A DNA stretch of 64,000 bases from Escherichia coli (GTDB lineage Bacteria; Pseudomonadota; Gammaproteobacteria; Enterobacterales; Enterobacteriaceae). The stretch is from assembly GCF_003334785.1 (NCBI RefSeq), contig NZ_QOWV01000012.1. One strand, 5' to 3'. The position numbers and the translations under genes were made by a program. A model generated the notes under the pieces. It made no database searches and was not told the DNA's origin. It saw only the letters and a list, made by a program, of their open reading frames with translations. Of this stretch, positions 1-64,000 are shown piece by piece; within the stretch, counting starts at the first letter, position 1; each line of letters starts with the position of its first letter.

Positions 1-760
1 CCTGCGCACCAAACCGTGCTGCCAGCGCTTCGGCGGCGCGGGCGAGCAGGGTGGTGTCAACGCCGACGGCGACAAACAGCGCGCCCAGTTCCAGATAGCG
101 TTTTGCCAGTTGCTCATTGGCGATCAGGATCCCCGGCGCTTTGCCCGCTTCGCGGATCTGCACGATCGCCTGCTCAATCGCGGCCTGTACTTCCGGGTGC
201 TGAGGATTACCGGCATAACCCATATCGGCGCTCAGATCCGCCGGGCCGATAAACACGCCGTCGACCCCTTCCACGTCCAGAATCTGCGGTAAGTTCTTCA
301 TTGCCTCACGCGTTTCGATCTGCACCAGCACGCACATTTGATCGTTGGCTTTTTGCAGGTAATCAGGAATACGATTCCAGCGCGAGGCTCGGGCCAGCGC
401 ACTGCCCACACCGCGAATACCGGCGGGGGGATAACGGGTGGCGCGTACCGCTTCACGGGCTTCGTCAGCGTTTTGAACCATCGGCACCAGTAAGGTTTGT
501 GTGCCGACATCCAGCAGTTGTTTGATTTGCACCGGATCGTTCCACGACGGACGTACCACCGGCTGGCTGGGGTAGGGCGCAATCGCCTGTAGCTGGGTGA
601 GCACGGTTTGCACGTTATTCGGCGCGTGCTCACCGTCGATCAATAACCAGTCGAATCCTGCTCCGGCCAGTAACTCTGCGCTGTAGCTGCTACTTAGCCC
701 CAGCCATAATCCGATCTGCGGGCGGCCTGCTTTCAGCGCCGCTTTAAAACTGTTTTCCAT
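1..760 (-). CDS. hpaI: 4-hydroxy-2-oxoheptanedioate aldolase HpaI (class II aldolase); 3-prime end cut by window edge
   Basis: Minus-strand reading from ATG (reverse complement of 758-760) gives [33 protein letters not shown]..., recognised as HpaI/HpcH; RBS GGAGAG just upstream; frame runs off window start (about 9 codons missing). Not in the supplied ORF track because it is truncated. Confidence 0.88.
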
Positions 761-770
761 CGTTCTCTCC

Positions 771-1574
771 TTAAACAAAGCGGCAGCTAATGGAGCCCAT
801 GTTGCCGTAATCGACGTGGAAGGTATCGCCCTTACGCGCCGGAACCGGGCGGGTGAACGAACCGCCGAGAATGATTTGCCCGGCTTCCAGTTGTACGTCA
901 TACGGTGCGAGTTTGTTCGCCAGCCAGGCCACGCCGTTTGCCGGATGATTTAGCACACCAGCGGCGACGCCAGTTTCTTCAATCACGCCATTGCGATACA
1001 TCAGGGCGGAGATCCAACGCAGATCCAGTTCGTCTGGTTTGATCGGACGACCGCCGAGGATCACTCCGGCGTTGGCGGCGTTATCAGAAATGGTGTCGAA
1101 CACTTTGCGCGGGCGCTGGGTTTCCGGATCGATGTTGTGGCAGCGGGCGTCGATCAGCTCCAGCGCCGGGATCACGTAGTCCGTGGCGTTGTAGACGTCG
1201 AACAGCGTGCAGTTTGGCCCACGCAGCGGTTTTGCCAGCACAAAAGCCAGCTCCACTTCAATGCGCGGCACGATAAAGCGATCGGTCGGGATATCGCTGC
1301 CATCGTGGAAGAACATGTCGTCCAGCAATGCACCGTAATCTGGCTCGCTGATTTGTGAGCTGGCCTGCATCGCTTTCGAGGTCAGGCCGATTTTGTGGCC
1401 TTTCAGCGTGCGGCCTTCGGCGATTTTCAGTCGGACCCATTCGCGCTGTACGGCGTAGGCGTCTTCAATGGTGATCTCCGGGTAATCCAGCGAGATCGCG
1501 CGGATCTGTTCACGCTGTTTTTCTGCCTGATCCAGACGCTGGGCGATCAGGGTGTGGGTGTGTTTATCGAACAT
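771..1574 (-). CDS. hpaH: 2-oxo-hept-3-ene-1,7-dioate hydratase HpaH
   Basis: ORF 771..1592 translation matches HpaH/HpcG hydratase; start placed at internal ATG (MFDKHTHTL...) which has an AGGA RBS, giving 267 aa. Confidence 0.9.
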
Positions 1575-1641
1575 AGCGATATCCTGTGGCATTGCCGGAT
1601 GCGGCTGCGCCTTATCATCCAGCCTGGAAGCTGGTGCAAAT

Positions 1642-2022
1642 TTATTTAAACAACGCGTGTACGTTGTTCTGTTTGAAATTCAACGTCGGGTGCAGCTCTG
1701 CAATCTCAAATGAAAGCGCCAGGTAACGGCTCTCCATCAGTGAGGCGAAGTGCGTTTTAATCAGATCAAACAGCATTTCGCCTACTTCCTGACGGCTTTC
1801 CAGACTGCGCCCGCTGCCGATTTTTAGCGTCATATGCACAAAGGCGTAATCGTGCTTGCCATCAGCCATTTGCCAGGTATCGATCCAGTGTGCCCGGCTA
1901 CGTATTCCCCCAAGCGGAAAAATCCCCGTCGCCGCCAGTGCGGTGTTAACACTGGCAAACAGCTCAGGTAAGCGGGCTTCTTGACGAATATTTTCAGTAC
2001 ATTCCACGATAAAGTGCGGCAT
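1642..2022 (-). CDS. hpaF: 5-carboxymethyl-2-hydroxymuconate isomerase HpaF
   Basis: 126-aa [25 protein letters not shown]... recognised as CHM isomerase; position in hpaGEDFHI order. Confidence 0.9.
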
Positions 2023-2031
2023 GGTTTTTCC

Positions 2032-2883
2032 TTACGCGGGAAGCGGGAAAACAGCGTTAACCTGACCAGTGCCAGAGCTTGGGAACAGCTCGGTAATAAA
2101 CTCCACCTTGCCGTCGTATTTATCCCAGCCGAGCATCCCCAGCAGCATCACCGTGTCGTGCATATTGCCTTCGCCGTAGCAGTAGTCGGCGTACTCCGGC
2201 AGCATATTGCAGAACTCTTTGAACTGGCCTTCGCGCCACAGCTTCACCACGCGCTCGTCCATCTGGCGGTCGAACTCGCGGGTGTAGCTGTTCATCCCTT
2301 CTTCTGCACGCTGATCGTCAATAAAGCGGTGCGATAACGAACCGCTGGCAAGGACCGCCACGGTGCCGTCGTACTGTTCGATCGCTTTCAGAATCGCTTC
2401 GCCCAGCTTGCGGCTGTCGGCAAAATCATGAACGGTACAGAATGCGGAGATGGAGACCACTTTGAAGTGCTTGTCTTCATTCATGTAGCGCATCGGCACC
2501 AGCGTGCCGTATTCCAGTTTCAGGCTGGGAATGTTGTGCGTTTTTGCCCGCACGCCGAGCTTTAAGGCTTCATCGGCAATTAGCTGCCCCAACTCCGGGT
2601 TGCCCTCGTAGTTGTAGGTCATGTCACGAATAAAATGCGGCAGCTCGTTACTGGTGTAGACGCCTTCAAAATGGTCTGCACAGTTGATGTGATAAGCACT
2701 GTTGACCAGCCAGTGGGTATCGAAAACGATAATGGTATCGACGCCCATTTCCCGGCAACGCTTGCTGATCTCTTTATGCCCGTCGATCGCACCCTGGCGG
2801 CAACCGTGGTTTTTCCCAGGCAGCTCAGAGAGATACATCGACGGTACGTGCGTGATCTTGGCGGCTAACGCTAACTTACCCAT
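2032..2883 (-). CDS. hpaD: 3,4-dihydroxyphenylacetate (homoprotocatechuate) 2,3-dioxygenase HpaD, extradiol LigB-type
   Basis: 283-aa ORF MGKLALAAKITHVPSMYLSELPGKNHGCRQ...; typical size and sequence of HpaD; operon context. Confidence 0.9.
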   Translation of the reverse strand: MGKLALAAKITHVPSMYLSELPGKNHGCRQGAIDGHKEISKRCREMGVDTIIVFDTHWLVNSAYHINCADHFEGVYTSNELPHFIRDMTYNYEGNPELGQLIADEALKLGVRAKTHNIPSLKLEYGTLVPMRYMNEDKHFKVVSISAFCTVHDFADSRKLGEAILKAIEQYDGTVAVLASGSLSHRFIDDQRAEEGMNSYTREFDRQMDERVVKLWREGQFKEFCNMLPEYADYCYGEGNMHDTVMLLGMLGWDKYDGKVEFITELFPSSGTGQVNAVFPLPA

Positions 2884-2884
2884 A

Positions 2885-4351
2885 TCAGACTCCCCATTTC
2901 GGAATTGGATGGTCGCCCATGGAAATGCAGACGTTCTTCATTTCCGCGAACACTTCGAAGCTGTACTCACCGCCTTCACGCCCGGTGCCGGAGGCTTTTA
3001 CGCCGCCAAATGGCTGGCGCAGGTCACGCACGTTCTGGGTGTTGACGAACACCATGCCAGCTTCAATGCCACGCGCCAGGCGTAACACTTTGCTGACATC
3101 CTGTGTCCAGATGTACGACGCGAGGCCGTACTCCACGTCGTTTGCCAGACGTAAGCCTTCGGCTTCGTCTTTAAACGGCAGCAGGCAGGCGACCGGCCCG
3201 AAAATCTCTTCCTGGGCAACGCGCATACGGTTATCTACGTCCGCCAGCACCGTTGGGCGCAGGAAGTTGCCGCCTTTCAGGTGTGCAGGCAGGTCAGACG
3301 GTTTATCCGGGCCGCCCGCCAGCAGGGTTGCGCCTTCTTCAATGCCGAGACGGATATAGCCGGAGACTTTATCCCAGTGTTGCTGGCTGATAAGCGCCCC
3401 AACCTGGGTATTCGGATCGTTCGGATCGCCCACGCGCAGACGGTTGGCGCGTTCGGCAAAGCGTTTAACGAATTCCGGGTAGATGCTTTGCTGAATAAAG
3501 ATGCGCGAACCGGCGGTGCAGCGCTCGCCGTTGATCGAGAAGATGGTGAACAGGGCGGCGTCCAGCGCGCGTTCAATATCGGCATCTTCAAAAATCAGCA
3601 CCGGCGATTTACCGCCCAGTTCCATGGAGTATTTTTTCAGCCCGGCGTTTTTCATGATGTTGCGCCCGGTGGCCGTACCGCCGGTGAACGACACGGCACG
3701 TACGTCATGATGACGAACCAGCGCATCGCCTGCGGTTGCGCCGTAGCCCTGTACCACGTTCAGCACGCCTGCCGGAATACCGGCTTCCAGCGCCAGCTCA
3801 CCCAGGCGGTCAGCGGTCAGCGGGGAGAGTTCCGACATTTTCAGTACCGCGGTATTGCCCAGCGCCAGACACGGCGCGACCTTCCATGTGGCGGTCATAA
3901 ACGGTACGTTCCACGGCGATACCAGCGCACAAACGCCCACCGGCTGCACCAGCGTGTAGTTGAGCATCTTGTCGTCAACCGGATAGGTCTTGCCGTTCAT
4001 CTGCTGGCAGACTTCCGCGAAAAATTCAAAGTTGTGGGAAGCGCGTGGGATCAACACATTTTTGGTCTGATGGATCGGCAGGCCGGTGTCCGCGGTTTCC
4101 ATCGCGGCGATCTCTGGCACGTTCTGGTCGATCAGATCGCCCAGACGGCGCATCAGGCGCGCACGCTCTTTCATCGGCAGATTGGCCCATTTCGGGAACG
4201 CCTCTTTCGCTGCCGCTACCGCCTGATTGATCTCCGCTTCACCGCCAGAGGCCACATCCGCCAGCACTTCACCCGTTGCCGGATTGGTGGTCTGAAAGTA
4301 GTCGTTACCTGCAACATTTTTGCCGTTGATCCAATGATTTACTTTTTTCAT
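2885..4351 (-). CDS. hpaE: 5-carboxymethyl-2-hydroxymuconate semialdehyde dehydrogenase HpaE (NAD-dependent aldehyde dehydrogenase)
   Basis: 488-aa ORF with aldehyde dehydrogenase hallmarks (ELGGKSP, catalytic Cys region GERCTAGSR); operon context. Confidence 0.92.
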   Translation of the reverse strand: MKKVNHWINGKNVAGNDYFQTTNPATGEVLADVASGGEAEINQAVAAAKEAFPKWANLPMKERARLMRRLGDLIDQNVPEIAAMETADTGLPIHQTKNVLIPRASHNFEFFAEVCQQMNGKTYPVDDKMLNYTLVQPVGVCALVSPWNVPFMTATWKVAPCLALGNTAVLKMSELSPLTADRLGELALEAGIPAGVLNVVQGYGATAGDALVRHHDVRAVSFTGGTATGRNIMKNAGLKKYSMELGGKSPVLIFEDADIERALDAALFTIFSINGERCTAGSRIFIQQSIYPEFVKRFAERANRLRVGDPNDPNTQVGALISQQHWDKVSGYIRLGIEEGATLLAGGPDKPSDLPAHLKGGNFLRPTVLADVDNRMRVAQEEIFGPVACLLPFKDEAEGLRLANDVEYGLASYIWTQDVSKVLRLARGIEAGMVFVNTQNVRDLRQPFGGVKASGTGREGGEYSFEVFAEMKNVCISMGDHPIPKWGV

Positions 4352-5637
4352 TTCGCTGTTTCCTCACTCACAATTCGGTTCACCAGGCAGCCCACGCCTT
4401 CTACTTCCACCACTACTTCATCGCCAGGCACCACGTCAGATAAGCCTTTTGGTGTGCCGGTGGCGATCATGTCGCCCGGATTCAGGGTCATAAATTCGCT
4501 TAAGTAGGCGATCAGGAAGGGCACGCTGAAGATCAGATCGGCGGTGGTGCCTTGCTGGCGTAACTCGCCGTTGACGAAGGTGCGAAGGGTCAGATTATGC
4601 GGGTCCGGGATCGCCTCTTTCGGCACGATGGTTGAAAGCATCGGCGTCAGTCCGTCGCGGCTTTTTACCCGCAGGTTAGGGCGGTAGTAGTTTTCCAGAT
4701 AGTCGCGAATGGCGTAGTCGTTACACACGGTGTAGCCCGCGACATAATCCATGGCATCGGCTTCGCTGACGTTACGCGCCTGTTTGCCAATAACTACCAC
4801 CAGCTCCGCTTCATAGTGCATGTATTCAATATTGTTTGGACGCACGGAGGTCTGGTTATCGCCAGTGAGGGTATTTGGCGCTTTCAGGAACACCAGCGGT
4901 TCTTCCGGTGGCTTAAATTCCAGTTCGCTGGCGTGGTCGGCGTAGTTCAGGCCGAGGGCAAACAGCGTGCCGTGCGGGTGTGGCTGCGTTGGGAAGCTCT
5001 TGCGCGTGGTCACTTCACGTTCGTCCACTACCGGATTTTCCAGCGGCGGGAAACCTTCTGCGAGAACACGAACGCGATCGCCTGGCTGTATTTCCACGCG
5101 CGCCTGTGGCGTGCCGAGCAGAATGGCATCGCCTGGATTCAGTGTGGCAAATTCGCTCAGGGCGCTCAGCAACTGCGCGGCGTTACGTTGTAAATCGGCG
5201 GTATTCCAGTGATCGGCAGGACGCCCGTTGATCTCGGTATAGATGGTCAGATTATCGACATTGCTGAGAGCCACGGTTTCGCCAATGGGGCAGAATCCAT
5301 CACGACATTTTGCTTTGATTGCCGGGCGGTAAAAGCTCTCTTCCGGCAGGCTGACGTCGTTAGCCAGCGCATATCCGGCGATGTACTCTGCCGCATCTTC
5401 TTCACGTACTTTCGTCGCCGTTTTTCCCACAATCAGCGCAACAGTCGCACCGCTCAGTACCTTTTCACCCTGTGGAAAGGGAATCGGTTCACCGCAACCA
5501 ATCACCGTATTGCGCGGTTTAATAAACCAGACCGCAGTTTTAGGCGGGGCTTTGTAGGGGGATTGCTGGAACGCTTCCTGCCATGCATCAAGTTGGCTGC
5601 GATGGTTCAACGCTACGGCGAAGATAGTGCCTTTCAT
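4348..5637 (-). CDS. hpaG: bifunctional OPET decarboxylase / HHDD isomerase HpaG (tandem FAH-fold domains)
   Basis: ORF 4348..5643; start placed at ATG with GAGGAG RBS (MKGTIFAVALNHRSQ...), 429 aa; stop overlaps hpaE start (ATGA). Confidence 0.9.
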   Translation of the reverse strand: MKGTIFAVALNHRSQLDAWQEAFQQSPYKAPPKTAVWFIKPRNTVIGCGEPIPFPQGEKVLSGATVALIVGKTATKVREEDAAEYIAGYALANDVSLPEESFYRPAIKAKCRDGFCPIGETVALSNVDNLTIYTEINGRPADHWNTADLQRNAAQLLSALSEFATLNPGDAILLGTPQARVEIQPGDRVRVLAEGFPPLENPVVDEREVTTRKSFPTQPHPHGTLFALGLNYADHASELEFKPPEEPLVFLKAPNTLTGDNQTSVRPNNIEYMHYEAELVVVIGKQARNVSEADAMDYVAGYTVCNDYAIRDYLENYYRPNLRVKSRDGLTPMLSTIVPKEAIPDPHNLTLRTFVNGELRQQGTTADLIFSVPFLIAYLSEFMTLNPGDMIATGTPKGLSDVVPGDEVVVEVEGVGCLVNRIVSEETAK

Positions 5638-5662
5638 TACCACTCCTCGGATTCGATCATCT

Positions 5663-5686
5663 TAATCATTAATATGTTAATGATTA
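5663..5686. promoter_or_regulatory. Perfect inverted repeat TAATCATTAA-tatg-TTAATGATTA in hpaG upstream region; candidate HpaR operator
   Basis: Palindrome read directly in sequence 26 bp upstream of hpaG start, in AT-rich divergent hpaG/hpaR region; assignment to HpaR is inference. Confidence 0.4.
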
Positions 5687-5908
5687 CTTTTATTCCCGAT
5701 TGCGTAGTTTGGCAAAAGTAAGTGATGTAAATGTGATCTAATTAACAAACTATTTACATTTAAAGATAATAAAATATTAAATATCATTAAGTTAATAAAA
5801 TATCATCAATTTTGATAAAATCAGGAATTGCAGGGACAGCGCAGTCCCGGTAACGTGACGATTAACTGTTTCTATATTAATAATTTTGAATTTTTCAGGG
5901 GAAAGATA

Positions 5909-6355
5909 ATGCACGACTCTCTAACCATTGCGTTGCTCCAGGCGCGAGAAGCGGCGATGAGTTATTTTCGCCCAATCGTTAAACGGCATAATTTGACTGA
6001 GCAACAGTGGCGCATCGTGCGTATTCTGGCGGAAAGCCCATCAATGGATTTTCACGATCTGGCGTATCGTGCCTGCATTTTGCGCCCAAGCCTGACCGGG
6101 ATCCTTACGCGGATGGAACGCGACGGTTTAGTGTTGCGATTAAAGCCGATCAATGATCAGCGGAAGCTCTATATCTCGCTGACCAAAGAGGGGCAGGCGC
6201 TGTATAACCGCGCTCAGACACAGATTGAAGAAGCCTATCGGCAGATTGAAGCTCAGTTTACTGCCGAGAAAATGCAACTGTTAACCCATCTGTTAGAGGA
6301 ATTTATTGCTCTGGGCAATTCCCGACAAGAAGACATCCCGGGCGATAATGAATAA
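5909..6355 (+). CDS. hpaR: MarR-family repressor of the hpa meta operon, HpaR
   Basis: ORF 5828..6355; start placed at ATG giving MHDSLTIALLQAREAAMSYFRPIVKRHNLTEQQWRIVRIL... (148 aa) with winged-helix MarR pattern; divergent from hpaG. Confidence 0.88.
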   Translation: MHDSLTIALLQAREAAMSYFRPIVKRHNLTEQQWRIVRILAESPSMDFHDLAYRACILRPSLTGILTRMERDGLVLRLKPINDQRKLYISLTKEGQALYNRAQTQIEEAYRQIEAQFTAEKMQLLTHLLEEFIALGNSRQEDIPGDNE

Positions 6356-6416
6356 CTTTTTAGTATCTGATAACCAGCCCCTGGTTTTTCCATGGATGGC
6401 GGGTTACACCTTTTCA

Positions 6417-6443
6417 TAAAGTTTTTGCTTTCCAGGCCGAAAA
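6417..6443 (+). promoter_or_regulatory. Sigma-28 (FliA) type promoter for tsr
   Basis: TAAAGTTT - 11 nt - GCCGAAAA matches flagellar class III consensus TAAAGTTT-N11-GCCGATAA, about 30 nt upstream of tsr ATG. Confidence 0.7.
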
Positions 6444-6473
6444 TCTTGCATCGGTCCACAGGAAAGAGAAACC

Positions 6474-8138
6474 ATGTTAAAACGTATCAAGATCGTGACC
6501 AGCTTACTGCTGGTTTTGGCCGTTTTTGGCCTTTTACAACTGACATCAGGCGGTCTGTTCTTTAATGCCTTAAAGAATGACAAAGAAAATTTCACTGTTT
6601 TACAAACCATTCGCCAGCAGCAATCCACGCTGAATGGCAGCTGGGTCGCGTTGTTGCAGACGCGTAACACCCTCAACCGCGCGGGTATCCGCTACATGAT
6701 GGATCAGAATAATATTGGTAGCGGTTCAACCGTTGCTGAGCTGATGCAGAGTGCCAGTATTTCGCTGAAACAGGCGGAAAAAAACTGGGCGGATTACGAA
6801 GCGTTGCCGCGTGACCCGCGTCAGAGCACCGCCGCAGCGGCAGAGATCAAACGTAATTACGATATTTATCACAATGCGCTGGCGGAGCTGATCCAACTGT
6901 TAGGTGCAGGCAAAATCAACGAGTTCTTTGATCAGCCGACTCAGGGATATCAGGACGGTTTCGAGAAGCAGTATGTGGCTTACATGGAACAAAACGATCG
7001 GCTCCATGATATCGCCGTCAGCGATAACAATGCCTCCTACAGCCAGGCGATGTGGATTCTGGTGGGCGTGATGATCGTCGTACTGGCGGTCATCTTCGCC
7101 GTCTGGTTCGGTATTAAAGCCTCGCTGGTAGCGCCAATGAATCGCCTGATTGACAGCATTCGTCATATTGCAGGCGGCGATCTGGTGAAACCGATTGAGG
7201 TGGATGGCTCTAATGAGATGGGGCAACTGGCAGAGAGTTTGCGCCATATGCAGGGAGAGCTGATGCGTACCGTCGGTGATGTGCGCAACGGGGCCAATGC
7301 CATCTATAGCGGTGCCAGCGAAATCGCTACCGGCAATAACGATCTCTCTTCGCGCACCGAGCAACAGGCTGCTTCGCTGGAAGAGACGGCAGCCAGCATG
7401 GAGCAACTGACCGCAACGGTGAAACAGAACGCCGAGAATGCGCGCCAGGCCAGCCACCTGGCGTTAAGTGCTTCTGAAACGGCGCAACGCGGCGGCAAAG
7501 TGGTAGATAACGTGGTGCAGACTATGCGTGATATCTCCACCAGTTCGCAGAAAATCGCCGATATTATCAGCGTAATTGACGGCATTGCCTTCCAGACCAA
7601 TATTCTGGCTTTGAACGCGGCGGTTGAAGCAGCGCGTGCGGGTGAGCAAGGACGTGGTTTTGCGGTGGTTGCGGGAGAAGTGCGTAATCTGGCCCAGCGT
7701 AGCGCCCAGGCGGCTCGTGAAATTAAAAGCCTGATTGAAGACTCGGTGGGGAAAGTGGATGTTGGCTCTACGCTGGTCGAAAGCGCCGGGGAAACAATGG
7801 CGGAGATTGTCAGTGCTGTGACCCGCGTGACGGACATTATGGGCGAAATTGCTTCTGCTTCTGATGAGCAGAGCCGTGGTATCGATCAGGTTGGCTTAGC
7901 GGTTGCTGAGATGGACCGGGTAACTCAACAGAACGCCGCGCTGGTGGAAGAATCTGCCGCCGCCGCCGCCGCGCTGGAAGAGCAGGCCAGTCGCCTGACC
8001 GAAGCAGTGGCAGTGTTCCGGATTCAGCAACAGCAGCAACAGCAGCGTGAAACATCGGCTGTGGTAAAAAACGTGACGCCAGCTACGCCGCGTAAAATGG
8101 CAGTGGCAGATAGCGGGGAGAACTGGGAAACGTTTTAA
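6474..8138 (+). CDS. tsr: methyl-accepting chemotaxis protein I (serine chemoreceptor)
   Basis: 554-aa ORF, N-terminal TM, HAMP, methylation helices, highly conserved MCP signalling domain ([27 protein letters not shown]), C-terminal NWETF pentapeptide. Confidence 0.96.
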
Positions 8139-8149
8139 TCGCCATAAAA

Positions 8150-8179
8150 ATGCCCGATAAGCAAAATGTTATCGGGCAT
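8150..8179. terminator. Bidirectional hairpin terminator between convergent tsr and lgoT
   Basis: Inverted repeat TGCCCGATAA-gcaaaatg-TTATCGGGCA flanked by A/T runs. Confidence 0.7.
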
Positions 8180-8186
8180 AGGGAGT

Positions 8187-9548
8187 TTAATCTTTACGCG
8201 GGTCGTTGATCGGCTGACGAACCAGGAAGATGTACGCCAGTGCTCCCGCTGCGGTGACGCAACCGCAGATGATTAGTGCCAGACGGAATGAGTGGGTGGT
8301 ATCAACAATAAAACCAGTAATGATCGGCGCAAAAGAGGCGCAGATGAAGCTGGCAAAGTTCTGGATACTGCCCACCGACGCCGTCATGCGAGAAGCAACT
8401 GCGACGTGGATCAAGCCCCAGCAGGATGTTCCGGCAAAGTGAATACAGAACAGTGCCATGCCAATCAGCAGAACCGCCGTCATGGATGTTGTCGCTTGCG
8501 GTACGACCAGCGTAAAGGCGGCAGAACAGAACATCCCGGCAATAATGCAGATCTTACGGCTTTTAATCGGAGCCATTCCCCCTTTGACCAGCCAGTCAGT
8601 AACGTAACCGTTGACCAGCATCCCGGCAGCCCCAAACAGGAAAGGGATAGCCGCCATCAACCCTGTGCTTTTTAAATCCAGGTTATAGGCTGTTTGCAGG
8701 TAACCAGGAAGCCAGGCCAGATACAGCCACGCAGTGTAGTTGATGCCACTGAATCCGAGCATCATTCCCCACATTGTGCGGTTACGGAACAGGCTGCGCC
8801 ATTCGGCAAAACTGAGCGGATCTCGGCGGGCATTGACGCTACCTGCATTGAGATAAGCTTGTTCAACGGCAGTCAGTTCTACGTGCTCGCGGTTGCGATA
8901 GAGCATATACCAGCCAATGGCGAGAAAAATCCCCAGCACACCAATGGTAATAAACATCCCACGCCAGCCCATCACCAGCATCATCGCCGCCAGAATCGGT
9001 GGGCTTACGGCAACGCCAATGGTAGAAGCTGCGTTGAAGAAGCCCATCGGGCGTCCGCGCTCTTTGATGTTGAACCAGTCGTTAATGACTTTTACGCCAC
9101 ATGGGTTCATCGGCGCTTCACCAATCCCCATACCGATACGCACCAACACGAACTGCGTAAAGCTGTGCACCATGCCAGACATGGCCTGGAACAGTGACCA
9201 GAAGAACATCCCCAGTCCCAGCATCAGGCGTGGGCCTTTACGATCCAATAGTGGGCCGCAAGGAAGTTGCGCAATCCCGTAAGCGAGTGAAAACACGGAG
9301 AGCAAAGCGCCGATTTCGGTGGCACTTAATCCCAATTCTTCACGAATCGTTAAATTTGCTACCGACAGCGAACTGCGGTCGAGATAATTGATTACCGCCG
9401 CAAAAAATAATAACAACATGGCGGTGGTTTGAATGCGTTTAATTCGGGTACTGCGTTGAACTAATCCATCTGGTGGCACGGGAATATCTGCCGACGAAGA
9501 TGGAGTAAATGAAGAACGCGGATCGAGGGTGATATTTTCTTTTTCCAC
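8187..9548 (-). CDS. lgoT: MFS transporter, L-galactonate:H+ symporter (YjiZ/LgoT)
   Basis: 453-aa ORF with 12-TM MFS pattern, recognised as E. coli YjiZ/LgoT; apparent GTG start. Confidence 0.9.
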   Translation of the reverse strand: MEKENITLDPRSSFTPSSSADIPVPPDGLVQRSTRIKRIQTTAMLLLFFAAVINYLDRSSLSVANLTIREELGLSATEIGALLSVFSLAYGIAQLPCGPLLDRKGPRLMLGLGMFFWSLFQAMSGMVHSFTQFVLVRIGMGIGEAPMNPCGVKVINDWFNIKERGRPMGFFNAASTIGVAVSPPILAAMMLVMGWRGMFITIGVLGIFLAIGWYMLYRNREHVELTAVEQAYLNAGSVNARRDPLSFAEWRSLFRNRTMWGMMLGFSGINYTAWLYLAWLPGYLQTAYNLDLKSTGLMAAIPFLFGAAGMLVNGYVTDWLVKGGMAPIKSRKICIIAGMFCSAAFTLVVPQATTSMTAVLLIGMALFCIHFAGTSCWGLIHVAVASRMTASVGSIQNFASFICASFAPIITGFIVDTTHSFRLALIICGCVTAAGALAYIFLVRQPINDPRKD

Positions 9549-9762
9549 GCCGGACTCCTGTATTTATAATTTTAATTGTTTACGTAATTGTGCATTACGC
9601 AAGGTTGACATTAACGGCAGGTTAAAGTTTTAGGACTTTACTACCGCTCACAAAAACATTTTTAGTCGACTGATTGTGAGCATAGGTAAGCGGGAATTTC
9701 CCGGTATTTATCTTTTGATAAAACCGTGCACCCGCTAATAGTTTGCTGTTTTTAATCCGTAC

Positions 9763-10677
9763 TTAATGAGCATAACGCGTGTTCTCATTAATGGATCGAA
9801 TCATTGATTGTTTAGCTGAATTCAAATGGTTACGGAGCGCAAGGGTGGCATCAAGGTCACTGCGGCAAATCAGAGCGCTGAGAATGGTCATATGCTCATC
9901 GACGGCAATGATATTGCGCTGTTTAAGATCGCTTTCGTCCCATTGATAGTGAAAATGAAAGATGACTGAGATGATCTCAAGAGATTGATCAAAAAAGATA
10001 TTGTCGGCAGCTGAAAGCAGTAAGGAGTGAAAATCTCTGTCAAGTTGCGAGAACATGCGAAAGCTATTGCCGATGTTGTCACGCAGTAGCCGATGACGTT
10101 CGAGCATGGTTTTCGCCTGCAGCCAGCGGGGATCATGATCAGGCAGGTTGAGAAAGTGCTGAAGTGAATGTGTTTCGAGCATTTCGCGTAGTTCAAACAG
10201 CTGCTCGGCGTAGGATTGATCGAATTGCTTCATGCTCCACTGGCCGCGCTTTTCGCTTTGAATAAGATTATAACGGCCGAATTTTAAAAGATATTCTCTT
10301 ACTACAACCGGGCTGACACCCGCGGCCCGAGCCAGTTGCAGTTCAGAAAAAGTTTCCCCAGGGCGTAACTGGCGCTGGTTTATCATCGTGAAAAAAGCCT
10401 GCTCAAACACTTTGTTTTGTTCACTCATTGAAGCGGTAGTACAGGCGAAACCGTCATCATGGTCAGGTTTACGCGCAATCACATAGTCGTTTCCAACCTG
10501 CGTTAAGACGCCGCATTCGCGTAAGTGGCTGAGAATATGACGCACTGTAGTGCGGCTGATGTTGTACATTTCCGCCAGCGCACTTTGCGATGGAAGTGGG
10601 GAAGGGATATGACCCCGCGCCATATCATCAATGACCTGGTTAATCACATTGTGGCGTAAATTTTGTGAACGACTCAT
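9763..10677 (-). CDS. lgoR: GntR/FadR-family transcriptional regulator (YjjM/LgoR)
   Basis: 304-aa ORF with N-terminal GntR HTH (LPSQSALAEMYNISRTTVRHIL); divergent from lgoD. Confidence 0.9.
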   Translation of the reverse strand: MSRSQNLRHNVINQVIDDMARGHIPSPLPSQSALAEMYNISRTTVRHILSHLRECGVLTQVGNDYVIARKPDHDDGFACTTASMSEQNKVFEQAFFTMINQRQLRPGETFSELQLARAAGVSPVVVREYLLKFGRYNLIQSEKRGQWSMKQFDQSYAEQLFELREMLETHSLQHFLNLPDHDPRWLQAKTMLERHRLLRDNIGNSFRMFSQLDRDFHSLLLSAADNIFFDQSLEIISVIFHFHYQWDESDLKQRNIIAVDEHMTILSALICRSDLDATLALRNHLNSAKQSMIRSINENTRYAH

Positions 10678-10815
10678 ATTTTCCTCCTTGTGAGTCCATT
10701 AAAACCCGATTTAAAACATTTTTATGCGTGTGTTTTCACAAAACAGATTTTCCGTTCCGCTGCCATTTTTCATTTTCATTGATATCTAAGGCAACAAAAA
10801 ATGGAGAGCCGAATC

Positions 10816-11838
10816 ATGTCTACGATGAATGTTTTAATTTGCCAGCAGCCGAAAGAATTAGTCTGGAAACAACGCGAGATACCTATTCCGGGTGACAATG
10901 AAGCATTAATAAAAATTAAGTCTGTCGGGATTTGCGGTACCGATATTCATGCCTGGGGTGGAAATCAACCATTTTTTAGTTATCCACGTGTTTTAGGCCA
11001 TGAAATATGTGGGGAGATTGTTGGGCTGGGTAAAAATATTGCTGATCTTAAAAATGGTCAGCAAGTTGCTGTGATCCCTTATGTTGCCTGTCAGCAATGC
11101 CCGGCGTGTAAAAGCGGGCGTACCAATTGCTGTGAAAAAATTTCAGTCATTGGCGTGCATCAGGATGGCGGTTTTAGTGAGTATTTGAGCGTGCCGGTGG
11201 CGAACATTTTGCCCGCAGACGGTATTGACCCGCAGGCGGCCGCATTGATTGAACCTTTCGCTATTAGCGCTCATGCGGTGCGTCGCGCAGCCATTGCTCC
11301 CGGCGAGCAGGTGCTGGTGGTCGGGGCGGGGCCAATCGGTCTGGGCGCGGCGGCAATCGCTAAAGCTGATGGCGCACAGGTGGTGGTGGCGGATACCAGT
11401 CCAGCGCGCCGTGAACATGTGGCAACGCGTCTGGAGTTGCCCGTGCTGGACCCGTCAGCCGAAGATTTTGACGCGCAGCTGCGGGCGCAGTTTGGTGGTT
11501 CGCTGGCGCAGAAAGTGATCGACGCGACAGGTAATCAACATGCGATGAATAACACCGTGAATTTGATTCGTCACGGCGGCACGGTGGTATTTGTCGGCCT
11601 GTTTAAAGGTGAGTTGCAGTTCTCCGATCCGGAATTCCATAAAAAAGAAACGACGATGATGGGTAGCCGCAACGCCACGCCGGAAGATTTTGCTAAAGTC
11701 GGTCGACTGATGGCGGAAGGAAAAATCACTGCTGACATGATGTTAACCCATCGCTATCCGTTCGCCACGCTGGCAGAAACCTACGAGCGCGATGTGATTA
11801 ACAATCGTGAGTTGATTAAGGGTGTAATTACTTTCTGA
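10816..11838 (+). CDS. lgoD: L-galactonate 5-dehydrogenase, Zn-dependent MDR alcohol dehydrogenase (YjjN/LgoD)
   Basis: ORF 10801..11838; start placed at MSTMNVLICQQ (340 aa); GHEICGEIV zinc-ADH motif and GAGPIGLG Rossmann motif. Confidence 0.9.
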   Translation: MSTMNVLICQQPKELVWKQREIPIPGDNEALIKIKSVGICGTDIHAWGGNQPFFSYPRVLGHEICGEIVGLGKNIADLKNGQQVAVIPYVACQQCPACKSGRTNCCEKISVIGVHQDGGFSEYLSVPVANILPADGIDPQAAALIEPFAISAHAVRRAAIAPGEQVLVVGAGPIGLGAAAIAKADGAQVVVADTSPARREHVATRLELPVLDPSAEDFDAQLRAQFGGSLAQKVIDATGNQHAMNNTVNLIRHGGTVVFVGLFKGELQFSDPEFHKKETTMMGSRNATPEDFAKVGRLMAEGKITADMMLTHRYPFATLAETYERDVINNRELIKGVITF

Positions 11839-11920
11839 TAAGGCGAGATTATTAAAGTTGCCATGCAGCGTCCGGGGAAGTGTTGGGCGCTGTTTTTTTT
11901 CTGTTTCTCAATGATGTTTT

Positions 11921-11960
11921 GTAGGCCGGAGAAGATGTGTAGGTCGCACCTTATGCGACC
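11921..11960. repeat. REP-like palindromic unit / hairpin between lgoD and opgB
   Basis: Perfect 11-bp inverted repeat TGTAGGTCGCA-cctta-TGCGACCTACA preceded by GTAGGCCGGA REP-like motif. Confidence 0.6.
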
Positions 11961-11977
11961 TACACATCAGTCAGAAA

Positions 11978-14269
11978 TTACCCTTCACGTTCCACAACTT
12001 TAATTTCCACCATGCCGATCCCGAGCTTACGCGGCGAGTGTCCGAGGATATTCCCTTCGTTGGTTGAGACAGGTTCCGGCGGCACAATTACCAGTGTGTC
12101 GGCATCGGTTGGGTTATCGAAATGCAGTGTGGTGGTGGTCACTTCATTGCCCAGCACAAGAGTTTGTTCTTCATTGCCTACGCGTACCGGAATAGGACGG
12201 CTGGCGTTATTGCCGTATGCTTTGGCGGTAATCACCAGGTCAAATTTCTTCGGCAGCGGATGCTTGTACTCGATTTTTACTTCATCGCCCAGCTGCGCGT
12301 TGGACCAGCGGCCCCACGACTCTGGACGGGAAATCCCACTAAACTGTTTCACCTCTTCTGGCGCACCGGCGACGTTGAAGATGAAACTGTCGGCTTTGTA
12401 GCGAATATCGTTATCAACAATTTTCAGCGTATCGACATTGCCTTTATAACGCGCCATGTCGATGACCGTATCTTTAAATGCCGTTTTGCCCTGCCATGTT
12501 GTTTTGTCAACATGCTGAACAATTTGCTGACCGCCAAGCTGCCCTTGCGAGACACACCAGTCGGTGGAGAGTGCCAGTTCCGGAGCCCAGAGTTGTGCCA
12601 TCTTATAGCAACGGTCAACCCAGACGAAATTGTCGCGTGGAGCGAAATCGGCCAGCTGGAAACGCAGCGGTGCTGAGTATTCGCTTTCCGGCAGCGGTTC
12701 CACGCGTTTGTCTGAAACCCGCAACAGCAGCGGCAAACGGAAATGGCTACCCGAGAAGGCAATTATGTTTTTCTGCTGGTCGATGGTGAACTCTTTCATC
12801 TCTTTAGGGAATTTCCACAGGCGGATGATATCCGGCTTCCACGCCAATGTTTTCTCTTTGATATTGAGGAAGATTTCCGACATTGACTGCCCGGATAAAC
12901 TGCTACGACCAAGTCCGAGATAGTTATCGCCACCGAGAATGTCCAGCACCGTCGCGCCGTTATCCATCGTGTTACGCTTCACTGCCAGCGTCTCTTGCTG
13001 CGGCTTGTCGCCACGAATGACAAAAAACAGGTTATTGCGATCCTGCTTATTGAGGTATTTCCACGCCGTGTTGTTCATCGCTAAATGGTCAGAAGAGACG
13101 ACGATGACGGTATCTTTAAACCACGGTGACGCTTTGATTTTGTTGATAAACGCCGCGATATTCTCCTGGCTGCAACTTACCGCGCTGAATGACTGGTTCG
13201 GCTTACCGTCAAGATCATATTTTTTGCGGTTACAGGTACGCGAGATAAAACCATCCGGGTGATGGGTATCGACTGTCAGGGTAAACAGTGAGAATCGCTG
13301 ACCTGAGCGGGAAAGCTCTTCAAACTTTTTCCACGCTTCATCGAGAACGGTATCGTCGTAGAATCCCCAGTCGTTGCGATAGTGCGGGTCGGCCACCACG
13401 CTTTTCAGCTCTTCTGAGCCGTATAAGTGGTCGAAGCCATGCGACTTCAGGAACACATCTTTACCGGCAAAACGCAGATTCGCGCCCTGCACGAAATAGT
13501 TCTGATAACCCGAGTTTTTCAGGATATCGCCCAGACAGATGTTCTGCGGGAAGAAGCTGGAGACAGAGGCGGAGGCGTTGCCTTCAAAGGGGGCAAACAG
13601 CGGTATGCCGCACTGAGAAGCCACCATGCCCGCAATCGTGTAATCCGTTCCTGGCAGCTGCTGCGTGTGGCTGAAATCCAGGCCTTCATTTTTCAACGCG
13701 CCCAGTTCAGGCGTGAGATCCGGGAAAGCTTCGTTATCAAAATAGGTCCGCTCGAGACTTTCGCCGTAGATATAAACCAGGTTGAGTTTCGGGTCAGGGA
13801 TAGTTTTCGACGGCTCTTTATAATAAGCCGCAAAGTCCGGGTCGCCATCGCGTGACTGGGATTTCACCAGTTCCGTTATCTGACGAAATGCCGGGCTGGC
13901 GTCCACCGAACCCAGCGCCAGTAAGAGCGCCAGCAGGCTGTAACCAAAATGGTGCGGATGATGGCGACGACGGCGCAGGATCCAGCCCAGCGCACCGAAC
14001 ACCGCTGTCAGCCCCAGCACAATGCCGATACCCGGCAGGATGTATTTGCTGACGCCAGCACCGGTCAGGCTGTTGGTTAAGGTATAGAGAACCGCGTCGT
14101 TAATACCAGCGCCAGTAAAATAGTCGCTGGCAAACAGGGTGATATTTAAAACGACAAATAGCCCCAGCACCGTTAATGTGGCTGCAAACCACCAGGTGTT
14201 ACGTCCCGCTTTCCATGCGTAAATCAGCACAGAGGCGAGAAAAAGGGCGAAAGAGAGTAGTTCTGACAA
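11978..14269 (-). CDS. opgB: phosphoglycerol transferase I (osmoregulated periplasmic glucan biosynthesis)
   Basis: 763-aa ORF, N-terminal TM segments plus sulfatase-like domain, recognised as MdoB/OpgB; apparent TTG start. Confidence 0.93.
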
Positions 14270-14522
14270 CGGGCGATCCTCACTAAACCGGGCCGTTTAG
14301 CCAACGTTTAAGCTTTTTGAGAAGCACAATGTAATGGCGTCGCCATATTGCTGCAATTCTAGTGTCAAAAAAATGCGATGTTGTTAGGAATTAGTTTATA
14401 AACAGACTTTTTTGATCGCGGTCGCTTCCCGTGTAACAGGGGGAAAACCGTCCAGGAGCAGGGAAAAGGGCAGGAGAGAGCCGCGTCAGCCGGGTAACAG
14501 CTAAAACGCGGCGTTTCGCGGT

Positions 14523-15020
14523 TCAGGAAATGAAGTTCAGCCCCTGCTTTAACACCAGATCGCAGGCTTTGGTTTTCACCTTTTCTGCCAGCGGAGTCGT
14601 TCCGATGTTATCCAGATTGAGTTGCTGACCATCTTTGGTTTTCAGCAAACCCTGAATGCCATCCAGATAGTTGGTGTCTTCTTTTTGTTCTTCACTGTTC
14701 AGGCCCAGCTTTTCCAGCACCTGGTTCTTGATGTTTTCGGCATCGGTTACCGACGCCAGCTTTTGCTTCGCGCAGTATTGCAGAATGCCTGCGGCGTTGT
14801 TCATGTTATCTGCGCTTAAGGCCTGGTTCCCGCTGCTAAGCAAGTTAGTTAATGACGCGAGCGACCAACCGCCTTCCTGTGTCGTGCTGTTTTGGTTGCC
14901 AAGTTCGCTGGCGGCGCTGGAGAGCGCATCTTTCCAGGACGCAGCATGCACCCCAGTGGAAATTAATGCGCTGGCGGCAATGGCACAGCACAGAAGATGT
15001 TTAACAGTTTTCATCATCAT
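14523..15020 (-). CDS. yjjA: DUF2501 secreted protein YjjA
   Basis: 165-aa ORF with signal peptide (MMMKTVKHLLCCAIAASALISTGVHA); recognised as YjjA; exact start (MMM vs MMK) uncertain. Confidence 0.85.
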   Translation of the reverse strand: MMMKTVKHLLCCAIAASALISTGVHAASWKDALSSAASELGNQNSTTQEGGWSLASLTNLLSSGNQALSADNMNNAAGILQYCAKQKLASVTDAENIKNQVLEKLGLNSEEQKEDTNYLDGIQGLLKTKDGQQLNLDNIGTTPLAEKVKTKACDLVLKQGLNFIS

Positions 15021-15065
15021 TACTCAAGGTGGAATTGTGTCGCAGTATACCGCCAGAAACGGGGA

Positions 15066-15803
15066 TTAATACTCTTTACCTGTTACCCGGCTACGGTAGC
15101 TATCCCAGTTGAAGATCACCCACAAACTGTTACCCAGGCGCATACGGTCCATCACGCGTTCGCCCAGCAACTTGGTCATCTCTTCCATATTACTGTTGGT
15201 CAGCATCCCGGTTGGGCGTTTGGAAGAAGAGCGGCGATCGACGATCTGGTTGATGATCACTTTTTCGTATTTCGATTCGGTCTGCACGCCGATCTCATCG
15301 ATCACCAGCAGATCAACGTTGCTCAGATCGTTAAGCAGTTGTTCTTCGCTGGTACCGCTATTCCTGAAGGTATCTTTCATCGCCGACATAATATCGGCCA
15401 CGGTGATGATCAATACGGATTTACCGCGTAGCAGCAGCTCGTTGCAGATTGCCGCCGCCAGATGGTTTTTGCCGGTTCCTGGCTTACCAGAAAAGATGAA
15501 GCTGGCGATGTTGCCGTCAAACTCTTCGACATACTGGCGCGCTTTGCTTAACGCATTCATCTGCCCTTCACACTCAACGCGATAGTTCTCAAAGGAGCAG
15601 TTCTGATGCAGTGGACGAATACCGGAGCGGTTAAAGGTGCGCTGCATTTTCATCGCCCGATTTTCACGTTCGAGAGCGGCGGAGCGGATCGCCCCTTGTT
15701 CTTTCTGCCAGGCCAGTAGCTCTTCACCCGTTTTGAATGCAGGTTTGATATGGGCAGGCATCATTTTTTGCAGGCGTTGCATCAGGTCGCCAACGTTTTT
15801 CAT
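15066..15803 (-). CDS. dnaC: DNA replication helicase loader DnaC (AAA+)
   Basis: 245-aa ORF with Walker A GKPGTGKNHLAAA and Walker B LLVIDEIG; recognised DnaC. Confidence 0.97.
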   Translation of the reverse strand: MKNVGDLMQRLQKMMPAHIKPAFKTGEELLAWQKEQGAIRSAALERENRAMKMQRTFNRSGIRPLHQNCSFENYRVECEGQMNALSKARQYVEEFDGNIASFIFSGKPGTGKNHLAAAICNELLLRGKSVLIITVADIMSAMKDTFRNSGTSEEQLLNDLSNVDLLVIDEIGVQTESKYEKVIINQIVDRRSSSKRPTGMLTNSNMEEMTKLLGERVMDRMRLGNSLWVIFNWDSYRSRVTGKEY

Positions 15804-15805
15804 CG

Positions 15806-16345
15806 TTACCCTCTGAATCCTGGTGGAATTTGGCTGTCAGGTTCGCTGACCGTATTCACATCTCGTTTCGGCAGTCCGCCGTTGCTGGCACGACCGATTT
15901 GCAGGCTGCGCGCCAGTTTTTGTTGCCACTGCACATGGTGAAAGACTTTACCTTCCGCCTGCCAGTAGGCAATGAATGAGGCCAGTTCTTCGGTGGTCAC
16001 CGGCTCTCTTAGCGCCACGCCCCATAGCGCCGCCAGGCGGATAAAGTCGGCATCGGGTTGCCAGTCCGGATACATGGCGAATTTCCCCATGGGGACAGCA
16101 ACGGGAGCGGCTTGCGGTTCCTGATAGAGTTGATCGTCCAGAGCGACATCGCTTCCCGGACGCGCCAGCTTTTCTTCCAGCGCCAGCAGTTCAGCCAGGC
16201 GTGCAGGCGTGACGGCATAAAACGCCGGGGCATTGTTAGCAAATACGGCAACCACACCGCCTTCAGCTTTTGCCAGAACGGTTTGGTGATCGTGTACCAG
16301 GGCGTCAATACCAACGACGTCCGGGGTCAAAACTCTGGAAGACAT
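15806..16345 (-). CDS. dnaT: primosomal protein DnaT
   Basis: ORF 15806..16357; start placed at [17 protein letters not shown] (179 aa); 2-nt gap to dnaC. Confidence 0.93.
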
Positions 16346-16451
16346 ACTGTTTCTCAAATATGGAACGATGAACGAGAAGGGAGATAACTTTTATAGTAAC
16401 ACACGGAGGAGAGGAGGCTGTCTCTCATCCGTGTGCTTAAGCGAGGCAATT

Positions 16452-16925
16452 TTATACGCGAGGGCGCTTGCGGTACAACCATAATCCAGGAATGGAAAGA
16501 CCGATGGATAACGCACCAACAATCGATGAAGCTGTAAGAAAGTTGGTTAACAGGGTAATCATCAACGGTTCGCTGTAACCTAACTGGCTGATTTTTACCG
16601 CCGAAATCATTGCGGTATAAGCCGATATGCCCGGGAACATAGGGATAACGGCCGCCACGGTAAACACTTTCGGATGCGCCAGATACCAGCGCGACCATTG
16701 AATACCAATGGTGCCGACCAGCATAGAAGCCATAAAAGTTGACCACTCAATATTCAGCCCGCTGGTCATTAAGATCATTCGTGAACCATGGCCAATCGCG
16801 CCAAGCAGCGCACACCAGCGTAACGCCCGCACGGGAACGTTGAACACCATCGCAAAGCCGACCGCTGGAATGGCGGCGAGGATCATATCCTGCGCCAATG
16901 CAAACAGAAACTCGATCACACCCAT
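16452..16925 (-). CDS. yjjB: threonine/serine exporter-family inner membrane protein YjjB (ThrE C-terminal-like)
   Basis: ORF 16452..16940; start at [12 protein letters not shown] (157 aa); hydrophobic multi-TM; overlaps yjjP by 10 nt. Confidence 0.88.
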
Positions 16926-17686
16926 CCGCGTAGCCCCCAAATCGTCAGTGCCATCACTACGCCGACGCAGGTAGCCAGCGTCAGCAGACTGGCGATCGCC
17001 CAGCGTGCCAGTCCGGTATTGATGTGGCCTTTAAACATATCGGCGACGGCATTAATCAACGGAAAGCCCGGCACCAGCAGCAGAACGCTGGCGGCCATCG
17101 CAATGGTGGGTGTATCGCTGAAAGTGGGGAGTTGCAAAAGCAATCCGGAAATGGTGGTGGCGGCGAAAGCGGTAAGGCAAAAGTTGATCTGTGGATGAAG
17201 ATGACGTTGTGCCAGCAGCTGGCGGATATACATCGCGGTCGTACTGGCAAAGAAGGTGATGACGGCACCATCCCAGCCACCGTTATTGAGTTTACAGAAA
17301 CAGGCGCAAGAAAGGCCAACCATTAAGGCTACCAGCCATCTTGGGTAACGTAATGGCTGAATTTGGCTAAATCGTTTCTCTACGCCTTTGTAATCCAGCA
17401 GATGATGCTCCGCAAGAATCACAATGTGCTGGACTTCAGTCACCACATGCATATTAATGCCGCGATCGTGATTTTTTCGTGTCGATGTCAGGCATTGCCC
17501 ATCTTTAATAGTTGTCAGCACTATGGCGTTCGAAGAGATAGAACTTTCGACGCTGTCCATTCCCAACGCCCGACCCAGTCGTGAGGAAAGCTCATCAACC
17601 AACGCGCTTTCCGCACCATGTTGCAAAAGAAATAATCCACACTGGATACAAAGCCGCGTTACGGCTCGCTGTTGCTCAGTTTGCAT
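16916..17686 (-). CDS. yjjP: threonine/serine exporter-family inner membrane protein YjjP (ThrE N-terminal-like)
   Basis: ORF 16916..17749; start at [15 protein letters not shown] (256 aa); paired with yjjB as a split ThrE-type transporter. Confidence 0.88.
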
Positions 17687-18306
17687 AACTCGCCCTTTGT
17701 CATAGACGTGCTGCGTATTGTTCAGATAATGAGAATCCATTTGTATCATGAAGCACGGTTGTTTTGCGGTAGGTTAAGATCAAAATTGCGCTGATTAATC
17801 CTGGTTATCGGGACAAGCTCGGTGATAAAAAGCGAATTATCTCTCGCCGCAAACAAACTATCACATGAATATTATCACTATAATGAATTTATTGTTTTAG
17901 CCTTTACGGGTCAGGATAATAGATAGCTGGGCGCGTTTTTTAGTGTTAACAAGTTAAAATCATCAGATTTTATTGAATAAATATTGATTGTGTGATTCCC
18001 GCATTCTGCGGGAAGGGATATCATTTAATTATAAATTAAATGAATGTGATTTCTGTTTTTCATTAAGTATTCCTAACAACTTAATGTAGATATTTTAAAT
18101 GTCTCCAGGCTATTTCACCAGGTTATCATTTGATGCTAACCTTCTGACACATGCAGTGGAGTTGTTGTGCAGCAGGAGTATGCTGATATGAAAGTGAATG
18201 CTAAGGATAATTTATTCGCTTAATCTATTAATTTGCTGGAAACATTTAAGGAATGAATATCCTGAATAAACCATCATAATTTTTAGACAGTGGATGTGGA
18301 GGAAAT

Positions 18307-19032
18307 ATGTTGCCAGGATGCTGCAAAAATGGAATTGTTATCAGTAAAATACCTGTTATGCAAGCAGGGTTAAAAGAGGTCATGAGGACTCACTTCCCTG
18401 AATATGAAATAATATCCAGCGCCTCTGCGGAGGACCTTACCTTATTACAATTACGTCGTTCCGGATTAGTCATTGCTGATTTAGCCGGTGAAAGTGAAGA
18501 TCCACGTTCTGTTTGTGAACATTATTATTCTTTAATCTCACAATATCGGGAAATTCACTGGGTTTTCATGGTGTCACGCTCCTGGTATTCCCAGGCAGTA
18601 GAACTGCTCATGTGCCCTACGGCGACGTTATTGTCTGATGTTGAACCCATTGAGAATCTGGTCAAGACCGTACGTTCCGGCAATACGCACGCAGAGCGTA
18701 TCAGCGCCATGCTGACCTCTCCGGCAATGACTGAAACTCATGATTTTAGCTATCGCTCCGTCATTCTCACTCTTTCAGAGCGCAAGGTACTGCGGCTATT
18801 AGGTAAAGGATGGGGCATCAACCAGATAGCTTCATTGCTTAAGAAAAGTAATAAAACTATCAGCGCCCAAAAAAACAGTGCGATGCGTCGACTGGCAATT
18901 CACAGCAACGCTGAAATGTATGCATGGATAAATAGCGCGCAGGGTGCAAGAGAACTTAACTTGCCTTCTGTTTATGGAGATGCCGCAGAATGGAACACAG
19001 CCGAATTAAGAAGAGAAATGTCGCACTCATAG
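18307..19032 (+). CDS. yjjQ: LuxR/FixJ-family transcriptional regulator YjjQ
   Basis: 241-aa ORF with C-terminal LuxR HTH ([21 protein letters not shown]); long AT-rich upstream region. Confidence 0.92.
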
Positions 19033-19667
19033 AAAAATGCGTCATGAGTAGTATCGGTATTGAGAGTTTATTCAGAAAGTTTGCGGGCAACCCTTATAAG
19101 CTCCATACCTATACCAGTCAGGAGTCATTTCAGGATGCCATGTCGCGGATCTCGTTTGCGGCGGTCATTTTTTCTTTTTCTGCCATGAGAAGTGAGCGCA
19201 GAGAGGGATTATCTTGCCTGACTGAACTGGCGATTAAGTTTCCGCGTACCCGGCGTTTAGTTATTGCGGATGATGATATTGAAGCTCGGCTGATTGGTTC
19301 ATTGTCGCCATCACCGCTGGACGGTGTATTAAGTAAAGCGTCAACGCTGGAGATTTTTCATCAGGAACTCTTTTTGTCATTAAATGGTGTACGTCAGGCG
19401 ACCGACCGACTGAACAATCAGTGGTACATTAACCAAAGCCGGACGCTAAGCCCGACGGAGAGAGAAATATTGCGCTTTATGTCGCGTGGCTACTCAATGA
19501 CACAAATTGCCGAGCAGCTTAAACGCAATATCAAAACGATCCGCGCGCATAAATTTAATGTGATGTCGAAACTGGGCGTCAGTTCTGATGCAGGATTGTT
19601 GGAGGCCGCAGATATTCTGTTATGTATGCGGCATTGCGAAGCAAGTAATGTGTTGCATCCCTATTAA
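18990..19667 (+). CDS. bglJ: LuxR-family transcriptional activator BglJ
   Basis: 225-aa ORF, C-terminal LuxR HTH ([21 protein letters not shown]); overlaps yjjQ 3-prime end by 43 nt in a different frame. Confidence 0.92.
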
Positions 19668-19704
19668 TCCGCATGATGCCGGGTTTACTTCCCCGGCAGT
19701 GCTT

Positions 19705-20493
19705 TCATTTCAGCGTACAATCGCCACATTGCTGCACATCCGGTAAGCGATAACGCTGGCAGCAAGTGCGGCGCACCAGCAGGCCGTCGCGCAGTACCAC
19801 GGTACGCCAGAGTGGATTATCTTCACCGTTCGTGAGCGTTTTCTCAAAAAAGATGGCATGGCGCAGCGATTCAACCGTCGCCTCGCCGAGCAGTTGCTTC
19901 ATCTCAGTGAGATACCAGTTGATCAAATAACCGGTATTACTCCAGATAAGTTTGCCGTTGATCTCTCCGGTCGCTTCTAGTGCCTGCACAACCGGAACCA
20001 GCGCCTGGCTGATTAACGTTTCCATTCGCTGCTGCGGCGAATGTGGTGTTGCGTTTTTATCGTCACACACATCGACCCAGAAACAGGCGGCACGGCCGGT
20101 TTCGTGAAACTCAGCATGGAAATGTTCCGGCGACACATCTAATGCTTTTTCCTGCGTCAGTAGCGCCAGCATTAATGGTGGCACCATCAGGCCGATATAC
20201 CATTGTGCCCATAGTGAGATCAGCGGTTTGTTCTCGCGGATCATCGTTGGTTGGTTGCGATAGATATGATCGGAATAGACCGCGAGTAGAGAACTTAGCG
20301 CATTCGGTGATGACCATTGCGCCAGCGTCATGGCGTTAAGCGGAGCGGGTTCATCCAGGCGGATAAACTCCAGCAAATGTTCACGATGTTCGGCGATCGT
20401 CGCACGTACGGCTTGTGCAAGCCCAGCATCCTGTGGCTGGAGATGCGTTCGCCAGATGATATCTTCATAGAGCGGTGCGGAACGATAGGCCAT
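19705..20493 (-). CDS. fhuF: ferric-siderophore reductase FhuF (C-terminal 2Fe-2S Cys cluster)
   Basis: 262-aa ORF ending ...RRTCCQRYRLPDVQQCGDCTLK (C-C-x10-C-x2-C motif); recognised FhuF. Confidence 0.95.
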   Translation of the reverse strand: MAYRSAPLYEDIIWRTHLQPQDAGLAQAVRATIAEHREHLLEFIRLDEPAPLNAMTLAQWSSPNALSSLLAVYSDHIYRNQPTMIRENKPLISLWAQWYIGLMVPPLMLALLTQEKALDVSPEHFHAEFHETGRAACFWVDVCDDKNATPHSPQQRMETLISQALVPVVQALEATGEINGKLIWSNTGYLINWYLTEMKQLLGEATVESLRHAIFFEKTLTNGEDNPLWRTVVLRDGLLVRRTCCQRYRLPDVQQCGDCTLK

Positions 20494-20504
20494 AATCGTG
20501 ATAG

Positions 20505-20620
20505 TAATCTAAATGATAATGATTGCTAATCCTAGCGATAGGTTTACCCGATAGCAAGGGATTTCTCTGGCTTGCAAATGATAAAAATTATCATATGATA
20601 TTGGTTATCATTATCAATGA
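20505..20620. promoter_or_regulatory. Fur-box-like sequences in divergent fhuF / yjjZ promoter region
   Basis: GATAATGATTGCTAATC (about 20514-20530) and TTATCATTATCAATG (about 20605-20620) resemble Fur consensus GATAATGATAATCATTATC; fhuF and yjjZ are iron-regulated in K-12. Confidence 0.6.
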
Positions 20621-20633
20621 AAGAGATGAAACC

Positions 20634-20870
20634 ATGTTGCAACGTACGCTGGGCAGTGGCTGGGGAGTGTTGCTGCCGGGATTGCTGATTGCAGGGCTGA
20701 TGTATGCGGATTTATCGCCGGATCAGTGGCGGATTGTCATTCTGATGGGATTAGTATTGACGCCGGTGATGCTGTATCACAAACAGTTACGGCATTACGT
20801 TTTGCTACCATCGTGCCTGGCGCTTATTGCTGCCATCATGCTGATGATAATGAATTTGAATCAGGGATGA
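20634..20870 (+). CDS. yjjZ: small inner-membrane protein YjjZ (DUF1435)
   Basis: ORF 20523..20870; start at ATG giving MLQRTLGSGWGVLLPGLLIAGL... (78 aa), hydrophobic. Confidence 0.85.
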   Translation: MLQRTLGSGWGVLLPGLLIAGLMYADLSPDQWRIVILMGLVLTPVMLYHKQLRHYVLLPSCLALIAAIMLMIMNLNQG

Positions 20871-20908
20871 AAAATCAAGGAAGAAACAAGAAAGGAAGTA
20901 AAGATAAT

Positions 20909-20995
20909 TGGTGCGAGGGGGGGGACTTGAACCCCCACGTCCGTAAGGACACTAACACCTGAAGCTAGCGCGTCTACCAATTCCGCCACCTTCGC
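20909..20995 (-). tRNA. leuQ: tRNA-Leu (anticodon CAG)
   Basis: Reverse complement reads GCGAAGGTGGCGGAATTGGTAGACGCGCTAGCTTCAGGTGTTAGTGTCCTTACGGACGTGGGGGTTCAAGTCCCCCCCCTCGCACCA, the E. coli tRNA-Leu(CAG) with encoded CCA; single copy here. Confidence 0.95.
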
Positions 20996-21136
20996 ATACC
21001 ATCAATTCTTAAAAAGAATTGCTACCACGGAGGCGCATTCTAGTGGTTTTCAGCTTTTCGTCAATAGTTAATTATCGCCGGAGGTGTAATTGCTGAAAAA
21101 ATGTCCATCAGGAAACTAACGTGCAGGTTTGGTAGT

Positions 21137-21290
<154 letters not shown>

Positions 21291-21303
21291 TTCGGCGAGA
21301 TAA

Positions 21304-22335
21304 TTAACCTTTCTTCGCCTGGCGGGTCATAATGGCGCGATACACCTTGAAACGCCCGGTTTGCGCAATCACTTCATGGAAGCCAAATGTCTCATCCAGC
21401 ACGTCCGGGTAAGGCAGGAAGGCGTTCGCTACAATTCGCAGCTCGCCGCCGCTATTAAGATGACGCACCGCGCCGCGAATCAGCGTTTGCGCCGCATCCA
21501 GGCTGGTTTGCATCCCATCGTGGAACGGCGGGTTGGAGATGATCATATCAAAACGACCTTTCACCTCGGAAAAGACGTTGCTGGCAAAGACTTCACCTTC
21601 AACACCGTTGGCCGCAAGTGTTGCGCGGCTGGCTTCTACCGCTGGCGCAGAGACATCGCACAAGGTGAGACGAATTTTCGGCGAATGGCGCGCAAAGGCA
21701 ACTGAAAGCACACCCGCGCCACAGCCGACATCCAGCACTTTACCTTTCGTGTGCGGGGTTAACGTCGAGAGCAGCAACTGGCTACCGACATCCAGACCGT
21801 CGCGGCTAAACACGCCAGGCAGCGTTTTGACCGTCAGGCCATCGACGCTGTATTCGCCCCAGAATTTATCGGCATCAAATACCGGCTGTTTTTCCAGACG
21901 ACCAAAATAGAGGCCACAGCGACGAGCGCTGTCGACTTTATTCAACGGCGCATAATCTGCCAGCATCTGCTCGGCGCTGCGCACGCCGCTGCGGTTCTCG
22001 CCAACGACAAAAATATCTGTCCCCACTGGCAGCAGAGAAAGTAAATTCATCAACTGGAACTGGGCTTCCGGTTTGTTCTTCGGCCAGTAGTAAATCAGCG
22101 TATCGCAATCTGCGACGTCATCCACCGTGGCGACCAGACTGAAACGGGCGTTATCCCCCATCTGGCGGCTTAATACCTGCCAGTGGTGGAATTGCTGGGT
22201 ATGAGCACGGCTGGCCGCGGTATCTAAACGCGCGGGCAGGTCATCCTGTAAGTCTCCGGCAAACAGAATACGGCTTTGTTCGAAATCATCACTGTGACGC
22301 AGCAAGACTTCACTTGCCGGGGTAAATGCAGACAT
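21304..22335 (-). CDS. rsmC: 16S rRNA (guanine1207-N2)-methyltransferase RsmC
   Basis: 343-aa ORF with SAM-binding motif [11 protein letters not shown] and NPPFH catalytic motif. Confidence 0.95.
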
Positions 22336-22437
22336 GGAATGCTCCTCAATTGATACTGGCGGCGATTATAGCCATATGTTGGCGCGGTATCGACGAATTT
22401 GCTATATTTGCGCCCCTGACAACAGGAGCGATTCGCT

Positions 22438-22851
22438 ATGACATCCCGACGAGACTGGCAGTTACAGCAACTGGGCATTACCCAGTGGTCGCTGCGTCGC
22501 CCTGGCGCGTTGCAGGGGGAGATTGCCATTGCGATCCCGGCACACGTCCGTCTGGTGATGGTGGCAAACGATCTTCCCGCCCTGACCGATCCTTTAGTGA
22601 GCGATGTTCTGCGCGCATTAACCGTCAGCCCCGATCAAGTGCTGCAACTGACGCCAGAAAAAATCGCGATGCTGCCGCAAGGCAGTCGCTGCAACAGCTG
22701 GCGGTTGGGTACTGACGAACCGCTATCACTGGAAGGCGCTCAGGTGGCATCACCGGCGCTCACCGAATTACGGGCAAACCCAACGGCACGCGCCGCGTTA
22801 TGGCAACAAATTTGCACATATGAACACGATTTCTTCCCTCGAAACGACTGA
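22438..22851 (+). CDS. holD: DNA polymerase III psi subunit
   Basis: 137-aa ORF MTSRRDWQLQQLGITQWSLRRPGALQGE..., recognised HolD; divergent from rsmC. Confidence 0.95.
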   Translation: MTSRRDWQLQQLGITQWSLRRPGALQGEIAIAIPAHVRLVMVANDLPALTDPLVSDVLRALTVSPDQVLQLTPEKIAMLPQGSRCNSWRLGTDEPLSLEGAQVASPALTELRANPTARAALWQQICTYEHDFFPRND

Positions 22852-23266
22852 TTTACCGGCGGCTTACCACATTGAACAACGCGCCCACGCCTTTCCGTGG
22901 AGTGAAAAAACCTTTGCCAGCAACCAGGGCGAGCGTTATCTCAACTTTCAGTTAACGCAAAACGGCAAAATGGCGGCGTTTGCGATTACGCAAGTGGTGC
23001 TGGATGAAGCTACATTGTTCAATATTGCGGTCGATCCTGACTATCAGCGTCAGGGATTGGGAAGGGTGCTGCTGGAACATCTGATCGACGAACTGGAAAA
23101 ACGCGGCGTGGCGACACTATGGCTGGAAGTCCGTGCCTCAAATGCTGCCGCCATTGCCCTGTACGAAAGTTTAGGCTTTAACGAGGCGACGATTCGCCGC
23201 AATTACTACCCCACCACGGACGGTCGCGAAGACGCCATCATCATGGCGTTGCCAATCAGTATGTAA
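22820..23266 (+). CDS. rimI: ribosomal protein S18 N-alpha-acetyltransferase RimI (GNAT)
   Basis: 148-aa ORF with GNAT motif [16 protein letters not shown]; overlaps holD by 32 nt. Confidence 0.95.
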
Positions 23267-23280
23267 GACAAGGTGGAATA

Positions 23281-23958
23281 ATGAAGTGGGACTGGATTTT
23301 CTTTGATGCCGATGAAACGCTGTTTACCTTTGACTCATTCACCGGCCTGCAGCGGATGTTTCTTGATTACAGCGTCACCTTTACCGCTGAAGATTTTCAG
23401 GACTATCAGGCCGTTAACAAGCCACTGTGGGTGGATTATCAAAACGGCGCGATCACTTCATTACAGCTTCAGCACGGGCGTTTTGAGAGCTGGGCCGAAC
23501 GGCTGAAAGTTGAAGCAGGCTTGCTTAACGATGCCTTTATTAATGCGATGGCGGAAATCTGCACGCCGCTGCCGGGCGCGGTTTCTCTGCTTAACGCCAT
23601 TCGTGGCAACGCCAAAATCGGCATCATCACCAACGGCTTTAGCGCCTTGCAGCAAGTGCGTCTGGAACGCACGGGCCTGCGTGATTACTTCGATTTGCTG
23701 GTGATTTCCGAAGAAGTTGGCGTTGCCAAACCGAATAAGAAAATTTTCGATTATGCGCTGGAACAGGCGGGCAATCCTGACCGTTCACGCGTGCTGATGG
23801 TTGGCGACACTGCCGAGTCCGATATTCTCGGTGGCATCAACGCCGGGCTTGCGACCTGCTGGCTGAATGCGCACCATCGCGAGCAACCAGAAGGCATCGC
23901 GCCCACCTGGACCGTTTCTTCGTTGCACGAACTGGAGCAGCTCCTGTGTAAACACTGA
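23281..23958 (+). CDS. yjjG: HAD-family pyrimidine 5-prime-nucleotidase YjjG
   Basis: 225-aa ORF with HAD motif I (IFFDADETL) and motif IV ([13 protein letters not shown]). Confidence 0.93.
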
Positions 23959-24048
23959 TTGCCTCCCCCCCGTTGATGGGTAAAATAGCCGCAATTTTTC
24001 GTTTTCAACAAGCGCGGCGCGATGCCGCTTACTCAAGAAGAAAGAATT

Positions 24049-25638
24049 ATGACGTTGTCTCCTTATTTGCAAGAGGTGGCGAAGCGCCGCACTTTTGCCA
24101 TTATTTCTCACCCGGATGCCGGTAAGACTACCATCACCGAGAAGGTGCTGCTGTTCGGACAGGCCATTCAGACCGCCGGTACAGTAAAAGGCCGTGGTTC
24201 CAACCAGCACGCTAAGTCGGACTGGATGGAGATGGAAAAGCAGCGTGGGATCTCCATTACTACGTCTGTGATGCAGTTTCCGTATCACGATTGCCTGGTT
24301 AACCTGCTCGACACCCCGGGGCACGAAGACTTCTCGGAAGATACCTATCGTACCCTGACGGCGGTGGACTGCTGCCTGATGGTTATCGACGCTGCAAAAG
24401 GTGTTGAAGATCGTACCCGTAAGCTGATGGAAGTTACCCGTCTGCGCGACACGCCGATCCTCACCTTTATGAACAAACTTGACCGTGATATCCGCGACCC
24501 GATGGAACTGCTCGATGAAGTTGAGAACGAGCTGAAAATCGGCTGCGCACCGATCACCTGGCCGATCGGCTGCGGCAAGCTGTTTAAAGGCGTTTACCAC
24601 CTTTATAAAGACGAAACCTATCTCTATCAGAGCGGTAAAGGCCACACCATTCAGGAAGTCCGCATTGTTAAAGGGCTGAATAACCCGGATCTCGATGCAG
24701 CGGTCGGTGAAGATCTGGCACAGCAGCTGCGTGACGAACTGGAACTGGTGAAAGGCGCGTCTAATGAGTTCGACAAAGAGCTGTTCCTTGCGGGCGAAAT
24801 CACTCCGGTATTCTTCGGTACTGCGCTGGGTAACTTCGGTGTCGATCATATGCTGGATGGCCTGGTGGAGTGGGCTCCTGCGCCGATGCCGCGTCAGACT
24901 GATACCCGTACCGTAGAGGCGAGCGAAGACAAATTTACCGGCTTCGTATTTAAAATTCAGGCCAACATGGACCCGAAACACCGCGACCGCGTGGCGTTTA
25001 TGCGCGTGGTATCCGGTAAATATGAAAAAGGCATGAAGCTGCGCCAGGTGCGCACTGCGAAAGATGTGGTGATCTCCGACGCGCTGACCTTTATGGCAGG
25101 TGACCGTTCGCACGTTGAAGAAGCATATCCGGGCGATATCCTCGGCCTGCACAACCACGGCACCATTCAGATTGGCGACACCTTTACCCAGGGTGAGATG
25201 ATGAAGTTCACCGGTATTCCGAACTTCGCGCCAGAACTGTTCCGTCGCATCCGCCTGAAAGATCCGCTGAAGCAAAAACAGCTGCTCAAAGGGCTGGTAC
25301 AGCTTTCCGAAGAGGGCGCGGTGCAGGTGTTCCGTCCAATCTCCAACAACGATCTGATCGTTGGTGCGGTTGGTGTGCTGCAGTTTGATGTGGTGGTATC
25401 GCGCCTGAAGAGCGAATACAACGTTGAAGCAGTATATGAATCAGTCAACGTTGCCACCGCCCGCTGGGTAGAATGTGCAGACGCGAAGAAATTCGAAGAG
25501 TTCAAGCGTAAGAACGAAAGCCAACTGGCGCTTGATGGCGGCGATAACCTCGCTTACATCGCTACCAGCATGGTCAACCTGCGCCTGGCGCAGGAACGTT
25601 ATCCGGACGTTCAGTTCCACCAGACCCGCGAGCATTAA
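24049..25638 (+). CDS. prfC: peptide chain release factor 3 (translational GTPase)
   Basis: ORF 24022..25638; start at [28 protein letters not shown] (529 aa); G1 motif [21 protein letters not shown]. Confidence 0.96.
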
Positions 25639-26030
25639 TTCTTGCCTCCAGGGCGCGGTAGCCGCTGCGCCCTGTCAATTTCCCTTCCTTATTAGCCGCT
25701 TACGGAATGTTCTTAAAACATTCACTTTTGCTTATGTTTTCGATGATATCCCGAGCGGTTTCAAAATTGTGATCTATATTTAACAAAGTAATGACATTTC
25801 TGACGGCGTTAAATACCGTTCAATGCGTAGATATCAGTATCTAAAGCCGTAGATTGTCATTCTACCGATATTAATAACTGATTCAGAGGCTGTAATGGTC
25901 GTTATTCATCACCCATCGCTTTTGTGATGGCGACCATTGACTTCTGTAGAGGGTGAAGTCTCTCCCTATTCAGCAATGCAACCTCGTGTTGCCAGGCTCA
26001 AATTACGAGCAAACTTACAGGAATAAATCG

Positions 26031-26636
26031 ATGACTATGACAAGACTGAAGATTTCGAAAACTCTGCTGGCTGTAATGTTGACCTCTGCCGTCGCGACAG
26101 GCTCTGCCTACGCGGAAAACAACGCGCAGACTACCAATGAAAGCGCAGGGCAAAAAGTCGATAGCTCTATGAATAAAGTCGGTAATTTCATGGATGACAG
26201 CGCCATCACCGCGAAAGTGAAGGCGGCCCTGGTGGATCATGACAACATCAAGAGCACCGATATCTCTGTCAAAACCGATCAAAAAGTCGTGACCCTGAGC
26301 GGTTTCGTTGAAAGCCAGGCTCAGGCCGAAGAGGCAGTGAAAGTGGCGAAAGGCGTTGAAGGGGTGACCTCTGTCAGCGACAAACTGCACGTTCGCGACG
26401 CTAAAGAAGGCTCGGTGAAGGGCTACGCGGGTGACACCGCCACCACCAGTGAAATCAAAGCCAAACTGCTGGCGGACGATATCGTCCCTTCCCGTCATGT
26501 GAAAGTTGAAACCACCGATGGCGTGGTTCAGCTCTCCGGTACCGTAGATTCTCAGGCACAAAGTGACCGTGCTGAAAGTATCGCCAAAGCGGTAGATGGT
26601 GTGAAAAGCGTTAAAAATGATCTGAAAACTAAGTAA
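26031..26636 (+). CDS. osmY: osmotically inducible periplasmic protein OsmY (two BON domains)
   Basis: ORF 25953..26636; start at [28 protein letters not shown] (201 aa); signal peptide and duplicated BON domain. Confidence 0.95.
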
Positions 26637-26762
26637 TTCGTCGTAATTCGTCCTCCCGAACTTTGTCGGGAGGCGCGATGTGCACCACACTAAAAATATC
26701 GCATTGAGTGATTTTCACGCTCATATCAAGCGGTGACATTAACTATGGTAAAGGAGACGCTT

Positions 26763-26924
26763 ATGTTTCGTTGGGGCATCATATTTCTGGTTATCGCGTT
26801 AATCGCCGCCGCACTTGGGTTTGGTGGTCTGGCCGGTACCGCTGCAGGCGCAGCTAAAATTGTCTTTGTCGTCGGGATTATTCTGTTCCTGGTGAGTTTG
26901 TTCATGGGCCGAAAACGACCCTAG
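26763..26924 (+). CDS. ytjA: small membrane protein YtjA (DUF1328)
   Basis: ORF 26733..26924; start at [53 protein letters not shown] (53 aa), two hydrophobic helices. Confidence 0.8.
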
Positions 26925-26953
26925 ATTTCAGACCATTAAGAAAATTTTATCCA

Positions 26954-26988
26954 AAGCCAGTCCAGCGGACTGGCTTTTGCGGTTTTAG
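26954..26988 (+). terminator. Rho-independent terminator after ytjA
   Basis: Hairpin GCCAGTCCAGCGGACTGGC followed by TTTTGCGGTTTT. Confidence 0.75.
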
Positions 26989-27045
26989 CGAATAATAAAT
27001 TGCGTTACTTTGTCATTCTTTCACAACAAAAACAGGAAGGCAGAG

Positions 27046-28119
27046 GTGGGGCAGCGAATACCTGTAACGCTTGGTAATATTGCGCCGTTGTCGCTAAGGC
27101 CGTTCCAGCCTGGACGAATAGCTCTGGTGTGCGAAGGCGGCGGACAGCGTGGAATTTTCACGGCTGGCGTGCTGGATGAGTTTATGCGCGCGCAGTTTAA
27201 TCCTTTCGATCTTTATCTCGGCACATCTGCCGGGGCGCAGAACCTCTCGGCGTTTATCTGTAATCAGCCCGGTTACGCGCGCAAAGTCATCATGCGCTAT
27301 ACCACAAAACGCGAATTTTTCGATCCATTGCGCTTTGTCCGTGGAGGAAATCTTATCGATCTCGACTGGCTGGTGGAGGCCACCGCAAGCCAGATGCCGT
27401 TGCAAATGGATACCGCCGCGCGGTTGTTTGACAGCGGCAAATCGTTTTATATGTGCGCCTGTCGTCAGGATGACTACGCGCCTAATTACTTTTTACCAAC
27501 CAAACAAAACTGGCTGGATGTGATTCGCGCCTCCAGTGCGATACCTGGCTTTTATCGTAGCGGAGTGTCGCTGGAAGGCATTAACTACCTGGATGGCGGG
27601 ATCAGTGATGCGATTCCGGTTAAAGAGGCGGCAAGGCAGGGCGCTAAAACGTTGGTCGTCATCCGCACTGTGCCGTCACAAATGTACTACACGCCGCAGT
27701 GGTTCAAACGCATGGAACGCTGGCTGGGTGACAGTAGCCTGCAGCCGCTGGTCAATCTGGTGCAGCATCATGAAACCAGCTATCGTGACATTCAGCAATT
27801 TATTGAGAAACCACCGGGCAAGCTGCGGATATTCGAAATTTATCCACCGAAACCATTACATAGTATCGCGCTTGGCAGTCGGATTCCGGCGCTGCGTGAA
27901 GACTATAAACTTGGGCGTTTATGCGGTCGTTATTTCCTCGCCACGGTTGGCAAGCTATTAACTGAAAAAGCGCCGCTTACCCGCCATCTGGTGCCAGTGG
28001 TGACGCCGGAATCGATCGTTATTCCGCCTGCGCCAGTCGCCAACGATACGCTGGTTGCCGAAGTGAGCGATGCTCCGCAGGCGAACGACCCGACATTTAA
28101 CAATGAGGATCTGGCTTGA
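27046..28119 (+). CDS. yjjU: patatin-like phospholipase family protein YjjU
   Basis: ORF 27010..28119; start at GTG giving MGQRIPVTLGN... (357 aa); patatin motifs GGGxRG (CEGGGQRG) and GxSxG (GTSAG). Confidence 0.88.
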   Translation: MGQRIPVTLGNIAPLSLRPFQPGRIALVCEGGGQRGIFTAGVLDEFMRAQFNPFDLYLGTSAGAQNLSAFICNQPGYARKVIMRYTTKREFFDPLRFVRGGNLIDLDWLVEATASQMPLQMDTAARLFDSGKSFYMCACRQDDYAPNYFLPTKQNWLDVIRASSAIPGFYRSGVSLEGINYLDGGISDAIPVKEAARQGAKTLVVIRTVPSQMYYTPQWFKRMERWLGDSSLQPLVNLVQHHETSYRDIQQFIEKPPGKLRIFEIYPPKPLHSIALGSRIPALREDYKLGRLCGRYFLATVGKLLTEKAPLTRHLVPVVTPESIVIPPAPVANDTLVAEVSDAPQANDPTFNNEDLA

Positions 28120-28898
28120 TTTGCCGTTTTATCGATACCCACTGCCATTTTGATTTCCCGCCGTTTAGTGGCGATGAAGAGGCCAGCCTGCAACGCGCGG
28201 CACAAGCGGGCGTAGGCAAGATCATTGTTCCGGCGACAGAGGCGGAAAATTTTGCCCGCGTGCAGGCGTTAGCGGAAAAATATCAACCGCTGTATGCCGC
28301 ATTGGGGTTGCATCCGGGGATGTTGGAAAAACATAGCGATGTGTCTCTTGATCAGCTACAGCAGGCGCTGGAAAGGCGTCCGGCGAAGGTGGTGGCGGTG
28401 GGGGAGATCGGTCTGGATCTCTTCGGCGACGATCCGCAATTTGAGAGGCAGCAGTGGTTACTCGACGAACAACTGAAACTGGCGAAACTCTACGATCTGC
28501 CGGTGATCCTGCATTCACGGCGCACACACGACAAACTGGCGATGCATCTTAAACGCCACGATTTGCCGCGTGCTGGTGTTGTCCACGGATTTTCTGGCAG
28601 CCAGCAACAGGCTGAACGGTTTGTACAGCTGGGCTACAAAATCGGCGTAGGCGGTACTATCACCTATCCACGCGCCAGTAAAACCCGCGATGTCATCGCA
28701 AAATTACCGCTGGCATCGTTGTTGCTGGAAACCGACGCGCCGGATATGCCGCTCAACGGCTTTCAGGGGCAGCCTAACCGACCGGAACAGGCTGTGCGGG
28801 TGTTTGACGTGCTTTGCGAGTTGCGCCCGGAACCAGAAGATGAGATTGCCGAAGTGTTGCTTAATAATACGTATGCGTTGTTTAGCGTTAGTGGGTAG
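28116..28898 (+). CDS. yjjV: TatD-family metal-dependent hydrolase/DNase YjjV
   Basis: 260-aa ORF starting IDTHCHFDF (TatD His motif); TTG start overlapping yjjU stop. Confidence 0.9.
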   Translation: MICRFIDTHCHFDFPPFSGDEEASLQRAAQAGVGKIIVPATEAENFARVQALAEKYQPLYAALGLHPGMLEKHSDVSLDQLQQALERRPAKVVAVGEIGLDLFGDDPQFERQQWLLDEQLKLAKLYDLPVILHSRRTHDKLAMHLKRHDLPRAGVVHGFSGSQQQAERFVQLGYKIGVGGTITYPRASKTRDVIAKLPLASLLLETDAPDMPLNGFQGQPNRPEQAVRVFDVLCELRPEPEDEIAEVLLNNTYALFSVSG

Positions 28899-28904
28899 TT
28901 TACC

Positions 28905-29413
<509 letters not shown>

Positions 29414-29414
29414 G

Positions 29415-30278
29415 TCACAAATACAGCGCCGGAAATATCAACCGGCCCACCCCGCGCACCTTTAATGCATCAGCCAACGGCTCAACGTCTTCCGGCGTGG
29501 CGCTCGCCCAGCTTTGCGCCTCGCCATACACGCCGTGGGCATGAAACGCGTTCAGGCGTACCGGAACATCGCCAAGTCCCTTGATAAACGCCGCCAGTTC
29601 TTCGATGTGTTGCAAATAATCCACCTGGCCAGGGATTACCAGCAAACGCAGTTCCGCCAGCTTGCCGCGCTCTGCCAGCAAACAGATGCTGCGCTTAATC
29701 TGCTGATTATCGCGTCCGGTTAATTGTTGATGACATTCGCTACCCCATGCTTTGAGATCGAGCATTGCGCCGTCACACACCGGGAGTAATTTTTCCCAGC
29801 CGGTTTCGCTCAACATGCCGTTACTGTCCACCAGACAGGTGAGATGGCGCAGTTGCGGATCGTTTTTGATAGCAGTAAACAGCGCCACTACAAACGGCAG
29901 TTGGGTCGTGGCTTCGCCGCCGCTTACCGTTATCCCTTCAATAAACAGCACCGCTTTGCGGACATGGCTAAGCACTTCGTCCACGCTCATGGATTGCGCC
30001 ATCGGCGTGGCATGTTGCGGACACCTCTTCAGGCAGGTATCACACTGCTCGCAGACCGCAGCGTTCCACACCACTTTGCCGTCAACAATCTGCAACGCCT
30101 GATGCGGACACTGTGGCACGCACTCTCCGCAATGATTACAGCGCCCCATCGTCCACGGATTGTGACAGTTTTTGCAGCGCAGATTGCAGCCCTGCAAAAA
30201 CAGAGCCAGACGACTGCCTGGCCCGTCAACGCAGGAGAAGGGGATAATCTTACTGACTAAAGCGCATCTGCTGTTCAT
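29415..30278 (-). CDS. yjjW: glycyl-radical enzyme activating enzyme (radical SAM, two auxiliary ferredoxin-like 4Fe-4S motifs)
   Basis: 287-aa ORF with CNLRCKNC (CX3CX2C radical SAM) plus [11 protein letters not shown] and [11 protein letters not shown] clusters. Confidence 0.9.
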
Positions 30279-31800
30279 GGCTTATCACGCGCGGCTGGCG
30301 TTCCAGAATACGAGTGTTGCGTGCGGCTTCTTCGCCCAGCCAGGTGGTGTTGGTGCGTGAACCTTCGGCGCGATATTTTTCTAAATCCGACAAACGCACC
30401 ATATAACCGGTAACGCGAACCAGATCGTTACCGCTGACATTGGCGGTAAATTCACGCATTCCGGCTTTAAAGGCACCGAGGCAAAGCTGTACCAGCGCCT
30501 GCGGATTACGTTTGATGGTTTCGTCGAGCGTCAGAATGTCGCTGATGCCGGAATAATAATAAGCATGATGCGGGGCGACAGTTTGCAGATGGGTGATCGG
30601 ATCTGGCTCATCGCCATAGGGTAAACGCGCGCCCGGCGTGGTGCCGATATCGGAACTGATCCCCGACTGTGCGTGTAACATGGCGCGTTTTTGCCAGCCA
30701 TATTTCACGGGGGTATTGGCGACAAACTCCGCCAGTTGCGCGCTGATGCGATAACCCACTTCATTTGCGGCGGCTTCTTTACCGTAGCGCGCGGCAATCC
30801 CTTCTTTCTCACACAGCAAGTTAACCGCTTCCGCCAGCCCATACATGCCAAACATTGGCACAAAACGTTCAGGGTTAATCAGCCCTTCTTTCACCAGGAA
30901 GCTATTCTCAAAGAAGTGTGATTGTTGATAGAGGAATTCACACCGCGCATCGATGATGGCGATCTGCTGCTGGCAGTAGTGCGGTAGAGTGCGCGTAAAG
31001 AAGTCATCCAGCGATTCGCTGCGCTCGGCAATGGCTTTCAGGTTAAGGCGTACCAGCGTGCTGCCACCACCCGCCAGCGGCAGTGAGTTGTAACAGCTCA
31101 CAATCCCGTAGCCCCCTTTTGTGAAAATTTTATCATGCACCGGACCGTTGGCGATGTGCGGTTTGCTACATTCACAGATGTTCTTCGCCACTTCCAGCAG
31201 TAGGTCATCAGGGGTGATTTCAGGATCGTAGATAAAGGTCAGGTTCGGTGAAACCTGCTTCAACTCTGCGTCTGCACGTAAGATTGCACGGGTAATGGGC
31301 GAATCAGACGGGCCGATATTGGCGTGCATAAAGGCGTCTGGCAGGGTTCTGTCGAGGTAACGCCAGAAACGTTTTATTCGAATATCGATCTCGTCTTGTG
31401 TTAGAATTCTAACATACGGTTGCAACAACGCATCCAGTTGCCCCAGGTAGACCGGCATCGATGTGACCGACGGTACGTGGTGGTAAAGAATGGTCAGCAG
31501 AGAGAGTGCGTCATCAAGATCTTTCGCGCCTTCCAGCTCCAGCCATTCGGAACCGTTCGCCAGAAAACGGGCGTAATCGGGTAAGACATAGCGCGGTTTG
31601 TACGGCGCATGACCTTCAAACATATCGCAGATTACACCCTCATCCAGCGCACGGCGGGCTTCGGCAGGCAGCTGCGGATAAGGCAGATTGTTTTCTGCTT
31701 CAAGTGCCAGAAAATGGCGCTTCTGCTCCGGGCTAAGCACTGGGCTGGTGACAATTTGCTGGCAACGTTGTTGCAGTGCATTTTCATCAGAAGTGGGCAT
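30250..31800 (-). CDS. yjjI: putative glycyl-radical enzyme YjjI (DUF3029), substrate unknown
   Basis: 516-aa ORF; C-terminal RVTGYMVRL matches glycyl-radical signature RV[ST]G[YF]; overlaps downstream activase gene yjjW by 29 nt. Confidence 0.88.
31120..31135. promoter_or_regulatory. Candidate DeoR operator OE
   Basis: TGTGAAAATTTTATCA (12/16 match to TGTTAGAATTCTAACA) lying 279 bp upstream of O1, matching the reported OE spacing; inside yjjI coding sequence. Confidence 0.5.
31399..31414. promoter_or_regulatory. DeoR operator O1 (deoP1)
   Basis: Perfect 16-bp palindrome TGTTAGAATTCTAACA, exactly 599 bp upstream of the second site, as known for deoP1/deoP2; inside yjjI coding sequence. Confidence 0.8.
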
Positions 31801-31889
31801 CTTCTTTTCCTTTTATGCCGAAGGTGATGCGCCATTGTAAGAAGTTTCGTGATGTTCACTTTGATCCTGATGCGTTTGCCACCACTGAC

Positions 31890-31990
31890 GCATTCATTTG
31901 AAAGTGAATTATTTGAACCAGATCGCATTACAGTGATGCAAACTTGTAAGTAGATTTCCTTAATTGTGATGTATATCGAAGTGTGTTGCG
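31890..31990 (+). promoter_or_regulatory. deoP2 region with CRP/CytR-type sites
   Basis: TGTGA-containing half sites (AATTGTGATGTATATCGAAGTGTG, CAGTGATGCA) just upstream of O2; assignment from known deoP2 architecture, positions approximate. Confidence 0.45.
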
Positions 31991-31997
31991 GAGTAGA

Positions 31998-32013
31998 TGT
32001 TAGAATACTAACA
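31998..32013. promoter_or_regulatory. DeoR operator O2 (deoP2)
   Basis: TGTTAGAATACTAACA, near-perfect palindrome about 45 bp upstream of deoC ATG. Confidence 0.8.
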
Positions 32014-32057
32014 AACTCGCAAGGTGAATTTTATTGGCGACAAGCCAGGAGAATGAA

Positions 32058-32837
32058 ATGACTGATCTGAAAGCAAGCAGCCTGCGTGCACTGAAATTGA
32101 TGGACCTGACCACCCTGAATGACGACGACACCGACGAGAAAGTAATTGCTCTGTGTCATCAGGCCAAAACTCCGGTCGGCAATACCGCCGCTATCTGTAT
32201 CTATCCTCGCTTTATCCCGATTGCTCGCAAAACGCTGAAAGAGCAGGGCACCCCGGAAATCCGAATCGCTACGGTAACCAACTTCCCACACGGTAACGAT
32301 GACATCGAAATCGCGCTGGCAGAAACCCGTGCGGCAATCGCCTACGGTGCAGATGAAGTTGACGTTGTGTTCCCGTACCGCGCGCTGATGGCGGGTAACG
32401 AGCAGGTTGGTTTTGACCTGGTGAAAGCCTGTAAAGAGGCTTGCGCGGCAGCGAATGTACTGCTGAAAGTGATCATCGAAACCGGCGAACTGAAAGACGA
32501 AGCGCTGATCCGTAAAGCGTCTGAAATCTCCATCAAAGCGGGTGCGGACTTCATCAAAACCTCTACCGGTAAAGTGGCTGTGAACGCGACGCCGGAAAGC
32601 GCGCGCATCATGATGGAAGTGATCCGTGATATGGGCGTAGAAAAAACCGTTGGTTTCAAACCGGCGGGCGGCGTGCGTACTGCGGAAGATGCGCAGAAAT
32701 ATCTCGCCATCGCAGATGAACTGTTCGGTGCTGACTGGGCTGATGCGCGTCACTACCGCTTTGGTGCTTCCAGCCTGCTGGCAAGCCTGCTGAAAGCGCT
32801 GGGCCACGGCGACGGTAAGAGCGCCAGCAGCTACTAA
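32058..32837 (+). CDS. deoC: deoxyribose-phosphate aldolase
   Basis: ORF 32034..32837; start at [29 protein letters not shown] (259 aa); recognised DeoC. Confidence 0.96.
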
Positions 32838-32847
32838 GTAAGATGCT

Positions 32848-32932
32848 TTACGCCTGATGCGCTGCGCTTATCAGGCCTACGAGACGTATCTACCCGTAGG
32901 CCGGATAAGGCGTAGACGCATCCGGCAAAAGC
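32848..32932. repeat. REP palindromic elements between deoC and deoA
   Basis: GCCTGATGCGCTGCGCTTATCAGGCCTAC and GTAGGCCGGATAAGGCGTAGACGCATCCGGCA. Confidence 0.85.
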
Positions 32933-32963
32933 CGCCTCATACTCTTTTCCTCGGGAGGTTACC

Positions 32964-34286
32964 TTGTTTCTCGCACAAGAAATTATTCGTAAAAAACGTG
33001 ATGGTCATGCGCTAAGCGATGAAGAAATTCGTTTCTTTATCAACGGTATTCGCGACAACACTATCTCCGAAGGGCAGATTGCCGCCCTCGCGATGACCAT
33101 TTTCTTCCACGATATGACAATGCCTGAGCGTGTCTCGCTGACCATGGCGATGCGAGATTCAGGAACCGTTCTCGACTGGAAAAGCCTGCATCTGAATGGC
33201 CCGATTGTTGATAAACATTCCACTGGTGGCGTCGGCGATGTGACTTCGCTGATGTTGGGGCCGATGGTCGCAGCCTGTGGCGGCTATATTCCGATGATCT
33301 CTGGTCGCGGCCTCGGTCATACTGGCGGTACGCTCGACAAACTGGAATCCATCCCTGGCTTCGACATTTTCCCGGATGACAACCGTTTCCGCGAAATTAT
33401 TAAAGACGTCGGCGTGGCGATTATCGGTCAGACCAGCTCACTGGCTCCGGCGGATAAACGTTTCTACGCGACCCGTGATATTACCGCAACCGTGGACTCC
33501 ATCCCGCTGATCACCGCCTCTATTCTGGCGAAGAAACTGGCGGAAGGTCTGGACGCGCTGGTGATGGACGTGAAAGTGGGTAGCGGCGCGTTTATGCCGA
33601 CCTACGAACTCTCTGAAGCCCTTGCCGAAGCGATTGTTGGCGTGGCTAACGGCGCTGGCGTGCGCACCACCGCGCTGCTCACCGACATGAATCAGGTACT
33701 GGCCTCCAGTGCAGGTAACGCGGTTGAAGTTCGTGAAGCGGTGCAGTTCCTGACGGGTGAGTATCGTAACCCGCGTCTGTTTGATGTCACGATGGCGCTG
33801 TGCGTGGAGATGCTTATCTCCGGCAAACTGGCGAAAGATGACGCCGAAGCGCGCGCGAAATTGCAAGCAGTGCTGGACAACGGTAAAGCGGCAGAAGTCT
33901 TTGGTCGTATGGTAGCGGCACAAAAAGGCCCAACCGACTTCGTTGAGAACTACGCGAAGTATCTGCCGACAGCGATGCTGACGAAAGCAGTCTATGCTGA
34001 TACCGAAGGTTTTGTCAGTGAAATGGATACCCGCGCGCTGGGGATGGCAGTGGTTGCAATGGGCGGCGGTCGTCGTCAGGCATCTGACACCATTGATTAC
34101 AGCGTCGGCTTTACTGATATGGCGCGTTTGGGCGACCAGGTAGACGGTCAGCGTCCGCTGGCGGTTATCCACGCGAAAGACGAAAACAGCTGGCAGGAAG
34201 CGGCGAAAGCGGTGAAAGCGGCAATTAAACTTGCCGATAAAGCACCGGAAAGCACACCAACTGTCTATCGCCGTATCAGCGAATAA
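32964..34286 (+). CDS. deoA: thymidine phosphorylase
   Basis: 440-aa ORF (TTG start) [28 protein letters not shown]...; recognised DeoA. Confidence 0.96.
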
Positions 34287-34316
34287 CGGTATACTGATCT
34301 GATCATTTAAATTTGA

Positions 34317-35561
<1,245 letters not shown>

Positions 35562-35640
35562 TAATGGGTGCGGCTTGATGCCCTCACCCCGGCCCTCTCC
35601 CACAGGGAGAGGGTGAAAACATGTTGATAAGGATAAAACA

Positions 35641-36360
35641 ATGGCTACCCCACACATTAATGCAGAAATGGGCGATTTCGCTGACGTAGTTTTGATGCCA
35701 GGCGACCCGCTGCGTGCGAAGTATATTGCTGAAACTTTCCTTGAAGATGCCCGTGAAGTGAACAACGTTCGCGGTATGCTGGGCTTCACCGGTACTTACA
35801 AAGGCCGCAAAATTTCCGTAATGGGTCACGGTATGGGTATCCCGTCCTGCTCCATCTACACCAAAGAACTGATCACCGATTTCGGCGTGAAGAAAATTAT
35901 CCGCGTGGGTTCCTGTGGCGCAGTTCTGCCGCACGTAAAACTGCGCGACGTCGTTATCGGTATGGGTGCCTGCACCGATTCCAAAGTTAACCGTATCCGT
36001 TTTAAAGACCATGACTTTGCCGCTATCGCTGACTTTGACATGGTGCGTAACGCGGTAGACGCGGCTAAAGCACTGGGTGTTGATGCTCGCGTTGGTAACC
36101 TGTTCTCCGCTGACCTGTTCTACTCTCCGGACGGCGAAATGTTCGACGTGATGGAAAAATACGGCATCCTCGGCGTGGAAATGGAAGCGGCTGGTATCTA
36201 CGGCGTCGCTGCAGAATTTGGCGCGAAAGCCCTGACCATCTGCACCGTGTCTGACCACATCCGCACTCACGAGCAGACCACTGCCGCTGAGCGTCAGACC
36301 ACCTTCAACGACATGATCAAAATCGCACTGGAATCCGTTCTGCTGGGCGATAAAGAGTAA
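35641..36360 (+). CDS. deoD: purine nucleoside phosphorylase
   Basis: 239-aa [36 protein letters not shown]...; recognised DeoD. Confidence 0.96.
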
Positions 36361-36392
36361 TTGTGTTTCGCTGAAAGGCGATTGTCGTGTTA

Positions 36393-36424
36393 AGCCGGAG
36401 TGGGAGACTGCTCCGGCTTTTAGT
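36393..36424 (+). terminator. Rho-independent terminator of the deo operon
   Basis: Hairpin AGCCGGAG-tgggagactg-CTCCGGCT followed by TTTTAGT. Confidence 0.8.
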
Positions 36425-36519
36425 ATCTATTCATCAATAGCAACTGATTTATAGATTTACTATTATTTTTCATATAGATAAAAAATAAAATACATTCAAG
36501 TATCTATTCACGAATCTAT

Positions 36520-36783
36520 TCATTTATGTTCAGCCGTCATCCAGGAAGGGCATATCAGCAACTCTGGTGGACAACCATAAATTTCTGCCATTTTGCTTTT
36601 GATGTTTGAGCTAAGCCGTTCCGTCTTTTCGATCTGTTTTAGAGAATTAATCGAGATACCTAACATTTTACTTACTTCAGCAAGCGATAATTTATGCCTG
36701 ATACGCACGGCGGCTAGCCAGGAAATACGCTGGCTGAACATTAAATTGATAATCTCCCGTTCCTGGTTTTCCAGATCGATCAT
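36520..36783 (-). CDS. orphan XRE-family helix-turn-helix protein (87 aa); possibly a truncated remnant of the K-12 yjjJ/hipH locus
   Basis: ORF MIDLENQEREIINLMFSQRISWLAAVRIRHKLSLAEVSKMLGISINSLKQIEKTERLSSNIKSKMAEIYGCPPELLICPSWMTAEHK has the XRE/Cro-type HTH pattern; ATG start 31 nt after lplA stop, same strand; no obvious RBS checked. Confidence 0.55.
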   Translation of the reverse strand: MIDLENQEREIINLMFSQRISWLAAVRIRHKLSLAEVSKMLGISINSLKQIEKTERLSSNIKSKMAEIYGCPPELLICPSWMTAEHK

Positions 36784-36814
36784 ATTTCCTTCCCTGGATA
36801 TTTTAATCAGCGAG

Positions 36815-37831
36815 TTACCTTACCGCCCCCGCTATCCACGTCGACAACTTCCGTAGCTCTTTTTCCTGGTCCGGGAAGTCAACCAACAGCGCTTCGCACT
36901 CTTGTTGCAGCATATCCGCGCGGTACAGGCAGCCTTGCAGTCGCCCGGCGAGGGCTTCCAGCGGCGCGGGGTTGAGGCTGTCGGTAAACACCTGGGCGCG
37001 GGTGATATGGCCTTTTTCAACGTCGAAATGCAGTTCCACGCCGCCCCAGCTAAAGCGTTCATCCAGCAGATGCGAGAATGCCGGAGCCTGACCGAAGTTC
37101 CATTCCCAGCTACTCTGACGGGCAAAGGTTTCGGCGAAGTTTGGCAAGTCTGGCGTTTTGTCCGGGGAGATGATTTCCGCTTCTACACGCTCGCCATAAT
37201 GGGCGAAAAAGGCCTTGGTTATGGCCTCGCAAACCTGCTCATGGGTGATCCCCGGCAGCAGCTCGGTGAGGTTGGTCACGCGGGAACGCACTGAGGTAAT
37301 GCCTTTCGCCGCCAGTTTCTTTTTATCCGGATTGAGATAGTTTGCCAGGCGGCTAAGGTCGGCATTGAGCAGCAAGGTGCCGTGGTGGAAGCCACGATCT
37401 TTGGTTTCGCGATAGGCCGATCCTGAGACTTTGCGGTCGCCTTCGGCGGTTTTCACCACCAGATCGTTACGCCCGGACGCTTCGGCGCTGACGCCAAGCG
37501 CGTTCAGCGCATTGAGCACAATCGACGTGGAGATGGTTTTATCGTACTCCGGCTTGCCAGCCATAAAGGTAAAGCAGGTATTGCCGAGATCGTGGAACAC
37601 CGCGCCGCCACCGCTACTGCGCCGTGCCAGGCGGACGTTATCTTCTTCCATCCGCCGGGTATTACACTCTTTCCACGGGTTCTGCGCGCGACCAATCACT
37701 ACCGTGTCGGCATTGCGCCAGAGAAACAGAACGCGCTGCGTGGCGGGCATCTGGCGAAAAATACACTCCTCCACCGCCAGGTTAAACCACGGGTCGTAAG
37801 AGTCAGAGATGAGCAGGCGTAATGTGGACAT
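36815..37831 (-). CDS. lplA: lipoate-protein ligase A
   Basis: 338-aa [28 protein letters not shown]...; recognised LplA. Confidence 0.96.
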
Positions 37832-37858
37832 AACGATTTCCTTTCTTGTAGTAATGGG

Positions 37859-38503
37859 TCACTCTTTTTTCTCGCTTTCTTCCTCTTCCGGCACCGGTTT
37901 GCTGGCGGTTAACAGGAAGGGCGATTGCTGCCAGCGGGTACGTTTACCCTGTAGCAGCGTGCGGGTCAGCACTACGCCGATTGCCAGTGAAAGCAGCAAC
38001 ATCAGGCGTAAAATGTTAGTGGTGTTATCCACCTGTTGGGCTTCGGTGGCGAGCGTATGGGTGTCGAGCGTCAGGCGCAGATAGCCGAGCGGTCCGTTTT
38101 TCCCGGCAATTGGTTCGACAATCTGCTGGTTAAAATAGCCGCCCGCTTTTTTACCGTCGAGCGCCAGCCGGTCGCGCACTTCGACGCTTTCGCCAGAACG
38201 GGCGATAAGATCGCCTTGTTCGTCATACACGCCCGCGTCGAGGATACGGCTTTCATCCGTTAACTGATCGAGGATCGCCTGAATGCGTTTTTCATCCGGC
38301 GAGTCGGTACGCATCAGCGGTGCAACGTTCAGCGTTACCTGACGCGCCAGGGTGCGGGCCAGTTCTTCCAGCTGTGGATTACGTTGTCGCTGGTGGTTTT
38401 GACTAAACCATGACGCTCCCTGCATCAGCGCCACTAACAAGGCAAGACAGAACAGGACAATCACTGCCCGATGCAGCCGGAATTTCAGTTTTGTGCGAGC
38501 CAT
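37859..38503 (-). CDS. smp: membrane protein Smp (YtjB)
   Basis: 214-aa ORF with N-terminal TM segment; conserved neighbour of lplA and serB. Confidence 0.88.
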   Translation of the reverse strand: MARTKLKFRLHRAVIVLFCLALLVALMQGASWFSQNHQRQRNPQLEELARTLARQVTLNVAPLMRTDSPDEKRIQAILDQLTDESRILDAGVYDEQGDLIARSGESVEVRDRLALDGKKAGGYFNQQIVEPIAGKNGPLGYLRLTLDTHTLATEAQQVDNTTNILRLMLLLSLAIGVVLTRTLLQGKRTRWQQSPFLLTASKPVPEEEESEKKE

Positions 38504-38608
38504 CTTCCACCCTTTGAAAATTTGAGACTTAATGTTGCCAGAAGCAATGGATACAAGGTAGCCTCATGCGTTATTTTCCCTGCTTCGAACGATTTTACAG
38601 GAGCCTTA

Positions 38609-39577
38609 ATGCCTAACATTACCTGGTGCGACCTGCCTGAAGATGTCTCTTTATGGCCGGGTCTGCCTCTTTCATTAAGTGGTGATGAAGTGATGCCACT
38701 GGATTACCACGCAGGTCGTAGCGGCTGGCTGCTGTATGGTCGTGGGCTGGATAAACAGCGTCTGACCCAATACCAGAGCAAACTGGGTGCGGCGATGGTG
38801 ATTGTTACCGCCTGGTGCGTGGAAGATTATCAGGTGATTCGTCTGGCAGGTTCACTCACCGCACGGGCTACGCGCCTGGCCCATGAAGCGCAACTGGATG
38901 TCGCCCCGCTGGGGAAAATCCCGCACCTGCGCACGCCGGGTTTGCTGGTGATGGACATGGATTCCACCGCCATCCAGATTGAATGTATTGATGAAATTGC
39001 CAAACTGGCCGGAACGGGCGAGATGGTGGCGGAAGTAACCGAACGGGCGATGCGCGGCGAACTCGATTTTACCGCCAGCCTGCGCAGCCGCGTGGCGACG
39101 CTGAAAGGCGCTGACGCCAATATTCTGCAACAGGTGCGTGAAAATCTGCCGCTGATGCCAGGCTTAACGCAACTGGTGCTCAAGCTGGAAACGCTGGGCT
39201 GGAAAGTGGCGATTGCCTCCGGCGGCTTTACTTTCTTTGCTGAATATCTGCGCGACAAGTTGCGCCTGACCGCCGTGGTAGCCAATGAACTGGAGATCAT
39301 GGACGGTAAATTTACCGGCAATGTGATCGGCGACATCGTAGACGCGCAGTACAAAGCGAAAACTCTGACTCGCCTCGCGCAGGAGTATGAAATCCCGCTG
39401 GCGCAGACCGTGGCGATTGGCGATGGAGCCAATGACCTGCCGATGATCAAAGCGGCAGGGCTGGGGATTGCCTACCATGCCAAGCCAAAAGTGAATGAAA
39501 AGGCGGAAGTCACCATCCGTCACGCTGACCTGATGGGGGTATTCTGCATCCTCTCAGGCAGCCTGAATCAGAAGTAA
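38609..39577 (+). CDS. serB: phosphoserine phosphatase (HAD)
   Basis: ORF 38471..39577; start at MPNITWCDLPEDVSLWPGL (322 aa); HAD motif I DMDSTAI. Confidence 0.95.
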   Translation: MPNITWCDLPEDVSLWPGLPLSLSGDEVMPLDYHAGRSGWLLYGRGLDKQRLTQYQSKLGAAMVIVTAWCVEDYQVIRLAGSLTARATRLAHEAQLDVAPLGKIPHLRTPGLLVMDMDSTAIQIECIDEIAKLAGTGEMVAEVTERAMRGELDFTASLRSRVATLKGADANILQQVRENLPLMPGLTQLVLKLETLGWKVAIASGGFTFFAEYLRDKLRLTAVVANELEIMDGKFTGNVIGDIVDAQYKAKTLTRLAQEYEIPLAQTVAIGDGANDLPMIKAAGLGIAYHAKPKVNEKAEVTIRHADLMGVFCILSGSLNQK

Positions 39578-39625
39578 TTGCTCGCCCGCCATCCTGCGGG
39601 CGGCACAGCATTAACGAGGTACACC

Positions 39626-41008
39626 GTGGCAAAAGCTCCAAAACGCGCCTTTGTTTGTAATGAATGCGGGGCCGATTATCCGCGCTGGCAGGGGCAGTGC
39701 AGTGCCTGTCATGCCTGGAACACCATCACCGAGGTGCGTCTTGCTGCGTCGCCAACGGTGGCGCGTAACGAGCGTCTCAGCGGCTATGCCGGTAGCGCCG
39801 GGGTGGCAAAAGTCCAGAAACTCTCCGATATCAGCCTTGAAGAGCTGCCGCGTTTTTCCACCGGATTTAAAGAGTTCGACCGCGTACTAGGCGGCGGCGT
39901 GGTGCCAGGAAGTGCCATTCTGATTGGCGGTAACCCTGGTGCGGGGAAATCCACGCTGTTGCTGCAAACGCTGTGCAAACTGGCCCAGCAGATGAAAACG
40001 CTGTATGTCACCGGCGAAGAGTCGCTGCAACAGGTGGCAATGCGCGCTCATCGCCTTGGCCTGCCGACTGACAATCTCAATATGTTGTCGGAAACCAGCA
40101 TCGAGCAGATCTGCCTGATTGCCGAAGAAGAGCAACCGAAGCTGATGGTAATTGACTCGATCCAGGTGATGCATATGGCGGATGTACAGTCATCGCCTGG
40201 CAGCGTGGCGCAGGTGCGTGAAACGGCGGCTTATCTGACGCGCTTCGCCAAAACGCGCGGTGTGGCGATTGTCATGGTTGGGCACGTAACCAAAGATGGC
40301 TCGCTGGCTGGCCCTAAAGTGCTGGAACACTGTATCGACTGTTCGGTGCTTCTGGATGGTGATGCCGACTCCCGTTTTCGCACCTTGCGCAGCCATAAAA
40401 ACCGCTTCGGCGCGGTGAATGAGCTGGGCGTCTTCGCGATGACCGAACAGGGGCTGCGTGAAGTCAGCAACCCTTCGGCAATTTTCTTAAGTCGCGGAGA
40501 TGAAGTGACCTCCGGCAGCTCCGTGATGGTGGTGTGGGAAGGAACGCGTCCGTTGCTGGTGGAGATTCAGGCGCTGGTCGATCACTCGATGATGGCGAAT
40601 CCGCGCCGCGTGGCAGTGGGGCTGGAACAAAACCGTCTGGCAATCCTGCTGGCTGTCTTGCACCGTCACGGTGGTCTGCAAATGGCCGATCAGGATGTAT
40701 TTGTGAACGTGGTCGGCGGCGTGAAGGTAACCGAAACCAGTGCCGATTTAGCTTTACTGCTGGCGATGGTTTCCAGCCTGCGTGACAGACCGCTGCCACA
40801 GGATCTGGTGGTGTTTGGTGAAGTCGGGCTGGCAGGGGAGATCCGCCCGGTGCCCAGCGGTCAGGAACGAATTTCAGAAGCGGCGAAACACGGTTTTCGC
40901 CGGGCGATTGTTCCGGCGGCTAACGTACCGAAAAAAGCGCCGGAAGGGATGCAGATTTTTGGCGTTAAAAAACTCTCCGACGCGCTTAGCGTGTTCGACG
41001 ACTTATAA
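39626..41008 (+). CDS. radA: DNA repair protein RadA/Sms
   Basis: ORF 39578..41008; GTG start giving AKAPKRAFVCNECGADYPRWQGQCSACHAWN (Zn finger), Walker A GGNPGAGKST, Lon-like C-terminal domain. Confidence 0.96.
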   Translation: MAKAPKRAFVCNECGADYPRWQGQCSACHAWNTITEVRLAASPTVARNERLSGYAGSAGVAKVQKLSDISLEELPRFSTGFKEFDRVLGGGVVPGSAILIGGNPGAGKSTLLLQTLCKLAQQMKTLYVTGEESLQQVAMRAHRLGLPTDNLNMLSETSIEQICLIAEEEQPKLMVIDSIQVMHMADVQSSPGSVAQVRETAAYLTRFAKTRGVAIVMVGHVTKDGSLAGPKVLEHCIDCSVLLDGDADSRFRTLRSHKNRFGAVNELGVFAMTEQGLREVSNPSAIFLSRGDEVTSGSSVMVVWEGTRPLLVEIQALVDHSMMANPRRVAVGLEQNRLAILLAVLHRHGGLQMADQDVFVNVVGGVKVTETSADLALLLAMVSSLRDRPLPQDLVVFGEVGLAGEIRPVPSGQERISEAAKHGFRRAIVPAANVPKKAPEGMQIFGVKKLSDALSVFDDL

Positions 41009-41028
41009 TGAGAGATACGGAGGGAGAT

Positions 41029-42261
41029 ATGTCGTCATTTGATTACCTGAAAACTGCCATCAAGCAACAGGGCTGCACGCTACAGCAGGTAGCTGATGCC
41101 AGCGGTATGACCAAAGGGTATTTAAGCCAGTTACTGAATGCCAAAATTAAAAGCCCCAGCGCGCAAAAGCTGGAGGCGTTGCACCGTTTTTTGGGGCTTG
41201 AATTTCCCCGACAGAAGAAAACCATTGGTGTCGTATTCGGTAAGTTCTACCCGCTGCATACCGGACATATCTACCTTATCCAGCGCGCCTGTAGCCAGGT
41301 TGACGAGCTGCATATCATTATGGGTTTTGACGATACCCGCGACCGCGCGTTGTTTGAAGACAGCGCCATGTCGCAGCAGCCCACGGTGCCGGATCGTCTG
41401 CGCTGGTTATTACAAACTTTTAAATATCAGAAAAATATTCGCATTCATGCTTTCAACGAAGAGGGCATGGAGCCGTATCCGCACGGCTGGGATGTGTGGA
41501 GCAACGGCATCAAAAAGTTTATGGCTGAAAAGGGGATTCAGCCGGACCTGATCTACACCTCGGAAGAAGCCGATGCGCCACAGTATATGGAACATCTGGG
41601 GATCGATACGGTGCTGGTCGATCCGAAACGTACCTTTATGAGTATCAGCGGTGCGCAGATCCGCGAAAACCCGTTCCGCTACTGGGAATATATTCCTACG
41701 GAAGTGAAGCCGTTCTTTGTGCGTACCGTGGCGATCCTTGGCGGCGAGTCGAGCGGTAAATCCACCCTGGTAAACAAACTTGCCAATATCTTCAATACCA
41801 CCAGTGCGTGGGAATATGGTCGCGATTATGTCTTTTCACACCTCGGCGGTGATGAGATCGCATTGCAGTATTCCGACTACGATAAAATCGCGCTGGGCCA
41901 CGCACAATACATTGATTTTGCAGTGAAATACGCCAATAAAGTGGCGTTTATTGACACTGATTTTGTCACTACCCAGGCGTTCTGCAAAAAGTACGAAGGG
42001 CGTGAGCATCCGTTCGTGCAGGCGTTGATTGATGAATACCGTTTCGATCTGGTGATCCTGCTGGAGAACAACACGCCGTGGGTGGCGGATGGTTTACGCA
42101 GCCTCGGCAGTTCGGTGGATCGCAAAGAGTTCCAGAACTTGCTGGTGGAGATGCTGGAAGAGAACAATATCGAATTCGTGCGGGTTGAAGAGGACGATTA
42201 TGACAGCCGTTTCCTGCGCTGCGTGGAGCTGGTGCGGGAGATGATGGGGGAGCAGAGATAA
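41029..42261 (+). CDS. nadR: trifunctional NAD biosynthesis/regulator protein NadR (HTH + NMN adenylyltransferase + ribosylnicotinamide kinase)
   Basis: ORF 41008..42261; start at MSSFDYLKTAIKQQGCTLQQVADASGMTKGYLSQLLN (410 aa); Walker A GGESSGKST. Confidence 0.95.
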   Translation: MSSFDYLKTAIKQQGCTLQQVADASGMTKGYLSQLLNAKIKSPSAQKLEALHRFLGLEFPRQKKTIGVVFGKFYPLHTGHIYLIQRACSQVDELHIIMGFDDTRDRALFEDSAMSQQPTVPDRLRWLLQTFKYQKNIRIHAFNEEGMEPYPHGWDVWSNGIKKFMAEKGIQPDLIYTSEEADAPQYMEHLGIDTVLVDPKRTFMSISGAQIRENPFRYWEYIPTEVKPFFVRTVAILGGESSGKSTLVNKLANIFNTTSAWEYGRDYVFSHLGGDEIALQYSDYDKIALGHAQYIDFAVKYANKVAFIDTDFVTTQAFCKKYEGREHPFVQALIDEYRFDLVILLENNTPWVADGLRSLGSSVDRKEFQNLLVEMLEENNIEFVRVEEDDYDSRFLRCVELVREMMGEQR

Positions 42262-42403
42262 CCGCGATGAAACGGCTCAAAGGCGAGGTATAAAATAAGT
42301 TTTTTGATGAGTTGAAAACCTTTCTGGAAGAGGCTGTCGAGATTAAACAAGGTTTGAAAAAACCTGCACGGGTGACCCGCTACGAAATTGCGGATACTAA
42401 GGC

Positions 42404-42560
42404 TGTTGTAGGCCGGAAAAGGCGTTCACGCCGTATCCGGCATTCGGTGCTCAATGCCTGATGCGACGCTTACCGCGTCTTATCAGGCCTGGAGATTCAC
42501 AACGTATTGAAATTTCTTGGTTTGTAGGCCGGATAAGGCGTTCACGCCGCATCCGGCATT
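42404..42560. repeat. REP/BIME palindromic elements between nadR and ettA
   Basis: Three REP units (GTAGGCCGGAAAAGGCGTTCACGCCGTATCCGGCA; GCCTGATGCGACGCTTACCGCGTCTTATCAGGCCT; GTAGGCCGGATAAGGCGTTCACGCCGCATCCGGCA). Confidence 0.88.
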
Positions 42561-42567
42561 TTACGCA

Positions 42568-44235
42568 TTACTTCGCAATACGCTTGTACTTGATACGCTT
42601 CGGCTCCAGTGCGTCTGCGCCCAGCGTGCGTTTCTTGTACTCTTCGTACTCAGTAAAGTTACCTTCGAAGAACTCAACTTTACCTTCATCCTGGTAGTCC
42701 AGGATGTGCGTGGCGATACGGTCGAGGAACCAACGGTCGTGCGAGATAACCATCGCACAGCCCGGGAACTCCAGCAGGGCGTTTTCCAGCGCGCGCAGGG
42801 TTTCGATATCCAGGTCGTTGGTTGGTTCGTCGAGCAGCAGCATGTTGCCGCCAACCTGCAGCAGCTTCGCCAGATGCAGACGACCGCGCTCACCACCGGA
42901 AAGTTCACCAACGCGTTTACCCTGATCAACCCCTTTAAAGTTAAAGCGGCCAACGTAGGCGCGGCTTGGCATCTCGGTGTTGCCGATCTTCATAATATCC
43001 AGCCCGCCGGAAACTTCTTCCCAAACGGTTTTGCTGTTATCCATTGAGTCACGGAACTGATCAACCGATGCCAGTTTCACCGTTTCACCTAAAGTGATGG
43101 TGCCGCTGTCCGGCTGTTCCTGACCAGAGATCATACGGAACAGGGTCGATTTACCCGCGCCGTTCGGACCGATGATCCCGACGATTGCCCCTTTTGGGAT
43201 CGAGAAGCTCAGGTCATCAATCAGCAGGCGATCACCGTAGGATTTACGCAGGTTGCTGACTTCCAGCACTTTATCGCCCAGACGCGGTCCAGGTGGAATA
43301 AACAGTTCGTTGGTTTCGTTACGTTTCTGATATTCGGTGCTGTTCAGCTCTTCAAAGCGTGCCAGACGTGCTTTACCTTTCGACTGGCGGCCTTTAGTTC
43401 CCTGACGTACCCACTCCAGCTCTTTCTCGATCGACTTACGACGCGCCGCTTCTTGTGAAGCTTCCTGCGCCAGGCGCTGATCTTTCTGCTCCAGCCAGGA
43501 GGAGTAGTTGCCTTCCCACGGAATACCTTCACCGCGGTCAAGTTCGAGGATCCAGCCTGCAACGTTATCGAGGAAGTAACGGTCGTGGGTAATCGCCACC
43601 ACGGTGCCCTCGAAGTCGTGCAGGAAGCGTTCCAGCCAGGCCACGGATTCGGCATCCAGGTGGTTGGTCGGTTCGTCGAGCAGCAGCATGTCTGGTTTTT
43701 CCAGCAGCAGGCGGCACAACGCTACGCGACGACGCTCACCACCGGAGAGGTTAGCGATTTTCGCGTCCCAGTCCGGCAGACGTAGCGCATCCGCCGCACG
43801 CTCCAGCTGTACGTTCAGGTTATGACCGTCGTGAGCCTGAATGATCTCTTCCAGACGGCCTTGTTCAGCGGCCAGCTTGTCAAAATCGGCATCCGGATCG
43901 GCGTACAGCGCATACACTTCATCCAGGCGTTTCAGGGCGTTAACCACTTCAGAAACCGCTTCTTCAATGGACTCACGCACGGTGTGTTCCGGGTTCAGCT
44001 GCGGTTCCTGCGGCAGGTAACCAATCTTGATGTCTGGCTGCGGACGCGCTTCACCTTCGATGTCTTTATCAATGCCCGCCATAATGCGCAGCAGGGTAGA
44101 CTTACCCGCGCCGTTCAGACCCAGGACACCAATTTTTGCCCCAGGGAAGAAACTCAGAGAGATGTTTTTCAAAATATGACGTTTCGGCGGAACAACTTTG
44201 CCGACACGATGCATGGTATAAACGAATTGAGCCAC
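42568..44235 (-). CDS. ettA: energy-dependent translational throttle protein EttA (ABC-F ATPase)
   Basis: 555-aa ORF MAQFVYTMHRVGKVVPPKRHILKNISLSF..., two ABC cassettes (GLNGAGKST, GPNGAGKST; LSGGERRR, LSGGERGR); GTG start. Confidence 0.96.
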   Translation of the reverse strand: MAQFVYTMHRVGKVVPPKRHILKNISLSFFPGAKIGVLGLNGAGKSTLLRIMAGIDKDIEGEARPQPDIKIGYLPQEPQLNPEHTVRESIEEAVSEVVNALKRLDEVYALYADPDADFDKLAAEQGRLEEIIQAHDGHNLNVQLERAADALRLPDWDAKIANLSGGERRRVALCRLLLEKPDMLLLDEPTNHLDAESVAWLERFLHDFEGTVVAITHDRYFLDNVAGWILELDRGEGIPWEGNYSSWLEQKDQRLAQEASQEAARRKSIEKELEWVRQGTKGRQSKGKARLARFEELNSTEYQKRNETNELFIPPGPRLGDKVLEVSNLRKSYGDRLLIDDLSFSIPKGAIVGIIGPNGAGKSTLFRMISGQEQPDSGTITLGETVKLASVDQFRDSMDNSKTVWEEVSGGLDIMKIGNTEMPSRAYVGRFNFKGVDQGKRVGELSGGERGRLHLAKLLQVGGNMLLLDEPTNDLDIETLRALENALLEFPGCAMVISHDRWFLDRIATHILDYQDEGKVEFFEGNFTEYEEYKKRTLGADALEPKRIKYKRIAK

Positions 44236-44445
44236 GTTGGACTTCGCCTCTATGTTTATCGTGATGATGAGTTTTCAAAGGCGAAGTGTAGCCTTTTTCC
44301 CCGCCTAATCCCAGTTGGTCGATCACCTTCGCAGTAAAAGTAAAAAAGTGTCCGTAACGTGGCGTAAACGGCAATGACTGGTTAGCATAAATCTATTACG
44401 CGGCATGACGCTGCATTGATGTATTTACACTTAGAGGATGCGCTT

Positions 44446-46383
44446 GTGGAAAAAGCCAAACAAGTTACCTGGCGGCTGTTGGCTGCCGGTGTCTGTCTGC
44501 TGACGGTCAGCAGCGTGGCGCGAGCCGACTCACTGGATGAGCAGCGTAGCCGTTACGCGCAAATCAAGCAGGCCTGGGATAATCGACAAATGGATGTGGT
44601 CGAACAAATGATGCCTGGACTGAAGGATTATCCGCTTTATCCCTACCTGGAATACCGCCAGATCACCGATGATCTGATGAATCAACCGGCGGTGACGGTC
44701 ACTAACTTTGTTCGCGCTAACCCCACGCTTCCTCCCGCTCGCACGCTGCAATCTCGTTTCGTCAATGAACTGGCGCGGCGTGAAGACTGGCGTGGCTTGT
44801 TAGCCTTTAGCCCGGAAAAGCCCGGAACTACCGAAGCGCAATGTAATTACTACTATGCGAAATGGAACACCGGGCAGAGTGAAGAAGCCTGGCAAGGGGC
44901 GAAAGAGCTGTGGCTAACCGGCAAGAGCCAGCCTAACGCCTGTGACAAGTTATTTAGCGTCTGGCGTGCGTCAGGTAAACAAGATCCGCTGGCTTATTTA
45001 GAGCGTATCCGTCTGGCGATGAAAGCGGGTAACACTGGCCTGGTAACAGTGCTGGCAGGGCAGATGCCTGCCGATTACCAGACTATCGCCTCGGCAATCA
45101 TTTCACTGGCGAACAACCCTAATACGGTACTGACCTTCGCGCGTACAACCGGAGCGACCGATTTTACCCGTCAAATGGCGGCGGTGGCGTTTGCCAGTGT
45201 GGCGCGGCAGGATGCTGAAAATGCACGGCTGATGATCCCGTCGCTTGCCCAGGCGCAGCAGCTTAATGAAGATCAGATTCAGGAGCTGCGCGATATCGTC
45301 GCCTGGCGTTTGATGGGCAACGATGTCACCGACGAGCAGGCGAAATGGCGCGATGACGCCATTATGCGCTCGCAATCCACGTCGTTGATTGAACGCCGTG
45401 TGCGAATGGCACTTGGCACCGGCGATCGTCGCGGCCTGAATACCTGGCTGGCGCGTCTGCCGATGGAAGCAAAAGAGAAAGATGAATGGCGTTACTGGCA
45501 GGCGGATTTATTGCTGGAACGCGGACGTGAAGCTGAAGCGAAAGAGATTTTGCATCAACTCATGCAACAGCGTGGTTTCTACCCGATGGTTGCAGCACAA
45601 CGCATCGGAGAAGAGTATGAGCTGAAGATTGATAAAGCGCCGCAGAATGTTGACAGCGCCCTGACTCAGGGGCCGGAGATGGCGCGCGTGCGCGAGTTGA
45701 TGTACTGGAATCTCGATAACACCGCGCGTAGCGAGTGGGCCAATCTGGTGAAGAGCAAGTCAAAAACAGAGCAGGCTCAACTGGCTCGGTATGCTTTCAA
45801 TAACCAATGGTGGGATCTTAGCGTTCAGGCAACGATCGCCGGGAAGCTTTGGGATCATCTGGAAGAGCGATTCCCGCTGGCTTACAACGATCTTTTCAAA
45901 CGTTACACCAGTGGGAAAGAGATCCCGCAAAGCTATGCGATGGCGATTGCCCGTCAGGAGAGCGCCTGGAATCCGAAAGTGAAATCACCGGTAGGGGCCA
46001 GCGGCCTGATGCAGATTATGCCTGGTACAGCGACCCATACGGTGAAGATGTTCTCTATTCCTGGTTATAGCAGCCCTGGGCAATTGCTGGATCCGGAAAC
46101 GAATATCAACATTGGCACCAGTTACCTGCAATATGTTTATCAGCAGTTTGGCAATAACCGTATTTTCTCCTCAGCAGCTTATAACGCCGGACCTGGACGG
46201 GTGCGAACCTGGCTTGGCAACAGCGCCGGGCGTATCGACGCTGTGGCATTTGTCGAGAGTATTCCGTTCTCCGAGACGCGCGGTTATGTGAAGAACGTGC
46301 TGGCTTATGACGCTTACTACCGCTATTTCATGGGGGATAAACCGACGTTGATGAGCGCCACGGAATGGGGACGTCGTTACTGA
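44446..46383 (+). CDS. slt: soluble lytic murein transglycosylase Slt70
   Basis: ORF 44416..46383; GTG start giving EKAKQVTWRLLAAGVCLLTVSSVARA (signal peptide), 645 aa; C-terminal lysozyme-like domain with catalytic ES motif (AIARQESAWNP). Confidence 0.95.
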   Translation: MEKAKQVTWRLLAAGVCLLTVSSVARADSLDEQRSRYAQIKQAWDNRQMDVVEQMMPGLKDYPLYPYLEYRQITDDLMNQPAVTVTNFVRANPTLPPARTLQSRFVNELARREDWRGLLAFSPEKPGTTEAQCNYYYAKWNTGQSEEAWQGAKELWLTGKSQPNACDKLFSVWRASGKQDPLAYLERIRLAMKAGNTGLVTVLAGQMPADYQTIASAIISLANNPNTVLTFARTTGATDFTRQMAAVAFASVARQDAENARLMIPSLAQAQQLNEDQIQELRDIVAWRLMGNDVTDEQAKWRDDAIMRSQSTSLIERRVRMALGTGDRRGLNTWLARLPMEAKEKDEWRYWQADLLLERGREAEAKEILHQLMQQRGFYPMVAAQRIGEEYELKIDKAPQNVDSALTQGPEMARVRELMYWNLDNTARSEWANLVKSKSKTEQAQLARYAFNNQWWDLSVQATIAGKLWDHLEERFPLAYNDLFKRYTSGKEIPQSYAMAIARQESAWNPKVKSPVGASGLMQIMPGTATHTVKMFSIPGYSSPGQLLDPETNINIGTSYLQYVYQQFGNNRIFSSAAYNAGPGRVRTWLGNSAGRIDAVAFVESIPFSETRGYVKNVLAYDAYYRYFMGDKPTLMSATEWGRRY

Positions 46384-46407
46384 TCCGCACGTTTATGATA
46401 TGCTATC

Positions 46408-46425
46408 GTACTCTTTAGCGAGTAC
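46408..46425. promoter_or_regulatory. TrpR operator in trpR promoter (autoregulation)
   Basis: 18-bp palindrome GTACTCTTTAGCGAGTAC resembling trp operator consensus GTACTAGTTAACTAGTAC, about 50 bp upstream of trpR ATG. Confidence 0.8.
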
Positions 46426-46457
46426 AACCGGGGGAGGCATTTTGCTTCCCCCGCTAA

Positions 46458-46799
<342 letters not shown>

Positions 46800-46802
46800 T
46801 TT

Positions 46803-46942
46803 TGTAGGCCTGATAAGACGCGGCAGCGTCGCATCAGGCATCGTGCACCGAATGCCGGATGCGGCGTGAACGCCTTATCCGTCCTACAAATACCCGTAAT
46901 TTCAATATGTTTGGTAGGCATGATAAGACGCGGCAGCGTCGC
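46803..46942. repeat. REP/BIME palindromic elements between trpR and yjjX
   Basis: Three REP units including GTAGGCCTGATAAGACGCGGCAGCGTCGCATCAGGCA (twice) and GCCGGATGCGGCGTGAACGCCTTATCCGTCCTAC. Confidence 0.88.
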
Positions 46943-46951
46943 ATCAGGCGC

Positions 46952-47476
<525 letters not shown>

Positions 47477-47515
47477 TCAGAAAATTAACGTTACAGCAGT
47501 ATACGGAAAAAAAGC

Positions 47516-48163
47516 ATGTTACAGGTATACCTAGTCCGCCACGGTGAAACGCAGTGGAACGCCGAGCGACGTATTCAGGGCCAGTCTGACAGCCCGCTGA
47601 CCGCCAAAGGTGAGCAACAGGCGATGCAGGTGGCGACGCGTGCCAAAGAGCTTGGCATTACGCATATCATCAGCAGCGATTTAGGGCGCACCCGGCGTAC
47701 GGCGGAAATCATCGCCCAGGCCTGCGGCTGTGACATCATCTTTGATTCTCGCCTGCGTGAATTAAACATGGGTGTGCTGGAAAAAAGACATATCGATTCT
47801 CTGACCGAAGAAGAAGAGAACTGGCGTCGGCAGCTGGTCAATGGCACCGTTGACGGGCGTATTCCTGAAGGCGAGTCAATGCAGGAGCTCAGCGATCGCG
47901 TCAATGCGGCACTGGAATCTTGCCGGGACTTACCGCAGGGAAGCCGACCGCTGCTGGTGAGTCATGGTATTGCACTGGGATGCCTGGTGAGTACGATTCT
48001 CGGATTACCAGCATGGGCAGAGCGCCGCTTACGTCTGCGTAACTGTTCTATTTCGCGCGTGGATTATCAGGAAAGCCTGTGGCTGGCGTCTGGCTGGGTC
48101 GTTGAAACCGCAGGGGACATCTCGCATCTGGACGCCCCTGCATTAGATGAGCTGCAGCGTTAA
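47516..48163 (+). CDS. gpmB: probable phosphoglycerate mutase GpmB (histidine phosphatase superfamily)
   Basis: 215-aa ORF with RHGETQWN catalytic motif. Confidence 0.93.
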   Translation: MLQVYLVRHGETQWNAERRIQGQSDSPLTAKGEQQAMQVATRAKELGITHIISSDLGRTRRTAEIIAQACGCDIIFDSRLRELNMGVLEKRHIDSLTEEEENWRRQLVNGTVDGRIPEGESMQELSDRVNAALESCRDLPQGSRPLLVSHGIALGCLVSTILGLPAWAERRLRLRNCSISRVDYQESLWLASGWVVETAGDISHLDAPALDELQR

Positions 48164-49029
48164 CGGCGGATAGGAATCAGCAGTTCACAGCGCAGATTAA
48201 TTGGGCGATCTCCCGCTTTGGCGTCTTCTGCCGGGTAGTATCGCTCAATATCCTGACCTTTACGGCGCGTCAGGTTGAGCATTGGCATGCACGTTCCGTA
48301 TACCGTCAGGATAAACTCCTGCACGCCGGTTCCCAGACCTTCATAGGTAAACATCACATATTCGCCGCCCTGCAGCATCACCGGATGCCCCGTCAGTACA
48401 TAGCCATCTGCCTGATCCTGGGCTAACGCGGTGGTATAGAATACCTCTTGTTCGTCGTCTTTATCCTGACTCGGACGCGTTTCATTCAGGCCGTAGAGCA
48501 CTGGCGGAATGGTCGGCGCGTTGCCGAGAAAATCGTGCCAGAACTGATAACGCATTTCATGGCGGAAATCAGAGATTTGCTCCAGCGAACAGGAGTAGCT
48601 CTGGGTAACACCAATCAGCGGCGTATCTTCCAGGGTGACAAATTTATGCTCTGGCATAGTGAATTCACCCAGACGCAGCGGCGGGCGAATACCAAAGGCG
48701 CTCCATTCAGGAGAACGGCGGTAAAGTGCAGGAGTCTGGGCAAACTGCTTCTTGAATGCGCGGGTAAATGTCTGTTGAGAGTCGAAGCGGTATTGCAGCG
48801 CGATGTCCAGAATCGGACGCGCAGTCAGGCGTAGTGCGACCGCCGATTTCGACAAACGACGAGCACGAATATACGCGCCAATAGCATGGCCAGTGACATC
48901 TTTAAACATTCTCTGTAAGTGCCACTTGGAATAACCTGCTTTCGCCGCTACATTGTCGAGCGACAGGGGCTGATCCAGATGACCTTCCAGCCAGATTAAA
49001 AGGTCGCGAATAATGCCGGCCTGATCCAT
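48160..49029 (-). CDS. rob: AraC/XylS-family right-origin-binding protein Rob
   Basis: 289-aa ORF MDQAGIIRDLLIWLEGHLDQPLSLDNVAAKAGYSKWHLQRMFK...; N-terminal AraC HTH pair plus GyrI-like domain; stop overlaps gpmB stop (convergent, 4 nt). Confidence 0.96.
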   Translation of the reverse strand: MDQAGIIRDLLIWLEGHLDQPLSLDNVAAKAGYSKWHLQRMFKDVTGHAIGAYIRARRLSKSAVALRLTARPILDIALQYRFDSQQTFTRAFKKQFAQTPALYRRSPEWSAFGIRPPLRLGEFTMPEHKFVTLEDTPLIGVTQSYSCSLEQISDFRHEMRYQFWHDFLGNAPTIPPVLYGLNETRPSQDKDDEQEVFYTTALAQDQADGYVLTGHPVMLQGGEYVMFTYEGLGTGVQEFILTVYGTCMPMLNLTRRKGQDIERYYPAEDAKAGDRPINLRCELLIPIRR

Positions 49030-49239
49030 AAAATATCCTCATCCTTTCAACAACGAGCACCTGACATCAGGTAATTGGATAATAGCATTTTTTGCTGTTT
49101 TAGCATTCAGTGTTTTTTTCTTAGTAGAGTATGTTTTAGGTCTTGACGGAAATAAAAGTATTGAGATTTTGTTCTTAATCAATATGTTATTTACCGTGAC
49201 GAACTAATTGCTCGTGTAATAGATAAAAATGGTAACAAT

Positions 49240-49713
49240 ATGAAATACAAGCATTTGATCCTGTCTTTAAGCCTGATAATGCTGGGGCCATTGGCTCATG
49301 CAGAAGAGATTGGTTCGGTCGACACCGTATTTAAAATGATCGGCCCGGATCACAAAATTGTTGTGGAAGCCTTTGACGATCCCGATGTGAAAAATGTCAC
49401 CTGTTATGTGAGCCGGGCGAAAACAGGTGGTATTAAAGGGGGATTGGGTCTGGCGGAAGATACCTCCGATGCGGCTATTTCTTGTCAGCAAGTCGGGCCG
49501 ATTGAACTGTCGGATCGTATTAAAAACGGCAAAGCTCAGGGCGAGGTAGTATTCAAAAAACGCACGTCCCTGGTCTTTAAGTCGTTACAGGTCGTGCGCT
49601 TTTATGACGCCAAACGCAACGCGCTCGCTTATCTGGCTTACTCCGACAAAGTTGTAGAAGGTTCGCCGAAAAACGCGATTAGCGCGGTTCCTGTCATGCC
49701 GTGGCGGCAATAA
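49240..49713 (+). CDS. creA: periplasmic protein CreA
   Basis: 157-aa ORF with signal peptide [21 protein letters not shown]; first gene of creABCD. Confidence 0.92.
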
Positions 49714-49725
49714 CAGAGGCGATTT

Positions 49726-50415
49726 ATGCAACGGGAAACGGTCTGGTTAGTGGAAGATGAGCAAGGGATAGCCGACACGCTGGTCTACATGTTGCAGCAG
49801 GAAGGTTTTGCCGTCGAGGTCTTTGAGCGAGGCTTGCCGGTGCTGGATAAAGCTCGCCAGCAGGTTCCCGACGTCATGATTCTCGATGTTGGTTTGCCTG
49901 ATATCAGCGGCTTTGAATTGTGCCGCCAGTTACTGGCGCTCCATCCGGCGTTACCTGTACTGTTCCTGACGGCCCGAAGTGAAGAGGTCGATCGCCTGCT
50001 TGGGCTGGAAATTGGCGCTGACGACTATGTGGCTAAACCGTTTTCACCCCGCGAAGTGTGCGCCAGGGTGCGCACCTTACTGCGTCGGGTGAAGAAGTTC
50101 TCGTCGCCGTCTCCCGTCATCCGTATTGGTCATTTTGAATTGAATGAACCCGCGGCGCAGATCAGCTGGTTTGACACGCCATTAACGCTGACGCGGTATG
50201 AGTTTTTATTGCTGAAGACGTTACTCAAGTCGCCAGGCCGCGTCTGGTCCCGCCAGCAACTAATGGATAGCGTGTGGGAAGATGCGCAGGACACCTACGA
50301 TCGCACCGTCGATACCCACATTAAAACGTTGCGTGCCAAGCTGCGCGCCATCAACCCCGATCTTTCTCCGATTAATACTCATCGCGGCATGGGATATAGC
50401 CTGAGGGGCCTGTAA
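49726..50415 (+). CDS. creB: two-component response regulator CreB (OmpR family)
   Basis: 229-aa ORF with receiver domain (DVMILDVGLPD) and winged-helix output domain. Confidence 0.95.
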   Translation: MQRETVWLVEDEQGIADTLVYMLQQEGFAVEVFERGLPVLDKARQQVPDVMILDVGLPDISGFELCRQLLALHPALPVLFLTARSEEVDRLLGLEIGADDYVAKPFSPREVCARVRTLLRRVKKFSSPSPVIRIGHFELNEPAAQISWFDTPLTLTRYEFLLLKTLLKSPGRVWSRQQLMDSVWEDAQDTYDRTVDTHIKTLRAKLRAINPDLSPINTHRGMGYSLRGL

Positions 50416-51839
50416 TGCGTATCGGCATGCGGTTGCTGCTGGGCTATTTTTTACTGGTGGCGGTGGCGGCCTGGTTCGTACTGGCTATTTTTGTCAAAGA
50501 AGTTAAACCGGGCGTGCGAAGAGCAACGGAGGGGACGTTAATCGATACCGCAACGTTGCTGGCGGAGCTGGCGCGTCCCGATTTGCTCTCTGGGGACCCA
50601 ACGCATGGGCAACTGGCGCAGGCGTTTAATCAGCTACAACATCGCCCGTTTCGCGCCAATATCGGTGGCATTAACAAAGTGCGCAATGAATATCATGTCT
50701 ATATAACCGATTCGCAGGGTAAAGTATTGTTCGATTCGGCAAATAAAGCCGTTGGGCAGGATTATTCGCGCTGGAATGACGTCTGGCTAACGTTGCGTGG
50801 TCAGTATGGTGCGCGCAGCACGTTGCAAAATCCTGCCGATCCCGAAAGTTCGGTGATGTATGTTGCCGCGCCGATTATGGACGGCTCGCGGCTTATTGGC
50901 GTTTTGAGCGTAGGCAAACCGAACGCGGCGATGGCTCCGGTCATTAAGCGTAGCGAGCGGCGAATTTTATGGGCCAGCGCCATTTTGCTGGGGATTGCAC
51001 TGGTGATTGGCGCAGGCATGGTTTGGTGGATCAACCGCTCCATTGCCCGGCTCACTCGCTATGCCGATTCCGTCACTGACAATAAGCCCGTTCCTCTTCC
51101 TGAACTCGGCAGTAGCGAGTTGCGTAAGCTTGCGCAGGCGCTGGAAAGTATGCGCGTGAAGCTGGAAGGGAAAAACTATATTGAGCAGTATGTTTATGCG
51201 TTAACCCATGAGCTAAAAAGCCCACTGGCGGCGATTCGTGGCGCGGCGGAAATTTTACGCGAAGGTCCGCCACCGGAAGTGGTGGCTCGTTTTACCGACA
51301 ACATTCTGACGCAAAATGCGCGTATGCAGGCATTGGTAGAAACGTTACTACGCCAGGCAAGACTGGAGAATCGTCAGGAAGTCGTTCTGACTGTTGTTGA
51401 TGTGGCGGCATTATTTCGCCGCGTCAGCGAAGCGCGCACCGTGCAGTTGGCAGAAAAAAACATCACTCTACATGTTATGCCCACTGAGGTTAATGTTGCT
51501 GCTGAACCGGCGTTACTGGAGCAGGCGCTGGGGAATTTACTGGATAACGCCATCGATTTTACCCCCGAGAGCGGTCGCATAACGCTAAGCGCCGAAGTGG
51601 ATCAGGAACACGTCGCCCTTAAGGTGCTGGATACCGGTAGTGGTATTCCTGACTACGCGCTGTCACGTATTTTTGAACGCTTTTACTCTTTGCCGCGTGC
51701 AAATGGGCAAAAAAGCAGCGGTCTGGGGTTGGCGTTCGTCAGTGAGGTCGCCCGTTTGTTTAACGGCGAAGTCACGCTGCGCAACGTGCAGGAAGGTGGC
51801 GTGCTGGCCTCGCTTCGACTTCACCGTCACTTCACATAG
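50415..51839 (+). CDS. creC: two-component sensor histidine kinase CreC
   Basis: 474-aa ORF, two TM segments, H-box (ALTHELKSPLAAIRG), ATPase G-boxes; start overlaps creB stop (TAATG). Confidence 0.95.
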   Translation: MRIGMRLLLGYFLLVAVAAWFVLAIFVKEVKPGVRRATEGTLIDTATLLAELARPDLLSGDPTHGQLAQAFNQLQHRPFRANIGGINKVRNEYHVYITDSQGKVLFDSANKAVGQDYSRWNDVWLTLRGQYGARSTLQNPADPESSVMYVAAPIMDGSRLIGVLSVGKPNAAMAPVIKRSERRILWASAILLGIALVIGAGMVWWINRSIARLTRYADSVTDNKPVPLPELGSSELRKLAQALESMRVKLEGKNYIEQYVYALTHELKSPLAAIRGAAEILREGPPPEVVARFTDNILTQNARMQALVETLLRQARLENRQEVVLTVVDVAALFRRVSEARTVQLAEKNITLHVMPTEVNVAAEPALLEQALGNLLDNAIDFTPESGRITLSAEVDQEHVALKVLDTGSGIPDYALSRIFERFYSLPRANGQKSSGLGLAFVSEVARLFNGEVTLRNVQEGGVLASLRLHRHFT

Positions 51840-51896
51840 CTTCAAATTCTTCCCACATAGCCTTCGTATCCTGCTGCCATTGCAAAGGAGAAGACT

Positions 51897-53249
51897 ATGT
51901 TGAAATCCCCCCTGTTCTGGAAAATGACCACCCTGTTTGGTGCCGTATTGCTGTTGTTGATTCCGATAATGCTGATTCGGCAGGTGATTGTCGAACGTGC
52001 CGATTACCGTAGCGATGTGGAAGATGCGATTCGCCAAAGTACCAGCGGGCCGCAAAAACTCGTTGGGCCGCTTATCGCTATTCCTGTGACCGAGCTTTAT
52101 ACGGTACAGGAAGAGGATAAAACCGTGGAGCGGAAACGAAGTTTTATCCATTTTTGGTTACCTGAGTCATTGATGGTTGATGGCAATCAGAACGTGGAAG
52201 AACGCAAGATAGGGATTTATACCGGTCAGGTCTGGCACAGTGATTTAACGCTAAAAGCCGATTTCGATGTTTCGCGTCTTAGCGAACTCGACGCGCCAAA
52301 TATCACCTTTGGCAAGCCATTTATTGTGATTAGCGTCGGGGATGCGCGTGGTATTGGTGTGGTGAAAGCGCCTGAAGTTAACGGAACGGCGCTGACCATT
52401 GAACCCGGCACCGGGTTAGAGCAAGGCGGGCAGGGCGTGCATATCCCTTTACCCGAAGGGGACTGGCGGAAGCAGAACCTGAAGCTGAATATGGCCCTGA
52501 ATTTAAGCGGTACCGGCGATCTTTCTGTGGTGCCTGCCGGGCGTAATAGCGAAATGACCTTAACCAGCAACTGGCCGCATCCCAGTTTTTTAGGTGATTT
52601 TTTGCCAGCCAAACGGGAAGTTAGCGAGTCAGGTTTTCAGGCGCAATGGCAAAGCAGCTGGTTTGCTAATAATCTCGGTGAGCGTTTTGCTTCAGGCAAT
52701 GATACCGGCTGGGAAAACTTCCCCGCGTTTAGCGTCGCAGTGACGACGCCAGCCGATCAATACCAATTAACGGACCGGGCGACTAAGTACGCCATTCTGC
52801 TGATTGCACTGACTTTTATGGCGTTCTTTGTTTTTGAAACGCTCACCGCGCAACGTTTACACCCAATGCAATATTTGCTGGTGGGGCTTTCATTGGTGAT
52901 GTTTTATTTGCTCTTGCTGGCGCTTTCTGAACATATCGGTTTTACCGTGGCATGGATAATCGCCAGTCTGATTGGGGCGTTAATGAACGGTATTTATTTG
53001 CAGGCGGTATTGAAAGGCTGGCGCAACAGCATGTTGTTTACCCTCGCGCTGTTGTTGCTGGATGGTGTGATGTGGGGACTGCTCAACTCTGCCGATAGCG
53101 CGCTGTTGTTGGGAACCAGTGTGCTGGTGGTGGCGCTGGCCGGCATGATGTTTGTGACTCGTAATATCGACTGGTATGCGTTTTCACTGCCGAAAATGAA
53201 AGCCAGTAAAGAAGTTACAATGGACGATCAATTACGTATCTGGAAATAA
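51897..53249 (+). CDS. creD: inner membrane protein CreD
   Basis: 450-aa ORF with N-terminal TM, large periplasmic region and C-terminal multi-TM block. Confidence 0.93.
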   Translation: MLKSPLFWKMTTLFGAVLLLLIPIMLIRQVIVERADYRSDVEDAIRQSTSGPQKLVGPLIAIPVTELYTVQEEDKTVERKRSFIHFWLPESLMVDGNQNVEERKIGIYTGQVWHSDLTLKADFDVSRLSELDAPNITFGKPFIVISVGDARGIGVVKAPEVNGTALTIEPGTGLEQGGQGVHIPLPEGDWRKQNLKLNMALNLSGTGDLSVVPAGRNSEMTLTSNWPHPSFLGDFLPAKREVSESGFQAQWQSSWFANNLGERFASGNDTGWENFPAFSVAVTTPADQYQLTDRATKYAILLIALTFMAFFVFETLTAQRLHPMQYLLVGLSLVMFYLLLLALSEHIGFTVAWIIASLIGALMNGIYLQAVLKGWRNSMLFTLALLLLDGVMWGLLNSADSALLLGTSVLVVALAGMMFVTRNIDWYAFSLPKMKASKEVTMDDQLRIWK

Positions 53250-53261
53250 GGTTGAAAAATA

Positions 53262-53292
53262 AAAACGGCGCTAAAAAGCGCCATTTTTTTTG
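53262..53292. terminator. Bidirectional Rho-independent terminator between convergent creD and arcA
   Basis: A-run, hairpin GGCGCT-aaaaa-GCGCC, then T8 run. Confidence 0.8.
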
Positions 53293-53308
53293 ACGGTGGT
53301 AACGCCGA

Positions 53309-54025
53309 TTAATCTTCCAGATCACCGCAGAAGCGATAACCTTCACCGTGGATGGTGGCGATGATTTCCGGCGTATCCGGCGTAGATTCGAAATGTTTAC
53401 GAATACGGCGGATCGTCACGTCTACAGTACGGTCGTGTGGTTTCAGCTCACGGCCGGTCATTTTCTTCAGCAGTTCAGCACGGGACTGAATTTTGCCTGG
53501 GTTTTCACAGAAGTGAAGCATGGCGCGGAACTCGCTGCGCGGCAGCTTGTACTGCTCGCCATCAGGGCCGATCAACGAACGGCTGTTGATGTCCAGTTCC
53601 CAACCATTGAACTTGTAGCTTTCAACGCTACGACGTTCTTCGCTGACAGTACCCAGATTCATGGTACGGGACAGCAGGTTGCGTGCACGAATCGTCAGTT
53701 CACGCGGGTTGAACGGTTTGGTGATGTAGTCATCTGCACCGATTTCGAGGCCGAGAATTTTATCGACTTCGTTGTCACGGCCAGTCAGGAACATCAACGC
53801 AACATTCGCCTGCTCGCGCAGTTCACGCGCTAACAGAAGACCGTTCTTACCCGGCAGATTGATATCCATGATCACCAGGTTGATGTCATATTCAGAGAGG
53901 ATCTGATGCATTTCCGCGCCATCTGTCGCTTCGAAAACATCATAGCCTTCCGCTTCGAAAATACTTTTCAACGTGTTGCGTGTTACCAACTCGTCTTCAA
54001 CGATAAGAATGTGCGGGGTCTGCAT
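53309..54025 (-). CDS. arcA: aerobic respiration control response regulator ArcA (OmpR family)
   Basis: 238-aa [46 protein letters not shown]...; recognised ArcA. Confidence 0.97.
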
Positions 54026-54120
54026 GTTTGCTACCTAAATTGCCAACTAAATCGAAACAGGAAGTACAAAAGTCCCTGACCTGCCTGATGCATGCTGCAA
54101 ATTAACATGATCGGCGTAAC

Positions 54121-54261
54121 ATGACTAAAGTACGTAATTGCGTTCTTGATGCACTTTCCATCAACGTCAACAACATCATTAGCTTGGTCGTGGGTACTTT
54201 CCCTCAGGACCCGACAGTGTCAAAAACGGCTGTCATCCTAACCATTTTAACAGCAACATAA
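54121..54261 (+). CDS. yjjY: small protein YjjY (46 aa)
   Basis: ATG..TAA ORF read by hand: MTKVRNCVLDALSINVNNIISLVVGTFPQDPTVSKTAVILTILTAT; below the ORF-track size cutoff; lies in arcA upstream region as in K-12. Confidence 0.6.
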   Translation: MTKVRNCVLDALSINVNNIISLVVGTFPQDPTVSKTAVILTILTAT

Positions 54262-54660
54262 CAGGCTAAGAGGGGCCGGACACCCAATAAAACTACGCTT
54301 CGTTGACATATATCAAGTTCAATTGTAGCACGTTAACAGTTTGATGAAATCATCGTATCTAAATGCTAGCTTTCGTCACATTATTTTAATAATCCAACTA
54401 GTTGCATCATACAACTAATAAACGTGGTGAATCCAATTGTCGAGATTTATTTTTTATAAAATTATCCTAAGTAAACAGAAGGATATGTAGCATTTTTTAA
54501 CAATTCAACCGTTAGTACAGTCAGGAAATAGTTTAGCCTTTTTTAAGCTAAGTAAAGGGCTTTTTCTGCGACTTACGTTAAGGATTTGTAAATTCGCACC
54601 GCGTAATAAGTTGACAGTGATCACCCTGTTCGCGGTCATTTGGTCAAGAAGAGTGGCAAT

Positions 54661-55347
54661 ATGCGTATAACGATTATTCTGGTCGCACCCGCCAGAGCAG
54701 AAAATATTGGGGCAGCGGCGCGGGCAATGAAAACGATGGGGTTTAGCGAACTGCGGATTGTCGATAGTCAGGCACATCTGGAGCCAGTCACTCGCTGGGT
54801 CGCACATGGATCTGGTGATATTATTGATAATATTAAAGTTTTCCCGACACTGGTTGAATCGTTACACGATGTCGATTTCACTGTCGCCACCACTGCGCGC
54901 AGTCGGGCGAAATATCATTACTACGCCACGCCAGTTGAACTGGTGCCGCTGTTAGAGGAAAAATCTTCATGGATGAGCCATGCCGCGCTGGTGTTTGGTC
55001 GCGAAGATTCCGGGTTGACTAACGAAGAGTTAGCGTTGGCTGACGTTCTTACTGGTGTGCCGATGGTGGCGGATTATCCTTCGCTCAATCTGGGGCAGGC
55101 AGTGATGGTCTATTGCTATCAATTAGCAACATTAATACAACAACCGACGAAAAGTGACACAACGGCAGACCAACATCAACTGCAAGCTTTACGCGAACGA
55201 GTCATGGCATTGCTGACGACTCTGGCAGTGGCAGATGACATAAAACTGGTCGACTGGTTACAGCAACGCCTGGGGCTTTTAGAGCAACGAGACACGGCAA
55301 TGTTGCACCGTTTGCTGCATGATATTGAAAAAAATATCACCAAATAA
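54661..55347 (+). CDS. lasT: SpoU/TrmH-family RNA 2-prime-O-methyltransferase LasT (YjtD)
   Basis: ORF 54640..55347 (TTG); start at ATG giving MRITIILVAPARAENIGAAARAMKTMGF (228 aa); SPOUT fold pattern. Confidence 0.9.
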   Translation: MRITIILVAPARAENIGAAARAMKTMGFSELRIVDSQAHLEPVTRWVAHGSGDIIDNIKVFPTLVESLHDVDFTVATTARSRAKYHYYATPVELVPLLEEKSSWMSHAALVFGREDSGLTNEELALADVLTGVPMVADYPSLNLGQAVMVYCYQLATLIQQPTKSDTTADQHQLQALRERVMALLTTLAVADDIKLVDWLQQRLGLLEQRDTAMLHRLLHDIEKNITK

Positions 55348-55481
55348 AAAACGCCTTAGTAAGTATTTTTCAGCTTTTCATTCTGACTGCAATGGGCAAT
55401 ATGTCTCTGTGTGGATTAAAAAAAGAGTCTCTGACAGCAGCTTCTGAACTGGTTACCTGCCGTGAGTAAATTAAAATTTTA

Positions 55482-55519
55482 TTGACTTAGGTCACTAAAT
55501 ACTTTAACCAATATAGGCA
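55482..55519 (+). promoter_or_regulatory. thr operon promoter
   Basis: -35 TTGACT followed about 17 nt later by a TAACCA-like -10 region, about 45-75 nt upstream of thrL; exact -10 uncertain. Confidence 0.6.
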
Positions 55520-55557
55520 TAGCGCACAGACAGATAAAAATTACAGAGTACACAACA

Positions 55558-55626
<69 letters not shown>

Positions 55627-55644
55627 CGCGTACAGGAAACACAG

Positions 55645-55681
55645 AAAAAAGCCCGCACCTGACAGTGCGGGCTTTTTTTTT
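55645..55681 (+). terminator. thr attenuator (Rho-independent terminator)
   Basis: AAAAAAGCCCGCACCTGACAGTGCGGGCTTTTTTTTT hairpin plus U-run between thrL and thrA. Confidence 0.93.
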
Positions 55682-55707
55682 CGACCAAAGGTAACGAGGT
55701 AACAACC

Positions 55708-58170
55708 ATGCGAGTGTTGAAGTTCGGCGGTACATCAGTGGCAAATGCAGAACGTTTTCTGCGGGTTGCCGATATTCTGGAAAGCAATGCCAGGCAGGGG
55801 CAGGTGGCCACCGTCCTCTCTGCCCCCGCCAAAATCACCAACCACCTGGTGGCGATGATTGAAAAAACCATTAGCGGCCAGGATGCTTTACCCAATATCA
55901 GCGATGCCGAACGTATTTTTGCCGAACTTTTGACGGGACTCGCCGCCGCCCAGCCGGGATTCCCGCTGGCGCAATTGAAAACTTTCGTCGACCAGGAATT
56001 TGCCCAAATAAAACATGTCCTGCATGGCATTAGTTTGTTAGGGCAGTGCCCGGATAGCATTAACGCTGCGCTGATTTGCCGTGGCGAGAAAATGTCGATC
56101 GCCATTATGGCCGGCGTGTTAGAAGCGCGTGGTCACAACGTTACCGTTATCGATCCGGTCGAAAAACTACTGGCAGTGGGGCATTACCTCGAATCTACCG
56201 TCGATATTGCTGAGTCCACCCGCCGTATTGCGGCAAGTCGTATTCCGGCTGATCACATGGTGCTGATGGCAGGCTTCACCGCCGGTAATGAAAAAGGCGA
56301 ACTGGTGGTACTTGGACGCAACGGTTCCGACTACTCCGCGGCGGTGCTGGCTGCCTGTTTACGCGCCGATTGTTGCGAGATTTGGACGGACGTTGACGGG
56401 GTCTATACCTGCGACCCGCGTCAGGTGCCCGATGCGAGGTTGTTGAAGTCGATGTCCTACCAGGAAGCGATGGAGCTTTCCTACTTCGGCGCTAAAGTTC
56501 TTCACCCCCGCACCATTACCCCCATCGCCCAGTTCCAGATCCCTTGCCTGATTAAAAATACCGGAAATCCTCAAGCACCAGGTACGCTCATTGGTGCCAG
56601 TCGTGATGAAGACGAATTACCGGTCAAGGGCATTTCCAATCTGAATAACATGGCAATGTTCAGCGTTTCCGGCCCGGGGATGAAAGGAATGGTCGGCATG
56701 GCGGCGCGCGTCTTTGCCGCGATGTCACGCGCCCGTATTTCCGTGGTGCTGATTACGCAATCATCTTCCGAATACAGTATCAGTTTCTGCGTTCCGCAAA
56801 GCGACTGTGTGCGGGCTGAACGGGCAATGCAGGAAGAGTTCTACCTGGAACTGAAAGAAGGCTTACTGGAGCCGCTGGCGGTGACGGAACGGCTGGCCAT
56901 TATCTCGGTGGTAGGTGATGGTATGCGTACCTTGCGTGGGATCTCGGCGAAATTCTTTGCCGCGCTGGCCCGCGCCAATATCAACATTGTCGCTATTGCT
57001 CAGGGATCTTCTGAACGCTCAATCTCTGTCGTGGTAAATAACGATGATGCGACCACTGGCGTGCGCGTTACTCATCAGATGCTGTTCAATACCGATCAGG
57101 TTATCGAAGTGTTTGTGATTGGCGTCGGTGGCGTTGGCGGTGCGCTGCTGGAGCAACTGAAGCGTCAACAAAGCTGGCTGAAGAATAAACATATCGACTT
57201 ACGTGTCTGCGGTGTTGCCAACTCGAAGGCACTGCTCACCAATGTGCATGGCCTAAATCTGGAAAACTGGCAGGAAGAACTGGCGCAAGCCAAAGAGCCG
57301 TTTAATCTCGGGCGCTTAATTCGCCTCGTGAAAGAATATCATCTGCTGAACCCGGTCATTGTTGACTGCACCTCCAGCCAGGCAGTGGCGGATCAATATG
57401 CCGACTTCCTGCGCGAAGGTTTCCACGTTGTCACGCCGAACAAAAAGGCCAACACCTCGTCGATGGATTACTACCATCTGTTGCGTCATGCGGCGGAAAA
57501 ATCGCGGCGGAAATTCCTCTATGACACCAACGTTGGGGCTGGATTACCGGTTATTGAAAACCTGCAAAATCTGCTCAATGCTGGTGATGAATTGATGAAG
57601 TTCTCCGGCATTCTTTCAGGATCGCTTTCTTATATCTTCGGCAAGTTAGACGAAGGCATGAGTTTCTCCGAGGCGACCACGCTGGCACGGGAAATGGGTT
57701 ATACCGAACCGGATCCGCGAGATGATCTTTCTGGTATGGATGTGGCGCGTAAACTATTGATTCTCGCCCGTGAAACGGGACGTGAACTGGAGCTGGCGGA
57801 TATTGAAATTGAACCTGTGCTGCCCGCAGAGTTTAACGCCGAGGGTGATGTTGCCGCTTTTATGGCGAATCTGTCACAGCTCGACGATCGCTTTGCCGCG
57901 CGCGTGGCGAAGGCCCGTGATGAAGGAAAAGTTTTGCGCTATGTTGGCAATATTGATGAAGATGGCGTCTGTCGCGTGAAGATTGCCGAAGTGGATGGTA
58001 ATGATCCGCTGTTCAAAGTGAAAAATGGCGAAAACGCCCTGGCCTTCTATAGCCACTATTATCAGCCGCTGCCGTTGGTGCTGCGCGGATATGGTGCGGG
58101 CAATGACGTTACCGCTGCTGGTGTCTTTGCCGATCTGCTGCGTACCCTCTCATGGAAGTTAGGAGTCTGA
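55708..58170 (+). CDS. thrA: bifunctional aspartokinase I / homoserine dehydrogenase I
   Basis: 820-aa [53 protein letters not shown]...; recognised ThrA. Confidence 0.98.
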
Positions 58171-58171
58171 C

Positions 58172-59104
58172 ATGGTTAAAGTTTATGCCCCGGCTTCCAG
58201 TGCCAATATGAGCGTCGGGTTTGATGTGCTCGGGGCGGCGGTGACACCCGTTGATGGTGCATTGCTCGGAGATGTAGTTACGGTTGAGGCGGCAGAGATA
58301 TTCAGTCTCAACAACCTCGGGCGCTTTGCCGATAAGCTGCCGTCAGAACCACGGGAAAATATCGTTTATCAGTGCTGGGAGCGTTTTTGCCAGGAGCTTG
58401 GCAAGCAAATTCCAGTGGCGATGACTCTGGAAAAGAATATGCCGATCGGTTCGGGCTTAGGCTCCAGCGCCTGTTCGGTGGTCGCGGCGCTGATGGCGAT
58501 GAATGAACACTGCGGCAAGCCGCTTAATGACACTCGTTTGCTGGCTTTGATGGGCGAGCTGGAAGGACGTATCTCCGGCAGCATTCATTACGACAACGTG
58601 GCACCGTGTTTTCTAGGTGGTATGCAGTTGATGATCGAAGAAAACGACATCATCAGCCAGCAAGTGCCTGGGTTTGATGAGTGGCTGTGGGTGCTGGCGT
58701 ATCCGGGGATTAAAGTCTCGACGGCAGAAGCCCGGGCTATTTTACCGGCGCAGTATCGCCGCCAGGATTGCATTGCGCACGGGCGACATCTGGCAGGCTT
58801 CATTCACGCCTGCTATTCCCGTCAGCCTGAGCTTGCCGCGAAGCTGATGAAAGATGTTATCGCTGAACCCTACCGTGAACGATTACTGCCAGGCTTCCGG
58901 CAGGCGCGGCAGGCGGTCGCGGAAATCGGCGCGGTAGCGAGCGGTATCTCCGGCTCCGGCCCGACCTTGTTCGCTCTGTGTGACAAGCCGGATACCGCCC
59001 AGCGCGTTGCCGACTGGTTGGGTAAGAACTACCTGCAAAATCAGGAAGGTTTTGTTCATATTTGCCGGCTGGATACGGCGGGCGCACGAGTACTGGAAAA
59101 CTAA
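58172..59104 (+). CDS. thrB: homoserine kinase
   Basis: 310-aa [27 protein letters not shown]..., GHMP kinase motif [10 protein letters not shown]. Confidence 0.98.
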
Positions 59105-60391
59105 ATGAAACTCTACAATCTGAAAGATCACAACGAGCAGGTCAGCTTTGCGCAAGCCGTAACCCAGGGGTTGGGCAAAAATCAGGGGCTGTTTTTTCCG
59201 CATGACCTGCCGGAATTCAGCCTGACTGAAATTGATGAGATGCTGAAGCTGGATTTTGTCACCCGCAGTGCGAAGATCCTCTCGGCGTTTATTGGTGATG
59301 AAATCCCGCAGGAAATCCTGGAAGAGCGCGTGCGCGCGGCGTTTGCCTTCCCGGCTCCGGTCGCCAATGTTGAAAGCGATGTCGGTTGTCTGGAATTGTT
59401 CCACGGGCCAACGCTGGCATTTAAAGATTTCGGCGGTCGCTTTATGGCACAAATGCTGACCCATATTGCGGGTGATAAGCCAGTGACCATTCTGACCGCG
59501 ACCTCCGGTGATACCGGAGCGGCAGTGGCTCATGCTTTCTACGGTTTGCCGAATGTGAAAGTGGTTATCCTCTATCCACGAGGCAAAATCAGTCCACTGC
59601 AAGAAAAACTGTTCTGTACATTGGGCGGCAATATCGAAACTGTTGCCATCGACGGCGATTTCGATGCCTGTCAGGCGCTGGTGAAGCAGGCGTTTGATGA
59701 TGAAGAACTGAAAGTGGCGCTGGGGTTAAACTCAGCTAACTCGATTAACATCAGCCGTTTGCTGGCGCAGATTTGCTACTACTTTGAAGCTGTTGCGCAG
59801 CTGCCGCAGGAGGCGCGCAACCAGCTGGTTGTTTCGGTACCAAGCGGAAACTTCGGCGATTTGACGGCGGGTCTGCTGGCGAAGTCACTCGGTCTGCCGG
59901 TGAAACGTTTTATTGCTGCGACCAACGTGAACGATACCGTGCCACGTTTCCTGCACGACGGTCAGTGGTCCCCCAAAGCGACTCAGGCGACGTTATCCAA
60001 CGCGATGGACGTGAGTCAGCCGAACAACTGGCCGCGTGTGGAAGAGTTGTTCCGCCGCAAAATCTGGCAACTGAAAGAGCTGGGTTATGCAGCCGTGGAT
60101 GATGAAACCACGCAACAGACAATGCGTGAGTTAAAAGAACTGGGCTACACCTCGGAGCCGCACGCTGCCGTAGCGTATCGTGCGCTGCGTGACCAGTTGA
60201 ATCCAGGCGAATATGGCTTGTTCCTCGGCACCGCGCATCCGGCGAAATTTAAAGAGAGCGTGGAAGCGATTCTCGGTGAAACGTTGGATCTGCCAAAAGA
60301 GCTGGCAGAACGTGCTGATTTACCCTTGCTTTCACATAATCTGCCCGCCGATTTTGCTGCGTTGCGTAAATTGATGATGAATCATCAGTAA
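59105..60391 (+). CDS. thrC: threonine synthase
   Basis: 428-aa ORF MKLYNLKDHNEQVSFAQAVTQGLGKNQGLFFP..., PLP lysine motif (TLAFKDFG). Confidence 0.98.
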   Translation: MKLYNLKDHNEQVSFAQAVTQGLGKNQGLFFPHDLPEFSLTEIDEMLKLDFVTRSAKILSAFIGDEIPQEILEERVRAAFAFPAPVANVESDVGCLELFHGPTLAFKDFGGRFMAQMLTHIAGDKPVTILTATSGDTGAAVAHAFYGLPNVKVVILYPRGKISPLQEKLFCTLGGNIETVAIDGDFDACQALVKQAFDDEELKVALGLNSANSINISRLLAQICYYFEAVAQLPQEARNQLVVSVPSGNFGDLTAGLLAKSLGLPVKRFIAATNVNDTVPRFLHDGQWSPKATQATLSNAMDVSQPNNWPRVEELFRRKIWQLKELGYAAVDDETTQQTMRELKELGYTSEPHAAVAYRALRDQLNPGEYGLFLGTAHPAKFKESVEAILGETLDLPKELAERADLPLLSHNLPADFAALRKLMMNHQ

Positions 60392-60414
60392 CATCTATTC
60401 ATTATCTCAATCAG

Positions 60415-60448
60415 GCCGGGTTTGCTTTTATGCAGCCCGGCTTTTTTG
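60415..60448 (+). terminator. Rho-independent terminator of thr operon
   Basis: Hairpin GCCGGGTTTGCTTTTATGCAGCCCGGC followed by TTTTTTG. Confidence 0.85.
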
Positions 60449-60604
60449 TGAAGAAAATATGGAGAGAAACGACAGGGAAAAAGGAGAAATTCTCAATAAA
60501 TGCGGTAACTTAGAGATTAGGATTGCGGAGAATAACAACCGCCGTTCTCATCGCGTAATCTCCGGATATCGACCCATAACGGGCAATGATAAAAGGAGTA
60601 ACCT

Positions 60605-60901
60605 GTGAAAAAGATGCAATCTATCGTACTCGCACTTTCCCTGGTTCTGGTCGCTCCCATGGCAGCGCAGGCTGCGGAAATTACGTTAGTCCCGTCAGTA
60701 AAATTACAGATAGGCGATCGTGATAATCGCGGTTATTACTGGGATGGCGGTCACTGGCGCGACCACGGCTGGTGGAAACAACATTATGAATGGCGAGGCA
60801 ATCGCTGGCACCCACACGGACCGCCGCCACCGCCGCGTCACCATAAGAAAGCTCATCATGATCATCACGGCGGTCATGGTCCAGGCAAACATCACCGCTA
60901 A
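60605..60901 (+). CDS. yaaX: DUF2502 secreted protein YaaX with His/Pro-rich C-terminal tail
   Basis: 98-aa ORF (GTG start) with signal peptide [23 protein letters not shown]; tail [30 protein letters not shown]. Confidence 0.85.
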
Positions 60902-60933
60902 ATGACAAATGCCGGGTAACAATCCGGCATTCA

Positions 60934-61041
60934 GCGCCTGATGCGACGCTGGCGCGTCTTATCAGGCCTACGTGAATTCTGCAATATATTGAATCTGCAT
61001 GCTTTTGTAGGCCGGATAAGGCGTTCACGCCGCATCCGGCA
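60934..61041. repeat. REP/BIME palindromic elements between yaaX and yaaA
   Basis: GCGCCTGATGCGACGCTGGCGCGTCTTATCAGGCCTAC and GTAGGCCGGATAAGGCGTTCACGCCGCATCCGGCA. Confidence 0.88.
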
Positions 61042-61053
61042 TTGACTGCAAAC

Positions 61054-61830
61054 TTAACGCTGCTCGTAGCGTTTAAACACCAGTTCGCCATTGCTGGAGG
61101 AAGCTTCATCAAAGAAGTAACCTTCGCTATTAAAACCAGTCAGTTGCTCTGGTTTGGTCAGCCGATTTTCAATAATAAAACGACTCATCAGACCGCGTGC
61201 TTTCTTAGCGTAGAAGCTGATTATCTTAAATTTGCCGTTCTTCTCATCGAGGAACACCGGCTTGATAATCTCGGCATTCAATTTCTTCGGCTTCACCGAT
61301 TTAAAATACTCATCTGACGCCAGATTAATCACCACATTATCGCCTTGTGCTGCGAGCGCCTCGTTCAGCTTGTTGGTGATGATATCTCCCCAGAATTGAT
61401 ACAGATCTTTCCCTCGGGCATTCTCAAGACGGATCCCCATTTCCAGACGATAAGGCTGCATTAAATCGAGCGGGCGCAGTACGCCATACAAGCCGGAAAG
61501 CATTCGCAAATGCTGTTGGGCAAAATCGAAATCGTCTTCGCTGAAGGTTTCGGCCTGCAAGCCGGTGTAGACATCACCTTTAAACGCCAGAATCGCCTGG
61601 CGGGCATTCTCCGGCGTGAAATCTGGCTGCCAGTCATGAAAGCGAGCGGCGTTGATACCCGCCAGTTTGTCGCTGATGCGCATCAGCGTGCTAATCTGCG
61701 GAGGCGTCAGTTTCCGCGCTTCATGGATCAACTGCTGGGAATTGTCTAACAGCTCCGGCAGCGTATAGCGCGTGGTGGTCAACGGGCTTTGGTAATCAAG
61801 CGTTTTCGCAGGTGAAATAAGAATCAGCAT
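61054..61830 (-). CDS. yaaA: peroxide stress protein YaaA (DUF328)
   Basis: 258-aa [36 protein letters not shown]...; recognised YaaA. Confidence 0.95.
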
Positions 61831-61899
61831 ATCCAGTCCTTGCAGGAAATTTATGCCGACTTTAGCAAAAAAAGAGAATGAGTTGATCGATAGTTGTGA

Positions 61900-63330
61900 T
61901 TACTCCTGCGAAACATCATCCCACGCGTCCGGAGAAAGCTGGCGGCCGATATCCGGATAACGCAACGGATCAAACACCGGGCGCACGCCGAGTTTACGCT
62001 GGCGTAGATAATCACTGGCAATGGTATGAACCACAGGCGAGAGCAGTAAAATGGCGGTCAAATTGGTAATAGCCATGCAGGCCATTATGATATCTGCCAG
62101 TTGCCACATCAGCGGAAGACTTAGCAAGGTGCCGCCGATGACCGTTGCGAAGGTGCAGATCCGCAAACACCAGATCGCTTTAGGGTTGTTCAGGCGTAAA
62201 AAGAAGAGATTGTTTTCGGCGTAAATGTAGTTGGCAACGATGGAGCTGAAGGCAAACAGAATAACCACGAGGGTAACAAACTCAGCACCCCAGGAACCCA
62301 TTAGCACCCGCATCGCCTTCTGGATAAGCTGAATACCTTCCAGCGGCATGTAGGTTGTGCCGTTACCCGCCAGTAATATCAGCATGGCGCTTGCCGTACA
62401 GATGACCAGGGTGTCGATAAAAATGCCAATCATCTGGACAATCCCTTGCGCTGCCGGATGCGGAGGCCAGGACGCCGCTGCCGCTGCCGCGTTTGGCGTC
62501 GACCCCATTCCCGCCTCATTGGAAAACATACTGCGCTGAAAACCGTTAGTAATCGCCTGGCTTAAGGTATATCCCGCCGCGCCGCCTGCCGCTTCCTGCC
62601 AGCCAAAAGCACTCTCAAAAATAGACCAAATGACGTGGGGAAGTTGCCCGATATTCATTACGCAAATCACCAGGCTGGTCAGTACCCAGATTATCGCCAT
62701 CAACGGGACAAACCCCTGCATGAGCCGGGCGACGCCATGAAGACCGCGAGTGATCGCCAGCAGAGCAAAGACAGCGAGAATAATACCTGTCACCAGCGGG
62801 GGAAAATCAAAAGAAAAACTCAGGGCTCGCGCAACGGCGTTCGCCTGAATTCCGCTGAAAATTATGCCGTAGGCGATGAGCAAAAAGACGGCGAACAGAA
62901 CGCCCATCCAGCGCATCCCCAGCCCGCGCGCCATATACCATGCCGGTCCGCCACGAAACTGCCCATTGGCATCACGTTCTTTATAAAGCTGTGCGAGGGA
63001 ACATTCGGCAAACGAGGTCGCCATGCCGATAAACGCGGCAACCCACATCCAGAAGACGGCTCCAGGTCCACCGGCGGTAATTGCCAGCGCAACGCCGGCC
63101 AGGTTGCCGCTACCCACGCGCGCCGCAAGACTGGTACACAATGACTGAAATGAGGTTAAACCGCCTGGCTGTGGATGAATGCTATTTTTAAGACTTTTGC
63201 CAAACTGGCGGATGTAGCGAAACTGCACAAATCCGGTGCGAAAAGTGAACCAACAACCTGCGCCGAAGAGCAGGTAAATCATTACCGATCCCCAAAGGAC
63301 GCTGTTAATAAAGGAGAAAAAATCTGGCAT
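61900..63330 (-). CDS. yaaJ: sodium:alanine (AGCS family) symporter YaaJ
   Basis: 476-aa polytopic membrane ORF MPDFFSFINSVLWGSVMIYLLFGAGCWFTFRTGFVQF...; recognised YaaJ. Confidence 0.93.
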   Translation of the reverse strand: MPDFFSFINSVLWGSVMIYLLFGAGCWFTFRTGFVQFRYIRQFGKSLKNSIHPQPGGLTSFQSLCTSLAARVGSGNLAGVALAITAGGPGAVFWMWVAAFIGMATSFAECSLAQLYKERDANGQFRGGPAWYMARGLGMRWMGVLFAVFLLIAYGIIFSGIQANAVARALSFSFDFPPLVTGIILAVFALLAITRGLHGVARLMQGFVPLMAIIWVLTSLVICVMNIGQLPHVIWSIFESAFGWQEAAGGAAGYTLSQAITNGFQRSMFSNEAGMGSTPNAAAAAASWPPHPAAQGIVQMIGIFIDTLVICTASAMLILLAGNGTTYMPLEGIQLIQKAMRVLMGSWGAEFVTLVVILFAFSSIVANYIYAENNLFFLRLNNPKAIWCLRICTFATVIGGTLLSLPLMWQLADIIMACMAITNLTAILLLSPVVHTIASDYLRQRKLGVRPVFDPLRYPDIGRQLSPDAWDDVSQE

Positions 63331-63608
63331 GCATATCCCTCTTATTGCCGGTCGCGATGACTTTCCTGTGTAAACGTTACCAATTGTTTAAGAAGTATAT
63401 ACGCTACGAGGTACTTGATAACTTCTGCGTAGCATACATGAGGTTTTGTATAAAAATGGCGGGCGATATCAACGCAGTGTCAGAAATCCGAAACAGTCTC
63501 GCCTGGCGATAACCGTCTTGTCGGCGGTTGCGCTGACGTTGCGTCGTGATATCATCAGGGCAGACCGGTTACATCCCCCTAACAAGCTGTTTAAAGAGAA
63601 ATACTATC

Positions 63609-64000
63609 ATGACGGACAAATTGACCTCCCTTCGTCAGTACACCACCGTAGTGGCCGACACTGGGGACATCGCGGCAATGAAGCTGTATCAACCGCAGGA
63701 TGCCACAACCAACCCTTCTCTCATTCTTAACGCAGCGCAGATTCCGGAATACCGTAAGTTGATTGATGATGCTGTCGCCTGGGCGAAACAGCAGAGCAAC
63801 GATCGCGCGCAGCAGATCGTGGACGCGACCGACAAACTGGCAGTAAATATTGGTCTGGAAATCCTGAAACTGGTTCCGGGCCGTATCTCAACTGAAGTTG
63901 ATGCGCGTCTTTCCTATGACACCGAAGCGTCAATTGCGAAAGCAAAACGCCTGATCAAACTCTACAACGATGCTGGTATTAGCAACGATCGTATTCTGAT
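63609..64000 (+). CDS. talB: transaldolase B; 3-prime end cut by window edge
   Basis: Frame from ATG at 63609 reads [108 protein letters not shown]...; runs off window end. Confidence 0.95.

Follow-up and report, generated by a model that had tools for sequence, protein, structure and literature searches.

The hpa cluster of Escherichia coli as a probable old resident of the btsT-tsr gap, with edges at the flanking promoter elements

The stretch of E. coli DNA analyzed here (the window, 64,000 nucleotides) opens with hpa genes that make up the right half of an 11-gene cluster, the classical one of E. coli B/C/W. Our overall reading, which we hold to be very probable, is that this cluster is an old resident of the gap between btsT and tsr that has been lost or replaced elsewhere, and that selection on the flanking promoters set its edges. 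The full layout runs btsT, hpaC, B, A and X, hpaI, H, F, D, E and G, hpaR and tsr, of which the window includes hpaIHFDEG and hpaR. From the 1980s and 1990s onward, the literature has described this cluster together with the pathway, the regulator and the fact that K-12 lacks it, so that all of these are already known; its location beside tsr has been published too, and FliA targeting of the tsr promoter has been mapped. Past correct annotation the locus holds little significance. "Island", if used of this DNA, should be read as an old segment lost by K-12 and not as a recent insertion.

Positions 1-6355 hold ORFs for hpaI (cut by the window edge), hpaH, hpaF, hpaD, hpaE and hpaG on the minus strand and for a divergent hpaR. 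All seven products (HpaI, H, F, D, E, G and R) surpassed NCBIfam equivalog cut-offs, which upholds the gene identities of the preliminary description, including its divergent MarR-type HpaR. Four products matched solved structures over their full length (1gtt, 2v5j/4b5s, 2eb4 and 1otg) and, with the exception of the W hpaF allele, the hpa genes in the window were 97-100% identical to those of E. coli W and BL21(DE3). The leftmost gene, hpaI (1-760, minus strand; 4-hydroxy-2-oxoheptanedioate aldolase; TIGR02311, 434 bits against a cut-off of 368.8), is represented by 253 of its 262 codons, the C-terminal nine codons and the stop lying beyond the left edge; its product matched PDB 2v5j/4b5s (E 1e-163) and was identical to W and BL21 at 252 of 253 residues. 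The next gene on the same strand is hpaH (771-1574; 2-oxo-hept-4-ene-1,7-dioate hydratase, 267 aa; TIGR02312, 464.6 against 351.5 bits), whose product matched PDB 2eb4 over residues 1-267 and did not differ from that of W or BL21 (267/267). The minus-strand hpaF (1642-2022; 5-carboxymethyl-2-hydroxymuconate delta-isomerase, 126 aa; NF011605, 263.5 against 215 bits; PDB 1otg) encodes a protein identical to that of BL21 at 126 of 126 positions and to that of W at 106. Also on the minus strand, hpaD (2032-2883; 3,4-dihydroxyphenylacetate 2,3-dioxygenase, the ring-cleavage enzyme, 283 aa; TIGR02298, 548.5 against 315.95 bits) differs from both W and BL21 by a single residue (282/283), and hpaE (2885-4351; 5-carboxymethyl-2-hydroxymuconate semialdehyde dehydrogenase, 488 aa; TIGR02299, 739.2 against 638.35 bits) from W by one (487/488). 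The start of hpaE overlaps by 4 bp the stop of hpaG (4348-5637, minus strand; bifunctional isomerase/decarboxylase, 429 aa; NF011750, 977.6 against 811 bits), the product of which matched PDB 1gtt over residues 1-429 and W at 427 of 429 positions. The plus-strand hpaR (5909-6355; MarR-family repressor of the meta operon, 148 aa; TIGR02337, 198.7 against 121.2 bits) points towards tsr, encodes a protein identical to those of W and BL21 at 147 of 148 positions, and carries the same annotation in strain E2, W and BL21. We note that mechanical ORF calls placed the starts of hpaR (5828), hpaG (5643) and hpaH (1592) upstream of the annotated or structure-supported ones.

In the homoprotocatechuate pathway, HpaBC acts on 3- or 4-hydroxyphenylacetate, adding a hydroxyl group to give homoprotocatechuate; HpaD then opens the ring of this compound, and HpaE, HpaF, HpaG, HpaH and HpaI convert the ring-opened product to pyruvate and succinate semialdehyde; TynA and FeaB are also a source of the hydroxyphenylacetates that feed it. 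The pathway had been called complete. All six enzymes encoded in the window are recognizable, but the operon is not strictly complete there because hpaI crosses the left edge; the full-length gene (789 bp) is present in E2.

Between hpaG and hpaR lies an AT-rich divergent control region (5638-5908; GC about 0.39-0.44 in windows), and the G-E-D-F-H-I order on one strand with hpaR divergent across such a region recurs in E2, W and BL21. Seven sigma-70-like matches were found at 5500-6600, against 2.4 expected, and five of them fall within this intergenic region. From their positions, the promoters of the meta operon and of hpaR should be located in 5638-5908, with the assignment of which is which tentative. 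A perfect 10-bp inverted repeat, TAATCATTAA-TATG-TTAATGATTA (5663-5686; 100% complementary), stands 26-49 bp upstream of the hpaG start and includes TTAA-N4-TTAA, a motif that occurs four times in the 64 kb against 0.7 expected. This motif has been given as the HpaR site, similar in E. coli W (PMC7180172), and the palindrome is likely the HpaR operator, as predicted from sequence. HpaR would then repress the meta operon, probably via this palindrome, until an aromatic inducer arrives.

The lineage of the window is non-K-12 and very close to the poultry isolate E2: over 64 kb the two are set apart by 13 substitutions and a single indel of 236 bp. The preliminary description had placed hpaX, hpaA and hpaBC beyond the left edge, and in E2 they are found exactly there, present and intact to the left of hpaI, with btsT next. 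In E2, W and BL21(DE3), the 11 hpa genes and nothing else are annotated between btsT and tsr, whereas K-12 MG1655 lacks hpa, as had been said; the gap is empty in K-12 and SE15 (376-377 bp). The hpa cluster of E. coli W (hpaBC, hpaA, hpaX, hpaGEDFHI and hpaR; Prieto, Diaz and Garcia 1996, cited in PMC7201708) has the same genes, order and orientation and the same flanks, tsr and btsT (formerly yjiY, CstA-family). Over window positions 1-6500 its nucleotide identity is 96.8-97.3%, and the HpaG, E, D, H, I and R proteins are 99-100% identical. The W locus differs in HpaF (106/126), in an hpaH-hpaF spacer that is 43 bp longer and, further left, in a penicillin acylase where E2 has hsd-mrr. E. coli B (BL21(DE3)/REL606) is collinear over 1-6500 without gaps, at 97.6% identity and at the same locus; HpaF and HpaH are identical, and BL21 shows a few amino-acid changes in HpaG, HpaE and Tsr, the last being 551 aa long as opposed to 554 aa in the window. 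Alignment to W and B thus spans 96.8-97.6% identity with the same flanks, in keeping with the initial assignment. E. coli C also carries the cluster (PMC7201708). Its hpc genes are the equivalent of the E. coli W hpa cluster.

The right flank of the variable gap is the conserved tsr (6474-8138, plus strand; serine chemoreceptor, 554 aa; NF011615, 1221.9 against 947 bits), annotated in every genome compared. By motif match, its FliA (sigma-28) promoter is TAAAGTTT-N11-GCCGAAAA (6417-6443, plus strand), with one mismatch to TAAAGTTT-N11-GCCGATAA; the match is unique in 64 kb, where 0.05 would be expected by chance, and its -10 element ends 30 nt before the ATG. The K-12 tsr promoter, TAAAGTTTTTCCTTTCCAGGCCGAAAAT, is a FliA ChIP-seq motif, and tsr expression there was 630 compared with 9 in a fliA mutant (PMC4183435). 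The 28-nt motif in the window differs from that of this class 3 promoter by a single spacer base (C to G) and is equally spaced from the start codon; the 27 of 28 bases shared with K-12 point to FliA binding and FliA-dependent tsr expression in the present strain as well. Upstream of about -39 the two promoters are unrelated: K-12 has a 92-bp filler and then the btsT promoter, whereas the window has the 3′ end of hpaR.

Alignment of hpa-less genomes to the window starts only at 6411-6416; four alleles were also compared base by base. Since similarity to hpa-less strains starts at 6413-6416, the strain-variable DNA stops at 6412-6415, leaving 1-4 bp to the -35 element, and the spacer from the hpaR stop to the tsr promoter (6356-6415) is specific to the hpa allele and forms the right end of the strain-variable DNA. 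Neither the Klebsiella locus nor that of the cryptic Escherichia lineage resembled the 61-bp spacer. Together with the unique sigma-28 match, the allele comparison substantiates the earlier statement that the boundary adjoins the tsr promoter. The distance of about 60 bp given for it is correct for the hpaR stop (61 bp from the -35 element) but not for the end of the variable DNA, which is 1-4 bp away.

The cluster was also correctly described as strain-variable. Among 5426 complete E. coli genomes, a clinically biased set typed by megablast with a coverage threshold of 80%, 2068 (about 38%) carry the hpa allele and 2752 the empty one; an O157-type filler of 778 bp occupies the gap in 363, and a D-amino-acid island in 194-195, of which 35 have a longer hydroxyproline form. 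A two-state view of presence or absence does not hold, as at least five or six alternative contents were found in the gap. The fillers proved mutually unrelated in the comparison of alleles. The 92-bp filler of the empty allele and the 61-bp spacer between hpaR and tsr each lacked a match in any other allele, and a single simple deletion cannot turn any allele into another.

Every allele keeps a CRP-like site of btsT and the -35 element of tsr. The former, TGTGA-N6-TCACA, occurs once per allele; it is 213 bp away from the start of btsT, a distance that grows to 336 bp wherever an ERIC element has been inserted. At the other end, similarity resumes in all alleles at ATAAAGTTT, and the -35 and -10 (GCCGA(A/C)AA) elements and the ribosome-binding site are retained; the D-amino-acid allele preserves the -35, -10 and ribosome-binding site while its promoter spacer and 5′ UTR are divergent, with 42/57 positions identical. 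The hpa and D-amino-acid alleles share at the left junction a terminator hairpin with the same arms and different loops. In strain HH45, a 4-nt GGAT microhomology marks the point at which the middle of the amidohydrolase gene runs directly into the final 8 bp upstream of the -35 element; to judge from this junction, it is a deletion caught in the act.

The main alternative is that of the preliminary description, which spoke of an island and an insertion boundary: hpa would have been acquired horizontally and inserted by the tsr promoter in ancestors of the B/C/W type, with K-12 retaining the original empty site. Absence from K-12, SE15 and 2752 genomes in total, abrupt breaks of homology and a slightly higher GC content (56.7% for the hpa genes and 52.1% for the rest of the window) are consistent with acquisition, although this GC difference is modest and the hpa GC content has been called similar to that of the genome (PMC7201708). 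Related hpa clusters on true plasmids of Erwinia, Pantoea and Providencia further indicate that the cluster is able to move. However, K. pneumoniae shares the left junction and the gene order: in the single record on which this polarity evidence is based, a 5.37-Mb sequence labelled plasmid, yjiA-yjiX-btsT and the same CRP-like site are followed by hpaCBAXIHFDEG and hpaR, at about 81% nucleotide identity, and then by D-amino-acid genes. The Klebsiella locus differs in its hpaC terminator, in an hpaG annotation split into two genes, and in having Ldh-family and D-amino-acid genes rather than tsr after hpaR. Nucleotide identity between E. coli and Klebsiella was 71-88% for the hpa genes and 82-88% for the core flanks yjiA, yjiX and btsT, a divergence equal to that of core genes, and hpa clusters within E. 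coli differ from one another by up to about 3%, which also speaks against acquisition. E2 has no annotated integrase or tRNA at the hpa segment, and in W and BL21, too, no integrase or transposase lies within it; the sole tRNA of the 64-kb window (20909-20995) is not at the hpa junctions, and neither target duplications nor a significant flanking repeat was found there, the best junction repeat being a 9-bp inverted match (E = 0.048). The "empty" site itself contains 92 bp of unrelated sequence of its own and is thus not a clean pre-insertion site. We therefore regard insertion by the tsr promoter as unlikely.

Taken together, the shared Klebsiella junction, the core-like divergence and the missing mobility signature argue for an old resident segment lost by K-12. 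Loss in K-12 is, on these comparisons, more likely than insertion in hpa-positive strains, and the K-12 state has been attributed to loss before (PMC7201708, citing Diaz 2001). When a genome collection was scanned, matches came only from its E. coli representative genome and from one cryptic Escherichia lineage; since the latter has no hpa cluster in its btsT-tsr gap, we infer rather than observe ancestral presence in the genus.

Could the proximity of hpaR and tsr be functional? FliA-independent read-through into tsr is conceivable because hpaR is co-directional, being the only upstream neighbor among the alleles that is directed towards tsr, and because no convincing terminator follows it: the spacer 6356-6415 holds no significant hairpin (fold z = -1.0), and no terminator is listed after 6355. 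We consider it very doubtful that tsr in hpa-positive strains receives such read-through under the HpaR regulon, coupling the chemoreceptor to catechol-acid catabolism. The specific form in which read-through from hpaR ties Tsr, as a reported sensor of the catechol acid 3,4-dihydroxymandelate (DHMA), to the breakdown of homoprotocatechuate, its close relative, seems more doubtful again. Tsr reportedly recognizes DHMA made by TynA and FeaB, according to summarized reports (PMC6194112), but the same paper itself found the responses weak or repellent (PMC6194112), DHMA sensing was described in K-12, a strain without the hpa cluster, and the same autonomous FliA promoter of tsr stands beside four or more unrelated neighbors.

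Least probable of all is a dedicated cassette-exchange site served by a site-specific system that recognizes sequences at or near the -35 element and the CRP site. Unrelated contents, five or six in number, do end within a few bases of two shared points, and the hpa and D-amino-acid alleles have their hairpin arms in common, but a recombinase gene was not found in or next to the alleles, the bases immediately outside the conserved elements differ in every allele, the only junction that can be reconstructed (HH45) is a microhomology deletion, and the conserved elements lie in the flanking promoters, where they are known to bind proteins or plausibly do so.

The reading that we prefer, long residence followed by loss and replacement, would work as follows. 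The hpa cluster would have occupied the btsT-tsr gap, in the position common to Klebsiella, with many E. coli lineages, K-12 among them, later losing or replacing it. Unrelated catabolic fillers would most simply pass from strain to strain through homologous recombination within the conserved flanks, and illegitimate deletions would occur now and then. The sharp edges, within a few bases of the CRP-like site of btsT and the -35 element of tsr, would probably persist because deeper cuts would disable a flanking promoter and be selected against, and for the same reason proximity to the tsr promoter would be a footprint of selection and not of targeted insertion.

The btsT-tsr gap thus appears as a tidy multi-allelic site for catabolic cassettes, the edges of which coincide with the outermost elements of the flanking promoters. 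It could act as a natural promoter-deletion series that marks the outer limits of the tsr and btsT promoters, and since the edges lie at the outermost promoter elements, these natural alleles may be used for comparing tsr and btsT expression.

The homoprotocatechuate meta-cleavage (hpa) cluster in window 1-6355 was confirmed and is an already known feature. Open reading frame (ORF) listing and translation yielded seven genes there: on the minus strand hpaI (760 to beyond position 1), hpaH (771-1574), hpaF (1642-2022), hpaD (2032-2883), hpaE (2885-4351) and hpaG (4348-5637), and on the plus strand hpaR (5909-6355). They are followed by tsr, the serine chemoreceptor gene (6474-8138, plus strand), and lgoT (8187-9548, minus strand). 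The window edge truncates hpaI, leaving 253 of its 262 codons inside, and the longest ORFs of hpaR, hpaG and hpaH begin upstream of the true start codons. All hpa products passed the curated NCBIfam equivalog cut-offs, and full-length matches to solved enzyme structures were obtained for HpaG (1gtt), HpaI (2v5j/4b5s), HpaH (2eb4) and HpaF (1otg), which bears out the identities HpaG, E, D, F, H, I and R assigned in the preliminary description. An Rfam search of window 1-10000 returned no family at threshold.

Identity of window 1-6500 to E. coli E2, which was isolated from poultry in the USA, was 99.95%, and over the whole 64 kb the two differed by 13 substitutions and one 236-bp indel. The gene order in E2, W and BL21(DE3) is yjiA-yjiX-btsT-hpaC-hpaB-hpaA-hpaX-hpaI-H-F-D-E-G-hpaR-tsr-lgoT; hpaX, hpaA and hpaBC, which had been expected to the left of the window, are thus found there in these three strains. 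Nucleotide identity to window 1-6500 was 96.8-97.3% for the hpa cluster of W and 97.6% for that of BL21(DE3). The proteins were 99-100% identical to those of W and BL21 with the exception of HpaF, which was identical to BL21 at 126/126 positions but to W at 106/126, whereas the neighbouring genes were >99% identical; the hpaH-hpaF spacer (window 1575-1641) has 43 extra bp in W. Judged from these alignments, the divergence of hpaF from W looks like a local allele replacement within the operon.

The indel, by which the window is shorter than E2, lies at tRNA-Leu(CAG). A single gene is present in the window (20909-20995, minus strand), and three tandem copies, an array that we take to be the leuQPV operon, are present in E2, W and BL21. 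Copy number varied among complete genomes, with one copy in some O157:H7 strains too, and the array could have collapsed to the single gene either genuinely, by recombination, or in the assembly. Between yjjV and yjjW (window 28916-29403), a 101-bp unit occurs in 4.8 tandem copies with 94% matches; because the unit includes GCCGGATAAGGCG-type palindromic motifs, this array looks like a REP/BIME-type element.

Growth on hydroxyphenylacetate is reported for strains B, C and W and not for K-12, and the hpa cluster was described in 1996 (PMC7201708, PMC3446290). In K-12 MG1655 and the B2 strain SE15, the distance between btsT (formerly yjiY) and tsr is only 376-377 bp. Among 5426 complete genomes, this gap was empty in 2752 and held the hpa cluster in 2068, as anticipated from the strain variability, including absence from K-12, that had been proposed for the cluster; an O157-type filler was present in 363 and a D-amino-acid island in 194-195, 35 of which carried its long hydroxyproline form. 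These classes sum to about 5378 of the ~5390 genomes matching the locus at all. It was via genomes matching only the tsr end that the gap contents described next were uncovered. The O157:H7 allele (locus L003, 4224-5001), whose 363 carriers among complete genomes are mostly O157:H7, consists of 778 bp of AT-rich filler and includes a 180-aa ORF. Searches of NCBIfam and PHROG with this ORF came back empty, and those of PADLOC and Pfam gave weak hits no better than chance. The D-amino-acid island (5.9 kb, e.g., in CUVET19-1704) contains genes for a deaminase, an N-acyl-D-amino-acid deacylase, RidA, a sodium:solute symporter and a MurR/RpiR regulator. A 16-kb form in TW10598 and a cryptic Escherichia lineage combines this island with hydroxyproline-type genes, and in strain HH45 the D-amino-acid island is truncated. 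No mutual similarity was seen among the gap fillers, and the 92-bp K-12 filler, the 778-bp O157 filler and the 61-bp hpaR-tsr spacer had no match in any other allele or in the Klebsiella or cryptic Escherichia loci. A literature search for the btsT-tsr gap as a named hotspot found none.

The preliminary description had read the cluster as a catabolic island with an insertion boundary on the tsr promoter. In K. pneumoniae CP125156.1, yjiA-yjiX-btsT is followed by a CRP-like site that matches the hpa-allele site exactly. Beyond it come the hpa cluster, complete and with unchanged gene order, hpaR, and then Ldh-family and D-amino-acid genes. Identity between E. coli and Klebsiella was 82.1% for yjiA, 87.7% for yjiX and 84.7% for btsT, and 71-88% across the hpa genes; within E. 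coli, the hpa clusters are up to about 3% different. No integrase, tRNA or flanking repeat was found to accompany the cluster, and a comparison of the junctions gave nothing significant in the way of target-site duplications or common end sequences. GC content is slightly higher in the hpa genes than around them. Because of the Klebsiella synteny, the core-like divergence and the lack of an integrase, tRNA or repeat, insertion was not borne out, and we favour an old syntenic segment that K-12, like many other lineages, would have lost or exchanged for other DNA, a polarity based on a single Klebsiella record and a single cryptic Escherichia lineage, whose gap is without hpa, with E. albertii, E. 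fergusonii and E. marmotae outside the comparison. With the tsr 5' end as anchor, a scan of the genome collection yielded no matches other than the E. coli representative and Escherichia sp. E1V33. A passage in PMC7201708 relays the view of Diaz et al. 2001, which is the same history of loss. No allele could be derived from another by a single clean deletion. HH45 (locus L014, 9268-9300) has a deletion that fuses mid-gene sequence of the N-acyl-D-amino-acid deacylase (amidohydrolase) to the final 8 bp ahead of the tsr -35 element, with a 4-nt GGAT microhomology at the junction and the FliA promoter intact, and this illustrates how gap losses arise. The CP125156.1 record (5.37 Mb) is evidently chromosomal despite its 'plasmid unnamed2' label in the plasmid collection; simple translation of its btsT frame runs into stop codons, suggesting a pseudogene or a sequencing error.

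On the tsr side, TAAAGTTTTTGCTTTCCAGGCCGAAAA at 6417-6443 was the sole sigma-28 consensus match in the window (one mismatch; 0.05 expected by chance), and the K-12 tsr FliA promoter differs from it by one spacer base. In K-12, the promoter is among the motifs recovered by FliA ChIP-seq, and mutation of fliA lowered tsr expression from 630 to 9 (PMC4183435). From the hpaR stop codon to the -35 element the distance is 61 bp, in agreement with the ~60 bp first estimated between the end of hpa and this promoter. Alignment of genomes without hpa to the window starts only at 6411-6416, and base-by-base comparison placed the start of similarity to all other alleles at 6413-6416, 1-4 bp before the -35 element, so the boundary is indeed close to the FliA promoter, as originally described. 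To its right, every allele has ATAAAGTTT, GCCGA(A/C)AA and a ribosome-binding site; divergence of the promoter spacer and 5' UTR is seen in the D-amino-acid allele (42/57 bases identical).

On the btsT side, a single TGTGA-N6-TCACA site is retained in all alleles at constant spacing from btsT, and the alleles diverge from the base directly outside it. This putative CRP site fits the reported cAMP-CRP control of btsT (PMC5431176). In E2, about 5 kb beyond the left end of the window (locus L001, 6806-6935), a ~125-bp insertion separates the btsT start codon from the promoter region. K-12, O157 and the D-amino-acid allele do not have this insertion, which places the CRP-like site 336 rather than 213 bp upstream of btsT. 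The insertion contains GTAAGCTCCCGGGGATTCAC, presumably an ERIC-type repeat. The hpa (L001 7137-7177) and D-amino-acid (L004 6229-6267) alleles end in a strong terminator hairpin abutting the CRP-like site, with fold z-scores of -3.1 and -5.9, respectively. The arms, GCCCCTTCG / GAAGGGGC, are common to both, the loops are wholly different and the genes behind are unrelated; recombination between two similar terminators is a possible origin of this hairpin. Immediately left of yjiA, the DNA is cassette-like as well: W (L006 14674-17214) has penicillin G acylase, E2 (L001 1-3369), K-12 and BL21 have hsdR-mrr, O157:H7 (L003 1-556) has an HNH endonuclease, and SE15 and CUVET19-1704 have BrnT/BrnA toxin-antitoxin genes.

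A dedicated recombination site is an unlikely cause of the gap boundaries: no recombinase occurs in or beside the alleles, each allele has its own bases immediately beyond the conserved elements, and HH45 has an illegitimate junction. Site-specific cassette exchange was rejected for this lack of a recombinase and because the HH45 junction is a microhomology deletion.

A perfect 10-bp inverted repeat, TAATCATTAA-TATG-TTAATGATTA, at 5663-5686 (26-49 bp upstream of hpaG) includes TTAA-N4-TTAA, the motif reported for HpaR operators (PMC7180172), and is a candidate operator. Among the gap alleles, hpaR is the sole upstream neighbour oriented toward tsr; a consensus scan found no terminator past 6355, and the fold downstream of hpaR was not better than shuffled sequence (z = -1.0). 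A functional link between the hpa cluster and tsr would draw on this orientation without a convincing terminator and on the reported sensing by Tsr of 3,4-dihydroxymandelate, a close relative of homoprotocatechuate (PMC6194112), but it is speculative and very improbable, as tsr has the same promoter beside unrelated neighbours and Tsr sensing of this compound was reported from K-12, a strain without the hpa cluster.

The simplest reading of the boundary position, we infer, is selection, under which variable DNA would reach as far as the outermost functional promoter elements on both flanks without entering them.

Follow-up and report, generated by a model that had tools for sequence, protein, structure and literature searches.

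Length polymorphism of an in-frame 9-bp tandem repeat in the Escherichia coli serine chemoreceptor gene tsr

The glutamine tract near the C-terminus of the E. coli serine chemoreceptor Tsr is encoded by an in-frame coding variable-number tandem repeat (VNTR), which is polymorphic in length and changes in steps of 9 bp. The tract was analyzed in the window, a stretch of E. coli DNA of 64,000 nucleotides, and in other E. coli strains, where alleles with 4, 7, 10 and 13 Gln codons were found; the length polymorphism that the earlier note had proposed is thereby established. We consider it likely that the element is a short 9-bp VNTR at the 5' end of the tether region, with 7 Gln as the ancestral state, recurrent slippage as the source of the other lengths and nearly neutral consequences for the receptor.

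The gene is located at positions 6474–8138 on the plus strand and encodes a protein of 554 aa followed by a stop codon. It was identified as tsr (serine chemoreceptor, methyl-accepting chemotaxis protein I) using the ORF list, NCBIfam models and its identity with the K-12 gene. The NCBIfam Tsr equivalog PRK15041 scored 1221.9 bits against a cut-off of 947, with model positions 1–554 of 554 covered, and the Tar model scored 749 bits on the same ORF, under its cut-off of 900. Matching genes in 5,343 genomes carry the RefSeq label tsr, which together with the equivalog score confirms the gene name proposed earlier. The Tsr of the window is identical to the Tsr of the K-12 derivative XL1-Blue at 547 of 554 positions (99%), and the sole gap in this BLASTP alignment, of 3 residues, lies inside the Gln tract. 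The gene hpaR is located upstream of tsr in the window, and a gene encoding an lgoT-type MFS transporter is located downstream, in the position of lgoT in K-12. An antisense ORF (positions 7837–8055, 72 aa) was dismissed as a mechanical ORF within a conserved sense gene.

Positions 8025–8045 read CAGCAACAGCAGCAACAGCAG, in frame within the ORF 6474–8138 (plus strand). The codons are CAG CAA CAG CAG CAA CAG CAG, corresponding to Gln518–Gln524 of the 554-aa Tsr, so the seven-Gln tract described in the earlier note was confirmed by direct reading and translation. Tandem Repeats Finder (TRF) detected at 8025–8046 (plus strand) a perfect tandem repeat with a period of 9, 2.4 copies and 100% matches, the unit being CAGCAACAG; this repeat is the variable-number element. 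The first unit (CAG CAA CAG) was located at 8025–8033 (plus strand) by direct reading and TRF. The second unit (CAG CAA CAG) was located at 8034–8042 (plus strand) by comparison with the alleles L001, L004 and L005 and from the 3-residue BLASTP gap. The 4-Gln alleles of the K-12 type are without one unit's worth of this repeat. Only one run of seven CAR codons is present in the 64-kb window, and none was found in 100 dinucleotide-preserving shuffles.

The tract had been taken for a trinucleotide repeat, and this part of the earlier description does not hold: read as a period-3 repeat, 8025–8046 gives matches of only 78%, and all alleles differ by whole 9-bp units. The perfect self-match at offset 9 amounts to 4 nt in the 4-Gln allele, 13 nt in the 7-Gln allele and 22 nt in the 10-Gln allele. 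At offset 3, the self-match in the 7-Gln allele is at most about 5 nt because of the CAA interruptions. The difference between the two offsets explains why the variation occurs in whole 9-bp units.

The 4-Gln allele (CAG CAA CAG CAG, that is, one copy of CAGCAACAG plus CAG; Tsr of 551 aa) was found in K-12 XL1-Blue, MB22 and O18; these tracts and those of the longer alleles named below were read directly from sequence. The length of 551 aa given for the K-12 Tsr in the earlier note is thus correct, and the possibility that the length difference arises elsewhere in the protein does not apply, as the whole 3-aa difference from K-12 lies inside the tract. The 7-Gln allele (two copies plus CAG) was found in the window (554 aa) and in 3PT, whose Tsr of 543 aa also carries a 33-bp deletion. 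The 10-Gln allele (three copies plus CAG; 557 aa) was found in 23AR0806, HS, LF82 and 94-3024, and the 13-Gln allele (four copies plus CAG; 560 aa) in RM14723. Copy numbers of 1.3, 2.3, 3.3 and 4.3 correspond to 4, 7, 10 and 13 Gln, respectively, strains differing by whole-unit steps.

To estimate allele frequencies, a 199-bp segment across the tract was searched for in complete E. coli genomes, and matches were found in 5,343 of 5,426. Of 60 records sampled at even spacing, 45 had a match of 199 bp, 13 a match of 190 bp and 1 a match of 208 bp. The identity bands obtained when the segment was searched in its 7-Gln, 10-Gln and 4-Gln versions agreed with one another. The tabulation of tract length suggested in the earlier note gave the following values for about 5,345 complete E. 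coli genomes, as estimates from BLAST identity bands and 60-row samples rather than direct readings of each genome. The majority allele is 7 Gln (about 4,050 genomes, about 76%), followed by 4 Gln (about 1,210 genomes, about 23%, a count inflated by K-12 laboratory derivatives), 10 Gln (about 85 genomes, about 1.6%) and 13 Gln (3 genomes, under 0.1%). A 1-Gln allele was found in none of these approximately 5,345 genomes.

A length-neutral scan of metagenome contigs was performed with the pattern GTGGCAGTGTTCCGGATT-N{9,39}-CGTGAA, which allowed spacers of 9–39 bp; the sample was not random. Among the 120 matching contigs listed, 86 contained 7 codons, 31 contained 4 and 3 contained 10, and no other tract lengths were present. 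No alleles longer or shorter by one or two codons were found in about 180 sampled genome rows, and targeted short-flank queries for 8 Gln and 5 Gln gave no exact or near-exact match in E. coli genomes. Tracts of 6 and 9 Gln were checked only indirectly, via the metagenome scan; two-piece BLAST alignments to genomes with 10 and 13 Gln filled the top ranks.

Judging from the sequences compared, 7 Gln is the ancestral state in E. coli and the 4 Gln of K-12 is a derived 9-bp deletion, because 7 Gln is the majority state, the outgroups are collinear with it and parsimony places it at the root. The 10-Gln and 13-Gln alleles are accordingly read as duplications. Among the matches listed in the outgroup scan of genomes there was none from E. 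albertii, E. fergusonii or Salmonella; a divergent Escherichia allele (L038) and sequences from other genera served as outgroups. The Tsr orthologues of Leclercia, Enterobacter, Citrobacter, Kluyvera and others are 553–557 aa long. In several outgroups (Leclercia, Enterobacter, Citrobacter and L038), a segment of 7 residues lies between the conserved FRI and an Arg residue, for example, QQDQQKA-R, QQEQQKA-R and QHDQQRA-R. L038 reads ATA CAG CAA GCG CAA CAG CGT CAG CAT GAA (IQQAQQRQHE) and encodes a 554-aa protein collinear with the 7-Gln form; its 3' end aligned with the 7-Gln alleles without gaps and with 83.8% matches. A search of E. coli genomes with the 3' end of L038 revealed no lineages intermediate to it.

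A neighbor-joining tree of 70 full-length tsr genes was constructed with the tract removed and was rooted on L038. The parsimony root state on this tree was 7 Gln. Deletions only from 7 Gln together with one duplication required 10 steps, which was the minimum, and expansion only from 4 Gln required 19 steps. The earlier note had regarded the 7-Gln tract of the window as a 3-codon expansion of the K-12 state; the root state, the collinear outgroups and the step counts reverse this direction.

We infer from these alleles that recurrent slippage by one unit is the main source of the variation and that recombination also moves alleles between backgrounds. Different lengths were found on nearly identical tsr backgrounds, which argues for recurrent replication slippage. 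Over 1,644 nt, the 4-Gln allele L082 differs from the 7-Gln allele L104 at 2 positions, the nearest of which is 1,020 bp from the tract. The 4-Gln alleles L005 and L100 differ from the 7-Gln allele L083 at 3 positions, the 10-Gln allele of 94-3024 differs from the 7-Gln allele L121 at 1 position, and the 10-Gln allele of HS differs from the 7-Gln allele L152 at 3 positions, over the same length in each case. The alleles of HS and 94-3024 are 25–39 nt apart from other 10-Gln alleles. The 13-Gln allele is nested within one 10-Gln lineage, as predicted by a stepwise process.

It could instead be supposed that the alleles are few and old, that 4, 7 and 10 Gln each arose once or twice and were spread by homologous recombination, and that the tract is not especially mutable. 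Tract length does carry a phylogenetic signal (10 changes on the tree against a mean of 22.4 with shuffled tip states), which agrees with such a history, and it is also homoplasious on the tsr tree. Recombination is clearly active: some SNP sites in tsr show 8–11 homoplasies on the gene tree. On an enlarged single-gene neighbor-joining tree, from a set enriched for long alleles, the tract showed 15 apparent changes and individual SNP sites as many as 11, and recombination within tsr is therefore substantial. The 15 changes of the tract compare with 0.83 per average four-fold degenerate site, an approximately 18-fold ratio that is a rough figure, since recombination inflates both numbers; parsimony counts on a single-gene neighbor-joining tree are inflated by recombination and by tree error. 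Parsimony alone was ruled out as proof of hypermutability by the SNP sites with 11 changes on the same tree, and the argument for recurrence therefore rests on the near-identical backgrounds. In these, alleles of different length are only 1–3 of 1,644 flanking positions apart and show no nearby donor-type SNPs, so that an imported patch would need to be very short and to come from an otherwise identical donor. The nesting of the 13-Gln allele inside one 10-Gln lineage is stepwise, and every length falls on the 9-bp series. Spread of a few old alleles is thus considered unlikely as the explanation of the whole pattern, and part of the apparent recurrence may be allele shuffling.

Two further observations concern allele backgrounds. 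Downstream of tsr, either lgoT or TRAP-transporter genes are located, and each type was seen with each of the 4-Gln, 7-Gln and 10-Gln alleles. A Gln-to-His variant of the tract (CAA CAT CAG) was considered as a marker of de novo deletion and proved indecisive: among the metagenome contigs listed there was only one 4-codon contig with CAT (L120), and its flanking haplotype was different from that of the 7-codon CAT contigs.

Recurrent slippage would begin with misalignment of the nascent strand by one 9-bp unit during replication. In the 7-Gln allele, the 13 bp of offset-9 homology would stabilize this misalignment, and only about 5 bp would be available for a one-codon slip. As a result, precisely three Gln codons would be lost or duplicated. 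Deletions from 7 to 4 Gln appear to have arisen repeatedly, and each could hardly be reversed, since the offset-9 homology is then down to 4 bp. Duplications, first to 10 Gln and then from 10 to 13 Gln, appear to have been less frequent than deletions. Every change is in frame, and therefore the length of Tsr would be altered with no on/off switching. The data indicate that the instability of the tract is only mild. The rates of contingency loci are far above it.

The Gln tract is predicted to open the disordered tether that carries the C-terminal NWETF pentapeptide. The flexible tether comprises Ile517–Glu549 (positions 8022–8120, plus strand), i.e., 33 residues in the window and 30 in K-12, and was delimited using the AlphaFold 2 (AF2) model, PMC10561060 and the linkers of the outgroups. 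NWETF (residues 550–554, positions 8121–8135, plus strand) was identified from the translation and from its conservation in homologues, its function being taken from PMC7390727 and PMC8609364. Across 36 homologues, N550 and W551 are at least 90% conserved and E552, T553 and F554 are invariant, while the linker sequence is unconserved among orthologues and genera. In the AF2 model, based on 36 homologues, the last confident helix comprises residues 428–512, and residues 520–548, which extend nearly to the C-terminus, have pLDDT values below 50. A short helix of low confidence (residues 519–526) overlaps the Gln run. The tract directly follows the last signaling-domain helix (R516) and lies 25 residues ahead of NWETF. 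In PMC10561060, R516 is given as the tethering point of Tsr, and the K-12 flexible chain of 30 aa starts from I517, where the tract begins. The AF2 model and this paper support the earlier placement of the tract in the flexible linker before NWETF, and more exactly at its start. As far as sequence and model can tell, the protein is a pentapeptide-tethered chemoreceptor, with an xWxxF motif (NWETF) ending an unstructured linker of about 30–35 residues.

Tether length is 30 residues in the 4-Gln allele, 33 in the 7-Gln allele, 36 in the 10-Gln allele and 39 in the 13-Gln allele. Tract length would thus have a slight effect on how far the tethered adaptation enzymes reach and on their local concentration profile. 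The suggestion in the earlier note that linker length could influence CheR/CheB tethering is reasonable in principle, given the behavior of Tar linker mutants. In PMC10561060, Tar variants with chains of 22, 29, 34 and 46 aa were compared, and linker length altered adaptation kinetics; the concentration peak of tethered CheR in Tar moved by 0.128 ± 0.048 nm per linker residue, or by 0.233 ± 0.100 nm per residue in an alternative fit. Extrapolated to Tsr, this gives a predicted CheR peak shift of about 0.4 nm for one 9-bp step (0.4–0.7 nm over both fits), out of roughly 10 nm. In functional pentapeptide receptors, linker length ranges over 29–91 residues and the linker sequence is not conserved (bioRxiv 10.1101/2024.03.07.583918). 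As Gln is uncharged, length changes in the tract leave the conserved charge pattern of the linker as it is. Because of the small step, the wide range of tolerated linkers and the unchanged charge pattern, the functional effect of one step is probably small and nearly neutral.

A selective explanation was also weighed and appears very unlikely. It holds that the 9-bp repeat is a selected tuning device, with which lineages have time and again changed the length of the Tsr tether in either direction, thereby adjusting how far CheR and CheB reach and how fast and precise adaptation is. The length classes would then be kept by selection according to niche, for serine and other Tsr-mediated taxis. 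The changed adaptation behavior of the engineered Tar variants is in line with this, as are the continued dominance of 7 Gln, although deletion looks mechanistically easy and nearly irreversible, the failure to find a 1-Gln allele and the retention of Tsr at 553–557 aa in close relatives. Were tuning true, K-12 would be an atypical short-tether variant, with adaptation kinetics measurably unlike those of most wild E. coli. The breadth of linkers in working receptors and the small predicted shift of the CheR peak both count against tuning, and the host and source labels of the listed 4-Gln, 7-Gln and 10-Gln genomes, taken as listed only, are mixed. Serine taxis is fully competent in K-12, which has the 4-Gln allele, and this also speaks against adaptive tuning. 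That the tract is a contingency locus subject to phase variation, or an artefact of sequencing or assembly, is effectively refuted; nothing speaks for either beyond a simple repeat within a gene. All lengths are 9-bp multiples that keep the frame, tsr is annotated as an intact CDS, the 21-bp repeat is far shorter than a sequencing read, and the same alleles are found both in metagenome assemblies and in genomes finished independently of one another, which number in the thousands.

A comparison with known systems places the VNTR within a known receptor element. The C-terminal flexible linker and NWETF tether of the high-abundance receptors Tsr and Tar are reportedly the subject of the work of Bartelli and Hazelbauer (2011) and of Li and Hazelbauer (2006). 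The tract lies within this element as characterized in PMC10561060 and PMC7390727 and is likewise predicted to be disordered. However, the 30 aa of K-12 is used as the Tsr value in that literature, whereas the species-typical value found here is 33 aa, and a natural series of 30, 33, 36 and 39 aa is made by a DNA repeat. No prior description of the tract polymorphism was found in the searchable literature, and PMC10561060 quotes the K-12 sequence.

With the bacterial in-frame coding VNTRs used in MLVA typing, the tsr repeat shares perfect head-to-tail copies, whole-unit variation among strains, a preserved reading frame and occurrence on several backgrounds. It differs from them in that the array is very short (1.3–4.3 copies), has a low inferred rate, is stable enough to serve as a clade marker and lies in a cytoplasmic signaling protein rather than a surface protein. 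Eukaryotic CAG/polyglutamine repeats resemble it in the CAG and CAA codons and in a pure Gln run beside a coiled-coil helix. Unlike them, the tsr tract has CAA interruptions and no long pure CAG run, and therefore slippage would proceed in 9-bp and not 3-bp steps; the tract also comprises only 4–13 codons, and nothing points to runaway expansion. Both here and in the contingency loci of Haemophilus, Neisseria and Campylobacter, the presumed mechanism is slipped-strand mispairing at a repeat inside a gene, but the tsr unit is a multiple of three and gives no on/off switching, copies are far fewer and the rate would be far lower. The shift of frame or promoter spacing that defines phase variation was not seen, all alleles being in frame with an intact tsr.

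The main value of the finding lies in a caution about K-12 as a reference and in the natural allelic series. Quantitative studies of Tsr have nearly all been made with the K-12 allele, whose 30-residue tether is both derived and in the minority. In about three quarters of E. coli, the Tsr tether has 33 residues, close to the 34 of Tar. In PMC10561060, the shorter linker of Tsr (30 aa, compared with 34 aa in Tar) was argued to fit the smaller distances from the methylation sites to the tethering point; this argument is weakened because it is built on the minority K-12 allele. The natural 30-, 33-, 36- and 39-residue forms are a set of variants on which the tethered-particle model of CheR action could readily be tested. 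For annotation and typing, the tsr tract is a small clade-informative indel that should not be taken for an error, and it is because of the tract-length alleles that Tsr records of 551, 554, 557 and 560 aa exist. Apart from these points, the tract is an ordinary short in-frame coding VNTR of a familiar kind.

Other length variants were observed in the methylation helix of Tsr. TRF detected a (GCC)5.7 repeat at 7956–7972 (plus strand), which encodes most of the Ala495–500 run. This (GCC)n run is located 50–70 bp upstream of the Gln tract, between the methylation sites E493 and E502. It is also polymorphic in length, in steps of one codon, and this polymorphism is rarer than that of the Gln tract. 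Among the 120 metagenome contigs listed, 5 Ala was found in 8 and 4 Ala in 3, and the 5-Ala allele was found in at least 5 complete genomes. In addition, the tsr gene of 3PT has a 33-bp in-frame deletion between GCCGCGCTGG direct repeats (7935–7944 and 7968–7977), with a loss of 11 residues. Because they lie inside the methylation helix, the changes in the Ala run and the 33-bp deletion may matter more to function than the Gln tract.

In addition to the glutamine tract, a second length polymorphism of tsr was observed, namely a run of alanine codons (Ala495–500 of Tsr) that changes in steps of one codon. This run is encoded by a GCC repeat of 5.7 copies (window position 7956–7972) and is located between the Tsr methylation sites E493 and E502. 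Among the metagenome contigs listed, the majority of alleles contained six alanine residues, and alleles with five and four alanine residues were found in 8 and 3 of the 120 contigs, respectively. The five-alanine allele was also found in at least five complete genomes (SCU-172, OZ547117, MB49, UTAK-1 and OkiPb01711). An insertion or deletion of one residue within the methylation helix of Tsr would shift the helical register downstream of it.

A larger change was revealed in the tsr gene of the strain 3PT (locus L003, position 141–1772), in which 33 bp were deleted in frame between 10-bp direct repeats GCCGCGCTGG (window positions 7935–7944 and 7968–7977). As a result, 11 residues were lost, including one methylation-site context, and the encoded Tsr is 543 aa long. 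The same deletion is probably present in the strain 500111, since the alignment for this strain begins at query base 28. One more repeat, a 10-bp tandem repeat TTTTGGCCGT (2.2 copies, 91% matches; window position 6514–6535), was found within the region encoding the first transmembrane helix of Tsr. The gain or loss of one 10-bp unit here would put tsr out of frame.

Substitutions were found in the glutamine tract itself. Of the 120 metagenome contigs listed, 11 (L108, L127, L136, L137, L144, L145, L148, L159, L171, L190 and L191) contained a Gln-to-His variant of the seven-codon tract, CAG CAA CAG CAG CAA CAT CAG, and in six of these 11 the five-alanine allele was found as well. The four-codon form CAG CAA CAT CAG was found among these 120 contigs in a single one, L120, and the flanking haplotype of this contig differs from that of the contigs with the seven-codon variant. 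Furthermore, the translated sequence of two metagenome contigs (from L080–L199) was disrupted shortly before the tract by stop codons or frameshifts. A larger in-frame change, VTQHAAALEEQ, was found in one contig of this set. These three contigs could represent tsr pseudogenes or low-coverage assembly errors.

The surroundings of tsr (window positions 5828–6355 and 8187–9548) were found to differ among strains when the window and the loci L001–L005 and L200–L203 from complete genomes were considered. The hpaR gene is located directly upstream of tsr in the window, HS, MB22 and 3PT, and no hpaR was found within 134 bp upstream of tsr in K-12. Downstream of tsr, lgoT is located in the window, K-12, HS and 94-3024, and a TRAP-transporter permease pair is located in 23AR0806, O18, LF82, RM14723, MB22 and 3PT.

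Follow-up and report, generated by a model that had tools for sequence, protein, structure and literature searches.

The AT-rich divergent spacer between yjjP and yjjQ-bglJ of Escherichia coli, very probably the known H-NS-silenced and LeuO-counteracted region, with a conservation map

Several regulatory regions of Escherichia coli, such as the promoter regions of bgl, leuO and cas, are AT-rich, bound by H-NS, silent in the laboratory and opened by a specific antagonist, LeuO or BglJ-RcsB, and they can also be activated by IS insertions into the regulatory DNA. The region upstream of yjjQ-bglJ resembles these systems in all of these respects but differs from them in that one spacer serves two divergent units and in that no natural inducing signal is known. 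Its control is not a new finding: the action of H-NS and LeuO on yjjQ-bglJ and on the divergent yjjP is named in the title of Stratmann, Madhusudan and Schnetz (2008, J Bacteriol 190:926). The statement of an earlier note on this DNA, that the operon is repressed by H-NS and activated by LeuO in K-12, is found again in two further papers, according to which H-NS repression is dominant under laboratory conditions (PMC5025477) and yjjQ-bglJ is expressed in hns stpA mutants (PMC3950696). Activation by LeuO gives too little BglJ to close a proposed feedback loop (PMC5025477). In genomic SELEX the divergent spacer was bound by the RpoD holoenzyme and is marked "HNS" (PMC3946193). In a ChAP-seq data set (S2 Table of PMC4720273), where "bound" means bound in at least one of the strains K-12, SE11 and SE15, yjjP, bglJ (unit yjjQ-bglJ) and fhuF are H-NS-bound, whereas the neighbours yjjB, dnaT and dnaC are not. 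The same study found that regulatory spacers bound by H-NS diverge faster in general (PMC4720273).

The window, that is the whole 64-kb stretch of E. coli DNA analysed here, contains this locus. On the minus strand lie yjjA-dnaC-dnaT-yjjB-yjjP, followed on the plus strand by yjjQ-bglJ and fhuF. This is the gene order of K-12, and the proteins YjjP, YjjQ and BglJ are 100% identical to those of K-12 (the genes yjjP, yjjQ and bglJ differ by 0.1–1.0%). A 751-bp query across the region matched 5424 of 5426 complete E. coli genomes, with an identity of 100% for Z1323CEC0018, a strain from chicken, and of 97.5% for a K-12 derivative. We therefore regard it as very probable that the region is the known divergent spacer between yjjP(-yjjB) and yjjQ-bglJ, silenced by H-NS and counteracted by LeuO. 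The evidence supports the view that both the locus and its regulation were already known and that the earlier note had read them correctly, with three corrections which concern the term leader, the length and the hairpin.

The earlier note had described a leader of about 560 bp from 17750 to 18306. The left border was set where the longest yjjP ORF ends, 63 nt (17687–17749) past the start annotated both in RefSeq and in K-12, which corresponds to window position 17686. For this reason two lengths can be given: 557 bp if the longest ORF is taken as the border, in agreement with the earlier figure, and 620 bp by current annotation (618 bp in K-12), with which that figure does not agree. In other Escherichia species the frame of the long ORF is broken by 1-nt indels, which supports the shorter RefSeq start. 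Leader is furthermore a misnomer. Since the flanking units yjjP and yjjQ-bglJ are divergent, the region is the spacer of two transcription units, a promoter and regulatory region common to yjjQ-bglJ and to yjjP on the opposite strand, and not simply a leader. The abstract of the original K-12 study reportedly gives the intergenic region as 555 bp, with H-NS binding to the AT-rich centre distal to both promoters; the LeuO sites are said to lie at the centre too, where they are distal to the yjjQ promoters and overlap the yjjP promoter. These 555 bp presumably rest on the older yjjP start in K-12 and equal our 557-bp interval minus the 2-bp length difference to K-12.

The marked AT-richness was borne out by a sliding-window analysis. 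GC content is 0.341 in 17750–18306 compared to 0.523 in the whole window. No separate block of this size in the 64 kb has so little GC: the 557-bp windows which reach an equally low value make up 0.25% of the total, and every one of them overlaps the interval (minimum 0.327, start 17859). The flanking genes have a GC content of 0.520 (yjjP), 0.449 (yjjQ) and 0.457 (bglJ). Over 557 bp, a GC content below 0.40 is reached in just one further block of the window, at about 53900–54900 (minimum 0.372, start 54036). In a collinear annotated strain, 50 kb contain 52 annotated gaps with a median of 73 bp, and none is longer than the spacer; the next ones in length measure 516 and 392 bp. The description as ORF-poor holds as well. 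Six ORFs of 30–40 aa overlap the interval, and the records listed annotate no feature inside the spacer other than one strain's IS1. As genes, the small spacer ORFs (30–37 aa) were rejected, as they have no ribosome-binding site and are unannotated in the RefSeq records listed; the frame of the 30-aa ORF at 18099–18191 shifts in other Escherichia species. The several A/T tracts that had been noticed are also there (ten tracts of at least 4 nt in 17750–18306 versus 5.4 expected per 557 bp window-wide), though this excess of about twice the window average is what base composition alone gives.

Of the signals which can be associated with H-NS binding, AT-richness is the robust one, unlike curvature or the nucleation motif. 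The nucleation motif TCGATAAATT has no match with up to one mismatch in the 620-bp spacer. Allowing two mismatches, four matches are found there versus 77 in 64 kb (about 0.75 expected per 620 bp), a number explained by the AT content. Curvature prediction, proposed earlier as a check, gave no support: in a rough wedge model the mean is at the 80th percentile but no higher than in composition-matched shuffles, with a local peak at 17760–17790. On the motif scan and this rough negative, the spacer was rejected as intrinsically curved nucleation DNA. The second check, H-NS occupancy, came out positive, because the spacer or its genes are bound in both genomic SELEX (PMC3946193) and ChAP-seq (PMC4720273). 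An AT content far above the local average together with reported H-NS binding thus favours the first reading of this DNA as H-NS-silenced. The strains behind the H-NS and LeuO data are K-12, SE11 and SE15; from K-12, the DNA studied here differs by 9% in the central 200 bp.

The core site of LeuO spans 19 bp and is palindromic, with a 5-bp gap between its two 7-bp halves, and the sites of the cas and leuO promoters are almost the same (PMC6698644). In the K-12 spacers we found the palindromes ATATTCA-TACTG-TGAATAT (cas) and ATATTGA-TTTGG-TGAATAT (leuO), and from these two sites only we derived the search motif ATATTCA-N5-TGAATAT. Matches to this two-site motif are enriched in the spacer, with 13 at 9/14 or better (5.3 ± 2.2 in composition-matched shuffles) and five at 10/14 or better (1.0 in shuffles), corresponding to a P of about 0.001–0.004 against shuffles. 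Such an enrichment, resting on a two-site motif, would fit control by LeuO. The putative site at 17981–17999 has as its left half the ATATTGA of the leuO site.

For yjjQ-bglJ a consensus scan predicts a sigma-70 promoter (Table 1), and the same hexamers, CTGATA-17-GATAAT, are printed in the SELEX paper (PMC3946193). Neither hexamer varies across seven Escherichia sequences, E. albertii among them, and the candidate -10 with its downstream bases (AAGGATAAnnAATTC...GTCTATT) is kept in Citrobacter and Salmonella. If this promoter is used, the transcribed leader of yjjQ would be only about 90 nt long. For yjjP, the family-wide alignment suggests a promoter other than the SELEX best match, namely an extended -10 at 17748–17740; the family-wide invariant bases (T62, T64 and C67 of the alignment) correspond to the G of TG and to A2 and A4 of the TACAAA hexamer. 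The invariant GATCAA is situated about 45–50 nt upstream of the yjjP start predicted in this way. Within the cross-genus conserved block upstream of the yjjQ promoter, TATTCCTA (18068–18075) is a perfect match to wwTTCykA, the RcsB-type half-site of BglJ-RcsB and RcsAB boxes. It may serve as a lead for autoregulation or Rcs input and not beyond this, because chance alone would give about one match in the spacer. The yjjQ gene is preceded by a Shine-Dalgarno sequence.

Table 1. Features of the yjjP / yjjQ-bglJ spacer and its flanking genes in window coordinates; promoters, LeuO-like sites and modules are predictions.
Feature	Position	Strand	Remarks
yjjP CDS	16916..17686	-	256 aa, annotated start MQTEQQ..., first gene of yjjP-yjjB
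yjjP / yjjQ-bglJ divergent regulatory spacer	17687..18306		620 bp, GC 0.347
yjjP-proximal conserved module	17687..17810	-	124 bp; 0 differences from K-12; Escherichia identity 0.87-0.90
Putative extended -10 of yjjP	17740..17748	-	TG-A-TACAAA; family-wide alignment of yjjP-proximal DNA
GATCAA, candidate factor site	17778..17783		has Dam GATC; invariant in 15 species of 11 genera
Hypervariable AT-rich centre	17811..18010		18 differences from K-12 in 200 bp (9%); 13-23 between differing E. coli haplotypes
IS1 target site, strain Z1324SEC0014 (swine)	17845..17854		10 bases, CGCCGCAAAC, duplicated at junction
Putative LeuO-core-like 7-5-7 site	17981..17999		ATATTGA-TTGTG-TGATTCC, 10/14; abuts hairpin
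Polymorphic perfect palindrome/hairpin	17996..18014		TTCCCGCA-TTC-TGCGGGAA, 8-bp stem
Perfect AT-rich palindrome	18021..18043		TCATTTAATT-ATA-AATTAAATGA, directly beside GC hairpin
Best-match promoter toward yjjP	18035..18063	-	ATGAAA-17-TTTAAT; consensus match, printed in PMC3946193
Cross-genus conserved block upstream of yjjQ promoter	18060..18102		ATTAAGTATTyCTAAy...TTTAGnTnTTTTAA
Candidate sigma-70 promoter of yjjQ-bglJ	18183..18211	+	CTGATA-17-GATAAT, consensus scan
Putative LeuO-core-like site, best match in 64 kb	18242..18260		ACATTTA-AGGAA-TGAATAT, 12/14
yjjQ Shine-Dalgarno GGAGG	18298..18302	+	GGAG invariant, fifth base nearly so, 17 species
yjjQ, LuxR-type regulator	18307..19032	+	100% protein identity to K-12
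bglJ, LuxR-type regulator, RcsB partner	18990..19667	+	43-nt overlap with yjjQ; 100% K-12 identity

That AT-rich DNA precedes the LuxR-family genes yjjQ-bglJ is thus confirmed, the identity of both genes following from their 100% protein identity to K-12. The same arrangement is widespread in the family. Via YjjQ relatives, the order yjjP / yjjQ-bglJ / fhuF was found in about 80 Enterobacteriaceae species, with spacers of 387–709 bp and a GC content of 0.32–0.44 where no genes are inserted (yjjP in these species has 0.50–0.61). Therefore, the long AT-rich spacer must be regarded as ancestral and not as recently acquired.

Within the spacer, conservation is very uneven, which suggests a division into three modules. 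Compared with the orthologous K-12 region (Stratmann 2008), which has the same flanking genes, all differences fall into the central 200 bp, among them three changes which perfect a palindrome here. No difference at all is found in the other 420 bp, made up of 124 bp on the yjjP side and 296 bp on the yjjQ side, which points to strong purifying selection on both gene-proximal modules. In the alignment of Escherichia species the variable centre extends from 17811 to about 18060 with pairwise identities of 0.50–0.75, and the right conserved module covers about 18060–18306 with 0.72–0.93. Even among seven E. coli strains there are four central haplotypes, differing from each other at 8–23 positions. 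The GC content of the centre, in contrast, is constant at 0.32–0.36 in every Escherichia. The centre keeps its composition and not its sequence, the pattern predicted for a platform of H-NS binding. It also agrees with the faster divergence of H-NS-bound regulatory spacers noted in PMC4720273.

A small hairpin near 17998 had also been mentioned in the earlier note. It is indeed present, CCCGCATTCTGCGGG at 17998–18012 being part of the larger palindrome 17996–18014 (-12.2 kcal/mol; z-scores relative to shuffles of -2.5 for the plus and -3.5 for the minus strand), but it does not qualify as a conserved element. K-12 has GATT-TTGCATTCTGCGGGAA instead, with a degraded left arm and -4.1 as against -13.1 kcal/mol, and in other Escherichia species the hairpin is absent, with unrelated A/T-rich sequence at the site. 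Of 5426 E. coli genomes, at least 1426 (26%) have a 36-mer with the perfect palindrome at 34–36 identical bases, 1421 of them at 99% identity or more, and 810 have the K-12 form. With a 71-nt query around the hairpin, 1977 of the 5426 genomes match at 95% identity or more and 2897 at 90–95%; in five genomes sampled the palindrome is intact in all three above 95% and degraded in both below this value. Strain PMV-1 keeps it with a substitution in the loop. No other 40 bp of the spacer are as poorly conserved as those which hold the hairpin. Its alleles differ by three clustered changes (TT-TTGCA versus TTCCCGCA), through which the left arm becomes the exact complement of the right one, and the closest outgroup resembles the imperfect form. 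Three clustered changes which perfect an imperfect inverted repeat let us infer a template-switch (quasi-palindrome) mutation.

The hairpin shares one trait with REP palindromes and intrinsic terminators, being a short GC-rich inverted repeat in intergenic DNA. It differs from them in having no U-tract, in occurring nearly always at a single place per genome, and in being polymorphic and confined to part of E. coli. A Rho-independent terminator was rejected, as the stem is followed by GGGAUAUC on the plus and by UCACACAA on the minus strand and a terminator scan makes no call. Neither is it a REP/BIME or another dispersed repeat (a 36-nt query finds a median of one and a maximum of two places per genome), and an Rfam search of 17400–18700 gave no match at E values up to 1. 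The 7-5-7 geometry would fit a LeuO core site, but TTCCCGC shares only one of seven bases with the half-site derived above, so this candidate was also dismissed. Given the missing U-tract, the negative Rfam search and the single copy, the hairpin is most likely a non-functional quasi-palindrome, perfected in one lineage within the unconstrained centre.

Insertions at the spacer are known from nature and experiment. A natural IS1 is present in the spacer of strain Z1324SEC0014 (locus L003, 1538–2934). During evolution in the mouse gut the spacer was a recurrent target of adaptive IS insertions, which raise yjjP expression about 2-fold aerobically (PMC5094792, PMC4674774). In K. pneumoniae and C. 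amalonaticus about 2.6 kb lie between yjjP and yjjQ, with ORFs which read as pobA-pobR (L071, 1653–3735, and L010, 1679–3747; pobA for 4-hydroxybenzoate 3-monooxygenase and an AraC-type pobR). An equal spacing of 2.6 kb is seen in other Klebsiella species, in C. sedlakii, in Kluyvera and Raoultella and in a few further genera, which may share this arrangement. In the two species checked, both sub-spacers flanking pobA-pobR stay AT-rich, and the yjjP-proximal module remains beside yjjP where pobA-pobR split yjjP from yjjQ.

Elsewhere in the window, one tRNA-Leu(CAG) gene is located at 20909–20995 between yjjZ and rsmC. There are two copies in the otherwise collinear Z1323CEC0018 and three (leuV, leuP and leuQ) in K-12, hence this tandem tRNA array varies in copy number. 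Positions 1–6355 hold, by collinearity with an annotated strain, the hpa cluster for 4-hydroxyphenylacetate degradation, hpaI through hpaR, beside tsr. K-12 is not known to have this cluster.

Could the region mainly be a long transcribed 5' leader of yjjQ-bglJ, with a cis-acting RNA such as an attenuator, a riboswitch or a terminator hairpin? Both the hairpin and the AT palindrome beside it form better folds than shuffled sequences (z -2.3 to -3.9), and one terminator-like site exists on the minus strand at 17848–17831. However, the only promoter-like site invariant in the genus lies about 95 nt from the start codon and thereby downstream of the hairpin. The hairpin itself has no U-tract on either strand and no Rfam match, occurs in K-12 only in degraded form and in other Escherichia species not at all, and the segment around it is the least conserved part of the spacer, so that an RNA leader is highly improbable. 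Just as little credence can be given to the idea that the AT-rich DNA is what remains of a horizontally acquired or decayed sequence, for instance a dead gene or the scar of a mobile element, to which H-NS binds incidentally. It is true that yjjQ and bglJ are below the local GC as well (0.45–0.46), that pobA-pobR between yjjP and yjjQ in other genera mark the site as one which accepts insertions, and that one strain carries an IS1 there. Against this, gene order and long AT-rich spacer are ancestral across about 80 species, and the gene-proximal modules, without any difference from K-12, are under strong purifying selection. Furthermore, tblastn gave no signal of pobA, pobR or another gene relic in the E. 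coli spacer, and the repeat searches show no repeated element.

A functional role of the 19-bp palindrome deserves somewhat more attention. It might be an allele-specific protein site or a cruciform which alters the assembly of H-NS or LeuO, and yjjQ-bglJ and/or yjjPB would then be regulated unlike in K-12. The allele is common (at least 1426 of 5426 genomes), it is kept in PMV-1 despite the loop substitution, its geometry is that of the LeuO core site (PMC6698644), it adjoins the LeuO-like half-site ATATTGA at 17981, and the spacer was hit repeatedly by adaptive IS insertions in the mouse gut. On the other hand, its half-sites share one of seven bases with the putative LeuO core ATATTCA/TGAATAT, the stretch around it is the least conserved, neither K-12, in which the regulation was defined, nor other Escherichia species have it, and the three clustered perfecting changes look like the product of a neutral template-switch mutation. 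Altogether we consider such a function quite unlikely. A broader version would be that the sharply bounded hypervariable centre, including the palindrome allele carried by roughly a quarter to a third of E. coli, does not drift neutrally but tunes the silencing of yjjQ-bglJ and of the yjjPB exporter by H-NS and LeuO in a strain-specific manner. This too is doubtful, but the recurrent IS insertions in the mouse gut and the natural IS1 at 17845–17854 make it slightly more plausible. If true, it would fit the recurrent selection of IS insertions in the mouse gut and the use of the spacer as a host-informative marker.

The reading which we prefer remains that of the known divergent spacer under H-NS and LeuO. 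H-NS would coat the AT-rich DNA and, under laboratory conditions, silence the promoter at either end, and the LysR-type regulator LeuO would bind within the spacer and counteract H-NS. One end would be formed by the yjjP-proximal conserved module of about 120 bp. The yjjQ-proximal module of about 300 bp would carry the sigma-70 promoter, a short 5' UTR and the ribosome-binding site. Between them, about 200 bp in which the AT content is maintained and the sequence is free may provide a platform for low-specificity binding of H-NS.

The locus is thus a textbook-style case of H-NS silencing and LeuO anti-silencing, acting on YjjQ, a repressor of flhDC, and on BglJ, the partner of RcsB. Its confirmation here adds the correct annotation of this window. 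The modest addition to the biology of the region is the conservation map, which marks the bases that are likely to matter and indicates that K-12 is unrepresentative of the central segment.

Follow-up and report, generated by a model that had tools for sequence, protein, structure and literature searches.

YjjI and YjjW of Escherichia coli: a minimal glycyl-radical enzyme, its activase and a candidate role in anaerobic nucleoside catabolism

What does the yjjI-yjjW locus do? To our knowledge, YjjI is the last glycyl-radical enzyme (GRE) of E. coli without a functional assignment, and none was found for it although it belongs to the best-studied bacterium. The locus was analyzed within a window of 64,000 nucleotides (E. 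coli contig NZ_QOWV01000012.1), to which all positions below refer. The pair is already known and named, as an orphan, in NCBIfam (TIGR04040/TIGR04041), Pfam (PF11230) and RefSeq. A first, sequence-only reading of this DNA had stated that the substrate and role of YjjI are not established, and our literature search agrees, having found no biochemical or functional study of YjjI or YjjW among 8 million searchable papers. The same reading regarded the pair as something other than a new insertion, and indeed the locus is part of the core genome, being present in 5423 of the 5426 complete E. coli genomes. Phage and plasmid origins were both ruled out, as the "phage" matches turned out to be pieces of chromosome deposited under phage entries, and the "plasmid" matches to be chromosomes, chromids or megaplasmids.

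Locus organization and the YjjW activase

The features of the locus are collected in Table 1. The boundaries of both genes in the RefSeq annotation are identical to our ORF coordinates, so that the length of YjjI and the overlap given by the sequence-only reading hold; the overlap probably results in translational coupling. Among the gammaproteobacterial loci with sufficient sequence, all 80 keep the two genes adjacent, as do 26 of 31 distant lineages. The E. coli pair and the deoCABD operon are divergently oriented, with an intergenic region of 257 nt before deoC, which is the back-to-back arrangement reported earlier.

Table 1. Features of the yjjI-yjjW locus (positions in the window)
Feature	Position	Strand	Details
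yjjI CDS	30250..31800	minus	516 aa; minimal glycyl-radical enzyme, YjjI family
yjjW CDS	29415..30278	minus	287 aa; radical-SAM glycyl-radical activating enzyme; ORF, profile, domain and PDB matches
Overlap of yjjI 3' end and yjjW 5' end	30250..30278	minus	29 nt
Glycyl-radical loop R462-V-T-G465-Y466	30403..30417	minus	RVTGYMVRL in YjjI; G465 codon 30406-30408
Cys finger loop S235-C236-Y237-N238	31087..31098	minus	C236 codon 31093-31095; predicted thiyl-radical Cys
YjjW radical-SAM motif C31-x3-C35-x2-C38	30165..30188	minus	CNLRCKNC; Pfam Radical_SAM; after DGPGSR at 30210-30227
YjjW ferredoxin-like insert	30021..30140	minus	two CX2CX2CX3C motifs: C47-C57 at 30108-30140, C76-C86 at 30021-30053
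Probable FNR-dependent class II yjjI promoter	31834..31874	minus	half-site GGATCAAA at 31860-31867, 21-nt spacer, TACAAT -10 box at 31834-31839
DeoR operator O1 of the divergent deo operon	31399..31414		perfect palindrome TGTTAGAATTCTAACA, within the yjjI coding sequence, codons V130-T134

YjjW scores 398.1 bits against TIGR04041 (cutoff 250.2), contains the Radical_SAM and Fer4 dicluster domains of Pfam and finds its best PDB match in the PflA structures (E-value = 3e-19). The radical-SAM motif and the two ferredoxin-like Cys clusters noted in the sequence-only reading are both there. Their likeness to a pyruvate formate-lyase (PFL) activase does not extend to the insert, since PflA lacks it and ferredoxin inserts with two clusters typify the activases of GREs other than PFL. 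By NCBIfam scores, the closest activases are of the HypD, HpsH and CutD types. The insert is predicted from its Cys motifs to carry two auxiliary [4Fe-4S] clusters, and it is missing from the activase in seven of 26 distant lineages.

YjjI within the glycyl-radical superfamily

Profile searches, suggested earlier as a check, place YjjI firmly in its family (788.2 bits against TIGR04040, cutoff 498.3, with profile positions 1-497 of 497 covered; 732 bits against PF11230). The glycyl-radical motif, RV[ST]G[YF], has a chance expectation of 8.6e-4 per protein from the composition of YjjI itself. It had been described as the end of the protein, which is loose wording, as the motif is present but lies 51 residues before the C-terminus. 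Its conservation across orthologs is complete, R[VI][TS]GY being retained in 154/154 full-length homologs (79/79 distant and 75/75 gammaproteobacterial). Among 58 dereplicated sequences R462, G465 and C236 are all 100% conserved, and C236 is the sole invariant Cys. In the AF2 model (pLDDT 93.3, pTM 0.92), YjjI folds as the ten-stranded alpha/beta barrel common to ribonucleotide reductases (RNRs), which the sequence-only reading had named as a structure to look for. Gly465 occupies the tip of a beta-hairpin between strands 460-464 and 466-469, and Cys236, the candidate catalytic Cys, the tip of another between strands 231-234 and 238-241. A dedicated radical-SAM activase gene nearby, another feature of the superfamily, is provided by the overlapping yjjW. 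Against PDB sequences, the single YjjI sequence gave chance matches only, and the family profile gave marginal PFL matches (E-value = 0.09-0.4), useful only for loop alignment; in it RVTGY aligns with IRVSG734Y of PFL and S235-C236 with C418-C419, so that C236 corresponds to C419. As anticipated, YjjI is short, its 516 aa comparing with 637-869 aa in the solved GRE chains that were matched, and it is the smallest complete GRE among those matched, essentially the catalytic barrel alone.

YjjI is thus a stripped-down ten-stranded barrel, and its nearest relative is the class III RNR NrdD: hhalign against E. coli NrdD gives a probability of 92% (E-value = 5.5e-7), whereas PflB reaches only 34%. 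It appears to branch off the RNR side of the superfamily. Could it then be an alternative, minimal class III RNR? NrdD being its closest match in fold and profile speaks for this, as do weak or precomputed Pfam NRDD matches and a 2011 fold prediction in the same direction, although in our search PF13597 (NRDD) gave an E-value of 0.61 and did not reach the threshold. NrdD is defined by a Met (or Cys/Glu) reductant partner beside the thiyl Cys and by a C-terminal Zn-binding Cys4 motif. YjjI has V234 at the position of NrdD Met382, and its C-terminus holds no Zn-ribbon cysteines, C440 being the sole Cys of the last 180 residues. In class III RNRs the first strand of the barrel also bears another catalytic Cys, C175 in E. 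coli and C171 in PcNrdD (PMC11226230). In the hhalign alignment a two-residue deletion of YjjI falls exactly at N174-C175 of NrdD, and C236 stands alone as an invariant Cys. Additionally, the Pfam profile search found no ATP-cone domain in YjjI, which lacks the specificity-site region as well and falls some 200 aa short of E. coli NrdD in length. The activase belongs to the PFL/eliminase type, not to the NrdG type, with 47-63 bits against NrdG models, far below their cutoffs, compared to 123-141 bits against PFL-AE-type models. Moreover, E. coli nrdD mutants are not known to grow under strictly anaerobic conditions despite possessing yjjI. Lacking the reductive Cys, the Met, the Zn ribbon and the allosteric domains, YjjI is therefore not an RNR, and we give the minimal-RNR reading hardly any credence. 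A non-reductive, single-Cys reaction is most likely.

The PFL-like GREs (PflB, PflD, YbiW, CutC, HypD, the glycerol and propanediol dehydratases and IslA) differ from YjjI in length (760-870 versus 516 aa) and in their peripheral helices, absent from YjjI, and their sequence similarity to it is marginal. The chemistry of PFL requires the adjacent Cys418-Cys419 pair on the finger loop, while YjjI has Ser235-Cys236, with the Ser 97% conserved. Together with the low hhalign probability and the lack of a focA- or pta-type partner nearby, this makes it scarcely credible that YjjI is a pyruvate or 2-ketoacid formate-lyase-type enzyme, a view that goes back to the old "pflB homolog" label of Haemophilus influenzae HI0521, is echoed in an EcoGene note (quoted in PMC3228777) and can point to the weak PFL profile alignment spanning both the Cys and the Gly loops. 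As for the 1,2-eliminases, YjjI presents Cys-Tyr-Asn in the finger loop S-C-Y-N (N238 97% conserved) in place of the Cys-x-Glu general base. In the GRE 1,2-eliminases (diol dehydratases, CutC, HypD, IslA) a Glu stands two residues past the thiyl Cys, as G-C-x-E, and its absence after C236 rules out membership of YjjI in this class. Hence RNR, PFL and eliminase membership are each rejected because the defining residue is missing.

Regulation and gene neighborhood

A probable FNR-dependent class II promoter precedes yjjI (Table 1). Of 11 Enterobacterales, 10 retain both the GGATCAAA half-site and the -10 box. No complete FNR palindrome exists upstream of yjjI, the conserved half-site being all that is present, and outside the Enterobacterales no strong FNR box was found there at 8/10 or more matches. 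A promoter and terminator scan of the locus gave nothing above shuffled expectation. We take the half-site to lie about 25 bp from the FNR ChIP peak, going by an assumed coordinate offset. Published data describe this FNR ChIP peak together with FNR-dependent expression of yjjI (PMC3688515), its placement in an FNR-activated class (PMC2634741) and a 4.3-fold anaerobic induction in Yersinia (PMC3792023). The literature and the conserved promoter together indicate that FNR switches the yjjI-yjjW operon on anaerobically. Involvement of YjjI in anaerobic nitrogen (nitrate/nitrite) metabolism has been predicted from co-expression with nar genes, YjjI being among the core members of a bicluster that spans several species, includes narG and carries FNR and NarL-like motifs (PMC3228777). 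We consider this improbable, as no nitrogen-metabolism gene recurs beside yjjIW in the approximately 110 loci examined, and the co-expression follows from shared FNR control.

A second regulatory element belongs to the neighboring operon. The DeoR operator O1 lies 599 bp from O2 (31998-32013) and keeps its codon position in species ranging from E. albertii to Hafnia and Edwardsiella. Because deo P1/O1 regulatory DNA is located inside yjjI, the yjjI-deo synteny of the Enterobacterales may be fixed simply by it. This is one ground for an alternative reading, namely that YjjI is a genuine GRE acting on a non-nucleoside metabolite. Common regulatory DNA would then account for the enteric deo adjacency as a side effect, and the nucleoside operons of other phyla would reflect a subfamily-specific recruitment.

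Other lineages bear on this choice. Strict nucleoside-specific genes occur within 7 kb of YjjI-YjjW in 11 of 27 independent distant lineages. Counted after dereplication, nucleoside-specific genes are 21/214 within 5 kb of yjjI and 3/126 beyond (Fisher p = 0.008); the background frequency of nucleoside genes is an estimate. The enrichment thus falls with distance, and 18 of the 21 nearer genes share the strand of yjjI. The clearest distant lineages carry the pair inside a single nucleoside-utilization operon, for example DeoD-BMP-YjjI-YjjW-ABC-perm-perm-Cdd-DeoC-DeoB (L171, gaps of 63 nt at most), YjjI-YjjW-Cdd-DeoA-DeoC-DeoB-DeoD (L137) and that of L173, where YjjI overlaps the upstream permease gene by 8 nt. 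Another lineage (L098) has the order Rih-ARH-PfkB-PNP-AP-YjjI-YjjW-MFS-BMP. Gilliamella shows deoB-deoD-nupG-add-cpdB-cdd-deoA-(ushA)-yjjI-yjjW. In E. coli, in Gilliamella and in at least 11 distant lineages the pair is found inside or adjoining deo and BMP-ABC nucleoside utilization operons (DeoABCD, Cdd, Rih, RbsK, PnrA-type transporters). Not every ABC transporter of the BMP family carries nucleosides, and the best NCBIfam match here is a "putative B6" transporter, below cutoff. M20 amidohydrolases and a LacI-type regulator were also seen near some distant operons, too sporadically to be interpreted.

The non-nucleoside alternative draws on the remaining loci as well as on O1. No nucleoside genes were found near yjjI in 16 of the 27 distant lineages, and neighbors are unrelated in most gammaproteobacterial lineages outside the Enterobacterales and Orbales. 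The vicinity of yjjI is also free of nucleoside genes in Vibrio, Aliivibrio, Shewanella, Photobacterium, Providencia, Proteus, Microbulbifer, Haliovirga and an actinobacterial-type lineage. No recurrent metabolic partner appears beside yjjI in Vibrio, Aliivibrio, Shewanella, Photobacterium, Providencia, Xenophilus or Proteus, where the neighbors are a LysR regulator, an RhtB-type exporter, ExaC and assorted housekeeping genes. Across such loci the neighbors include LysR, AraC or CRP-type regulators, an RhtB/LysE-type exporter, the ExaC aldehyde dehydrogenase, and MFS and GDPD genes. Against this alternative, the nucleoside link is kept in at least four different gene orders, and its enrichment drops with distance from yjjI. 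The same polar residues are invariant in both YjjI subfamilies, which therefore have one shared active site, and this argues for one chemistry. The set comprises E62, R70, Y71, D123, D150, H159, N186, K213, N238, R251, E305, E324, H376, Q378, D384 and R392. We regard the non-nucleoside reading as rather unlikely. Earlier, Hu et al. (2009) had assigned YjjI to a deoxyribonucleoside-degradation module. On balance we favor the view that yjjI-yjjW is a two-gene GRE system of anaerobic nucleoside catabolism, which probably acts on a nucleoside or its product. Our literature search found no radical enzyme in the described nucleoside catabolic pathways.

Proposed mechanism and significance

By homology to characterized systems, the [4Fe-4S] cluster at the CX3CX2C motif of YjjW would cleave S-adenosylmethionine reductively, with electrons supplied in E. 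coli by the two ferredoxin-type auxiliary clusters. The resulting 5'-deoxyadenosyl radical would abstract a hydrogen from YjjI Gly465, and the glycyl radical stored there would, once per turnover, oxidize Cys236, on the finger loop predicted to lie opposite, to a thiyl radical. Gene context suggests anaerobic nucleoside catabolism as the setting. Since the scaffold is RNR-derived, the ribosyl moiety is favored as the site of the chemistry, and our guess would be an RNR-like 2',3'-elimination without reduction. Bolder, and less likely than not, is the proposal that YjjI constitutes a new anaerobic step of nucleoside catabolism, as an RNR-derived GRE with radical chemistry on the ribosyl part of imported nucleosides or on their pentose-phosphate products, for example such an elimination. 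A 2',3'-elimination would resemble the first half of the RNR reaction, serving breakdown instead of the synthesis of DNA precursors.

YjjI stands on the RNR side of the superfamily, yet without what makes an RNR a reductase, and its small size makes it a useful model for the minimal needs of a radical scaffold. The recurrent placement of the pair in nucleoside-uptake and deo operons narrows the search for a substrate to a few compounds and provides a testable functional lead. If the proposal is true, the function of this E. coli GRE would be settled, and nucleoside catabolism, which is relevant to gut colonization, would gain a radical enzyme. Conservation of the step would reach from E. coli to gut anaerobes, and in YjjI the ribonucleotide reductase lineage would have its first catabolic branch.

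The yjjI-yjjW pair and its family

The two minus-strand ORFs overlap exactly as the sequence-only reading described. The five-residue glycyl-radical motif (chance expectation 8.6e-4 per protein from the composition of YjjI itself) is present, although YjjI does not end with it, as had been stated, since it lies 51 residues before the C-terminus. In YjjW, CNLRCKNC and both additional ferredoxin-like Cys clusters were located. The 3.1-kb region was found in 5423/5426 complete E. coli genomes (≥80% coverage). RefSeq names the products "YjjI family glycine radical enzyme" and "YjjW family glycine radical enzyme activase" and places the pair divergent from deoC, in agreement with the reported divergence from the deo operon; the MG1655 annotation of yjjI is still DUF3029 protein. 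Given these ORFs and motifs, this prevalence and these names, the pair is real, belongs to the chromosomal core genome and is already catalogued. Matches in phage and plasmid collections call for caution when taken as evidence of mobility. The phage-collection matches (H9-H12) prove to be Salmonella/E. coli chromosomal sequence, either contigs or pieces of 3-4 kb, entered as phage, and several 4-5 Mb PLSDB "plasmids" among H13-H25 are entire chromosomes. The convergent yjjV-yjjW intergenic region is filled by tandem 101-nt REP/BIME-like units (93-95% identical) and, at 516 nt, is longer by about one unit than the 419 nt of MG1655.

In the HMM searches that had been proposed, both proteins exceeded their family cutoffs. 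YjjI scored 788 bits against TIGR04040 (cutoff 498) and 732 bits against Pfam PF11230 (YjjI-like), the sole further Pfam signal being a sub-threshold NRDD match, while YjjW scored 398 bits against TIGR04041 (cutoff 250). The next-best YjjW models were the activases of hydroxyproline dehydratase, sulfopropanediol dehydratase, PFL and choline lyase; NrdG models scored far lower than these PFL/dehydratase-type activases, and the closest solved structure is PflA. The YjjI family is small (542 clusters at 50% identity among 1.8 billion representatives), with ~25 full-length clusters, all of 490-530 aa and without fusions, and a member is encoded in at least 591 species genomes. The YjjW insert with two ferredoxin clusters is kept in E. 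coli and 18 distant lineages, and a short form of ~236-250 aa lacks it in 7 others, which would make the auxiliary clusters dispensable for activating YjjI.

Features of the yjjI-yjjW locus (window positions) and of yjjI-yjjW loci from other bacteria (L handles)
Feature	Position	Strand	Remarks
yjjI	30250-31800	minus	516 aa ORF
yjjW	29415-30278	minus	287 aa ORF; 29-nt overlap with yjjI
YjjI motif R462-V-T-G465-Y	30403-30417	minus
YjjW CNLRCKNC	30165-30188	minus	DGPGSR motif also in YjjW
YjjW CX2CX2CX3C ferredoxin motifs	30108-30140, 30021-30053	minus
REP/BIME-like units	28910-29414		yjjV-yjjW intergenic
Candidate FNR half-site GGATCAAA	31860-31867		upstream of yjjI
TACAAT box	31834-31839		upstream of yjjI
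DeoR operator O1	31399-31414		inside yjjI
DeoR operator O2	31998-32013		yjjI/deoC intergenic
Block ATGAGATC...TTCAAAT.ATT	31905-31925		A4 columns 10-35
ETEC CRP peaks	31800-31900
CRP/FNR-type regulator, Haliovirga abyssi	L092:8230-8901
LysR-type regulators near yjjW	L070:10444-11400, L066:10807-11790, L080:10395-11318, L077:4034-4966, L084:10466-11362
Short-form or variant-architecture YjjW	L137:8608-9318, L146:11497-12228, L173:11496-12212, L085:9557-10309
M20 amidohydrolase/LacI-type regulator, jointly	L146:6672-7931, L173:12252-13430, L146:8759-9712
L171 operon			DeoD-BMP-YjjI-YjjW-ABC-perm-perm-Cdd-DeoC-DeoB; gaps ≤63 nt
L137 operon			YjjI-YjjW-Cdd-DeoA-DeoC-DeoB-DeoD
L173 operon			YjjI; upstream permease gene overlaps by 8 nt
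L098 operon			Rih-ARH-PfkB-PNP-AP enzyme-YjjI-YjjW-MFS-BMP

Structure and placement of YjjI

An AlphaFold2 model built with a 71-sequence alignment (pLDDT 93.3, pTM 0.92) predicts the glycyl-radical barrel that the sequence-only reading had left to structure prediction. Foldseek against the PDB returned glycyl-radical enzymes only, with class III RNRs on top (leading match 8p2s_B, E 1.5e-17, TM 0.73). About 440-455 of the 516 residues superpose on these enzymes at 2.5-2.9 Å, which makes YjjI, as modeled, little more than the ten-stranded barrel itself, stripped of the peripheral elements found in the enzymes of 640-870 residues. C236 is placed at one hairpin tip (strands 231-234 and 238-241) and G465 at a second (strands 460-464 and 466-469). 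The family profile pairs "YGIaS-C236-YN" with PFL "YAIAC418-C419-VS" and "vRvtG465Y" with "IRVSG734Y", in keeping with a catalytic Cys opposite the Gly loop, aligned with PFL C419 and G734.

Conservation of RVTGY across orthologs was borne out, R[VI][TS]GY being kept in 154/154 full-length homologs; [AV]SC[YF]N is kept in 78/79 distant and 75/75 gammaproteobacterial ones. Among 58 dereplicated sequences, C236, G465, R462, E305, G83, G120 and G418 are 100% conserved, and the polar residues E62, R70, Y71, D123, D150, H159, N186, K213, S235, N238, R251, E324, H376, Q378, D384 and R392 are ≥93% conserved in both subfamilies, which points to one common active site. An anionic substrate would fit its numerous basic residues.

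Profile-profile comparison matched YjjI 44-364 to E. coli NrdD 146-532 (92% probability, E 5.5e-7), with a weaker signal for PflB (34% probability). Cys-x-Glu is the mark of eliminases, and Met382 and the Zn ribbon are marks of NrdD. Although NrdD is the closest profile relative, YjjI was rejected as an RNR: two residues are missing exactly where NrdD has N174 and its second catalytic Cys, C175; V234 occupies the Met382 position; the Zn-ribbon cysteines and the ATP cone are lacking; and C236 is the sole conserved Cys. The second catalytic Cys has been described as necessary in P. copri NrdD (PMC11226230). YjjI was likewise rejected as a PFL, since Ser-Cys replaces the Cys418-Cys419 pair, and as an eliminase, since Cys-Tyr-Asn replaces Cys-x-Glu. 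With the hallmarks of all three absent, YjjI is thus a distinct glycyl-radical class that belongs to the RNR side of the superfamily but works with an activase of the PFL type. There is good support for an RNR-lineage barrel that has shed the machinery for RNR reduction, and the reaction is most likely non-reductive and single-Cys. The assignment of the pair as glycyl-radical enzyme and activase stands, secure short of an experiment.

Regulation and overlap with deo

Myers et al. (PMC3688515) count yjjI among the operons that FNR binds directly and activates. The gene also falls in the FNR-activated class of an HU regulon study (PMC2634741) and was induced 4.3-fold anaerobically in Yersinia intermedia (PMC3792023). 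A full FNR palindrome was not found upstream of yjjI; the half-site GGATCAAA and a TACAAT box 21 nt from it are both conserved in 10/11 Enterobacterales, at a spacing that matches class II FNR geometry. The published FNR ChIP peak presumably lies ~25 bp from this half-site, under the genome-version coordinate offset that we assume. A cyclic-nucleotide-binding regulator of the CRP/FNR type lies divergent to the pair in Haliovirga abyssi (Fusobacteriota), echoing FNR control in E. coli.

The perfect 16-nt palindrome of DeoR operator O1 (TGTTAGAATTCTAACA) occupies codons V130-R-I-L-T134 of yjjI, in a variable loop, exactly 599 bp from O2. From E. albertii to Hafnia and Edwardsiella its codon position is unchanged, and yjjI lacks it where deoC is not adjacent. 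Because of this site, transcription from deoP1 should run antisense across the first ~400 nt of yjjI. ChIP-seq in ETEC placed one CRP peak within yjjI and another between yjjI and deoC (PMC4287617), which fits deo regulatory sites reaching into yjjI. A second block, ATGAGATC...TTCAAAT.ATT, is conserved across Enterobacteriaceae in the alignment of the upstream region (A4), ~110-125 nt ahead of the yjjI start codon, and may serve either deoP2 control (CytR/CRP) or yjjI itself.

Gene context and putative function

No functional characterization of YjjI or YjjW was found in the literature searched, as the sequence-only reading had supposed for substrate and role. Earlier predictions assigned YjjI to nitrogen metabolism via co-expression, with an NrdD-like fold (PMC3228777), and to a nucleoside/deoxyribonucleoside module (Hu et al., 2009). 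yjjI and yjjW are adjacent in every gammaproteobacterial locus examined, and the divergent deoCABD layout is kept through Enterobacteriaceae, Hafnia and Edwardsiella. This regulatory overlap with deo in enterics weakens the case for a nucleoside role, as the synteny may have a trivial cause, namely O1 inside yjjI. Many lineages with unrelated neighbors weaken it as well: nucleoside genes were not found nearby in Vibrio, Aliivibrio, Shewanella, Photobacterium, Providencia, Proteus and others, nor in Microbulbifer, Haliovirga and an actinobacterial-type lineage. A LysR-family regulator, usually convergent, adjoins yjjW in Vibrio, Aliivibrio, Photobacterium, Shewanella and a relative. Directly upstream of yjjI lie an RhtB/LysE-type exporter in Vibrio and, on the same strand, the acetaldehyde dehydrogenase ExaC in Shewanella.

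Gilliamella carries deoB-deoD-nucleoside permease-add-cpdB-cdd-deoA-(ushA)-yjjI-yjjW on one strand. Since two distant members also sit among nucleoside genes, a metagenome scan was aimed at the distant subfamily; its 80 loci and seven earlier contexts gave 31 lineages at 70% YjjI identity. Recurrent after YjjW in these 31 were a BMP/PnrA-type ABC transporter (7-8 lineages), a ribokinase-like kinase (6), Rih ribonucleoside hydrolase (5), a DeoD-type phosphorylase (4), DeoC, DeoB and Cdd (2 each) and DeoA (1). A strictly nucleoside-specific gene lay within 7 kb in 11 of the 27 lineages with ≥6 kb of flank. Counting one locus per lineage, such genes made up 21/214 within 5 kb vs. 3/126 farther away (Fisher p 0.008), 18 of the 21 on the yjjI strand. 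By their arrangement, the L171, L137, L173 and L098 loci are plainly single operons. With a GC content of 0.31-0.55, the organisms are diverse. In some distant nucleoside operons, M20-family amidohydrolases (ArgE/DapE-like; TIGR01891) and a regulator of the LacI family similar to CytR, RbsR and UriR lie close beside YjjI-YjjW.

Because at least four different gene orders keep the nucleoside link, we infer with moderate confidence that yjjI-yjjW serves anaerobic nucleoside catabolism. A reaction at the ribosyl moiety is no more than a guess, reasoned from the RNR ancestry of the scaffold. The pair represents a family already named but functionally orphan, to which this work adds the structural placement of YjjI and a specific, testable functional lead.

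Follow-up and report, generated by a model that had tools for sequence, protein, structure and literature searches.

It is highly probable that the 64,000-nucleotide stretch of Escherichia coli DNA analyzed here (the window) carries the three classical DeoR operators of deoCABD, that the promoter deoP1 and the operators O1 and OE lie antisense within the gene yjjI, and that this overlap imposes purifying selection at the DNA level on yjjI in Enterobacteriaceae and Hafniaceae. The operators O1, O2, and OE are already known and have been textbook material since the 1980s. That O1 and OE overlap yjjI follows implicitly from existing genome annotation, and the searchable literature contains no discussion of this. 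The deo element is a classic model system for repression over long distances through DNA looping, and its identification adds nothing new. What is added is modest and evolutionary: quantitative evidence from ~80 species that the regulatory module dominates the synonymous and local protein evolution of yjjI, along with a simple frame argument for the phase and spacing of the operators.

In the mechanism we favor, the regulatory part of which follows the K-12 literature, O1 overlaps the -10 element of deoP1 and O2 that of deoP2, with OE serving as an upstream auxiliary site. Multimeric DeoR would bind all three sites, looping O1 to O2 over 599 bp and OE to both of the others, and the looped repressor would lock both promoters until deoxyribose-5-phosphate releases it. 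All synonymous positions in O1 and OE are frozen, the rare codons AGA and CTA are fixed, and segments of the YjjI protein that vary freely in distant homologues are likewise frozen. The protein in turn limits the operators, leaving them one usable phase and holding O1 and OE in that phase, 93 codons apart.

Genes and DeoR operators of the yjjI–deoC region

The features of the region are listed in Table 1. The segment from 30200 to 32900 matches several E. coli chromosomes at 100% identity. Of 5426 complete genomes, 5424 contain the region, and of its 7669 matching places in E. coli genomes, three are in records labeled as plasmid. The spacer between yjjI and deoC is 257 bp in K-12 MG1655.

Table 1. 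Genes, operators, and promoter elements of the yjjI–deoC region, in window coordinates.
Feature	Position	Strand	Description
yjjW	29415..30278	-	Glycyl-radical activase; TIGR04041; 29-nt overlap with the 3' end of yjjI
yjjI	30250..31800	-	YjjI-family glycyl radical enzyme, 516 aa; hosts OE, O1, and deoP1
OE	31120..31135	none	DeoR operator TGTGAAAATTTTATCA, 12/16 to the palindrome; yjjI codons 222–227 (HDKIFT)
Candidate -35/UP region of deoP1	31357..31383	+	ATAACGCCAGAAACGTTTTATTCGAA; yjjI codons ~140–148; putative promoter role
O1	31399..31414	none	DeoR operator, perfect 16-bp palindrome TGTTAGAATTCTAACA; yjjI codons 129–134 (YVRILT)
Extended -10 of deoP1, TGtTAGAAT	31399..31407	+	TG at 31399–31400, TAGAAT at 31402–31407; read from the sequence
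Predicted yjjI promoter	31834..31874	-	-10 TACAAT (31839 down to 31834); FNR-like box TTGATCCTGATGCG (31861–31874)
CRP site of deoP2	31965..31980	+	TGTGATGTATATCGAA; conserved in spacer alignment A2
O2	31998..32013	none	DeoR operator TGTTAGAATACTAACA, one mismatch; yjjI–deoC spacer, 45 bp before the deoC ATG
deoC	32058..32837	+	TIGR00126; first gene of deoCABD; target of deoP1 and deoP2

The minus-strand open reading frame of yjjI matches TIGR04040 with 788 bits (cutoff 498) over residues 11–504. The match to the family (TIGR04040 / PF11230) is full length, lies above the curated cutoff, and includes the operator-bearing residues. The YjjI homologues are themselves full length and conserved in their N-terminal part, and the RefSeq annotation of yjjI gives the same 516 amino acids as the reading frame found here. 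We conclude that yjjI is a genuine, full-length gene and that its start codon is not downstream of the operator sites, because the family model covers residues 11–504. The shorter protein for which an earlier interpretation of this DNA, made from the letters alone (the sequence-only reading), had allowed is thereby set aside.

The sequence-only reading had also proposed that two palindromes 599 bp apart are O1 and O2, that a weaker site 279 bp further upstream is OE, and that O1 and OE fall within codons of yjjI on the opposite strand. Each of these proposals was borne out. The palindrome (TGTTAGAA-TTCTAACA / TGTTAGAA-TACTAACA) is matched at 16 of 16 positions by O1, at 15 of 16 by O2, and at 12 of 16 by OE. 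The distance from O1 to O2 is 599 bp, start to start, and OE lies exactly 279 bp upstream of O1, which is the distance that Valentin-Hansen et al. (1986) and Dandanell et al. (1987) are said to have given. In yjjI, O1 is read as the codons TAT GTT AGA ATT CTA ACA and OE as CAT GAT AAA ATT TTC ACA. In K-12 MG1655, O1 is found at 4616664–4616679, inside b4380 (yjjI), and O2 at 4617263–4617278, in the yjjI–deoC spacer; both have the same sequence as in the window and the same 599-bp spacing.

Both palindromes agree in every letter with the DeoR-binding sequences given in the literature (PMC5326754), and the DeoR-repressed deo promoters are reported to be 599 bp apart (PMC3334521). The third operator, OE, has been placed ~300 bp further upstream (PMC8053113), which agrees with the site found here. 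Electron microscopy has revealed loops among all deo sites, and quantitative in vivo data on looping have been obtained (PMC8053113). Natural repression by looping reaches ~900 bp (PMC4217526); the span from OE to O2 is 878 bp (599 + 279).

Two sites with at most three mismatches to the palindrome were found, as compared with 0.18 expected. Sites with four mismatches number only two in the whole 64 kb, and one of these is at the predicted position of OE; by our own arithmetic, the chance of a match of at least 12/16 is ~4e-5 per position. That the palindromes arose by chance, or that yjjI is mis-annotated and starts downstream of them so that there is no true overlap, is exceedingly improbable. 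Nothing beyond the weak 12/16 match of OE, taken alone, speaks for either possibility. Chance is opposed by the excess of observed over expected sites at the exact spacing and by conservation in ~80 species (see below), and mis-annotation by the TIGR04040 match and by the conserved N-terminal part of the homologues. The sole other four-mismatch site, at 58157–58172 (AGTTAGGAGTCTGACA), fits chance, as ~2 are expected per 64 kb.

The deo promoters

O1 overlaps the -10 region of deoP1 (P1) and O2 that of deoP2. The sequence TGtTAGAAT occurs inside both palindromes, and the -10 element of deoP2 (TAGAAT, 32001–32006) lies under O2. An extended -10 motif (TGnTAGAAT) is found in each palindrome, as expected from the known location of O1 and O2 over the -10 elements of the two promoters. 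From its position, deoP1 is predicted to start transcription near 31414, and its leader would extend ~645 nt to the deoC ATG, running antisense through yjjI codons 1–129. No transcriptome evidence of such antisense transcription was found in the supplements of two E. coli transcript-mapping papers, which contain neither yjjI nor deoC as names.

deoP1 was missed by a generic sigma-70 scan, since this promoter lacks a good -35 element and depends on its extended -10. Just upstream of O1, in the block that constitutes the candidate -35/UP region, third codon positions are conserved as well.

The CRP site of deoP2 is the motif under the yjjI/deoC peak of a CRP ChIP-seq study in ETEC (PMC4287617). 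The same study assigned the motif CGTACCGTCGGTCACA (31463–31478) to a CRP peak inside yjjI (PMC4287617). This second site, ~60 bp downstream of O1, has only ordinary codon-type conservation across species, and it may be a weak CRP site, or the signal there may have spilled over from the looped deo complex.

Conservation of the operators across species

A single scan of species-representative genomes yielded 80 yjjI loci. In every locus that was long enough, except that of Proteus, deoC is divergently adjacent to yjjI (76 species loci). The arrangement occurs in Escherichia, Salmonella, Citrobacter, Enterobacter, Lelliottia, Kosakonia, Kluyvera, Hafnia, and Edwardsiella, among others. All 79 loci other than that of Proteus have a sequence with 0–2 mismatches to the palindrome at the position of O1, the changes being mostly AGA to AAA (R to K). 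At the position of OE, these 79 loci have 3–5 mismatches, and the 16-mer is identical in most species. A counterpart of O2 with 1–5 mismatches was present in every intergenic region examined, and is conserved less than O1.

Across species, O1 and O2 are 567–675 bp apart, most often 599–603 bp, and the spacings fall into groups of 567–568, 589–592, 596–604, 612, 626, and 675 bp. This variability is compatible with a loop that can form over different distances. In Hafnia and Edwardsiella, the spacer between the two genes is ~460–470 bp, and the best O2-like site is located 185–219 bp before deoC.

Synonymous variation was then compared along yjjI. Of 511 six-codon windows, the one with the lowest raw synonymous entropy is at OE (0.038 bits), followed by that at O1 (0.077 bits); the mean for the gene is 1.11 bits. 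The third-ranked independent region of low entropy is the overlap of yjjI and yjjW (30250–30278, yjjI codons 508–516), and this dual-coding overlap constitutes an internal positive control of the scan. In an amino-acid-matched scan, O1 ranked first and OE was the next independent region. A gene-wide permutation gave P < 2e-4 for O1 and P = 0.006 for OE, values that are optimistic, as the permutation was carried out on related species, in which every column shares the same tree, and ignores phylogenetic non-independence. The rare codons AGA, CTA, and ACA are each used at nearly 100% at O1, whereas elsewhere in yjjI AGA accounts for 3.4% of Arg codons, CTA for 3.2% of Leu codons, and ACA for 10.5% of Thr codons.

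Both operators are thus frozen at the codon level across ~80 species, which supports the claim of the sequence-only reading that the overlap constrains both yjjI and the operators. This pattern of conservation supports the proposal that the embedded deoP1 operator region constrains codon choice in yjjI. Within E. coli, exact 30-mers consisting of a site and its 7-bp flanks were found in 4494 of 5426 genomes for O1 and in 5160 for OE, as compared with 3890 and 3968 for two controls; the misses are explicable by variable third positions in the flanks. These counts are only weakly supportive and not specific to the sites.

Reading frame and operator phase

The operator palindrome contains TAG in one reading frame and TAA in another, and its sole open frame encodes V-R-I-L-T. 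With stops in two of the three frames, the phase of O1 within yjjI is forced, and this holds for either orientation, since the site is palindromic. OE is in the same phase as O1, and the distance between the two must therefore be a multiple of three (279 bp, equivalent to 93 codons).

O1 is flanked by Y129 and T134, which are invariant in Enterobacterales, and three residues between them vary in Morganellaceae. The four mismatches of OE to the palindrome are located in the codons of D223, K224, and, twice, F226 (TTC instead of CTA). No change at F226 was seen within Enterobacterales, whether or not the species has the operator, though distant homologues do not conserve this residue. A protein requirement at Phe226 probably explains, or caps, the weak strength of OE.

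Loci without adjacent deoC and distant homologues

Four lineages were examined in which yjjI is found without an adjacent deoC: Proteus cibi, Moellerella, Providencia, and one metagenome-assembled genome (MAG) of Enterobacterales. The MAG keeps the same synteny and has only deoB- and deoD-like genes upstream. All four lineages have 8–15 mismatches to the palindrome, and have different amino acids at the positions of O1 and OE (e.g., YVGELT, YIGQQT, YVANYT, and HAGAFD). In distant YjjI homologues, both operator segments vary in sequence and length and are prone to insertions and deletions. Hence, the freest parts of the protein correspond to the most frozen DNA in the clade having the deo operators.

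These observations also bear on whether the conservation might serve yjjI itself rather than DeoR and deoP1, for example through programmed pausing of ribosomes at AGA and CTA, which are rare codons, or through a structure in the mRNA. Such an account would accommodate the rare codons fixed at O1, but we consider it very unlikely: the conserved blocks line up with the published DeoR palindrome at single-base precision, OE is equally frozen and contains no rare codons, and the blocks are lost, as DNA and as amino acids, in those yjjI genes that do not adjoin deoC. In addition, an Rfam scan of 30900–32200 matched nothing.

In Moellerella (locus L082, 2147–3421), a NupC-type nucleoside transporter gene immediately precedes yjjI and has the same orientation. 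In the Enterobacterales MAG (locus L085, 547–2693), the deoB- and deoD-like genes are divergently upstream and there is no deoC. No nucleoside genes were found near four distant yjjI–yjjW loci. A nucleoside-related function of YjjI, considered on the basis of gene neighborhood, was rejected as weak, being seen in Enterobacterales only and absent at the four distant loci. The neighborhood signal is weak because the deoB–deoD case is the same syntenic locus and because the four distant loci are without nucleoside genes.

Relation to known intragenic operators

The K-12 deoCABD regulatory region was reportedly characterized by Dandanell and Hammer (1985), Valentin-Hansen et al. (1986), Dandanell et al. 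(1987), and Amouyal et al. (1989). The element in the window is the same one, with identical 16-mers, the 599-bp spacing, and OE at the same position, and does not differ from it in any respect. The original work on the K-12 deo region predates the annotation of yjjI.

Auxiliary operators that act by looping from within genes include lacO2 in lacZ, lacO3 at the end of lacI, and galOI in galE. Internal operators have also been described in deoR and galS (PMC3334521). As with lacO2 and galOI, the arrangement in yjjI has a repressor site inside an open reading frame, and according to the literature this site acts cooperatively with a distant operator close to the promoter. Unlike in those cases, the host reading frame is a divergent and functionally unrelated neighbor on the opposite strand, and yjjI holds a primary operator with a complete promoter (deoP1/O1) in addition to the auxiliary operator OE. 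Synonymous variation is suppressed at the operators, as it is in the 29-nt overlap of yjjI and yjjW. However, the second constraint at the operators is protein–DNA recognition and promoter function, and not a second reading frame.

The region is thus a complete promoter–operator module that lies antisense in an unrelated enzyme gene and is kept base for base across Enterobacteriaceae and Hafniaceae. By overriding codon preference and freezing protein segments that are otherwise variable, the module offers a clean natural example of a regulatory code superimposed on a protein code. It also carries a warning, in that rewriting yjjI with synonymous codons would disrupt the regulation of deo.

Expression of yjjI and possible cross-regulation

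The predicted yjjI promoter lies within the O1–O2 loop and within the ~645-nt leader of deoP1, and O1 and OE are in the transcribed body of yjjI. In the alignment of spacers (A2), the -10 element TACAAT and the sequence TTGATCC, which begins the FNR-like box, are invariant. The box is centered ~41 bp upstream of the inferred yjjI start, and the promoter looks like one of the class II FNR type. A ChIP peak of FNR has been reported in the yjjI–deoC intergenic region, and FNR activates yjjI (PMC3688515; PMC2634741). In Yersinia, yjjI is induced anaerobically. The invariant TACAAT and FNR-like box match the ChIP peak, the activation by FNR, and the anaerobic induction.

The placement of this promoter raises the possibility, which we regard as doubtful, that yjjI–yjjW is a hidden member of the DeoR/deo circuit, dampened by DeoR and interfered with by induced deoP1. 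The sequence-only reading had likewise raised an effect of DeoR looping on yjjI–yjjW expression as a possibility. DeoR bound at O1 and OE could act as a roadblock to RNA polymerase on yjjI, or the loop could trap the yjjI promoter. Transcription from induced deoP1 could collide head-on with that of yjjI, being antisense to the first ~387 nt of the gene. Regulation of yjjI–yjjW by the embedded elements would extend, and not replace, the explanation favored here, and we likewise hold it to be unlikely. The geometry is in its favor, with a predicted FNR-dependent promoter placed between O1 and O2 inside the deoP1 leader and with both O1 and OE in the transcribed part of yjjI, as are, weakly, the nucleoside-related neighbors (nupC in Moellerella and deoB–deoD in one MAG). 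However, the searchable literature contains no paper naming both yjjI and deoR, neither gene name of the yjjI–deoC pair appears in the two transcript-mapping supplements, nucleoside genes are absent near the four distant yjjI–yjjW loci, and yjjI co-varies with FNR and nitrate genes rather than with deo genes. Were there such cross-regulation, an orphan anaerobic glycyl radical enzyme would be coupled to deoxynucleoside availability, with possible cross-talk between deo induction and the uncharacterized YjjI/YjjW system.

Two further promoter-like sequences were noted within yjjI. The minus strand of OE reads TGaTAAAAT, and the generic scan returned no promoter-like hit other than this one (TCGCCA-16-TAAAAT). 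O1, being a perfect palindrome, has TGnTAGAAT on both strands, and could also be an internal promoter in the sense direction of yjjI.
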